Source: Candidatus Thorarchaeota archaeon
GTDB taxonomy: Archaea; Asgardarchaeota; Thorarchaeia; Thorarchaeales; Thorarchaeaceae
Length of the DNA: 27,585 nt
NCBI GenBank assembly: GCA_048882045.1
Contig: JBHLRZ010000037.1
Location: 1 to 27,585 of the forward strand
Direction: 5' to 3'
Below the pieces are notes generated by a model. That model saw only the letters and a list, made by a program, of their open reading frames with translations. It searched no databases and was not told where the DNA came from. Shown here piece after piece: positions 1 through 27,585 of the stretch. The position numbers were made by a program, and so were the translations under genes. How positions within the stretch are numbered: position 1 is the first letter of the stretch; the number at the start of each line of letters is the position of its first letter.

Positions 1-209
1 GTTCCATTCGTTGGTCTGTCCAAAGCTCCGATGAGGTTCAGGAGGGTTGTCTTTCCCGATCCCGAAGGCCCCATGATTCCAATTGCAGCACCACGATCGA
101 TCTTTAGAGATACACCACGAAGAGCGTGCACTTGTATCTCTCCCATGTCATAGACTCGTGAGACTTCTTGCAGGTCAACAATTACGTCGTTCAGTACTAC
201 CCACTCCAC
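1..209 (-). CDS. ABC transporter ATP-binding protein, LolD/MacB (FtsE-like) family, N-terminal part; runs off the left edge
   Basis: Not in ORF track. Manual minus-strand translation gives ...NDVIVDLQEVSRVYDMGEIQVHALRGVSLKIDRGAAIGIMGPSGSGKTTLLNLIGALDRPTNG, with Walker A GPSGSGKT and the LolD-type 'V.ALRGVSL' and 'G.LD.PT.G' motifs. Start uncertain (GTG 209 or CTG 194). Confidence 0.9.
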   Translation of the reverse strand, partial: MEWVVLNDVIVDLQEVSRVYDMGEIQVHALRGVSLKIDRGAAIGIMGPSGSGKTTLLNLIGALDRPTNG

Positions 210-424
210 ATCTCGCGCTATGGTTCATCTGAGTTTGAAGGTTAATAAATGACTCTTTCTTTGTAAGTAAAGTTGTACTAGTGCAGTAACCCCCATGGCA
301 GGCTTTGATTTTTTGCGCAGTTCTAGTGAATAATATGAGAAGGCGACAATACCACGAATAGGAAGAAGCTTTAAGTCAACTTGTGACTTATTTGGTCATA
401 GAATACATAGAGGAGTATTTGATA

Positions 425-1066
425 TTGTCTGACGAGATAATGGCAAGGAAGTACGAGTTCTTCAGCTGGCAAGGATTTGCCACAGGTGCCATAGTCATGT
501 CGCTATCATTCGTTCTCCAATCACTCCTCAGTTTTCCAGCTATCTGGTCCGAACTAGCAGTTCCCTATGTATTGATGATAGTCTTCTCTTCACTAATTGT
601 TGGAATCACATCTGGAGGAGTACTCGTGTATCTCTATCCCCCGGACCAGGACGTCATCGGTATTGCTGGTCTTGGGAGTGATGATTTCACCCAGCATCTG
701 TCCTTAGTTATGGTGATTCTGGCTCTGGTATGGCCGGTTTTCTCTGGGTTTGTGTTCTTCTACGACTACTTCGGTAATGACCCATGGATTTTCGTTTGGG
801 TCCTCGTTGGTTTTGCTGCACCTAGCTTAGGACTGACTGCAGCAATGTTTGAGAGATCAAGAGCAATCAGTGCAGACCTCCGCCTTTATTTTGCAGTCAA
901 TACCAAGCTCGATATGGCAGATCTCGATTGGTTGCACGCAATCGGTCCCAGAACTGCTACCTATAGAATGGGTATGCTTGAGAGCGCAGCAAGAAATGTT
1001 CAAGGTATAAAGATCATAGGTCACGAGATTGTAAAAGAAAGCAAGAAATTTGCTGTGAATCGGTAA
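425..1066 (+). CDS. Hypothetical membrane protein (about 4 TM) with soluble C-terminal tail
   Basis: ORF 383..1066 has several hydrophobic segments. The likely start is TTG 425 (after GAGGAG) or ATG 440. Confidence 0.7.
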   Translation: MSDEIMARKYEFFSWQGFATGAIVMSLSFVLQSLLSFPAIWSELAVPYVLMIVFSSLIVGITSGGVLVYLYPPDQDVIGIAGLGSDDFTQHLSLVMVILALVWPVFSGFVFFYDYFGNDPWIFVWVLVGFAAPSLGLTAAMFERSRAISADLRLYFAVNTKLDMADLDWLHAIGPRTATYRMGMLESAARNVQGIKIIGHEIVKESKKFAVNR

Positions 1067-1067
1067 A

Positions 1068-1385
1068 TCAATCAGTGTGTTTCTTTCGCATATGAACTGC
1101 AAGTCCATCTTCATTCCAGGCAACCCAGTCGCACTTCAGACAACTGAAAGACTGACTACCAAATCCAAACCGTGGTTGTGCCTTCTCTTCGAGTTCGTAG
1201 ATTGTTCCTCCATATCCACTCCTCTTCTTTGAGGTGACCTTAAACCTCTTCTTGAAACAATCTGTACAGATATTGAGATTCTGGCGTGTATCATTGGCGA
1301 AGTTGTCTTCTAGATTCTTAGCTGGTTGAATTGGGTCCACTTCTTTGCCACAGCTTTCACAGAACTCTGCCGATATTAAAACCAC
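1068..1385 (-). CDS. Small zinc-binding protein: CxxC...CxxC module plus C-terminal C2H2 zinc finger
   Basis: CESC and CTDC pairs, then F-S-CLKC-x12-H-x4-H (CLKCDWVAWNEDGLAVHMRKKH). Confidence 0.75.
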   Translation of the reverse strand: MVLISAEFCESCGKEVDPIQPAKNLEDNFANDTRQNLNICTDCFKKRFKVTSKKRSGYGGTIYELEEKAQPRFGFGSQSFSCLKCDWVAWNEDGLAVHMRKKHTD

Positions 1386-1471
1386 TTTCCTTCTTCTGAC
1401 TCTTGACGCACAAATACAGTCTTTCCCTATGGCGACTGACGACTATATGAATTCTCTGAGTATGTTCTGAT

Positions 1472-2806
1472 TTAACTTTCATCTTTTGTACTCAGAGTAT
1501 TTTCAAAAAGCTGACTAGCAGTCTTAAACACATCTTCAACACCTTCTCCTGTGATACAAGACGTTTCGATGAAAGCGACTGGGTGCAGTTTGTTTTCTAC
1601 TGCAAACCTATTTGCCAGCTCCTCTGCAAGTTGGAAACCTTCATTGTGGGAAACAGGTTGGTCATCAGAGTCATCACCAGTTTCCTCTCTGAGGTCAATC
1701 TTGTTGGCAACAATGACGATGGGCGGCATTTCTTCAGATGACAATGTTGCTTCTCTGAGCCAGAAGTCAATACTTTCGAAACTCCATCGATCTGAAGCCG
1801 CATATACGATAATGATGACATGAGAATCCATGTAGAATTGCTTTCTTTGAACTTTGGCCTTGACAGCGAGATCAAACGACCAGACTCGCATATCTATTCT
1901 GTGATTGTCTCCCTCGAAGATCTTTCCAAATATATATGAAGAAACTTCTCCATCCTCGTGTTCGATGGGTACGACCTCAGCTTTAGCTTTCAACGTTTCT
2001 TTCCCTACTCCATCTTCACCAAGAAGCAGACACTTGCACTCCACAATGGGTTTGATCTGATGTGTTGGGGTAACCTGTGGTTTTGGTTCATGCTCTTCTA
2101 CAACTTCTTCTTCTTTTTCAATGGTTTCAGCAACAAGCTCGATAACTTCTTCAGCTTCAACAGCCTCTTCGGTTTCTTCAGACTCTTCAACTACCTCTGC
2201 TACGACCTTTGCATCTGCTACACGTGCATATGATTTGTTGGAAGCCACAATCTCTTCCTGACCACTGAGTTTGATACTGATTTTTGGTGGTGGAGGAGTT
2301 GATTCTTCAGTAGGTTCTTCCTCTCCAGTCATAAATGAGTCACTCAGAGATTCCACTACCTGAAGTGCATCTGCAATATCATCAAAGTCATCAGAGGTTA
2401 TTGAACCCTTTCCATCACCGCTTACTCCGTGACTCTCTATGAATTTAGCAGCAGGTTCCTCTTTGGTGGGCAAGATACTCTTCCGTTTCTTCTCTGGTTT
2501 CGTTTCAATTGAGGGTGGGGGAATGTCCTCTTCCAATTCAGGTTCTGGTATAGGTTCGTGGTGTTCCATTAGTTCTTGTTGTAAGACATGTCGAGCCTTC
2601 GGTAGTCCTATCTTGTCTAGTATATCTTCAAGAACTCCAGGAGCAAGTCGCTTTCCAAGATATCTCAAGTATTTTTGAAGCTCCAAGGCAACATCATCGA
2701 AGGACCGCCCTTTTAGAGGGATCTTCTTCTTGACTACTCCTTTGTCACGTACTTCCACAAAAGTTGTAAGTAGTGTCAGTGAGATTGTTGTTCCTGGAAT
2801 AATCAT
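1472..2806 (-). CDS. Rab/Ras-like small-GTPase-domain protein with N-terminal domain and long acidic/Pro-rich linker; G1 and G3 motifs degenerate
   Basis: C-terminal ~190 aa contain KCLLLGEDGVGKET (G1), MRVWSFD (G3 position), IIIVYAASDRWSFESIDFWL, PIVIVANKIDL (G4) and FIETSCITGEGVEDVF (G5). Confidence 0.85.
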   Translation of the reverse strand: MIIPGTTISLTLLTTFVEVRDKGVVKKKIPLKGRSFDDVALELQKYLRYLGKRLAPGVLEDILDKIGLPKARHVLQQELMEHHEPIPEPELEEDIPPPSIETKPEKKRKSILPTKEEPAAKFIESHGVSGDGKGSITSDDFDDIADALQVVESLSDSFMTGEEEPTEESTPPPPKISIKLSGQEEIVASNKSYARVADAKVVAEVVEESEETEEAVEAEEVIELVAETIEKEEEVVEEHEPKPQVTPTHQIKPIVECKCLLLGEDGVGKETLKAKAEVVPIEHEDGEVSSYIFGKIFEGDNHRIDMRVWSFDLAVKAKVQRKQFYMDSHVIIIVYAASDRWSFESIDFWLREATLSSEEMPPIVIVANKIDLREETGDDSDDQPVSHNEGFQLAEELANRFAVENKLHPVAFIETSCITGEGVEDVFKTASQLFENTLSTKDES

Positions 2807-2961
2807 TTGCCCGGGTCCACCTATTCTAGTACTAACCCACTTTGGTCCCAGTATTTTAACTGTTTAGTGTGTGAGTACTTGTTGCAAGAGTATGTATAAC
2901 TAAATGTTCGTACAGAAAGAATAAAAGCTTACTACGATAGCCACACTCAGGGTTGGAATCA

Positions 2962-3516
2962 ATGGCTGACATAGATTTCACTGAATACGTTGATGTAATT
3001 AAGGACTGGCCAGAACCTGGAAAGGCTGTTTGTGATATTAGTAGACTTCTAGAACATCCTCATATCTTTCATGAAGCTGTGGTGAAACTTGCAAAGCCAC
3101 TCGTTGAACTTCGTCCGAACAAAGTGATTGGGATTGAACAGAGGGGATTGGCACTTGGAGGTGCTATAGCATACTATCTTGGTTGTGGAATAGTCCCCGC
3201 TCGATCAATAGCATACCTCCCAGACGACTATGAACGTCCCATAGAATTTCTCCCATCCACGCGATATGCCGATAAACGGTTGGCTATAGTGTCTGATTCC
3301 ATTGATCCAGGAGACAGAGTTGCAATCGTTGATGATTGGCTCATTCAAGGGACTTCTGTTCTTGCAACAATCAAGATTTTGGAGAAGCTAAAGGCGCACG
3401 TTGTCGGAATTGCCTGTGTCATCAACAACATGAGTGAAACACGACGAAAACTACTGGGTCGACCAGAAGTCCATTCACTGATTGAGAACCATCAAATCGA
3501 TATTCTAAATCTGTAA
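2962..3516 (+). CDS. apt: Adenine phosphoribosyltransferase-like (type I PRTase)
   Basis: DWPEPG-x4-DISRLL N-terminus, GIEQRG, and PRPP-binding motif RVAIVDDWLIQGTS. ORF track starts at 2953; ATG near 2962 is more likely. Confidence 0.7.
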   Translation: MADIDFTEYVDVIKDWPEPGKAVCDISRLLEHPHIFHEAVVKLAKPLVELRPNKVIGIEQRGLALGGAIAYYLGCGIVPARSIAYLPDDYERPIEFLPSTRYADKRLAIVSDSIDPGDRVAIVDDWLIQGTSVLATIKILEKLKAHVVGIACVINNMSETRRKLLGRPEVHSLIENHQIDILNL

Positions 3517-3518
3517 TC

Positions 3519-4715
3519 TCATGGTTTCAGAGCCTCTCTTAAACAGACGTACAGTGTCCTAAGAGCTAGCTGTGAAACTTCTATTTCCCCCTCGTTTGAC
3601 TCAGACATTGCTTCTGACACCATGTCCTGAATCTTTTGATCCTTACTCCCTATTTTGAACAACACATCTGCAAATGGGCTAGTGAAGACTTTCTGAGCAA
3701 TCAGCTGGTTTCTGAACTCATTTCCGAAGTCAGACTTCCATAGACGTTGATATCTCATCAAAGACACTGCATCTATTGTGTCATTCTCCAGAGAATCAGC
3801 TATTATGTGGGCTGCGTATCTTGCAGCTTTCATTGCATATACAATCCCTCCGCCAGTCAGTGGACTTACATGACCCGCAGCGTCCCCAAGCAAAACACAT
3901 CTGTCAAGAACTGTGTTTTGAATTGCTCCGCCAGTTGGGACTAAAGCTCCTTTCGCATTTGACAAGTCGGAATCCTCCTTGAGAAGGTTTCTCTTTTTGA
4001 GGTATTTTACAAATGCTTCAAAGATTCTTGGTAAACCAGCTGAGTGAGGTCCGACGAAACCTAACCCAACATTGATGGTTTCTTCTTTTGGAAAGATCCA
4101 CCCGTATCCTGGTTTTCCACCCAGATTAGCAAAGAAGTGATACTTCAAGTCCTCAGTGTACCGATCAATGATATCCTTGTTTTTTGTTGGGACTTCGCAT
4201 ACCCTGCATGCAGTTAAACTCGAACTTGGCCATCTTTTATTGAGGTTGGTTTCACGAGCAACCATGCTTGTAACTCCGTCTGCTCCAATCACAACTTTCC
4301 CCTGAACTGAGTTGCTCCCTGTATGCTCTACTATAACACAATCTTCCTTGATTCGTACATGTTTTACCCGTGTATTAACAAGTGGCTCTGCTCCTGCTGA
4401 AACTGCGTCTTCGTACAATACATTATCAAAATCTGTCCTTAGTGTCACAGCCATGTCAACTCTTCCTTGAAGTGTGATTTGTCGATTTGGTGAATGAATC
4501 ATCCCTACTCGAGCAATCCCTTTCAAGAACTCATGAACTCGCGGTCTTAGATATGTAAACTCATCAATAATTGTCTTTGAGAATCCTCCCCCACATGGTT
4601 TGTCACGTGGGAATGTGTCTTTGTCAATCATTAGAACCTCCAGTCCTAGAGTAGCGAGGTACCGAGATGCTGTAGCTCCTCCTGGTCCCGCCCCAATCAC
4701 AATGACATCATACAT
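3519..4715 (-). CDS. Geranylgeranyl reductase family FAD-dependent oxidoreductase
   Basis: YDVIVIGAGPGG FAD motif, FPRDKPCGGG, GADG, GYGWIFPK, LLGDAAGHVSPLTGGGI. Confidence 0.92.
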   Translation of the reverse strand: MYDVIVIGAGPGGATASRYLATLGLEVLMIDKDTFPRDKPCGGGFSKTIIDEFTYLRPRVHEFLKGIARVGMIHSPNRQITLQGRVDMAVTLRTDFDNVLYEDAVSAGAEPLVNTRVKHVRIKEDCVIVEHTGSNSVQGKVVIGADGVTSMVARETNLNKRWPSSSLTACRVCEVPTKNKDIIDRYTEDLKYHFFANLGGKPGYGWIFPKEETINVGLGFVGPHSAGLPRIFEAFVKYLKKRNLLKEDSDLSNAKGALVPTGGAIQNTVLDRCVLLGDAAGHVSPLTGGGIVYAMKAARYAAHIIADSLENDTIDAVSLMRYQRLWKSDFGNEFRNQLIAQKVFTSPFADVLFKIGSKDQKIQDMVSEAMSESNEGEIEVSQLALRTLYVCLREALKP

Positions 4716-4760
4716 TCTTGAAAATCACATTTCGAAACTCATGTATCATCATCTTAAAGG

Positions 4761-6398
4761 TTGAGCCCATCAACCTTATCTGTCCGCAGTTTGAACGAAC
4801 AGGGAGCAGAAATGAGTCAGCTTCTTGAGGCACGCAGAAAATTTCGACGACGTATAAACTCGGTACCAAAAAATGACCTCTTTCTCCATCGCTTTATCAC
4901 AGCTGTATTGACAATCAATATGATCTTGATTCTGTATGCACTCATATCTGTGACAGTTGGGATGACTATTGGTGGTGTTGCGTTTATTGACTCTATGCCA
5001 ATCGCATTCTACATTCTCCCATTGATGTTTATTCTACCCCTTATGATTAGAGCATACTACACGAGTCGTTCTGCAGCATTCAACTTCGTGTTCTTGATGA
5101 TTTGCACAGTCTTCTTTGGAACTCTTTCACTCCTCGTTCGTGGCTTCATCATCTGTTTGATCTTCAATCTCGCAGCTGCAGTTTCAATTTTCATTGTAGG
5201 AGGTTTTCGACCTCGGAGAAAACTTAGAGATTCCGGGAAGAAGGTGATTGCATATTTCATTGTTGTGAACCTACTTGGACTTGCCTTTCCCATTTCTACA
5301 ATTCTTATGGGACAAATCCCAATTGCTACTACAAACGTCACCGATGTGCCTGAACTCAGGATAAGCGTGCCTTTGGCTGATTTTGATTATCCCTTCCAAA
5401 ATGTTACACCAACACCACAGTTGTTGTCTGATATCCTCAACAATGACTTCCTCTTGGATCTTCATGTGCTCGAAAGTGATCCTTCCTCCTGGGCAAGACT
5501 ACGAACTTGGTTAATCGCACTCAACGATACAGCAGTTGGGTATTCCATCACACTGACAGCTGATAGAGCTCTACTCGCAGAAGAAAATCCACAGACACTA
5601 GCAACAACTGAAATGATAGAAGCAATCTACGAGAGCCACCAAGCATCTCTAAACCAGATAATGAATGTTGAGATCATTGACATCATCAATGGACCTCATC
5701 TCATATTGTTTGATATGACTCTCTCTAGAGAGGAATGGCAAGCATTGATGCTTAGGACTAGAAATCTGAATCTTGTTGGATTTGGCGGCTTGATGCGAAG
5801 CTCAATCTATTCTGTTGATGCGCCTCGCATTCAGAACGCATCATCAAATCTTAGGTATGCAGCTTCTGCTACAGGTATCACAACTGGTCTGCTAGTCGAA
5901 TCCTTTGTTGTTGATGATTTACTTGATAACGATTCCAATGCAATGAAGCTCTGTGGAGTCACAACTACCTCACTCCAATCATGGAATTTCTTTTCTGTAT
6001 CATGTAGTCGATCCCGCTTCTCGTTTGAGATGAGTGGTGATGTAGGAGAGTATTTAGTCCACTCCTACTCAAGCTCAGTCGCAAGACTTGGTCCACAATG
6101 GAGCTTGAGCATTGGAGAAGTTGGAAACTCTACCGATGTATTGGATAGGAAAGATAGTGTATACAATGACCTAACAATCATCGCAAATGATATTGCGTTA
6201 GCGGTTGGAAATGGAGTCCAACGCATCACAATAGATTCACTCCCCTCTCTTATCAGTGCATTTGGAGTGGGTTCATTGTCAACTCTGAGATCGGTTGTAG
6301 ATGGGACTGACCATGGAGTTGCAACGTACACCTTCAGAATCTATGCTTTCCGGGCGGTGTTTCTCGCAATTGATGCATTTGACCTGATTATGCTCTAG
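4761..6398 (+). CDS. Hypothetical membrane protein: N-terminal TM bundle plus large, probably extracytoplasmic alpha/beta domain
   Basis: 545-aa ORF with about 5 hydrophobic helices in the first ~185 aa and several N-x-S/T sequons afterwards. The true start may be ATG 4812. Confidence 0.7.
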   Translation: MSPSTLSVRSLNEQGAEMSQLLEARRKFRRRINSVPKNDLFLHRFITAVLTINMILILYALISVTVGMTIGGVAFIDSMPIAFYILPLMFILPLMIRAYYTSRSAAFNFVFLMICTVFFGTLSLLVRGFIICLIFNLAAAVSIFIVGGFRPRRKLRDSGKKVIAYFIVVNLLGLAFPISTILMGQIPIATTNVTDVPELRISVPLADFDYPFQNVTPTPQLLSDILNNDFLLDLHVLESDPSSWARLRTWLIALNDTAVGYSITLTADRALLAEENPQTLATTEMIEAIYESHQASLNQIMNVEIIDIINGPHLILFDMTLSREEWQALMLRTRNLNLVGFGGLMRSSIYSVDAPRIQNASSNLRYAASATGITTGLLVESFVVDDLLDNDSNAMKLCGVTTTSLQSWNFFSVSCSRSRFSFEMSGDVGEYLVHSYSSSVARLGPQWSLSIGEVGNSTDVLDRKDSVYNDLTIIANDIALAVGNGVQRITIDSLPSLISAFGVGSLSTLRSVVDGTDHGVATYTFRIYAFRAVFLAIDAFDLIML

Positions 6399-7308
6399 GT
6401 GATTTCACGTATACCTCAAACACTCCCATCCAGATCTCACTGCTTGGTTCCGCTTTGATTAAAAGATCTCCTCCAAAGTTGACACCAACTGGACCGGATT
6501 TACTCTTCTTCCAGACATCTGCAAAGATTAAGGAATGAAGTTTGTTCTGAAAATCTTCAGTCACTCTTCGAATCATTCTGTCAATATATCCTTCATCAAT
6601 CCCTTGAGGTGTCAGGTCAGTAGTGGATCTGAAGAGCCGCTCTTCACTAATTGCCCCTTCAGTCTTGTCAAACATATACCCAATGCCTCCAACAAGGAAG
6701 AATTCTCCTTGTGGGACATTGAGTTCATCATCGATAGTGACAATCGAACCATCTTCGAGAAGGATGTAGTTAGGATCTGCAACATTAAATGGTATTGATG
6801 CCGCTTCCACAGAAACCTCATCGAGTTTGAGTTCTTTCCGCAAGAACTCAGACAAACTCTTCACACGAATATCAAACCTGAATGGATCCAATTCTCCAAG
6901 ATGGAGGATATTGCGAGCTTTCCTTAGGATGATGTCAATGATTCGTTGCGTCGCCTTAAGAAATTCTACCCGTTCATCCTTTCCAGAAAGGACTTTTCCT
7001 GCCGAGAAGACTACTCGTAGGAAATCAATAGTCTTGAACTTGGACAGGATTGTTCTACTGAGATATGTGGATTCTTCAGTTTCTAGGAAACCTTCCTGTT
7101 TCCCAACCTCAGTTGGTATAGCATTTCCAAGATGAAGCTGTACAATACGAGTTTTATTCTTAGCTTTGAAGAATACTCCGATGTCGTATCCATGTCTTGG
7201 AACATCAGCGAGCTGCCTGACAAAGGTTCCATCGGGTACAATCTCCTTTGCTCTAGCGCTGGCGTACATCTGCGTGTACTTTGCAAAGAGGTCTGATCTT
7301 GACATCAT
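6388..7308 (-). CDS. Hypothetical soluble protein
   Basis: 306-aa ORF with GGGAG upstream. It converges on and overlaps the preceding gene by 11 nt. No motif recognised. Confidence 0.7.
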   Translation of the reverse strand: MMSRSDLFAKYTQMYASARAKEIVPDGTFVRQLADVPRHGYDIGVFFKAKNKTRIVQLHLGNAIPTEVGKQEGFLETEESTYLSRTILSKFKTIDFLRVVFSAGKVLSGKDERVEFLKATQRIIDIILRKARNILHLGELDPFRFDIRVKSLSEFLRKELKLDEVSVEAASIPFNVADPNYILLEDGSIVTIDDELNVPQGEFFLVGGIGYMFDKTEGAISEERLFRSTTDLTPQGIDEGYIDRMIRRVTEDFQNKLHSLIFADVWKKSKSGPVGVNFGGDLLIKAEPSSEIWMGVFEVYVKSPRA

Positions 7309-7478
7309 CCTGTCTCCCGCTTTCTACTACTAACTTCACCGACCTCTATTATCTGTTCGGGTGATTTCCTCCGAGTATGAAATCACATTTGTATTTCAGT
7401 CCTCTGACTACATCAATGTACTGCCACAATCTATAAAGCATACGAACATCCGACGCCTACAAGTTAGAATAATAGGTA

Positions 7479-7772
7479 ATGAAGATGGAACGTAAGAAAA
7501 CTGGTCCCGGGCTAGTCGTAATCGGAATAATCCTATTCCTCCTCTCTTTGTTTGTACTTCTCCCCTCGCCTGGTTTCTATCTTGCGTCTCTCTTTATGAT
7601 GTTTGTTTCTGTTGTCCTGATTGGTATAGGGGCTGCATTTGCGAAAGGTGTGGATAGCAATTTGGATATTCCACGTGAACAGTGCTATTACTGTGAAGGT
7701 ACTGGAACAAAGGATGAAGAAGTGTGTCCTCGTTGTGGTGGTTCCGGTCTAGCTCGACCTGATGAAGAGTGA
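7479..7772 (+). CDS. Small 2-TM membrane protein with DnaJ-type CxxCxGxG zinc finger
   Basis: Two hydrophobic helices followed by CYYCEGTG...CPRCGGSG. Confidence 0.75.
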   Translation: MKMERKKTGPGLVVIGIILFLLSLFVLLPSPGFYLASLFMMFVSVVLIGIGAAFAKGVDSNLDIPREQCYYCEGTGTKDEEVCPRCGGSGLARPDEE

Positions 7773-7795
7773 AACACTGCAGTGTGTGGTTTATA

Positions 7796-8491
7796 ATGCA
7801 GCCCGTTGTTATTGCACATCGTGGTGCATCCGCCAAAGCTCCTGAAAACACGCTCATGGCTTTTAGGACTGCTTGGCAACTTGGAGCTCATATGATTGAA
7901 TTGGATGTACATGAGTCTTCAGATGGTCACCTAGTTTGTATACATGATTCTTCTATTGACAGAACAACTAAAGGAACGGGGGAAGTCAGCGATCTTACCC
8001 TCAGGGAAATACAAGAAGTCGATGCTGGTATGGGAGAAAAGATACCTCTGTTAAGTGAGGTTCTTGAATTTGCGCGTGGTCGAATTCAAGTCAACATTGA
8101 ACTAAAGATTCCCAATATTGAAGCGAAGGTCGCATCACTCATACAAGAGATGAATCTCGTTAACGATGTTATGGTATCCTCCTTCATTCATCTCTCACTT
8201 GTAGAAATCAAAGAGATAGACCAAGACATCAAAACAGCAGTGTTGTTTCACACAGAAATTAAAGACCTAGCGACTTATGCAATTGAGCTTGGTGCTCAAG
8301 CAGTCAATCCATTGCAAGACCTAGTTACAGAAGCCATGGTTTCGAGAGTACATGAATTTGGTCTTCAAATCTATCCTTGGACAATAAATGACGAGAGAGA
8401 TATGATTCGACTGCTCAATCTAGGAGTTGATGGTTTCATCACTGATTATCCCGAAAGAGGTGTTCACATATTACGCTCAAGAATTATCTAG
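7796..8491 (+). CDS. Glycerophosphodiester phosphodiesterase (GDPD, UgpQ/GlpQ family)
   Basis: IAHRGAS..APENT..AF, IELDV, CIHD, NIELK, VMVSSF, YPWTIN, GVDGFITDYP. ATG 7796 preferred over 7769. Confidence 0.95.
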   Translation: MQPVVIAHRGASAKAPENTLMAFRTAWQLGAHMIELDVHESSDGHLVCIHDSSIDRTTKGTGEVSDLTLREIQEVDAGMGEKIPLLSEVLEFARGRIQVNIELKIPNIEAKVASLIQEMNLVNDVMVSSFIHLSLVEIKEIDQDIKTAVLFHTEIKDLATYAIELGAQAVNPLQDLVTEAMVSRVHEFGLQIYPWTINDERDMIRLLNLGVDGFITDYPERGVHILRSRII

Positions 8492-9245
8492 TGATTCGTT
8501 TGATGAATTCTTCTATGATAGGGAAAGCAATCCTTCTTGTTGGATGGCAGGTGATTACATGCTCTCCACCTTCAATCATATGAATCTCTTTGTCTTCAGA
8601 AGATAGATGATCAAACGCGAATTGTCCGTTATTTGGATCGATTGTCTTGTCCTCTGTTCCTTGTACAATCAGTGTGGGAATAGTTATTTTTGGTAAACTC
8701 TTTCTAGCTTGTTTCTGAAACTTGAACAGTTCATGATATGCTGATAGTGGTTCTCTTCTGCATTTTGTTCTCTTCACATCATAGATCTGTTGTGTACGTT
8801 CGACATCAATCTCTCTGTCCTTCATGAGATATTTCAGAACTGGTACTAGCCTTGGAAGTATCCCACCGATTCGAAGAGCAGGTGCGATTAGAATGAGTCC
8901 ATCGATTCCAGTTTCTTGAGATGTGAGTAAAGCTGATGCAGCGCCTCCCATTGAGATTCCCGCTACAAGAGTGTGTTTCAACCCCCAACTCCTAACCAAG
9001 TCAAAACCTTGTTTCACAGATGAATACCAGTCATTCCAGGAAGTCTTTTTGATGTTCACTGATGATCCTGCATGTCCTACTATCTCAACTGCAAAGGACG
9101 CGATATTTCTTTCTGCTAGATACTCGCTCAGAGTCGCAACTTCATCTGGTGCCGCGCAAAAACCATGGACTAGGAGAACAGCGACAGAGGCTCCTTCTGG
9201 ATGGGTGATGACCCCCCTTACATCAGGAGCCAATGTTCTCACCAT
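8484..9245 (-). CDS. Alpha/beta-hydrolase, carboxylesterase / monoacylglycerol lipase-like
   Basis: LLVHGF oxyanion motif, nucleophile GISMGG, acid residue in QGTEDKTI, His in GGEHVI. Confidence 0.9.
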   Translation of the reverse strand: MVRTLAPDVRGVITHPEGASVAVLLVHGFCAAPDEVATLSEYLAERNIASFAVEIVGHAGSSVNIKKTSWNDWYSSVKQGFDLVRSWGLKHTLVAGISMGGAASALLTSQETGIDGLILIAPALRIGGILPRLVPVLKYLMKDREIDVERTQQIYDVKRTKCRREPLSAYHELFKFQKQARKSLPKITIPTLIVQGTEDKTIDPNNGQFAFDHLSSEDKEIHMIEGGEHVITCHPTRRIAFPIIEEFIKRITR

Positions 9246-9252
9246 TTATGGA

Positions 9253-11226
9253 TTAATATTGTTCAGGCTTGGCTAGTCTTGGTAACCTCAACATACCAAG
9301 ACGGAGACCTGCAATGAACCAACCGATAATCGATAGTATCTCCAAGCTGACCACAAATGTGACCATCAATGACACCATCAATGCTATCATACTCGGTGTT
9401 GGCATTCCTGCAAAGGTAATCAAGATCAGAACAACGACTATACCCGCAGCCACCAGTCCTGCCATTGTTGATACCTTGAGAAGATTCCCTTCAAAAATAT
9501 GACCTTCGTCTTCAACATCATTTGCTAGACTCAGATTGAGTGATATCACCAAAATGGAGCTGACTGAGTAAAGTGCTAATAACAATGCAGCACCAGTGTT
9601 GGCTTCGTGACCCACTGATTCGTTCCCAGCAATAACAGGAATCATGAACGAAATGAGGAAACTAGCACCCATGAGTACTCCGCCAGTTGCATATCCTCTG
9701 CCGTAAGAGTATCCAGCAAGACTGACATTCCGAATGAATAGCATAAGGAGTGGTAGTATAATGACCGTCGCAATCTGAATTGCAGGAGGTATACCTGGGA
9801 ACAAAGAGATGTTGAACCATCTATTCGTGGGCCATAGAGCAAGAGGTCCACTACCAAATCCTCCAAGCATGAAAGTGATAATCAAAGCCGATGATATTAT
9901 GCTGCTCAAGACAGTCAAAACTGGTTGTGAAAAGCCTGTGAATCCTCTCCACCAAGATTCTATCATTAAAAAGAACTGAGTGATTATGATTGCCAACCAT
10001 GGATAGATGACAAGACCTGAAATTGTAGCGGGGTGCACCATAATGAAAACTGATGCAACAACAAGCGGTAGACCAGTAATGATGTCGGTCTTCGCTGCGT
10101 AGAGGGCTCCCATCATGAACATGATTCCAGCAGGTGATATCACAAGTATGAAACCCCAACCCCCTATACCCTCATAAAATCCGCTTGCCTCAGTTGATGC
10201 TAGAATCCCAAAAATCGCGAGGAACAGCATCACAATCTTACTACCTCCCTTAACAATATCCTCTCCAATTGTAGCTGCTTTCAGTTCCTTTGCTCCTAGT
10301 CTTGGAGAAAGCATGATCCAAGAGACCATCATTGCGAGGATGGCAAAAATGAGTGCAGGATTTGTCTGATATGTGGTTTCACTGGACAGTGTACTCCATG
10401 GTTTCCAGACTATGACTCCAGTAACATCAGTCAGTGGTCCCATAATTACAGCCAAGAATCCAATAGCGAAAGTTAAGAAACCTGTTAGACCGAATGCGAA
10501 TTTTGCCTTTCCTGGACTTCTGGCATACTCACGTATTCCATCCATCGGTCCCCACCAAAAGAGAAGTCCCGTCAATTGGCCGACTAGTAATAATCCATAG
10601 GCTGCATATGTGAAGAGAACCCCTAGAACCTGACCTATTGCGAGTACGGGAATGAACAATATATTACACATTCCAGCTAGAAATCCGATCCATGTCTTGC
10701 TAGAATCTGTGTAAATTATTGAACTAATCTGCCATGTCACAATAAATACTGTACCCAAGAGGTACAGAGATCGGAGGAAATCGGGAATAAGTGCTTCATT
10801 ATAAACTGCTCCAAAGTTGAACCAATAATGCGCTAGAACTAGAACCGCTGAGAAGGCCGCTACCAAGAAAATATTAGCAAGACCACTGCCAAGTTTTCCA
10901 CTGAGGTCTTTCGATCCCTGATATTGTAGCAGAAGACTCACAGCCATCAGGGCCATAAATCCAATCGCAAATAGGGGATATTGTAAACTACCACCAAACA
11001 CCCAATCAAGGGGAGAATCACTAATTATTTCCCAAGGAATTGATGGCACTGGAACTAATGCTGCTCCTGAAAGAATTCCTAAGGCTGCGGCTATGATTCC
11101 GAAAATGCTACCGAATCCGGCTAGTCTTCCAACAGCACCTGATTCCCCAGAATCACGAATTACAGAAGTTATAGAGCTCAACTGGGCCATTTCTAACCTT
11201 CCTCGTATGTGGTTGTCAATCACCAC
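9253..11226 (-). CDS. Large polytopic hypothetical membrane protein
   Basis: 657-aa ORF that is hydrophobic almost throughout (well over 12 candidate TM segments). The start could be the internal ATG (MAQLSS). Confidence 0.75.
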   Translation of the reverse strand: MVIDNHIRGRLEMAQLSSITSVIRDSGESGAVGRLAGFGSIFGIIAAALGILSGAALVPVPSIPWEIISDSPLDWVFGGSLQYPLFAIGFMALMAVSLLLQYQGSKDLSGKLGSGLANIFLVAAFSAVLVLAHYWFNFGAVYNEALIPDFLRSLYLLGTVFIVTWQISSIIYTDSSKTWIGFLAGMCNILFIPVLAIGQVLGVLFTYAAYGLLLVGQLTGLLFWWGPMDGIREYARSPGKAKFAFGLTGFLTFAIGFLAVIMGPLTDVTGVIVWKPWSTLSSETTYQTNPALIFAILAMMVSWIMLSPRLGAKELKAATIGEDIVKGGSKIVMLFLAIFGILASTEASGFYEGIGGWGFILVISPAGIMFMMGALYAAKTDIITGLPLVVASVFIMVHPATISGLVIYPWLAIIITQFFLMIESWWRGFTGFSQPVLTVLSSIISSALIITFMLGGFGSGPLALWPTNRWFNISLFPGIPPAIQIATVIILPLLMLFIRNVSLAGYSYGRGYATGGVLMGASFLISFMIPVIAGNESVGHEANTGAALLLALYSVSSILVISLNLSLANDVEDEGHIFEGNLLKVSTMAGLVAAGIVVVLILITFAGMPTPSMIALMVSLMVTFVVSLEILSIIGWFIAGLRLGMLRLPRLAKPEQY

Positions 11227-11334
11227 TAGTCGCGATGGGTACGAAGTGGTACCCCTTAAATGAGTATCGGACAGTGCTTCTGCAATACTTAATACTCTCG
11301 TCGCAAAACAGAAACAAATGTGGTGATTATCAAA

Positions 11335-11484
11335 ATGGGATCAGATTTTGAGCTCTATGTTAAAGGAAACCGAATAGAGATGAATGACTTCGTGGCTAGT
11401 GTTGTTAGTGATGTTCTGTTGGCGATACTATCAAATCTTCGCGACGTTGACTTGGACAAGATAGAGCTGGTCGAAATATCATAG
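11335..11484 (+). CDS. Small 49-aa protein resembling the C-terminal extension domain of archaeal/anaerobe MobB proteins
   Basis: Not in ORF track. Translation MGSDFELYVKGNRIEMNDFVASVVSDVLLAILSNLRDVDLDKIELVEIS; GGTGA SD at 11322-11326; ends 31 nt before aor. Similarity is to the recalled pattern 'L.VNG..I.LN.FV..II...I.GMV..LKGV...I.I'. Confidence 0.7.
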   Translation: MGSDFELYVKGNRIEMNDFVASVVSDVLLAILSNLRDVDLDKIELVEIS

Positions 11485-11515
11485 ACATTTCAAATGCGTT
11501 CATGAGGAAAACAGA

Positions 11516-13330
11516 ATGGACGGATGGAACGGTAAGATACTCTGGATTGATCTAACAGGTGAATCAACACAAGAGGAAGAGCTTCCATATGACGCTTATG
11601 TAGACTTTGTTGGAGGAAAGGGACTAGGGACATTTCTCCTCTATCGTGAATTAAAAGCACGAATTGATCCATTAGGTCCTGAGAATATTCTCCTCTTCAT
11701 GACAGGTCCCCTTCAAGGTTTGCCCGCTCCGAGTGTTGGCCGATGGTCACTCGTAACCAAATCTCCTTTAACAGGATTGTATTTAGATACTCATTGCGGT
11801 GGTCCTCTTGGACGTGAGATCAAGAATGCTGGATATGATGCCATAGGGGTAAAAGGAAAATCCGCTGCACCGATTACGCTCATTATTGATGATAACAATG
11901 TAAGGTTTGAAGATGCACACGACCTATGGGGAAAGAGTACTCATGAGGCAACGAGGATACTTCATGAAAACACAACAGATGGTTCAGCAGTATATGTGAT
12001 TGGTCCTGCGGGAGAGAACTTGGTCCTCATTGCCATAGGGTGTTGCGAGCTTGCACATCAGACAGGACGTGGTGGTGCCGGAGCTGTTCTTGGTTCGAAG
12101 AACCTGAAAGGTCTTGTCGTTAGAGGAACTGGGAAGATCAGAGCATCAAATAGTGAGGAAATTCGTGAAGTGAATAGGGAAGTGACCAAGGTCTGGAATG
12201 AAAAACCAGATGTCGATTTCAAAAAGTATGGAACACCTTTCCTAGTTGAAGTTTCAAACGAACGGGGCCAGTTTCCGACAAGAAACTGGAAAAATGGATA
12301 CTTCGATGGTTATGAATCATTGACTCCTGAGGAGATGGCGCAGTGGTATGTTGGTGCCAACCAATCTTGTCCTCATTGTATAATGCGTTGTACACATGCG
12401 TATAGAACGAGTGATCCTAGAAATTCCAGTGTTGAAGTAGAAGCAACAACAGAATATGAAACACTCGGTTTATTGGGGGGAAACATTGGAGTCAAAGACG
12501 CTCAGTGTGTCTTCCAATTAACACATCTCTGTGACAGTCTTGGACTAGACACGATTGGGACAGGATCAATCATAGGATTTGCTATGGAGGCTTATGAACG
12601 AGGATTACTGTCTGAAGCTGACATTGGTTTCCCCTTGCCATTTGGAGACTGTAAAGCAGCGAAGAAACTTGTTGTAATGATCGCAAACCGCGATGGATTT
12701 GGAGAAACTTTGGCGCGAGGAACCCTTCATGCTGCCAAAGAGATAGGGAAAGAAAGTGAATCATTTGCAGTTACATTCAAGGGATTGGATGTTCCTGCTT
12801 GGGATCCTAGAGGGAAGAAAGGCATGGGACTATCCTATGCAACAGCTGATGTGGGATCAAGCCACCTAAGAGGTTGGCCTCAGACTTCCGATCAACCTGA
12901 TTCATCGGCCCTCGATGTAATTGAGTCACTGATTGAACAACGTGGAATCAAGATACTTCGAGATAGCTTAGTAGTCTGTCATTTCACATATCATATGCCT
13001 CTCACACATGATCAGAACATCAGAATGCTCAGAGGAGCAACAGGAGTCGACTACAACAAGAAATCGATCGACCTTTTCACACATAGGGTCGAAACTCTGG
13101 CAAGATTGTTCAACGTTCGAGAAGGCATCTCACGAAAGGACGATACCATTCCACAGCGATTTTGGGAAAACGAAACTCATGGTCCTGCTGGAGGAATGAA
13201 GGTGTTTGTTGACAAAGATGACTTCGAAAGATCACTCGACAGATACTATGAATTGTTAGGTTGGAGCAAAGATGGGGTTCCTACAGATGAAACAATCGAG
13301 AAACTCGGATTGGCCAAACTTGTAAAATGA
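11516..13330 (+). CDS. aor: Aldehyde:ferredoxin oxidoreductase family (tungstopterin, 4Fe-4S)
   Basis: GWNGKILWIDL, GGKGLG, TKSPLTG, IGPAGENLV, GRGGAGAVLGSKNLKG, CPHCIMRC, EYET, CDSLGLDT, DSLVVC, YYELLGW..DGVPT.ET.EKLGL. Confidence 0.95.
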   Translation: MDGWNGKILWIDLTGESTQEEELPYDAYVDFVGGKGLGTFLLYRELKARIDPLGPENILLFMTGPLQGLPAPSVGRWSLVTKSPLTGLYLDTHCGGPLGREIKNAGYDAIGVKGKSAAPITLIIDDNNVRFEDAHDLWGKSTHEATRILHENTTDGSAVYVIGPAGENLVLIAIGCCELAHQTGRGGAGAVLGSKNLKGLVVRGTGKIRASNSEEIREVNREVTKVWNEKPDVDFKKYGTPFLVEVSNERGQFPTRNWKNGYFDGYESLTPEEMAQWYVGANQSCPHCIMRCTHAYRTSDPRNSSVEVEATTEYETLGLLGGNIGVKDAQCVFQLTHLCDSLGLDTIGTGSIIGFAMEAYERGLLSEADIGFPLPFGDCKAAKKLVVMIANRDGFGETLARGTLHAAKEIGKESESFAVTFKGLDVPAWDPRGKKGMGLSYATADVGSSHLRGWPQTSDQPDSSALDVIESLIEQRGIKILRDSLVVCHFTYHMPLTHDQNIRMLRGATGVDYNKKSIDLFTHRVETLARLFNVREGISRKDDTIPQRFWENETHGPAGGMKVFVDKDDFERSLDRYYELLGWSKDGVPTDETIEKLGLAKLVK

Positions 13331-13338
13331 TTCTGCAG

Positions 13339-13785
13339 TCAAAATACTCTATGACCAAAATCTCGAAGCATATGGACCTCTTTTCTTTCCTCTTTGTAAT
13401 CTGAGGCTGTATACAGATCAAACAAATCAGCACGAGAAACATCGAAGATTGCGTTCAGTGCTCTCAGACCTTTCGTCTCAGCGATTTCGTTTGCCTTTTG
13501 AAGCATTTGAGTTCCTATATCAGATCCTTCCAGTGCATCTTCAATCTCAAAGTGTTTGATGTATCCTACTCTGCCCAATGCTGGATCCTTGGCAACATCA
13601 AGTTTGAGGGCTGCAACAACCATCCGACTAGTAGCTGCAATAACATACATAGTTTCAGTACTAGCTCCAACTGGTGTTGAGGCAGTATGTGCAACGAGGC
13701 GTTGGAAGTTAAGACCTTCCCGAACGTAAAACTCCTCTATTAAAGTGCGGTCTTGTGCCGTGGCAAGCCGAACATCAATTTCCAT
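13339..13785 (-). CDS. GNAT-fold acetyltransferase-like protein
   Basis: IDVRLAT..D start, beta strands YVIAA/VVAAL, GYIKHFEI...EGSDIGTQML (motif A-like), LYTASDY (motif B-like). GGAGG SD upstream. Confidence 0.75.
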   Translation of the reverse strand: MEIDVRLATAQDRTLIEEFYVREGLNFQRLVAHTASTPVGASTETMYVIAATSRMVVAALKLDVAKDPALGRVGYIKHFEIEDALEGSDIGTQMLQKANEIAETKGLRALNAIFDVSRADLFDLYTASDYKEERKEVHMLRDFGHRVF

Positions 13786-13801
13786 GTGTTGAAGTCCTCC
13801 G

Positions 13802-13816
13802 AGTTTGATTCAAACT
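13802..13816. promoter_or_regulatory. Perfect 7-1-7 palindrome AGTTTGA-T-TCAAACT, candidate operator
   Basis: Directly seen immediately upstream of the SD of the GNAT gene. Function inferred. Confidence 0.35.
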
Positions 13817-13850
13817 GAAACTCAACTCATTAGAAGTGTTTTACTAAGGT

Positions 13851-13934
13851 GTAATTTAATCTGGTGTAACATGCTACTTTCTGAGGGAAATCGATTAGTA
13901 GATAGAATTATGATAAAGAGTAATTTAATTTGGT
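13851..13934. repeat. Direct repeat GTAATTTAAT(C/T)TGGT x2 in AT-rich intergenic region
   Basis: Copies at 13851-13865 and 13920-13934, 14/15 identical. Confidence 0.55.
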
Positions 13935-13964
13935 TTGACAACCAATAACCTATCAGATGAAGTC

Positions 13965-14072
13965 ATGACAGTTAATGATGAAAATCAATCAATCTTGCTT
14001 CCACTTATCCTGTTTGTATGCCTAATCATCTTGCTCCTTGCTCTGGCAATAATATACCTGCCCAGATTGTAG
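13965..14072 (+). CDS. Putative single-pass membrane microprotein (35 aa; 45 aa from TTG 13935)
   Basis: Not in ORF track. Translation MTVNDENQSILLPLILFVCLIILLLALAIIYLPRL; the stop lies 3 nt from the convergent stop of the MinD-like gene. Confidence 0.5.
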   Translation: MTVNDENQSILLPLILFVCLIILLLALAIIYLPRL

Positions 14073-14075
14073 AGA

Positions 14076-14828
14076 TCATTTCATAATTCTGAAGATTTCT
14101 TGCATATTCTTTGTGAATTCACTATCTGGATGTCGCAAAGTCACCACATATCGGCTTCCAGTTTCAATGAGTAGTGGAAGTAGTGGAATGATGGTGGCAA
14201 CACTTGTCTTGAATTTCTGCTCGACCTCTTTAATGATTGCTTTATTCTCATAGATTCCAGGTTTCTTGTTGATTATAATCTTGATTTCTGGGACTTGCAG
14301 TTTACGAGCAACACTCAATGTAGCTGCTGTACCAAGGAGGTCCTGTTCGTCGATCCTGGCAACAACAAAGAGATAGTCCGCAGTCGCCATGGAGAGTAGG
14401 GTTTCTCTATCCAATCCTGGATGCGTGTCAATGATGAGGTAATCTAGGTCTTTCTTCTTAATAACATCGGTGAATCCCTTCTTGAGGTCTCCAACTTCAT
14501 ATCCTTCTCTGAGAATACGTGTGATGTCAGTAGCAGTCATGGAACTTGGAATTAGAAACAGTTTGCCCTGTTTGATACTCAATCTATCAGTCAGATCGAC
14601 ACATGCATCAGTGATGTCGCATGATCCCCTGAGATAGTCATTGAGGGTATACTTCATCTTCTCTCTACCCAGACCAAAAATCACGTGGATTCCCGGTGAA
14701 GCCATATCTGTGTCCATGACTGCTACTCGTTTTCCATCGAGTGCTGCCATTGCTGCTAGATTGGCAGCAATATTGGACTTGCCTGTTCCACCTCTAAAAC
14801 TATGAATTGATACTATCTTACCTGACAT
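14076..14828 (-). CDS. MinD/ParA-family P-loop ATPase
   Basis: KIVSIHSFRGGTGKSNIAANLA (deviant Walker A with Arg), RVAVMDTDMASPG, DYLIIDTHPG (Walker B), IIINK. Confidence 0.92.
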   Translation of the reverse strand: MSGKIVSIHSFRGGTGKSNIAANLAAMAALDGKRVAVMDTDMASPGIHVIFGLGREKMKYTLNDYLRGSCDITDACVDLTDRLSIKQGKLFLIPSSMTATDITRILREGYEVGDLKKGFTDVIKKKDLDYLIIDTHPGLDRETLLSMATADYLFVVARIDEQDLLGTAATLSVARKLQVPEIKIIINKKPGIYENKAIIKEVEQKFKTSVATIIPLLPLLIETGSRYVVTLRHPDSEFTKNMQEIFRIMK

Positions 14829-16095
14829 GACTCAACACCCTTTCTTTTGGCCATTTAACATGATTTCCTAATGTTCGTAGTACTTCAAGTATTCTTGTTG
14901 CTGGAATCCCTGACCGTTCTTCTATCTCCCGGATTGATAGGCTTCCGTTACAGTATTTCCAGATAGAATCTACGACATCAAAGTCCTTTTTCTTAATTCC
15001 TATGACCTCAAGATATGCAACAAATCGCTCATCTCGGTCCTCCATTATTGGATATAATTTTGCGATTCGAACAATTCCTTTCGCAATTAGTTGCGCAAGA
15101 ACCTCATCCGTTTGATCTCGAATAAGACCGCTTATGTCGTGCATCTCTGCAACAGTCGTAACATTGGTAGCTGCATTGACCATTCTCAATGCTCCTGATT
15201 GAATGCTCTCTGAGAACGAAGAGAGAGCCATCTTGGTTTCTCGACGACTATCTTCTGGCGACATGACAAGTTCAACAGCATCATAATCGTAGAATGAGAT
15301 TGGTCCATCGATTTTCTCTGGTACGAATTTTCTTGCATCTGAAAAACTGGTCAACTCAACTAATGATATGAATGGATTCAAGAGTTCGAGGTATGTCTGC
15401 TCTGAAAGTCCCTTCTGGACAACAAATGCACATACTCCTTTCTTGGTAAGTTTCTTGAAAAGAATGGTTGTGTTCTTGTCCAGACTTGAATGCTCTTTCG
15501 TTTCAGCTGTTTCCTTGATTGAAGGGAGGAAATCAAGAACCGCCTCGAGTTCATATGCTCGAAGATTGGAAACAGCTACATGGCCATCATAAGTAACCAT
15601 CCCTCCCCGTAAAATGTCCCGGTTGATTTCGACCTCTGCAAGAACCTGTTTTAATCGGTTCAATTCCTGCGCAGGAAGCAAAACAGTCTTGTACCTTCTA
15701 GCCAGACCTGGAATTCCATCGAACTTTTGAAGAGTAGTTTCAACGACATCCGCAAATGGTTGGAACTTCTTTGAATGAGGAAGATCTTTCCTGATTTCTT
15801 CATAGAACGTAGAAACGAACTGATCCGCTAGGTCTTGAAGAATGACGCGATGAATCTCGCCACTGTCATCCTCTGAAACTAGAGCTATGAAGTAGAGATC
15901 TCCTTTGCGTTCCCAAACGAGCTTGTTCTGGTCAAATGACATGACTGTGATTCTGTCTTGGCTTACCTCTTTGGCAAATGAACCGACTGCAGAAAGAAAT
16001 GCCGCTGCTAACTCATCTAGCTTACGCGTACCACTCACTGAGTAGTGAAACAACAGTATACCAGAGTCACGCAGAACGACTATCTCCTTTACCAA
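14818..16095 (-). CDS. Longin + roadblock/profilin-like insert + tandem winged-helix protein (NPRL2/NPRL3-like architecture)
   Basis: N-terminal longin pattern (IVVLRDSGILLFHY...FLSAVGSFAKEV...LYFIALV...ILQDLADQFVSTF) and two C-terminal wHTH-like units (TTVAEMHDISGL...VLAQLIAKGIV; CNGSLSIREIEERSGIPATRILEVL). TTG start with GGAGG SD; overlaps the MinD-like gene by 11 nt. Confidence 0.75.
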   Translation of the reverse strand: MVKEIVVLRDSGILLFHYSVSGTRKLDELAAAFLSAVGSFAKEVSQDRITVMSFDQNKLVWERKGDLYFIALVSEDDSGEIHRVILQDLADQFVSTFYEEIRKDLPHSKKFQPFADVVETTLQKFDGIPGLARRYKTVLLPAQELNRLKQVLAEVEINRDILRGGMVTYDGHVAVSNLRAYELEAVLDFLPSIKETAETKEHSSLDKNTTILFKKLTKKGVCAFVVQKGLSEQTYLELLNPFISLVELTSFSDARKFVPEKIDGPISFYDYDAVELVMSPEDSRRETKMALSSFSESIQSGALRMVNAATNVTTVAEMHDISGLIRDQTDEVLAQLIAKGIVRIAKLYPIMEDRDERFVAYLEVIGIKKKDFDVVDSIWKYCNGSLSIREIEERSGIPATRILEVLRTLGNHVKWPKERVLSHVR

Positions 16096-16135
16096 CAGGT
16101 GGCCTCCTTCTCACGGCTTTTCTTTCTCAACACTG

Positions 16136-16153
16136 AAAGGATTTAATTCCTTT
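16136..16153. promoter_or_regulatory. Inverted repeat AAAGGA-TTTAAT-TCCTTT; possible TATA/operator or hairpin between the two longin genes
   Basis: 6-bp arms seen directly. The minus strand reads AAAGGAATTAAAT, BRE/TATA-like, about 45 nt upstream of the 16095 start. Confidence 0.3.
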
Positions 16154-16174
16154 GTCAAGAGGACATTGAGGAGA

Positions 16175-17155
16175 TTATTCATTGGATTCTTCCGCAAGAC
16201 CACTGACTTCAATTTGGTTCCACTTTACTTCGTCACCTAACTTCTCAAGAACTTCGTAAAGTCTCTCTGGTACAACTCCCAGCCTCTCACTTACCTCGAC
16301 CAGGGGTCTGGTCCCATTACACAGAGTCTTCGCTCGCTCAAGCAGCTGGTAGTCTTTACTTGGAAGACCGATCAAGTCTAAATATGCGTCAAATCGTGCG
16401 TCGTTCTCCTTTATTATTGGACAGAGTTTTGAGATCTTCAAGAGTCCTCTAATTGCAAGATATTCGACAACTTCTGATATCTCTTCATCAGCCACGCCCA
16501 AATCTCTACTCATATCATGTATCGATGTTTTTCCATCAATCGCGGTAAGGATTCTGTTGCCTGATGCACCTAGGTCCCGATGAAATTCGTCGAGAAATTC
16601 ACCTGACTTTAAGGCTGCATCAAGATATTCCCTTTGCATTTGCGGGATAACGAAAGAGCTGAGACTCGATGTAACTATGAGAATTCCCTCATAATATGTG
16701 AAGACGCTACGCACCTCATTCTCAAAGTCCATGAATACATCCAATACAGGGATGTCCATCCTGAGCTCAGTTTCATATCGTGTAAGAAACCTCTTGCTCA
16801 GCTCACGAAGTACTGCTCTGAGTACATTCTCTGAAGAACCAGTTTCGACTAGAAAGATGAATAGATAGTTTGATCCATATTGTTCGTATAAAAGTTCAGA
16901 ACCCTCGAAAGTAAGACTTTGGATTGATTTTTCGCCAAACTCAGATGCAAAACTTGTGATTGCAGTCAGAAATCCTGACAGTAACTCATCTAATTTCCGT
17001 TCCTCAGATACTGAGTAATGGAAAATTGGGCTTCCTCCTGCTGTCAGAACCATGAATTCTTTCACACCGAGTTTTCCGACCAAGACTGAATCTCCTTGGG
17101 TCTGTCCAGATTCCGAACTGTCTTTAAGATATCGCATGAATCCCGAAACATCCAT
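16175..17155 (-). CDS. Longin + tandem winged-helix protein (NPRL2-like), paralog of the downstream gene
   Basis: FMVLTAGGSPIFHYSVSEERKLDELLSGFLTAITSFASEF longin start; ILTAIDGKTSIHDMSRDLGV...VVEYLAIRGLL and CNGTRPLVEVSERLGV wHTH units. ATG 17155 preferred because 17221 would overlap the divergent gene. Confidence 0.78.
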   Translation of the reverse strand: MDVSGFMRYLKDSSESGQTQGDSVLVGKLGVKEFMVLTAGGSPIFHYSVSEERKLDELLSGFLTAITSFASEFGEKSIQSLTFEGSELLYEQYGSNYLFIFLVETGSSENVLRAVLRELSKRFLTRYETELRMDIPVLDVFMDFENEVRSVFTYYEGILIVTSSLSSFVIPQMQREYLDAALKSGEFLDEFHRDLGASGNRILTAIDGKTSIHDMSRDLGVADEEISEVVEYLAIRGLLKISKLCPIIKENDARFDAYLDLIGLPSKDYQLLERAKTLCNGTRPLVEVSERLGVVPERLYEVLEKLGDEVKWNQIEVSGLAEESNE

Positions 17156-17196
17156 ATCGTTTCCTGATTTCCAAGACTCATCGGTCAGGTGAGAAA

Positions 17197-18747
17197 ATGC
17201 TAGAGTACAGAGAATTTCCATTAAAGACGATGTTCATCTATGTTCTACTTGCTGTTCCTTTGGCGTTCTCTATATTCGTCATTACAGGGCTTCTTTCTGG
17301 AACAATCCTGAACCTCACTGTACTAGAGCAACAGGGACTTCTTGGTCATGGGGCACTAGCAGCAACAATTGCATTACCACTGTCGGGTCTCCTCGTAGAT
17401 AGAATTCGAAAACATGATCTTTCGATGTATCTAGGAGCAGCAATTCCAAGTTTCGTAGTTCTGTTGAGTCTGTTCACAGACATTCCTGGTTTCGCAGAAT
17501 CATTCAATTTGACACTGGCTGTAACAACCTTTGCTTTTCTCACCCTGATGATGATTTCTTGGGCCGCGAGAGTGAACCAAAGTGTGGTTGTAAGATTTCG
17601 TGGAAGGACTGTGGCAACGTTCTTAGCACTAGCTGTTTTCATGTCAGGTGTGTTCTCATACCTCAGAGACGCTGGTATCACCTATGACTCGAATGTTCTC
17701 ATATTTCCAGCACTCATCTCACTTGTTGCAGTCATCATTTCTGCATCATTCAGACCATGGAAGGTCGCACGAGCTTCTCTGACTATTGCTGGAAGTTCAT
17801 TCAAGTACTTCATTCCGACTACCTTCATTATGGGTGCCCATCTGCTATGGTATCTAGTGACAAAGAATGCACTGATTTTGAAAGGTATCGTTTCCCTCAG
17901 TGATGAGGTTGGAGCTGGATTATTTGAGCTAATCCCTTTGATTTTCGCAATAGTGTTAGCTGGTTTAATGGCAGACCGCTTGGGTAGAAAGACTGCATTT
18001 CGATTCATCATCCTCTTGTTGGGCCTCTTGACAATTTTTGGTTCTTCACTTATTGATACGAACAATTTCTCATTCCTTCTCGTATCTGAGAGGTTTGTTG
18101 AGGGGTATCTTCTAGGACTCTGTCTACTCCTCATTTGGCCAGAGCTTGGATCTGTCAAGACCAAGGGTTTTCGACTTTCACTTTACTGGTTCTTCTTCCT
18201 AGGATACATGACTCTCTTCTGGGCATTGGATATCAGGGTGGAGTTGTTTGGCATAACCTTTGCCCCACCTGATTGGCTCTGGACAGTTGGTGGACAGACT
18301 GCTATTGTTCTCTCACTCGGAGCTCTATATCTCACGGGTCCACTTCCAACTACACTGGGTCGTGAAATTGAGATGGAGGATCTGGATTTTGATTTTGATG
18401 AACGCGAAGTGAAAAGGACCGTGGATGCATTTGTTGGGCGAGATGACTTTGATTCTATTCGGAGTCAGTTAGACATTATCGACGCTGGGACGGATCTCAG
18501 TGATAGTGAGATGAATGCAATCCTAGGTGATGAGTTAAAGGACATGCTCCCCTTACGTCGTGTACCCGGTATTGGTGGAAGTCTAGAGAAAAAGCTGAGT
18601 GCGGCGGGGTATGAGTCCGCCGCTCAGTTGGCTGGCGAGTCAGCTCAACGCCTTTCCCAGAAGATTAATGGGCTGAGTGTCGCTGGCGCTGAGAAGATTC
18701 TCAAGAGTGCGCGTAAAGTCGTAAAAAAGACAGTCAAGAAGAAGTAG
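17197..18747 (+). CDS. MFS-like transporter fused to acidic linker and C-terminal helix-hairpin-helix domain
   Basis: About 12 TM with MFS motif A in both halves (GLLVDRIRK, GLMADRLGRK). C-terminus LRRVPGIGGSLEKKLSAAGYES...INGLSVAGAEKIL is a RadA-N/HhH_5-like pattern. AGGTGA SD. Confidence 0.8.
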   Translation: MLEYREFPLKTMFIYVLLAVPLAFSIFVITGLLSGTILNLTVLEQQGLLGHGALAATIALPLSGLLVDRIRKHDLSMYLGAAIPSFVVLLSLFTDIPGFAESFNLTLAVTTFAFLTLMMISWAARVNQSVVVRFRGRTVATFLALAVFMSGVFSYLRDAGITYDSNVLIFPALISLVAVIISASFRPWKVARASLTIAGSSFKYFIPTTFIMGAHLLWYLVTKNALILKGIVSLSDEVGAGLFELIPLIFAIVLAGLMADRLGRKTAFRFIILLLGLLTIFGSSLIDTNNFSFLLVSERFVEGYLLGLCLLLIWPELGSVKTKGFRLSLYWFFFLGYMTLFWALDIRVELFGITFAPPDWLWTVGGQTAIVLSLGALYLTGPLPTTLGREIEMEDLDFDFDEREVKRTVDAFVGRDDFDSIRSQLDIIDAGTDLSDSEMNAILGDELKDMLPLRRVPGIGGSLEKKLSAAGYESAAQLAGESAQRLSQKINGLSVAGAEKILKSARKVVKKTVKKK

Positions 18748-18753
18748 ATCGAA

Positions 18754-19620
18754 CTACTTCGGCTTGTCCATCAAGGCTGTCTTCGTCTTCACTTTGCCCT
18801 TTGAAACGTGTGGATTCCGGAGGACTGAATCTTCGGCCTTCTCAAGCTCTCTGATTTCATCTGAGAGATTCGCTGCAACTCTCATCATTTCATGACCAGC
18901 AGCTACAAGTGGTATGTAGTCTTCTGCCTCTTTTGTCTTGAAGCACCCTTCTGATGTAATGTCCGCCACAGCTTCGGCAATAGCTAATGCTGCAAGGGCT
19001 TTAACTCTCGCATATGGATTCTTGAAGTAACCACATTTCACAGCTTTCTTGGCAGTCAACTTCAATTGAGGCATTTCAGGTGTTTCACCAGCTTGAAAAG
19101 CTGCAACAATCTTGTCAAGCTCATTCTGGATGGCTCGCATCACACCTGTGACTGCCAAGACCTTGATTGCATCAGCATTGAACAGGGTCATCTCAGTGGG
19201 ATCGAGAAACTCCTTCTTGGCACCAATCATCGAGTCTGCAGGAATTACAATGAATCCCTGCCCTTCAAGAACATGAGGTTTCTTCTTCCCTTCTTCATTC
19301 TTCTTATAGAATGCCTTTTCAGCTGGACCGTCAGATATCGCCACTGTTGGAATCTTTGCTTTTGCCAACATCTCCCTCGCCTTTGAAGGGCCTGGAAGGG
19401 CTGCATTCGGGCTTACAATGATTGCAAAATGAGGTTTCCAGGCAATCAATGACTCAACAGGCCCTGCTGCTGACTCTTCGTCCATCTTTGCTCCGCTTGT
19501 GAAAGCTCGAACGTGTATATCGTCTCTTTCTGCTCGTTCATCAAACATAAGGTCAAGAAGAGGTGCAGAAGCAATCGCACCGAGTTTGATTACTCCTACA
19601 TTTATTGTAGTAACTGACAT
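18754..19620 (-). CDS. mtd: F420-dependent methylene-tetrahydromethanopterin dehydrogenase
   Basis: VGVIKLGAI, LDLMFDERAERDDI.VR..TSGAKM, SPNAALPGP..ARE, DSMIGAKKEFLDPTEM.LFNAD..KVLA.TG, F.NPYAR.KA, AAGHEMMR, RELEKA.D.V.R.PH. Confidence 0.96.
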   Translation of the reverse strand: MSVTTINVGVIKLGAIASAPLLDLMFDERAERDDIHVRAFTSGAKMDEESAAGPVESLIAWKPHFAIIVSPNAALPGPSKAREMLAKAKIPTVAISDGPAEKAFYKKNEEGKKKPHVLEGQGFIVIPADSMIGAKKEFLDPTEMTLFNADAIKVLAVTGVMRAIQNELDKIVAAFQAGETPEMPQLKLTAKKAVKCGYFKNPYARVKALAALAIAEAVADITSEGCFKTKEAEDYIPLVAAGHEMMRVAANLSDEIRELEKAEDSVLRNPHVSKGKVKTKTALMDKPK

Positions 19621-19676
19621 TTTGTGAACTCACTCCTTTGCGTTTCAAAAACAGGGTGCGACAAAACTGTTGCGGT

Positions 19677-20591
19677 TCACTCTTTTGGATAATATGCCAG
19701 ACCTGTGCCAGCCAGGAGGTCTGCTCCTCTTAGATGTTTATTACAGGTGGCACACCTGAATACGATCTTTGGGTCATTAGAAGCTGTTCCACAATTGTTG
19801 CAAAGAGGTTCAACATCTATTATAGATAGGTTTCCTACCTTTACTGGTTCCTTGCAATTCAGACAAGTGACTTCAGCAATATCATCAGCCATCACAGCAT
19901 GGAATTGATTGCTACACTTTGGACAAAAGAGAGTGTATACTTTGTGAATATCAGTTGACTCACAATTCGGACAAAGTAACTCAATGGTTAAATCGGAATC
20001 CCCGCATTGTCTACATTCCACACGTCGTCCGTAGGTACGTGATTCGAGTAGATCCTCATCTTCAAGGTCCTTTAACATCCTCACGACTTCAGCATCATCA
20101 GATCCAAAGTAATTACGGGCATCTGGATATCTAACTGAAGCACGAAGTACATGTTTTGGTCTGATCGCTACTACTCTATTGGAAGTGATATCCTCAACAA
20201 GTTTCTTCACTGAGGGATTTGTGAGTAGTGCAGCTCCACTTGTTTCATCTATCAGCTCCTTGAGGAGCTCAAAAGCTCTTTGAAGCTCATTGTCCCATTT
20301 GTCACTATCGAAATCGATATACTTGACTAGTCGAAGTAGATTACGTTCAATTACTGTAGGATTTTCACCTTCCTCAAGGTGAATCGCTATGCAGTTTGGC
20401 ACTTTCATATACGAGATAAACAAACCTCTCTGTAACTTTGAATATCCGATTTCTGCTTCCCTATTCACACCGTGTCCCATGAAAATGAGTAATGCTTCTT
20501 CTCCTGTCAAAGGATCAGTTTCTGGAAATGAACGTCCTACTGAGGGTCCGAGGTTATCGTCCCACCAAATCGAATGAATCGCTTTTGGCAC
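19677..20591 (-). CDS. uDENN/longin-like N-terminal domain fused to wHTH + multi-zinc-ribbon module (TackOD1-like)
   Basis: N-terminus AIHSIWWDDNLGPSVGRSFPE has the aromatic-D-x3-GP-x5-P pattern; RYP...VRMLKDLEDEDLLE is wHTH-like; six CxxC pairs (CRQC, CPNC, CPKC, CLNC, CNNC, CATC). Confidence 0.7.
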   Translation of the reverse strand: MPKAIHSIWWDDNLGPSVGRSFPETDPLTGEEALLIFMGHGVNREAEIGYSKLQRGLFISYMKVPNCIAIHLEEGENPTVIERNLLRLVKYIDFDSDKWDNELQRAFELLKELIDETSGAALLTNPSVKKLVEDITSNRVVAIRPKHVLRASVRYPDARNYFGSDDAEVVRMLKDLEDEDLLESRTYGRRVECRQCGDSDLTIELLCPNCESTDIHKVYTLFCPKCSNQFHAVMADDIAEVTCLNCKEPVKVGNLSIIDVEPLCNNCGTASNDPKIVFRCATCNKHLRGADLLAGTGLAYYPKE

Positions 20592-20793
20592 TTTTGCATC
20601 CCCGATGTCGTCTTGGTCCCGTTCAAGACAAAGCTGATAGTATTTTGAACTATCATTCTATCTTATCAGCCTATTCTAGATAGATGCCCTTTAGTTTTGT
20701 TGTACGAAACCTCTCCCACCGAAGGGTATAAAACCGTGCCAAGAAGTTCGGCGGTCACTAAGCCATGATTAGGCAAGAACAGGAAGTAATCAG

Positions 20794-22551
20794 ATGGTCT
20801 CACATGGTCGCAATAACTCAGCAATCCTATTTGTGCTGGTATGGTTGTTCGTCTCACCCTTCGTTTTGACAACTAGCCATATTGACCCAGCATTTTCTCC
20901 CGTAGATAATATGGAGCTGGCTGCACCTACGATATCTGGACCACCAGTTTATGAATTTGAGAATGGAACTGTTGGACACACTCTTGTCTATCATGCTTCT
21001 GATTCCAATCCAAAGAACTACTCAGTAACTGTGAACGGAGAAGTTTTCGACCACGGACTCTGGAGTGGAGGTGAAATAACCGTCTACCTCGTACAGCTGT
21101 ACCTCGGAGATTGGATTGACACACTCCCAAAGGAATTGACCTTCATCTGTACAGTGTTCAATAATGGAGGAGAGAGTGCATCAGCAACCACAGTTGTTAC
21201 AGTCGTTCCAGACACATCTGCGCCGATCATCGAACAGCCAGAGAACATCACATATGAAGAGGGAAGCTTCGGACATGAAATCCGGTGGAATATTACCGAA
21301 GCCAATCCAGAATTTTACAACATCACACGAATATCCAATGAGTCAGGGACCAATTATACCGAGATCGAAAGTGGCGATTGGGGTCATGAAAACTTCACAA
21401 TTAATGTAGATGGACTCAATGCAACTCATTGGTATCTATATACTCTGTTCGTACGAGATAAGTTCGATCGAAATGCAACAAGTCATGTCAATGTTACAGT
21501 TTTGCCTGACACTACGAATCCAACAATAACATCTCCAGATGATGTTGCTTATGAGTTTGGAGCTGAGGGGTATGAGATATTATGGCACGCATTCGATAGT
21601 AATCCAAAGAACTACACGATTACTTCGCTGATTCTCTTTAATGACACTCTGTACGGCAACTATTCCGCTTTTCATACATTCATCGATGTAGTGCAACCTG
21701 ATTGGATATTCACTGATCCCGATGGACAAGACATCATAGTTGACCTTGATGGTCTCTACCTTGGAAACTACTCGATTACCCTCACTCTGTTTGATGACTA
21801 CGGTAGAATGACAAATGATACCGTAAATGTCACAGTCTATGAGGACATCCGAGCACCCATTATCACACCTTCTAGAGACCTTTCATATGAAGAAGGATAT
21901 ACTGGCAACCATATCAACTGGACAGTGGATGAGAACAATCCATTATATTACAATCTCACCTTAGACGGCGTAAGCTTAGAGAATAGTACTTGGGATGGTT
22001 CTGGATACGAGTTAGATGTTGATGGTTTCGACGTAGGTGTCTATGTCTACAATATGTCCTACACCGACTTCTTCAATCAGACTGCCTTCGCACTGATTGA
22101 AGTGACAGTACTGGCTGATTCGCATGTACCTACAGTGTTAGGTATTACTACAATTCAGACCTTCAGTACACCTTCCTCGAGTAACCTGACAATTCAAGCT
22201 TATGTCTGGGATCTGAATAATATTCACAGTATCAAGATTGAATGGGGTGTTGGAGACCCAGAGAGTGCTGATTTCACATCTGAAACGACGGACATGGAAG
22301 AGAGTGAGATTAGTGACATCTTTGTTACTCACCTCGGTGAATTCGATGTCGGTCAGCAGGTTTGGTTCAAGATTCTTGCAACTGACAACTCTTCAGTGAA
22401 TCTTGTCTATGACTCAGGTTGGCGGAACGTAGTCATCACGGTCCAGAGCTATGGTGGAGCACCTGCACCAATCTACGCGGTTGTCGGCGTTCTGGGAGGA
22501 CTGTCCCTAATCGTTATCTTGGTGATGTACTTCAGGACAAAGACACGGTAG
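20794..22551 (+). CDS. Cell-surface glycoprotein with signal peptide, about 4-5 Ig-like beta-sandwich repeats and C-terminal TM anchor
   Basis: Repeats of P-x-I-x2-P-x3-4-YE-x-G-x2-G-x2-I-x-W-x3-D/E-x-NP-x2-Y four times; many N-x-S/T sequons; terminal TM followed by RTKTR. Confidence 0.85.
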   Translation: MVSHGRNNSAILFVLVWLFVSPFVLTTSHIDPAFSPVDNMELAAPTISGPPVYEFENGTVGHTLVYHASDSNPKNYSVTVNGEVFDHGLWSGGEITVYLVQLYLGDWIDTLPKELTFICTVFNNGGESASATTVVTVVPDTSAPIIEQPENITYEEGSFGHEIRWNITEANPEFYNITRISNESGTNYTEIESGDWGHENFTINVDGLNATHWYLYTLFVRDKFDRNATSHVNVTVLPDTTNPTITSPDDVAYEFGAEGYEILWHAFDSNPKNYTITSLILFNDTLYGNYSAFHTFIDVVQPDWIFTDPDGQDIIVDLDGLYLGNYSITLTLFDDYGRMTNDTVNVTVYEDIRAPIITPSRDLSYEEGYTGNHINWTVDENNPLYYNLTLDGVSLENSTWDGSGYELDVDGFDVGVYVYNMSYTDFFNQTAFALIEVTVLADSHVPTVLGITTIQTFSTPSSSNLTIQAYVWDLNNIHSIKIEWGVGDPESADFTSETTDMEESEISDIFVTHLGEFDVGQQVWFKILATDNSSVNLVYDSGWRNVVITVQSYGGAPAPIYAVVGVLGGLSLIVILVMYFRTKTR

Positions 22552-23076
22552 TCATTTCTCAAGAAGCGAGAGTACACGCAGAGGCATGTCATTACGATTA
22601 TTGAGAGTGAGTTCTAGGACTCGTACGTCTCTCCGTTGCCTTACCTCATCCAGGAAGAGACTCCGTCTTTGTTGAATTGTCCCCACCACTCTGCCTGTAT
22701 CTAGACATCTTCGGACCTCTGGAGCGAACAGCTTTGAGAACATCTCCATTTTTGCTATCTCGTCGATAATGATCAAATTGTCTGATTCTCGGGCTTCCCT
22801 AAGCTCAGGAATGATGATTGAATCGATATCCTCGACAGACACATGATATTTGCTTACTCTATAACCTGTTTTGAAATCAATATGTGCCAAAGTCCCTTTC
22901 TTTCCAGAAAGAGTTTCAATAGCAAACCCAACACGTCTTCCACGTTCACGCATCTCATATGACAGGAAACCTCTCGTTGTTACCGGTGGAAGTCTTTCCA
23001 CAATCTTCCTTATCGCGGTCGTCTTTCCAACACCGGGTCGTCCAGTGAGCAGAATATTCCGTTTCAAAATAAACAC
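22552..23076 (-). CDS. Nucleoside-triphosphatase, THEP1/NTPase_1 (COG1618) family
   Basis: ILLTGRPGVGKTT, GF.S.EMRERGRRVGF, RVSKYHV, LIIIDEIAKME..S..F. Confidence 0.93.
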   Translation of the reverse strand: MFILKRNILLTGRPGVGKTTAIRKIVERLPPVTTRGFLSYEMRERGRRVGFAIETLSGKKGTLAHIDFKTGYRVSKYHVSVEDIDSIIIPELREARESDNLIIIDEIAKMEMFSKLFAPEVRRCLDTGRVVGTIQQRRSLFLDEVRQRRDVRVLELTLNNRNDMPLRVLSLLEK

Positions 23077-23393
23077 TAATCACGTACAGTCTTCAGTGCG
23101 AGAGTCTTCACGGTGTCCTGAAGTTCATCAAGCTTGTTGGCTTGTTCTTTGAGCTGTTTATACAAGTCCATATCAGCCAGAATCGTCTTCATCAAGAGAG
23201 CTGCGACCGCCTCTGATCTGCTCTTGAAGATTTCGAGTTTGACCAATGCATCGAGGATTTCAATGAATTCCGTACTCAGTCGAGTCATCACTGAGAATTC
23301 ACGTTTTCCTGCCATCTCCTCGGAAATGATCTTGCTTAGGATAGTTTCTCTCAGAGTTGACACTGCTTCAGGTTCCTTCTTTTCTGGACTCAT
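23076..23393 (-). CDS. Ribbon-helix-helix (CopG-like) DNA-binding protein with C-terminal coiled coil
   Basis: SVMTRLSTEFIEILDALVKLEIFKSRSEAVAALL. ATG 23393 follows AAAGGA; the ORF is open up to 23459. The stop overlaps the NTPase start by 1 nt. Confidence 0.75.
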   Translation of the reverse strand: MSPEKKEPEAVSTLRETILSKIISEEMAGKREFSVMTRLSTEFIEILDALVKLEIFKSRSEAVAALLMKTILADMDLYKQLKEQANKLDELQDTVKTLALKTVRD

Positions 23394-23629
23394 TTCCTTT
23401 ACTCTCTTATTCATCAATACCATCCGAATCTTATAGAACTTACGAAGCAAATAGTTCATTCATTATTGGTTTTGTAATGGAACAAAAGAATGTGATGAAA
23501 CACTTGCGTGATCTCCTTTTTCTTCTTTACTGATAAGCATTTCAGATTGTATTGACGTAACATTTAATACTTTAATACATGTATAAATGTAATGATTTCG
23601 AGAAATATCTCGGATTTGGAGGTGAAACT

Positions 23630-24415
23630 TTGAAGAGTGAAATAATGAAATGTTCAGGATTTCTAATTGGTCTGGTCTTTGTTTTCTTACTGTTTCCCCA
23701 GACGGCTGCAACTGTGGTGTGGGAAGACAACTTCGATGACGGTACTTATGCACCTGAATGGACTGTCACTGAAGGGGCTTGGGAAGCCTCAAACGGATAT
23801 CTAGAGGCAGTTGGTAGCATACGAAACACAATTTCGCATAATAGCTCACAGGTTGAAGGAACTTGGAGTTTTGACATCTTCTATGTTTATGTTGAAAACA
23901 ATCATGGTTCTTTAACTATTAATTACATCGTAAATGGTTCTGATGATTATCATCTGACAATATCTCAACCGGGCAATGTTGGAATCGGTCCGAGATTAAC
24001 TTTGCAGGGTGGGATATCTCTAAACGTTTCTGATTTCGTGGTTGGTAGTGAAACATGGACGCACTTTGATATCACTCGAAACTCTATTGGCGAAACTCAT
24101 GTATTTGTCAATAAGACAGGACCCATTGCAGAACCGACGATTTCGATAGTAGATACAACTCACAGCTATTCAGAGCAGTTTAGGATTACCTGTGCCTTCG
24201 ATGCAGAGGGCTCTCGGATTGACAATATCGTCGTGGATGATGAGATTCTGATCACACCACCCGCTACCACGACACCAGAAACAACAACTACGCCTGATAC
24301 TACTCCAACCAATGGAGGACCTGGAATCCCAATCGACACGACCCTACTTATCGTTGGAGCGGGAGTGGGGGGTGTGGTCATCATAGCAGGTGTGGTGTGT
24401 ATGAGAAGACGTTAG
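23630..24415 (+). CDS. Surface protein: signal peptide, beta-sandwich (concanavalin A/LamG-like) domain, Thr/Pro linker, C-terminal TM
   Basis: TTG 23630 after GGAGGTGA; VWEDNFDDG...W...G.W, GTWSFD, WTHFDITR, IDNIVV; TTTPETTTTPDTTPT linker; TM followed by MRRR. Confidence 0.8.
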   Translation: MKSEIMKCSGFLIGLVFVFLLFPQTAATVVWEDNFDDGTYAPEWTVTEGAWEASNGYLEAVGSIRNTISHNSSQVEGTWSFDIFYVYVENNHGSLTINYIVNGSDDYHLTISQPGNVGIGPRLTLQGGISLNVSDFVVGSETWTHFDITRNSIGETHVFVNKTGPIAEPTISIVDTTHSYSEQFRITCAFDAEGSRIDNIVVDDEILITPPATTTPETTTTPDTTPTNGGPGIPIDTTLLIVGAGVGGVVIIAGVVCMRRR

Positions 24416-24423
24416 ATAAACGA

Positions 24424-24460
24424 GAGAGGGATATAATTCCCTCTCATTTCCTTTCCTTTC
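24424..24460 (+). terminator. Hairpin GAGAGGGA-TATAAT-TCCCTCTC followed by pyrimidine tract
   Basis: Perfect 8-bp stem 8 nt after the stop at 24415, located between convergent genes. Confidence 0.55.
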
Positions 24461-24527
24461 CGCAATCCAAAACTCTGATGTAGAAGCTGAGCTCTATCTA
24501 CGCATTTTCGTAATGGGTTCCCTATCC

Positions 24528-24845
24528 CTATCCTGTAAGGACATCATAGGCGATATCCATTGCTGAGTCCTGAATCTTCTCAAGCTTCGTGATTTTATCC
24601 TTGAGCAGTTTGAATTCGTCTTTGTGTCGGAAAAGTGTCTTCTCTATAATCGCAGCTGCAGCTTCAGATCTACTTCTGAAGATACCAAGTGCTACAAGAA
24701 TGTCTAGCATGCTGACGGTTTCATTACCGAGTCGTGTCGACACAGGTATGTCACGTTTCATAGATGATACTGGAGTGGTCATCTCCTTGATCAGTACGTC
24801 TCTCAAACTCTGTGAAGACTCTCCGCTTTTTCTTTTCTGTGTCAA
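24528..24845 (-). CDS. Ribbon-helix-helix (CopG-like) protein, paralog of 23076..23393
   Basis: PVSTRLGNETVSMLDILVALGIFRSRSEAAAAII; TTG start after GGAGGT. Confidence 0.78.
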   Translation of the reverse strand: MTQKRKSGESSQSLRDVLIKEMTTPVSSMKRDIPVSTRLGNETVSMLDILVALGIFRSRSEAAAAIIEKTLFRHKDEFKLLKDKITKLEKIQDSAMDIAYDVLTG

Positions 24846-24902
24846 CCAACCTGACCTCCGGTATATTACTCTTTGACGAAGATCCTAATATACACTTTGA
24901 AA

Positions 24903-24934
24903 TGTATCAGTGTAATCAACAATACATCAATACA
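24903..24934. promoter_or_regulatory. Iterated TGTA(T/A)T-type boxes in inverted arrangement upstream of RHH gene; candidate operator
   Basis: TGTATCAG TGTAATCA A CAATACA TCAATACA. The related TGTATTGA and AATACATGTAT occur at 23548-23584, upstream of the other RHH paralog. Confidence 0.4.
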
Positions 24935-25042
24935 GGTAAAAGGCTGGATTTGGAGAAATGAGCTTGGTGGAAACATGTGCCAAAACACTGAAGTATAAGA
25001 AAAACGGATTCAGTCCAATTTCAAGAGTAGAGGGTTTAAAGA

Positions 25043-26530
25043 GTGAAGCCACTGGGAACAATAACTATGTGTTTCCCCCATGTCGACGAATCCACGAGGG
25101 CTACGTTGAGGTCATTAATGGAAGAAGCTGAGAACTATGCTGATTTCACTGATAGACTCTGTGACAGAGTCTGTGAAGAGCCTTCGCCACCATTACTCAA
25201 ATACTTCTCTGTCTTCTTTGCCTTTCATATAGAATGGTATAATCCAGTCGATAGATTGGAATCGGCGGGAAACATAACTGCTTTGGCTTTACCAATAGTC
25301 CTACTAATCAGGGGACGAAGAGCTGATCCGGTTAGCTGGGATGAAATGAGAGCAGCTATGATAAGAGCATTAGAACTGGCTCCTAATGACTGGATTGCAA
25401 GTCATCTCTATCTTACTTGGAGATTCAAGGCGGAGATTCTTTATCCAGAGTGCGATGTTGATATTCGGCCAATAGACGCCATCGCAGCCACTGTGAGAGA
25501 GAATAGGGATTTAGCATTCTTCGAAGCATATCTTCTTCAATTTGATGCACTAGGTTATTTCAGAGAAAACAAGGGAACAGACGCCATAGCAAAGTTAGAA
25601 CAAGCCCTAGCTGTTGCAAGGAAGTTCGATGATCAGATATTGATGGTTGATTATCTCCTCGATCTTGCCAGTAATATCAAACATACTGACATGAAAAGGG
25701 CGATGCACTACTTCACCTTATGCAGAGAGCTCGGCGAAGAATTGGGGTATAAGGACCGAGTTGCAATGGTTCACCATCAAATGGGCCACATAAAAGGCAT
25801 GAGGGGTGAAATAGATGCAGCAATAGAAAGTCAAATTGAATACAAAGCAGTCCGAGAATCATTGGGGCTCCCAACCGAGTACATGAGTTCTGTTATTGCA
25901 TTTTACTACAATCAAATCGGAGATGGAGAGAAGGCCTTTGAACATGCAAAGATAATTCTTGATTTTGAAGGTTCGGTACTCAGACATCTTGCTTACACTC
26001 GTGCTCAACTAGTTTGGTCTTTGATTAATCTAGGAAGGTTAGAAGAAGCCAAGGTTGAGCTAGCGGAAGCCCTGACAATTGCCAATAAATCTGGAGATAT
26101 TTCACAGATTGTGTGGGTTCGGATGGTCGAGGGTATCTTAGACAAAGTTGAGGGTAGTTTTGACAGTGCGATTGAATGCTTTACTGAAGTACTAAGTCAT
26201 CTCGAAGAAAGACCAATCCCTCTCTTGGTGAATATCTGTCTTCTAAACCTCTCTGAGATAGAAATCGAGATGCTTACTCATGAATCACTTGCAAAAAATG
26301 CTGAAACGTCTGGCCCCTGGATGCAAAAGTTGATGGAACATGCAGAGAAGAATGATCTCCCTGGTATTTCAGCTCGTTCATTGCTGTTGAAGGCAGAGCT
26401 GCGTAGAAGACAGGGACGGAGCAATGATGTTAGAAAGTTGATTGATAAGGTTCAAGAAACTGCTAAAGCTCCAAGCATGAGATATCTCAAAGATCTTTCA
26501 ATTTCTATGTTTCCTGAGATAGTGAGTTAG
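25043..26530 (+). CDS. TPR-like alpha-solenoid protein
   Basis: Repeated helical hairpins (AIAKLEQALAVARK, MGHIKGMRGEIDAAIE, IGDGEKAFEHAK, LGRLEEAKVELAEALTIA, EGSFDSAIECF). No catalytic motif seen. Confidence 0.8.
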   Translation: MKPLGTITMCFPHVDESTRATLRSLMEEAENYADFTDRLCDRVCEEPSPPLLKYFSVFFAFHIEWYNPVDRLESAGNITALALPIVLLIRGRRADPVSWDEMRAAMIRALELAPNDWIASHLYLTWRFKAEILYPECDVDIRPIDAIAATVRENRDLAFFEAYLLQFDALGYFRENKGTDAIAKLEQALAVARKFDDQILMVDYLLDLASNIKHTDMKRAMHYFTLCRELGEELGYKDRVAMVHHQMGHIKGMRGEIDAAIESQIEYKAVRESLGLPTEYMSSVIAFYYNQIGDGEKAFEHAKIILDFEGSVLRHLAYTRAQLVWSLINLGRLEEAKVELAEALTIANKSGDISQIVWVRMVEGILDKVEGSFDSAIECFTEVLSHLEERPIPLLVNICLLNLSEIEIEMLTHESLAKNAETSGPWMQKLMEHAEKNDLPGISARSLLLKAELRRRQGRSNDVRKLIDKVQETAKAPSMRYLKDLSISMFPEIVS

Positions 26531-26577
26531 TTGAACTAGTTTTCGAAAATCAAAGTATAGCTAGAACCCAGAAGGAC

Positions 26578-27585
26578 TCACTCCTTCCTCAGAAGAATGG
26601 GTCCCCCAACAAAGATCACCACTGCTGCACCCACAATACCACCACAGATTACCAGCGTGTCACTATAATCATGGTCAGTATTGGTCGGTGTGCTTGTGGG
26701 AGGAACCTCTTCAGGGAAGTAGTAAAATGATGGATTTGCGGATAGTTCAACAAATTCTCCTTCCTCCCAGTCTGTTAGTACAAACGGTCCCGCGGTTATG
26801 TATGGTTCTGCAGGATTGAAAACGGGATTCCATGTATTCCATCCTTCATATCCTATTCCGTCCACATTGTTGAAGATGTGTTCGGGAATTATCCTAGTAT
26901 ACGCAATGTTGGAGAAGTGCCAGTACGACTCGGTACTAAACTCAAGAACTGCTCTGTATCGAGTTGGTGAATAGGCTGCCACCAAGTCGACTAGACCTAC
27001 AGCCTTGGGGTTTCCCAAAAAACCAGTCTCGCGTAAATACATGAAGGTGAAAACAACATCCTTAGCTGTCAAAGGTGTGTCATCACTCCATGTAGCATTC
27101 TGGATGATATCAACAGTGAAACGGGTGTTTCCTTCTTGCACCGCTTGATTCTCAGAATGAGTTTCCATCAGCATATCTTCTGCAAGGTATGGCCAAGGAT
27201 CCATATTTGGATCTCTCGAATAGAGTGTTGGCCAGAGATTGATCAAAATATCTTCCTCGTATGCGCTCCAACACGTGAAGATATTGAATGTCGTAGGGTA
27301 ATGCCACCCTACTCTGACTGTTCCACCAGATGTTCCATCTATCTTGTGAATCTTCCTCAATGTCCAATGACTTCCGATCCATCGTCCAAGGTCTGATATA
27401 TGACCTGTATATTCATCGGTTCGATATGGTTGATGTAGAATGTTCTCATACGCTACCACAAGAGGTACATTCTCATGAAGAATCAATTGCATAGCTGCAG
27501 CTGCCTCATATACTGCCTCGTAGCTACTATTGTATAGGAGCTGCTCACACCATGAATCGAATGTATCATTTTGGAAATTGGTTGG
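26578..27585 (-). CDS. Family 5 (OppA/DppA-like) ABC substrate-binding protein, C-terminal part with TM anchor; runs off the right edge
   Basis: The frame is open to the window end (PTNFQNDTFDSWCEQLL...AAAAMQLILHENVP). Motifs PWPYLAE, NATWSDDTPLTAKDVVFTF, IIPEHIF, AGPFVLTDWEEGEFVEL.ANP.FY; Thr-rich linker and C-terminal TM. Confidence 0.9.
   Translation of the reverse strand, partial: PTNFQNDTFDSWCEQLLYNSSYEAVYEAAAAMQLILHENVPLVVAYENILHQPYRTDEYTGHISDLGRWIGSHWTLRKIHKIDGTSGGTVRVGWHYPTTFNIFTCWSAYEEDILINLWPTLYSRDPNMDPWPYLAEDMLMETHSENQAVQEGNTRFTVDIIQNATWSDDTPLTAKDVVFTFMYLRETGFLGNPKAVGLVDLVAAYSPTRYRAVLEFSTESYWHFSNIAYTRIIPEHIFNNVDGIGYEGWNTWNPVFNPAEPYITAGPFVLTDWEEGEFVELSANPSFYYFPEEVPPTSTPTNTDHDYSDTLVICGGIVGAAVVIFVGGPILLRKE

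Follow-up and report, generated by a model that had tools for sequence, protein, structure and literature searches.

Whether longin platforms can drive SIMIBI-class ATPases, as opposed to the small GTPases with which they are usually associated, is the question raised by three adjacent genes in a 27,585-nucleotide stretch of Thorarchaeal DNA (hereafter, the window). In eukaryotes, longin and roadblock platforms hold a central place in the control of small GTPases during trafficking and nutrient signalling; their forerunners are sought in Asgard archaea. Folds of this type are known to regulate NTPases in MglB-MglA, Ragulator-Rag, Mon1-Ccz1-Rab7 and NPRL2-RagA. An initial annotation of the locus recognised an NPRL2/NPRL3-like pair of longin/winged-helix proteins (here A and B) encoded with a MinD/ParA ATPase in place of a small GTPase, and proposed that the two proteins form a heterodimer that might act on the ATPase as MinE or ParB would. 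The idea is not new, as both of its halves are in the literature (bioRxiv 10.64898/2026.10.19.760177; bioRxiv 10.1101/2020.10.19.343400).

The three genes share one orientation on the minus strand, in the order A, B, ATPase, as initially described (Table 1). The open reading frame of gene A runs from 16175 to 17221, within which the real start is the TTG at 17083-17081: a GGAG lies 8 nt upstream, both elements are kept in 12 related genomes, and many A orthologues carry stop codons upstream of this position. The upper limit of 17155 given in the initial annotation therefore lies about 70 nt too far. Gene B also starts at a TTG, with GGAGG ahead of it, and its reported overlap with the ATPase gene is real, the ATPase ATG lying over the B stop within ATGTCAGGTAA. 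Pfam searches of the larger open reading frames of the window bore out the absence of MinC, MinE and ParB, and neither the operon nor the flanking genes included a DEPDC5-like one. A small GTPase gene occurs elsewhere in the window (1472-2806), but small GTPases do not recur as conserved neighbours across the loci inspected. No defence genes were recognised near the operon.

Table 1. Coordinates of the operon and its divergent neighbour within the window.
Feature	Position	Strand	Description
Gene A	16175..17083	-	302 aa; longin, helical linker and two winged helices; NPRL2/NPRL3-like layout
Gene B	14818..16095	-	425 aa; A paralogue; longin, roadblock-like domain and two winged helices
ParA/MinD-class ATPase, ConB2 type	14076..14828	-	250 aa; start overlaps B stop by 11 nt
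Divergent intergenic region	17084..17196	.	113 nt; likely promoter of the A-B-ATPase operon
Divergent polytopic membrane protein	17197..18747	+	DRLGRK, acidic linker, C-terminal helix-hairpin-helix; conserved neighbour

A and B are indeed paralogues, with 31% identity in the N-terminal domain (E 6e-26) and 33% in the C-terminal part (E 2e-23), B carrying an extra insert of about 110 aa. In the AF2 models (pLDDT 81 for A and 79 for B), A comprises a longin domain (residues 8-118), a helix (163-182) and then a winged helix (189-225), and B a longin domain (1 to about 125), a roadblock-like domain (about 137-250) that contains all of the residues noted as invariant in its family (E156, R163, G171, S176 and E182), and two winged helices (about 296-415). 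The longins align with classical longins at VIA-align Z scores of 14.6-14.8 over about 120 residues, that of A at 14.6. When A was searched against the PDB with Foldseek, the ten best matches were all NPRL2/NPRL3 or yeast Npr2/Npr3 chains (344-466 alignment columns, E 2e-7 to 5e-6); superposition on the NPRL3 chain 7t3b_C gave a VIA-align Z of 10.6 over 266 aligned residues, but at an rmsd of 11.9. The best Foldseek matches of B were Fuzzy, Ccz1, Mon1 and HPS chains (E 2e-8 onward), and its residues 1-250 align with Fuzzy at Z 14.0 (207 residues aligned) and also with Ccz1/Mon1 and HPS. By predicted fold, A is thus closest to NPRL2/3 and Npr2/3, as anticipated; the first two domains of B are nearer to LD1-LD2 of the tri-longin Rab GEFs than to NPRL proteins.

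Sequence profiles point in a somewhat different direction. A matches Pfam Fuz_longin_1 (PF19036) at 27.3 bits against a cut-off of 26.1; at E <= 1 this family is matched by 19/20 members of the A family and 14/18 of the B family, and judged by sequence the longin belongs to the Fuz/Mon1/HPS1 family. TrmB is matched in 19/20 A and 16/18 B members, in B itself above the Pfam cut-off (30.5 against 25.6 bits). Matches to HTH_NPRL3 occur in 1/20 sequences of the A alignment and 7/18 of the B family (best 1.8e-4), in both cases below the cut-off, and to Robl_LC7 in 2/18 B members (2.9e-5). Neither A nor B matches Pfam NPR2/NPR3 at E <= 1, and these families are absent among the 25 most-matched Pfam families listed for their relatives; likewise, A- and B-family profiles run against all PDB chain sequences retrieved no NPRL2/NPRL3 chain at E <= 10, with matches at chance level only (a CENP-N/MBP chimera at 0.022, CheF at 0.15, Robl at 0.49). 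The NPRL2/NPRL3-like description therefore stands for the architecture and for the fold matches of A, and not for the sequence family of the longin. A tree of both families intended to date the duplication, drawn up from a rapid search and containing long branches, groups A weakly with the single-copy B-like proteins of other families (SH-aLRT 83-91), and A may or may not be a duplicate specific to Thor. Both winged helices in A have an acidic pI (4.7-4.8), and the last winged helix of B is the only one of the pair's to be near neutral (pI 7.9). The match of these winged helices to DNA-binding families means that the target of A and B could be DNA instead of the ATPase, a point that counts against the switch proposed below.

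The third protein belongs to the ParA/MinD class, as first annotated, with Pfam matches to AAA_31, ParA and CbiA, but it is not MinD proper. Its best NCBIfam match, minD_arch, scores 79.7 bits, far under the cut-off of 201.75, and minD_bact reaches 58 against 212.9. Catalytic motifs are kept (GKS, DTD and the Walker B Asp), whilst in the deviant Walker A the place of the signature Lys is taken by Arg. Across 22 orthologues, down to 48% identity, HSFRGGTGKSN, DTDxxSPG, DTHPG and C70 are invariant, including Ser at the first Walker A position (S10) and the PG that follows sensor-1 (D39-T-D41-x-x-S44-P45-G46). These features correspond to those described for the ConB2 assemblage, whose ParA proteins are marked by Arg for the Walker A Lys and by PG downstream of the sensor-1 DxD, with Ser at the first Walker A position marking the PriB2 clade (bioRxiv 10.64898/2026.10.19.760177). 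By its diagnostic motifs, then, the protein classifies as a ConB2-type ParA, and MinD identity was rejected on the scores, the Walker A Arg and the lack of MinC and MinE in the window. A MinD-type C-terminal amphipathic membrane helix was also considered, and is unconvincing: the last 11 residues have a moderate hydrophobic moment and include acidic residues. A role as Fe-S or metal carrier of the Mrp/NBP35 or CooC type was set aside, the protein being without CxxC and having C70 as its single invariant Cys, together with one invariant His, that of DTHPG.

Conservation of gene order was surveyed in the window's family (f1, 76 genomes), a sister family (f2, one genome), a second Asgard family (f12, 19 genomes) and 27 further families. 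B occurs in 64/76, 1/1 and 18/19 genomes of the first three, and the ATPase in 63/76, 1/1 and 18/19; in the other 27 families the search found no B-family orthologues, only weak partial matches in a few (E 1e-9 to 1e-11), and the ATPase is present in two single genomes from two of them. B and the ATPase adjoin in most to nearly all genomes that carry both, usually with an overlap of 4-8 nt, which bears out the synteny expected from the initial annotation; two genomes have a gene inserted between them. In G144 and G151, which are 97% and 92% complete, the absence is joint: searches for B, the ATPase and the membrane protein gave no match. B stands alone beside the ATPase in f12 and f2, and A alone does so in several g25 genomes. 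From genus to genus the genes keep the same sequence (Mtd, membrane protein, A, B, ATPase), and within the window's family the ATPase retains 78-86% identity, compared with 42-62% for the neighbouring C1 enzyme Mtd. The link between the A, B and ATPase genes is thus real, old and stably inherited. In Hel-labelled MAGs, members of this ATPase orthogroup, at about 50% identity, lie beside quite different genes, for helical proteins of about 520 and 110 aa, which implies that longin proteins are not the only possible partners of the ATPase; the 110-aa protein and the protein downstream in G249 showed no similarity to the A profile (hhalign probability < 1%).

The region between A and the divergent gene is also conserved. 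In an alignment of 12 related genomes, a TATA-like element, GCGATATCTTAAAGAC (17120-17135), about 35 nt upstream of the TTG of A, is a putative promoter element, and a conserved 13-mer, TATGGATGTTTCG (17144-17156), is not palindromic. The only Pfam match of the divergent membrane protein is HHH_5, and its DRLGRK resembles motif A of the MFS. Its orthologues, which adjoin A or, in the second family, B, are present in 65/76, 1/1 and 8/19 genomes of the three families above and in 0 of the other 27.

Taken together, these observations are tentatively read as a Thorarchaeal module of the ParA-wHTH kind, in which a longin platform binds the ATPase dimer and acts as a cell-biological switch at the membrane, a reading to which we give a little less than an even chance. 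A ConB2-type ATPase would be co-transcribed and translationally coupled with its winged-helix partners. By analogy with longin and roadblock proteins elsewhere, we infer a platform formed by pairing of the A and B longin domains; this would bind the ATP-bound ATPase dimer and either control its ATP cycle, perhaps with an effect on its rate, or read the cycle out, serving a SIMIBI-class ATPase as such platforms serve small GTPases. The membrane protein, with its cytoplasmic helix-hairpin-helix tail, would be a likely site of action or cargo. Prediction of the A, B and ATPase complex from full-length chains with alignments returned an ipSAE of 0.00, a value that counts neither for nor against binding. 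The different ATPase neighbours in Hel-labelled MAGs and the gene inserted beside B in two genomes weigh against this reading. The role would be one of membrane positioning or signalling rather than arms-race defence, because inheritance is stably vertical and the ATPase is very highly conserved. More specifically, a housekeeping membrane nucleotide switch may be envisaged for Thorarchaeia, in which a longin/roadblock platform like GATOR1 and Mon1-Ccz1 subunits controls the SIMIBI ATPase in place of a small GTPase and is wired to a transporter-like membrane protein, much as the regulators of Rag connect with amino-acid transporters of the lysosome. This narrower version is improbable as it stands, but if true it would represent, in archaea, a relative or forerunner of eukaryotic longin GAP and GEF platforms with a different client NTPase.

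The authors who defined ParA-wHTH systems predict an immune role for them, contrary to the switch proposed here. Applied to this locus, the winged helices would recognise invading DNA, the ATPase would coat or intercept it, and the longins would multimerise the complex. Such a system against selfish elements is unlikely here, though it finds support in the ConB2 marks of the ATPase, in the agreement of the A/B/ATPase architecture with the published description, in the DNA-binding type of the HhH domain in the neighbouring membrane protein, and in weak PADLOC matches of the ATPase to PDC-M28B (E 1e-7, at the P-loop end only). The traits of a conflict system, namely rapid evolution, patchy distribution and a defence neighbourhood, are not seen: within the family, 63-64/76 genomes carry the module, always beside Mtd at one fixed locus; it is vertically inherited, and contains an ATPase far better conserved than that core metabolic enzyme, with no recognised defence genes nearby, with acidic winged helices in A and with a near-neutral one only at the end of B. 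Both the membrane partner, itself conserved, and the housekeeping-like pattern of conservation argue against the predicted immune role; the missing conflict traits bear on that role and not on homology to ParA-wHTH systems.

DNA binding also underlies the suggestion that A and B are ligand-sensing transcription factors, with the longin as sensor and the winged helix as DNA binder, which would regulate both their own operon and the divergent gene for the membrane protein; the ATPase would be accessory or an unrelated co-transcribed gene. The TrmB matches, the layout of a classical divergent regulator/transporter pair and the conserved intergenic 13-mer would fit, but the acidity of the winged helices, the non-palindromic form of the 13-mer and the tandem C-terminal arrangement, which resembles the protein-binding C-terminal domains of NPRL2/3, do not, and the translational coupling, co-distribution and joint absence with the ATPase would go unexplained; we consider this somewhat less likely still. 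It is very unlikely that the ATPase is a mere neighbour and that the A/B heterodimer is a proto-GATOR1, acting as GAP (or GEF) for a Rag-, Arf- or Rab-like small GTPase encoded elsewhere. Thor NPRL2-like proteins were read in this way in a 2020 preprint (bioRxiv 10.1101/2020.10.19.343400), A comes nearest in fold and layout to NPRL2/NPRL3 and B to subunits of Rab GEFs, and Asgard genomes hold many small GTPases, including that in the window. Against this, the conserved and coupled partner is the ATPase, and conserved small-GTPase neighbours, the NPR2/NPR3 signature and profile matches to NPRL chains are all lacking in the loci and searches described above.

The interest of the operon lies in showing that, through much of its evolution, a pair of NPRL2/NPRL3 layout has stayed linked with a ParA-class ATPase and with a membrane protein instead of a GTPase. 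This changes the first partner to test for such 'eukaryote-like' proteins, and its three or four proteins make up a tractable system in which to address the question posed at the outset.

Among known systems, the NPRL2-NPRL3 core of GATOR1/SEACIT shares with A and B an N-terminal longin, a helical region, C-terminal winged helices, which in A and B may be of the NPRL type, and the organisation as a paralogue pair. A and B differ in giving no NPR2/NPR3 Pfam match, in a longin that by sequence is of Fuz/Mon1 type, and in having a SIMIBI ATPase as conserved partner gene where NPRL2-NPRL3 has a Rag GTPase. Liu et al. describe an 'NPRL2-like' family of longin/winged-helix layout in most Thor MAGs (bioRxiv 10.1101/2020.10.19.343400), which can be likened to A and B by that layout as described. 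The tri-longin Rab GEF subunits (Mon1-Ccz1, Fuzzy-Inturned and HPS1-HPS4) have the same Fuz_longin_1 longin, and the longin and second alpha/beta domain of B superpose on their LD1-LD2; they differ in having three longin domains, where A has one domain of longin/roadblock type and B two, in ending without winged helices, and presumably in their client, which for A and B would be an ATPase. In MinD-MinE, ParA-ParB and McdA-McdB, a dimerising ATPase of the ParA/MinD class is likewise encoded with few partner proteins. MinE, ParB and McdB bind their ATPase and set its cycle, and in some cyanobacteria McdA, too, is without the signature Lys. The Thorarchaeal partners, unlike these, have longin/roadblock folds, and the ATPase differs from MinD in its scores, its missing Min and Par partners and the want of a clear C-terminal membrane-targeting helix.

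MglB offers a parallel in being a roadblock dimer that regulates an NTPase, although it acts on the Ras-like GTPase MglA and has no winged helices; ParA proteins are described as displacing MglA beside MglB in some bacteria, and profilin-longin-like domains as associating with both TRAFAC and SIMIBI NTPases (bioRxiv 10.64898/2026.10.19.760177). In eukaryotic SR-alpha, a longin-fold SRX domain, one of the best fold matches to the A and B longins alike (Z 13-14), is joined to a SIMIBI NTPase, but SRX binds SR-beta and not its own SIMIBI domain, and there are no winged helices. The nearest counterpart is the ParA-wHTH group itself, a mainly archaeal part of the ConB2 assemblage predicted computationally by Li, Burroughs and Aravind in October 2026, in which the partner is described as a winged helix behind an elongated helix with an optional profilin-longin-like fusion (bioRxiv 10.64898/2026.10.19.760177). 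The operon matches that description in its ATPase marks and in its winged-helix/longin partner genes, and departs from it in having two paralogous partners with two winged helices each, one of which also carries a domain of roadblock type, an HhH-tailed membrane protein conserved on the divergent side, and a vertically inherited, very conserved ATPase that is a poor fit to the predicted conflict role. What is new here is a membrane partner conserved with the module and the housekeeping-like character of the module's own conservation, which provides a test of the immune role recently predicted for ParA-wHTH systems.

On this contig of a Thorarchaeota (Asgard) genome, three minus-strand genes that follow one another in the same orientation encode the longin and winged-helix proteins A and B and an ATPase of the ParA/MinD class, the ATG of which overlaps the stop codon of B by 11 nt. 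A is a clear paralogue of B, to which it is similar in both its N-terminal (E 6e-26) and its C-terminal part (2e-23), B carrying an insert of ~110 aa relative to A. Open reading frames and similarity scores thus confirm the gene order, paralogy and overlap proposed in the initial annotation. The start of gene A is corrected here: its TTG and the preceding GGAG are both kept in 12 related genomes, many orthologues have stop codons upstream of it, and MVGKLGV is the first stretch of annotated homologues, for which reasons A is given the length listed in the table.

Positions of features in the window and, where a locus (L) is named, in other genomes compared
Feature	Position	Strand	Description
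Gene A	ORF 16175..17221; start TTG 17083-17081	minus	302 aa
Gene B	14818..16095	minus	425 aa; TTG start, GGAGG ahead
ATPase	14076..14828	minus	250 aa; ATG start
Membrane protein	17197..18747	plus	Polytopic; divergent from operon
13-nt motif TATGGATGTTTCG	17144-17156		Divergent intergenic region
Mtd	18754-19620	minus	F420-dependent methylene-tetrahydromethanopterin dehydrogenase; Pfam E 3e-109
TackOD1 protein	19677-20591	minus	304 aa; TackOD1 output domain at C-terminus (Pfam E 3e-18)
Protein downstream of ATPase	13339-13785	minus	148 aa; same strand as ATPase; no Pfam match; recurs downstream in genome G042
Small ORF	13935-14072	plus	45 aa; single strongly hydrophobic helix; convergent to ATPase stop
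Ras-family GTPase protein	1472-2806	minus	444 aa; long N-terminal region, C-terminal Ras-family GTPase domain (Pfam E 2e-16)
Gene inserted in G042	L032 4087-5040		ADP-ribosylglycohydrolase-like (judged by eye)
Hel-type locus	L034 3086-5756		ATPase after ~520-aa helical (TPR-like) protein and 107-137-aa helical protein
Hel-type locus	L028 2411-5657		As for L034

In a set of 300 further genomes, each standing for a different species of the phylum, B was found in 64 of 76 members of the window's own family, in the single genome of its sister family and in 18 of 19 genomes of a second Asgard family, whose members are labelled 'Promethearchaeota' or 'Hodarchaeota'; a few of the other 27 families gave weak partial matches only (E 1e-9 to 1e-11). 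The corresponding counts for the ATPase orthologue are 63/76, 1/1 and 18/19, with two single genomes elsewhere. In nearly every genome with a contig that allows it, the ATPase gene directly follows B, mostly with a 4-8 nt overlap, the exceptions being contig-end splits and two insertions between the genes: an 883-aa gene on the opposite strand in genome G100 and, within one genus, the ADP-ribosylglycohydrolase-like gene of G042. B occurs without A in the sister and second families, and several genomes of one genus (g25) place the ATPase directly after A, without B. In two genomes (97% and 92% complete; G144 and G151), neither B nor the ATPase nor the membrane protein was found. Synteny of the longin proteins with the ATPase, which the initial annotation had suggested surveying, is conserved and, given this gene coupling, co-distribution and joint absence, A/B and the ATPase are functional partners.

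The ATPase belongs to the ParA/MinD class of P-loop proteins without being MinD itself: the best NCBIfam model, minD_arch, scores 79.7 bits, where its cut-off is 201.75. Comparison of 22 orthologues, with identity down to 48%, identified HSFRGGTGKSN, DTDxxSPG, DTHPG and a single Cys as invariant, the first of these having Arg at the signature-Lys position of MinD/ParA. Catalytic residues are intact in the sequence, and no convincing membrane-targeting tail was found in the protein. Li, Burroughs and Aravind (bioRxiv 10.64898/2026.10.19.760177, October 2026) have defined a mainly archaeal 'ParA-wHTH system' with an ATPase of the ConB2 clade. The window's ATPase has both ConB2 marks, Arg for the signature Lys and PG after sensor-1, as well as the Ser opening Walker A, a mark of the parent clade according to that preprint, and A and B match its description of the partners; the operon is therefore filed, by ATPase motifs and partner description, as a putative member of the ParA-wHTH kind. 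Besides that preprint, no paper linking Asgard longin proteins to MinD/ParA was found in the literature, and Liu et al. (bioRxiv 10.1101/2020.10.19.343400), who reported NPRL2-like proteins of Thor MAGs, make no mention of any ATPase in their text. Between them, these two preprints already describe the kind of system.

AlphaFold2 models made from family alignments (mean pLDDT 81 for A, 79 for B) have an N-terminal longin domain and two C-terminal winged helices in each protein. The longins superpose (VIA-align) on VAMP7 and Sec22b (Z 14.6-14.8), the SRX domain of the SRP receptor (Z 13-14) and Fuzzy (Z 12-14), and are assigned by profile to Pfam Fuz_longin_1, which matches 19/20 A-family and 14/18 B-family members (27.3 bits in A; cut-off 26.1). 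The insert of B (~137-250) has the strand and helix order of a roadblock domain in the model, is matched by Robl_LC7 in two B-family members (2.9e-5) and contains the family-invariant residues of B (E156, R163, G171, S176 and E182). At the winged helices, Pfam matches are to TrmB, HTH_47 and, under cut-off, HTH_NPRL3, the last in 7 of 18 B-family members (best E 1.8e-4). Among the winged helices only the last one of B is near-neutral, those of A being acidic (pI 4.7-4.8); this fits protein-binding winged helices, such as those in the C-terminal domains of NPRL2/3, better than DNA binding, though the latter could still occur.

The ten best PDB matches of A (Foldseek) are without exception chains of human NPRL2/NPRL3 or yeast Npr2/Npr3, aligned over 344-466 columns with E 2e-7 to 5e-6; 266 residues of A are placed on NPRL3 at Z 10.6, with a poor rmsd of 11.9 because domain orientations differ. 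B matches Mon1, Ccz1, Fuzzy, Inturned and HPS1/4 best (E 2e-8 onward) and GATOR1 chains after them, its residues 1-250 superposing on the two N-terminal domains of Fuzzy and of Ccz1/Mon1 (Z 12-14, ~205-220 residues). Neither protein matches Pfam NPR2 or NPR3 at E <= 1, and sequence profiles built from the A and B families find no NPRL chain in the PDB at E <= 10. The NPRL2/3-like pair of the initial annotation is thus upheld as a likeness of layout and fold, good for A and mixed for B, with family membership not demonstrated; as a whole, that interpretation is partly supported.

Besides an MFS motif-A-like DRLGRK, the divergent membrane protein contains an acidic linker, a helix-hairpin-helix domain at the C-terminal end and a basic tail, with HHH_5 its sole Pfam match. 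Present in 65/76 genomes of the window's family, in the sister family (1/1, on another contig) and, at the threshold used, in 8/19 of the second family, where it adjoins B rather than A, it was found in none of the other 27. It is the fourth gene of the conserved neighbourhood, sharing a phyletic profile with the operon. The 13-nt motif is kept in 12 related genomes between flanks that vary in sequence and length, and may serve as a promoter element or operator, or may open a tiny upstream ORF (ATG GAT GTT TCG). The Ras-family GTPase gene, 11 kb from the operon, was not seen among the conserved neighbours. A longin-like N-terminus, putatively assigned to the TackOD1 protein in the initial annotation, would fit published NPRL2-like longin/two-component-domain fusions.

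The predicted function of the ParA-wHTH system is the interception of invader DNA (bioRxiv 10.64898/2026.10.19.760177), an immune role. Against such a role, the operon is inherited vertically at a fixed locus, the stability of which is apparent because Mtd, adjoining the membrane protein gene, is syntenic too in many genera of the family; recognisable defence genes are absent among the neighbours; and the ATPase is very conserved (78-86% identity to the window's protein across the family, compared with 42-62% for Mtd and 37-64% for B). This housekeeping-like conservation, which questions the immune role, is added by the present analysis, as are the corrected start of gene A, the match of the ATPase to ConB2 diagnostic motifs and the fourth gene.

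It is established that longin and roadblock domains build dimeric platforms to which NTPases bind and by which they are regulated. By likeness to these, we propose that A and B, or either alone where single, would serve the ATP-bound ATPase dimer as such a platform, setting or reading its nucleotide state, with the membrane protein as the likely place or object of action. Against a platform stands the situation in Hel-labelled MAGs, where the ATPase orthogroup (~50% identity, RGGTGKS and DTHPG kept) is accompanied not by longin proteins but by helical ones of a quite different kind. At the Hel-type locus of genome G249, the ATPase is followed by a winged-helix-like gene whose product starts with a long helix. 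The proposed binding and regulation by A/B would nonetheless parallel what MglB, Ragulator, Mon1-Ccz1 and NPRL2/3 do for their NTPases, here for an ATPase of the ParA class.

Follow-up and report, generated by a model that had tools for sequence, protein, structure and literature searches.

A divergent MFS-fold membrane protein with a RadA/Rad51-type (HhH)2 domain at its cytoplasmic end, encoded beside a longin-wHTH/ParA operon in Asgard archaea

DNA-binding modules located at membranes are known from several settings. In bacterial competence, ComEA carries a helix-hairpin-helix (HhH) module facing outside on a single anchor, and the LEM/HeH proteins of the inner nuclear membrane bind DNA at the membrane through a fold other than HhH. 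An MFS carrier with an extra cytoplasmic C-terminal domain, termed YAM, has been described in E. coli as YajR (Jiang et al. 2013 PNAS, 2014 BBRC). The ParA-wHTH system of the ConB2 assemblage was described by Li, Burroughs and Aravind (bioRxiv 10.64898/2026.10.19.760177). An arginine replacing the Walker A lysine of ParA is a hallmark of ConB2, and the wHTH component was described as rapidly evolving (10.64898/2026.10.19.760177). The ParA-wHTH module was independently predicted to bind DNA and was proposed to intercept and coat foreign DNA in an immunity role; the text of the preprint does not contain the term "MFS" and names HhH only for effector-ParAB, another system (10.64898/2026.10.19.760177).

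The gene described here, MFS-HhH, was found in a Thorarchaeota (Asgard archaeon) contig, of which a stretch of 27,585 nucleotides (the window) was analysed. It occupies positions 17197-18747 of the forward strand and encodes a protein of 516 aa, composed of an MFS-fold body, an acidic linker, an (HhH)2 domain and a Lys-rich end. The start was placed at 17197 because the N-terminal residues MLEYREFP are conserved across relatives, and an SD-like GGTGA is located ahead of it (17188-17192). A start at Met-12, used by one gene call, was ruled out by the conservation of the same upstream residues. Annotation records disagree on the protein, naming it "HhH domain protein", "MFS permease" or "flap endonuclease-like nuclease". 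The preliminary description of the window, made from the sequence alone, had proposed a fusion of an MFS transporter with an HhH domain; the fusion was borne out, and all four of its elements were located. MFS-HhH combines a highly divergent MFS-fold membrane body with a RadA/Rad51-N-type (HhH)2 domain at its cytoplasmic end.

The membrane domain (17197-18357, + strand; residues 1-387) has 12 TM helices, with both termini predicted to be cytoplasmic. The expected 12-TM region was recovered as 12 hydrophobic helices both in the hydropathy profile and in the AF2 model, whose mean pLDDT was 82.4, with values mostly of 80-96 within residues 1-387. The body is built of two pseudo-symmetric six-helix bundles superposable on solved carriers. 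The top Foldseek matches in the PDB were all MFS proteins (prob 1.00), and 346 residues were aligned with MCT8 (8zko) by VIA (Z 27.5, rmsd 3.9 Å), with VMAT2, OCTN2 and Spns within 1 Z of this match. The Atlas feature neighbours of MFS-HhH were MFS_1 clusters (0.93). An MFS assignment by sequence was rejected: Pfam MFS_1 (PF07690) scored 16.5 bits, over residues 242-306 only, against a gathering cut-off of 33.4, it was detected at E ≤0.01 in four of the 30 aligned members, and a 30-sequence family profile retrieved no MFS chains from the PDB sequences at E ≤1. Since MFS_1 remains below its cut-off, the assignment rests on the fold, the motifs and the language-model features.

Two copies of MFS motif A had been proposed, one of which proved canonical and the other only partial. 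The TM8-TM9 loop carries GLMADRLGRK (17962-17991, + strand; residues 256-265), which fits the pattern G-x3-D-[RK]-x-G-R-[RK] and in which D260, G263, R264 and K265 are conserved at ≥85%; the partial copy, GLLVDRIRK (17386-17412, + strand; residues 64-72), lies in the TM2-TM3 loop, with D68 conserved at ≥85%. Conserved intramembrane glutamates occur in TM8/TM10 (E244, E298 and E302). Lysines and arginines gather at the cytoplasmic-side loops and helix ends (8 K/R inside vs 2 outside in the strict loops), and this charge distribution together with the MFS topology favours the predicted placement of the C-terminus inside. The MFS body has probably retained the ability to change conformation and may link DNA contact to a solute or proton signal.

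Compared with the MFS carriers found as structural matches (MCT8 8zko, VMAT2 8jsw, OCTN2 9pdq, Spns1 9boi, DgoT 6e9o and NorA), MFS-HhH shares the two bundles of six TM helices each (Z 26-27.5 over ~340-370 residues), the Arg/Gly-rich TM4-5 and TM10-11 junctions, and motif A in TM8-9, with a partial one in TM2-3. It differs from them in a sequence too divergent for MFS_1, in having the better motif A in the C-half and not the N-half, and in a 130-residue cytoplasmic tail with a domain of nucleic-acid-binding type. YajR is similar in that TM12 of its MFS body is followed by a small domain that folds independently on the cytoplasmic side, but it has YAM in place of (HhH)2; the YAM domain is a ferredoxin-like fold with no known nucleic-acid link. 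YajR was absent among the best 50 structural matches of MFS-HhH in VIA, so a specific kinship is not supported by this comparison.

The acidic linker that had been noted after the membrane domain extends over residues 388-449 (D/E 21 vs K/R 7) and consists of two parts. Linker A (18358-18492, + strand; residues 388-432; 15 D/E vs 6 K/R) is conserved and predicted to be helical, though not confidently packed, and ten of its positions (E390, E392, E394, L396, D401, V405, V409, S420, I421 and Q424) are conserved at ≥85%, Hodarchaeota members included. Linker B (18493-18543, + strand; residues 433-449) is variable, with a conservation of 0.54, and is missing from the Hodarchaeota-type members of the alignment. 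The region 380-450 had pLDDT values of 46-70, and these stayed in the same range when the tail was modelled again by AF2 from 114 sequences; a fold search on the linker is therefore not meaningful.

The double HhH-like unit that follows (18544-18717, + strand; residues 450-507; hairpins PGIGG and NGLS) is a genuine (HhH)2 domain of the RadA/Rad51 N-terminal type, as indicated by Pfam, the family profile and superposition on RadA. Pfam HHH_5 was matched at residues 453-507 with 29.4 bits (cut-off 27) and in all 30 aligned members (best E 1.6e-10). The family profile retrieved the Rad51/RadA N-terminal domain from the PDB with an E value of 1.8e-9, with further matches to Topo V, eL32 and NusA. 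The domain was modelled with pLDDT >90 and superposed on RadA 3ew9 with an rmsd of 1.1 Å over 59 residues (30% identity) and on Rad51 with 1.5-1.7 Å (35-37% identity). Overall, the RadA/Rad51 N-terminal domains share with it 30-40% identity, an rmsd of 1.1-1.7 Å over 56-60 residues, two hairpins and the same helix order, but the MFS-HhH copy is joined to a membrane protein where theirs is joined to a recombinase core, and it has an extra Lys-rich end. This end, VVKKTVKKK (18718-18744, + strand; residues 508-516), corresponds to the basic tail of the preliminary description; nearly all members have a basic end, and that of the Hodarchaeota members is longer.

The cytoplasmic tail is better conserved than the membrane body, with mean column conservation of 0.70 for linker A and 0.71 for HhH2 vs 0.47 and 0.60 for the TM halves. 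The closest HhH modules in other proteins occur as fusions with Topo VI subunit A, eL32 and eS25, each of which is nucleic-acid-bound, and the tail is predicted, from its family only, to bind nucleic acid non-specifically. (HhH)2 domains can also serve protein-protein contacts, and NusA AR domains were among the profile matches. ComEA and the LEM/HeH proteins resemble MFS-HhH in presenting a small helical, non-specific DNA-binding module at a membrane, with no homology implied. Unlike the ComEA module, the MFS-HhH tail is carried on a 12-TM carrier fold, and its HhH is placed on the cytoplasmic side by the predicted topology and the K/R bias.

About 190 homologues of MFS-HhH with lengths of 500-540 aa were found, nearly all of them listed with a precomputed HHH_5 domain. 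All full-length members of the family have the fusion, even at ~25% identity, and nearly all copies found by six-frame genome searches are free of internal stops. An assembly artefact or fused gene call was ruled out, as the same architecture occurs in the ~190 proteins and in the six-frame searches. An exhaustive phmmer search of 1.84 billion representatives yielded only 39 clusters; the full-length ones all belonged to the MFS-HhH family, the remaining ones share the HhH alone (those scanned were Topo VI-A, eL32, eS25 or HhH-only proteins), and no MFS-HhH fusions outside this family were found among these representatives. None of the papers covered by a literature search joined Asgard, MFS and helix-hairpin-helix. 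In a sample of 400 genomes of the phylum from 33 families, the full-length protein was restricted to three families: the Thor family to which the window belongs (f1), its sister family (f2) and the family named Hodarchaeota by NCBI (f12). Hodarchaeota are reportedly placed beside eukaryotes by recent phylogenies.

Three genes of the opposite strand are located head-to-head with MFS-HhH. The nearest (16175-17155, - strand) encodes longin-wHTH protein A, with Pfam Fuz_longin_1 at 26.9 bits and a weak TrmB/wHTH match. The next (14818-16095, - strand) encodes protein B, in which a longin domain (a weak Fuz_longin_1 match), a roadblock-like insert and a winged helix (Pfam TrmB, 30.5 bits) are combined. 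The third (14076-14828, - strand) encodes a ParA/MinD-type ATPase of 250 aa (Pfam AAA_31/ParA/CbiA), which has the Walker A motif FRGGTGKS with Arg at the signature position and scored below the cut-off of NCBIfam minD_arch. The apparent 25-nt overlap between MFS-HhH and the longin A gene was an artefact of the longest ORF; the longin A start at 17155, identified by the conserved MDVS..., leaves a divergent spacer of 41 bp (17156-17196). In relatives, the extrapolated start-to-start spacers were 41-91 bp in most cases and 137 bp and ~2.4 kb in two; within the genus they were ~40-50 bp once the conserved MDVS start was taken as the end. On visual inspection the divergent spacers had no palindrome in common; the one element noted was an SD-like GGTG/GGAG ahead of the start of MFS-HhH.

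The head-to-head arrangement with the longin/MinD genes, claimed in the preliminary description, was confirmed in the window and is kept in both f1 and f12, that is, across two distant lineages. In f1, MFS-HhH and the longin gene were adjacent in the window and at 31 of the 33 other loci, which represent many genera; at the remaining two, the divergent pair was parted by ~2 kb. The two genes were divergent neighbours in 14 of 14 f12 contigs with a readable flank. The remaining gene surroundings are not the same in f12, where a methyltransferase lies downstream in the place of the Mtd/TackOD1 genes of f1. In the one f2 genome the two loci were on separate contigs, which shows that the genes need not be adjacent. 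The adjacency in f1 adds little, because the whole ~20-kb region is collinear throughout this family; independent support for the linkage comes essentially from one extra lineage, f12. The co-occurrence of MFS-HhH with the longin genes, which had been proposed as a check, was found as well: the longin-wHTH proteins have the same family range (f1, f2 and f12), and both are missing from the same f12 genome. Where f1 MAGs lack both, the loss of a single contig may be the cause. Identities between f1, f2 and f12 were ~26-28% for MFS-HhH, ~29-31% for the longin proteins and ~55-61% for ParA, with the same three deep branches.

The neighbouring operon, with an FRGGTGKS ATPase beside longin and TrmB-type wHTH proteins, has the composition of a ParA-wHTH system, to which MFS-HhH does not belong as described (10.64898/2026.10.19.760177). 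The two agree in the Arg-bearing Walker A of ParA, in wHTH proteins with profilin/longin-like fusions and in a mainly archaeal occurrence. They differ in that the Thorarchaeota unit belongs stably to the core genome and has a conserved membrane partner, whereas the preprint names no such partner and proposes immunity.

We tentatively propose that MFS-HhH is the membrane-bound, nucleic-acid-contacting partner of the longin-wHTH/ParA module and positions DNA at the membrane, a reading that we regard as quite possible though short of an even chance. The linker following TM12 would hold (HhH)2 and the Lys-rich end at the inner membrane face, where both would bind DNA non-specifically. This DNA would also be bound by the wHTH proteins and the ParA dimer, and the longin proteins or the ATPase might dock on the acidic linker, or the linker might act as a latch on the cytoplasmic face of the transporter. 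Together, MFS-HhH and the longin-wHTH/ParA proteins would keep DNA, chromosomal or of some other replicon, at the membrane or position it there. The preliminary description had offered both a membrane anchor for nucleoid positioning and a nutrient sensor; the anchor appears to be the better reading, and it agrees with the DNA-binding prediction for the ParA-wHTH module (10.64898/2026.10.19.760177). A more specific version is rather doubtful: MFS-HhH could be a dedicated Asgard membrane-chromosome tether, in which the (HhH)2 tail operates with the ParA ATPase and the NPRL2/3-like longin-wHTH proteins as a prokaryotic functional counterpart of the way in which chromatin is attached at the inner nuclear membrane, perhaps gated by the conformational state of the transporter.

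Other functions were considered against the same data. MFS-HhH might be an ordinary proton-coupled secondary transporter, the tail of which regulates or oligomerises the carrier and the wHTH neighbours of which are its transcription regulators. Conserved divergent gene pairs mostly consist of a regulator and its target, and the very short divergent spacer and TrmB-like wHTH of the neighbours fit this pattern; the MFS fold, the intact motif A and the conserved intramembrane glutamates of TM8/TM10 speak for a transporter, one IMG record labels a member "MFS family permease", and YajR is a precedent for an MFS carrier with an extra cytoplasmic domain. However, the most conserved part of the protein is the tail, which is of a nucleic-acid-binding type otherwise found on Topo VI-A and ribosomal proteins; a regulator-target pair leaves the tightly coupled ParA ATPase and the longin domains unexplained, and the co-distribution holds even where the genes are unlinked. 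The transporter explanation is somewhat unlikely. A nutrient transceptor feeding a GATOR1-like longin complex, comparable to SLC38A9 and the Rag GTPases, is suggested by the joining of longin and winged-helix domains in the neighbours, as in NPRL2/NPRL3, and by a transporter fold with a long conserved cytoplasmic tail. This part of the preliminary description fits poorly and is very improbable, as the conserved unit contains no Rag-type or other small GTPase, its NTPase being of the ParA/MinD type, and a RadA-type HhH2 has no known role in the SLC38A9-Rag-GATOR pathway. Moreover, SLC38A9 has an amino-acid-transporter fold, whereas that of MFS-HhH is MFS.

The least probable explanation, to which hardly any weight is given, is an RNA or ribosome tether, with the HhH2 tail binding rRNA or mRNA and bringing translation to the membrane. 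HHH_5 modules are fused to eL32 and eS25 in related archaea, and archaeal eL32 chains from ribosome structures were among the profile matches, but the closest matches in both sequence and structure are the DNA-binding modules of RadA/Rad51 and Topo V/VI, and the linked neighbours (wHTH and ParA) are of DNA type. An anti-invader component, catching incoming DNA at the membrane or acting as a membrane effector, is unlikely. It would be in line with the ConB2-type Arg-for-Lys Walker A and the profilin/longin-like wHTH proteins (10.64898/2026.10.19.760177), and the ParA protein weakly matches the PADLOC candidate family PDC-M28B. The locus, however, is stably inherited in a collinear core region of many genera beside housekeeping genes such as Mtd, unlike defence islands, which are typically patchy, and PADLOC had no match for MFS-HhH or the longin proteins. 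The proteins are well conserved here, in contrast to the rapidly evolving wHTH of the preprint, which lists no MFS or HhH partner for ParA-wHTH (10.64898/2026.10.19.760177).

The MFS-HhH protein would provide a membrane partner that has been missing from a module known so far only in the form of a soluble ParA-wHTH pair. Even if the tail only regulates transport, MFS-HhH represents a new MFS architecture. Of all known organisms, Asgard archaea are the most closely related to eukaryotes, and MFS-HhH with the longin-wHTH/ParA proteins offers a specific candidate, open to testing, for the coupling of DNA to membranes in this group.

The stretch comes from a Thorarchaeota-type Asgard archaeon and contains, at 17197-18747 on the forward strand, an ORF of 516 aa (MFS-HhH) whose nearest database proteins are titled 'MAG: helix-hairpin-helix domain-containing protein [Candidatus Thorarchaeota archaeon]'. 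One database gene call, P0001, begins at Met-12 and gives 505 aa. The start was placed at 17197 because the first eleven residues (MLEYREFP...) are kept in most aligned relatives and the ATG is preceded, at a distance of 4 nt, by an SD-like GGTGA. Read as its longest ORF, the divergently oriented gene longin-wHTH A (16175-17155, reverse strand) overlaps the MFS-HhH start; with the conserved start (MDVS...) at 17155, a 41-bp spacer separates the two genes.

The membrane body is an MFS carrier by fold and motif rather than by curated sequence model, and its sequence is very divergent. Twelve hydrophobic segments were found by hydropathy, and the AF2 model built with 30 homologues (mean pLDDT 82.4; first 370 residues mostly 80-96) has 12 long helices. 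Every top Foldseek match in the PDB was an MFS carrier (probability 1.00). Re-alignment with VIA to MCT8 gave Z 27.5 and rmsd 3.9 Å over 346 aligned residues, with VMAT2, OCTN2, Spns1/2, G6PT, DgoT, and NorA within 1 Z unit of that score. The preliminary description had reported a 12-TM-like region with two motif A copies: the helices and the textbook copy in the TM8-9 loop (GLMADRLGRK, residues 256-265) stand, and the TM2-3 copy (GLLVDRIRK) is partial. Motif A and the Arg/Gly-rich TM4-5 and TM10-11 junctions (RFRGR; WPELG..K..R) occupy positions at least 85% conserved in the family alignment. The protein scores 16.5 bits against the Pfam MFS_1 cut-off of 33.4, 4 of 30 family members match MFS_1 at E 0.01 or better, and the family profile retrieved no MFS chain among PDB sequences; by language-model features, the neighbours are archaeal MFS_1 clusters (0.93). 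Lys/Arg residues are concentrated on the side assigned to the cytoplasm by MFS topology, so the tail after TM12 (residues 388-516) should be cytoplasmic, the predicted orientation having the C-terminus inside as anticipated. Conserved Glu residues within TM8 and TM10 (E244, E298, and E302) suggest a carrier that may still be cycling or coupling to protons.

A true (HhH)2 domain occupies residues 450-507. HHH_5 scores above its cut-off in MFS-HhH and is matched by each of the 30 aligned family members; the best weak NCBIfam matches are RadA models, and the family profile retrieves Rad51/RadA N-terminal domains from the PDB (E 1.8e-9), followed by Topo V, eL32, and NusA. Modelled with pLDDT above 90, the domain fits RadA with an rmsd of 1.1 Å across 59 residues and human RAD51 with 1.5-1.7 Å (identity 30-40%). 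The double HhH unit first recognised by eye was thereby confirmed, as was the basic tail, the protein ending in VVKKTVKKK. The scanned proteins sharing the HhH part alone comprise Topo VI subunit A bearing HhH repeats at its N-terminus, fusions to the ribosomal proteins eL32 and eS25, and proteins with HhH only; hence, in these archaea the module rides on nucleic-acid-bound proteins. In Asgard and related archaea, HHH_5 occurs in 2-7 copies N-terminally on Topo VI subunit A (proteins P0137 and P0144) and in 2-4 copies fused to eL32 (P0142 and P0155) or eS25 (P0147 and P0150). A 700-750-aa frame carrying such a fusion is present in each genome of the genus.

The linker between the two domains is acidic as described, with 21 D/E against 7 K/R over residues 388-449. 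Few parts of the protein are as well conserved as the first 45 linker residues, and ten positions there persist in the Hodarchaeota members of the alignment despite an identity of ~25%. AF2 predicts helices here, yet pLDDT stays at 46-70 even with 114 sequences. This pattern fits a segment folding on a partner or on the cytoplasmic face of the carrier.

A word-indexed search found 194 relatives; the full-length ones listed have 490-590 aa, and nearly all those listed carry a precomputed HHH_5. The family is narrow: phmmer, run exhaustively against 1.84 billion cluster representatives, returned only 39 clusters, and no unrelated MFS-HhH fusion surfaced there. When 400 genomes of the phylum were searched with a profile, full-length copies were detected in only 3 of 33 sampled families, namely the Thorarchaeota family of the window (f1, many genera), its sister family (f2, in its single genome), and a family named Hodarchaeota by NCBI (f12, 18 of 19 genomes; its protein P0146 is labelled 'Candidatus Hodarchaeota archaeon'). 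The remaining matches covered the HhH part alone. The alignment shows an unbroken fusion in each of the three branches.

In the window, MFS-HhH and longin-wHTH A are arranged head-to-head, and beyond longin-wHTH A come longin-wHTH B (14818-16095, reverse) and a ParA/MinD-type ATPase gene (14076-14828, reverse). The entire ~20-kb region is collinear in f1, so adjacency within that family is weak evidence by itself, and the f12 genomes are the informative cases. There, MFS-HhH is head-to-head with one longin-wHTH gene and the ParA gene in 14 of 14 contigs with a readable flank, and a methyltransferase replaces the Mtd/TackOD1 genes on the opposite side. The f2 genome has both loci on separate contigs, and MFS-HhH lies centrally on its 80-kb contig; the proposed linkage to the longin/MinD genes holds in f1 and f12, and in f2 the genes are unlinked. 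Barring three marginal matches elsewhere, the longin-wHTH protein is confined to these three families, and the single f12 genome devoid of it is the one devoid of MFS-HhH. A hand tally from two profile searches counted 72 f1 genomes with both genes, 9 with neither (including two at 92% and 97% completeness), and 5 with only one, a count in which one assembly gap may delete both neighbours and kin are not independent. This co-distribution is support, not proof. Between-branch identities run in parallel (MFS-HhH ~26-28%, longin ~29-31%, ParA ~55-61%), which fits joint inheritance.

Local variation was also observed. One f1 genus (loci L094 of genome G377 and L085 of G370) has no longin B, longin A being followed directly by the ParA gene in L094, and in several other genomes (loci L082, L083, L087, L088, and L091) 2-4 kb of unrelated DNA occupies the longin A/longin B or the MFS-HhH/longin A gap. 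Hodarchaeota-type genomes always have next after MFS-HhH, on the same strand, a gene for a 551-aa N6-adenine-methyltransferase-like protein with an NPPF motif (locus L031, 10508-12163, forward; equivalents in L062-L074). Immediately downstream of MFS-HhH in the window, in convergent orientation, is the gene for F420-dependent methylene-tetrahydromethanopterin dehydrogenase (18754-19620, reverse; Pfam MTD, E 2.9e-109). Some relatives have this gene at the same position and others lack it (e.g., L025, L028, L029, L034, L076, L077, and L080), which marks it as an insert of variable occurrence within a region that is collinear in other respects. A 304-aa TackOD1 zinc-ribbon output domain protein (19677-20591, reverse; E 2.7e-18) is encoded next to MFS-HhH in all f1 loci examined and not in Hodarchaeota-type loci. 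The 585-aa protein encoded at 20794-22551 (forward), conserved in f1, looks like a surface glycoprotein from its N-terminal hydrophobic segment, repeated Ig/PKD-like stretches (weak Pfam PKD match), abundant N-x-S/T sequons, and C-terminal TM anchor.

The adjacent ParA and wHTH genes correspond to the ParA-wHTH system that a 2026 preprint describes within the ConB2 assemblage (bioRxiv 10.64898/2026.10.19.760177), a mainly archaeal system in which Arg replaces the Walker A signature Lys, the wHTH proteins sometimes carry profilin/longin-like fusions, and coating of invader DNA is proposed by the authors. The ParA of the window has Arg in the signature position (FRGGTGKS). The preprint makes no mention of an MFS or membrane HhH partner for this system, PADLOC gave no match for the MFS-HhH or longin proteins, and no paper on an MFS-HhH fusion was found. 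Escherichia coli YajR, a known MFS protein with an extra cytoplasmic domain, is an analogue in architecture only.

A defence role for MFS-HhH is improbable, since the stable core-genome setting disfavours it. A plain transporter with a regulatory tail, its gene controlled by the wHTH neighbours, is rather unlikely: no part of the protein is more conserved than the tail, and ParA would be left without explanation. The GATOR/SLC38A9 analogy drawn in the preliminary description is very unlikely, because the GTPase is absent and the fold differs. Least probable of all, at a slim chance, is an RNA or ribosome tether, against which the nearest matches and the neighbours are of DNA type. The most economical reading, tentatively preferred at somewhat less than an even chance, is that MFS-HhH sits in the membrane, contacts nucleic acid and partners the longin-wHTH/ParA module. 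It would then serve that module as a tether or positioning anchor, probably making contact through the conserved acidic linker, and the MFS body would be a switch that is possibly still active.
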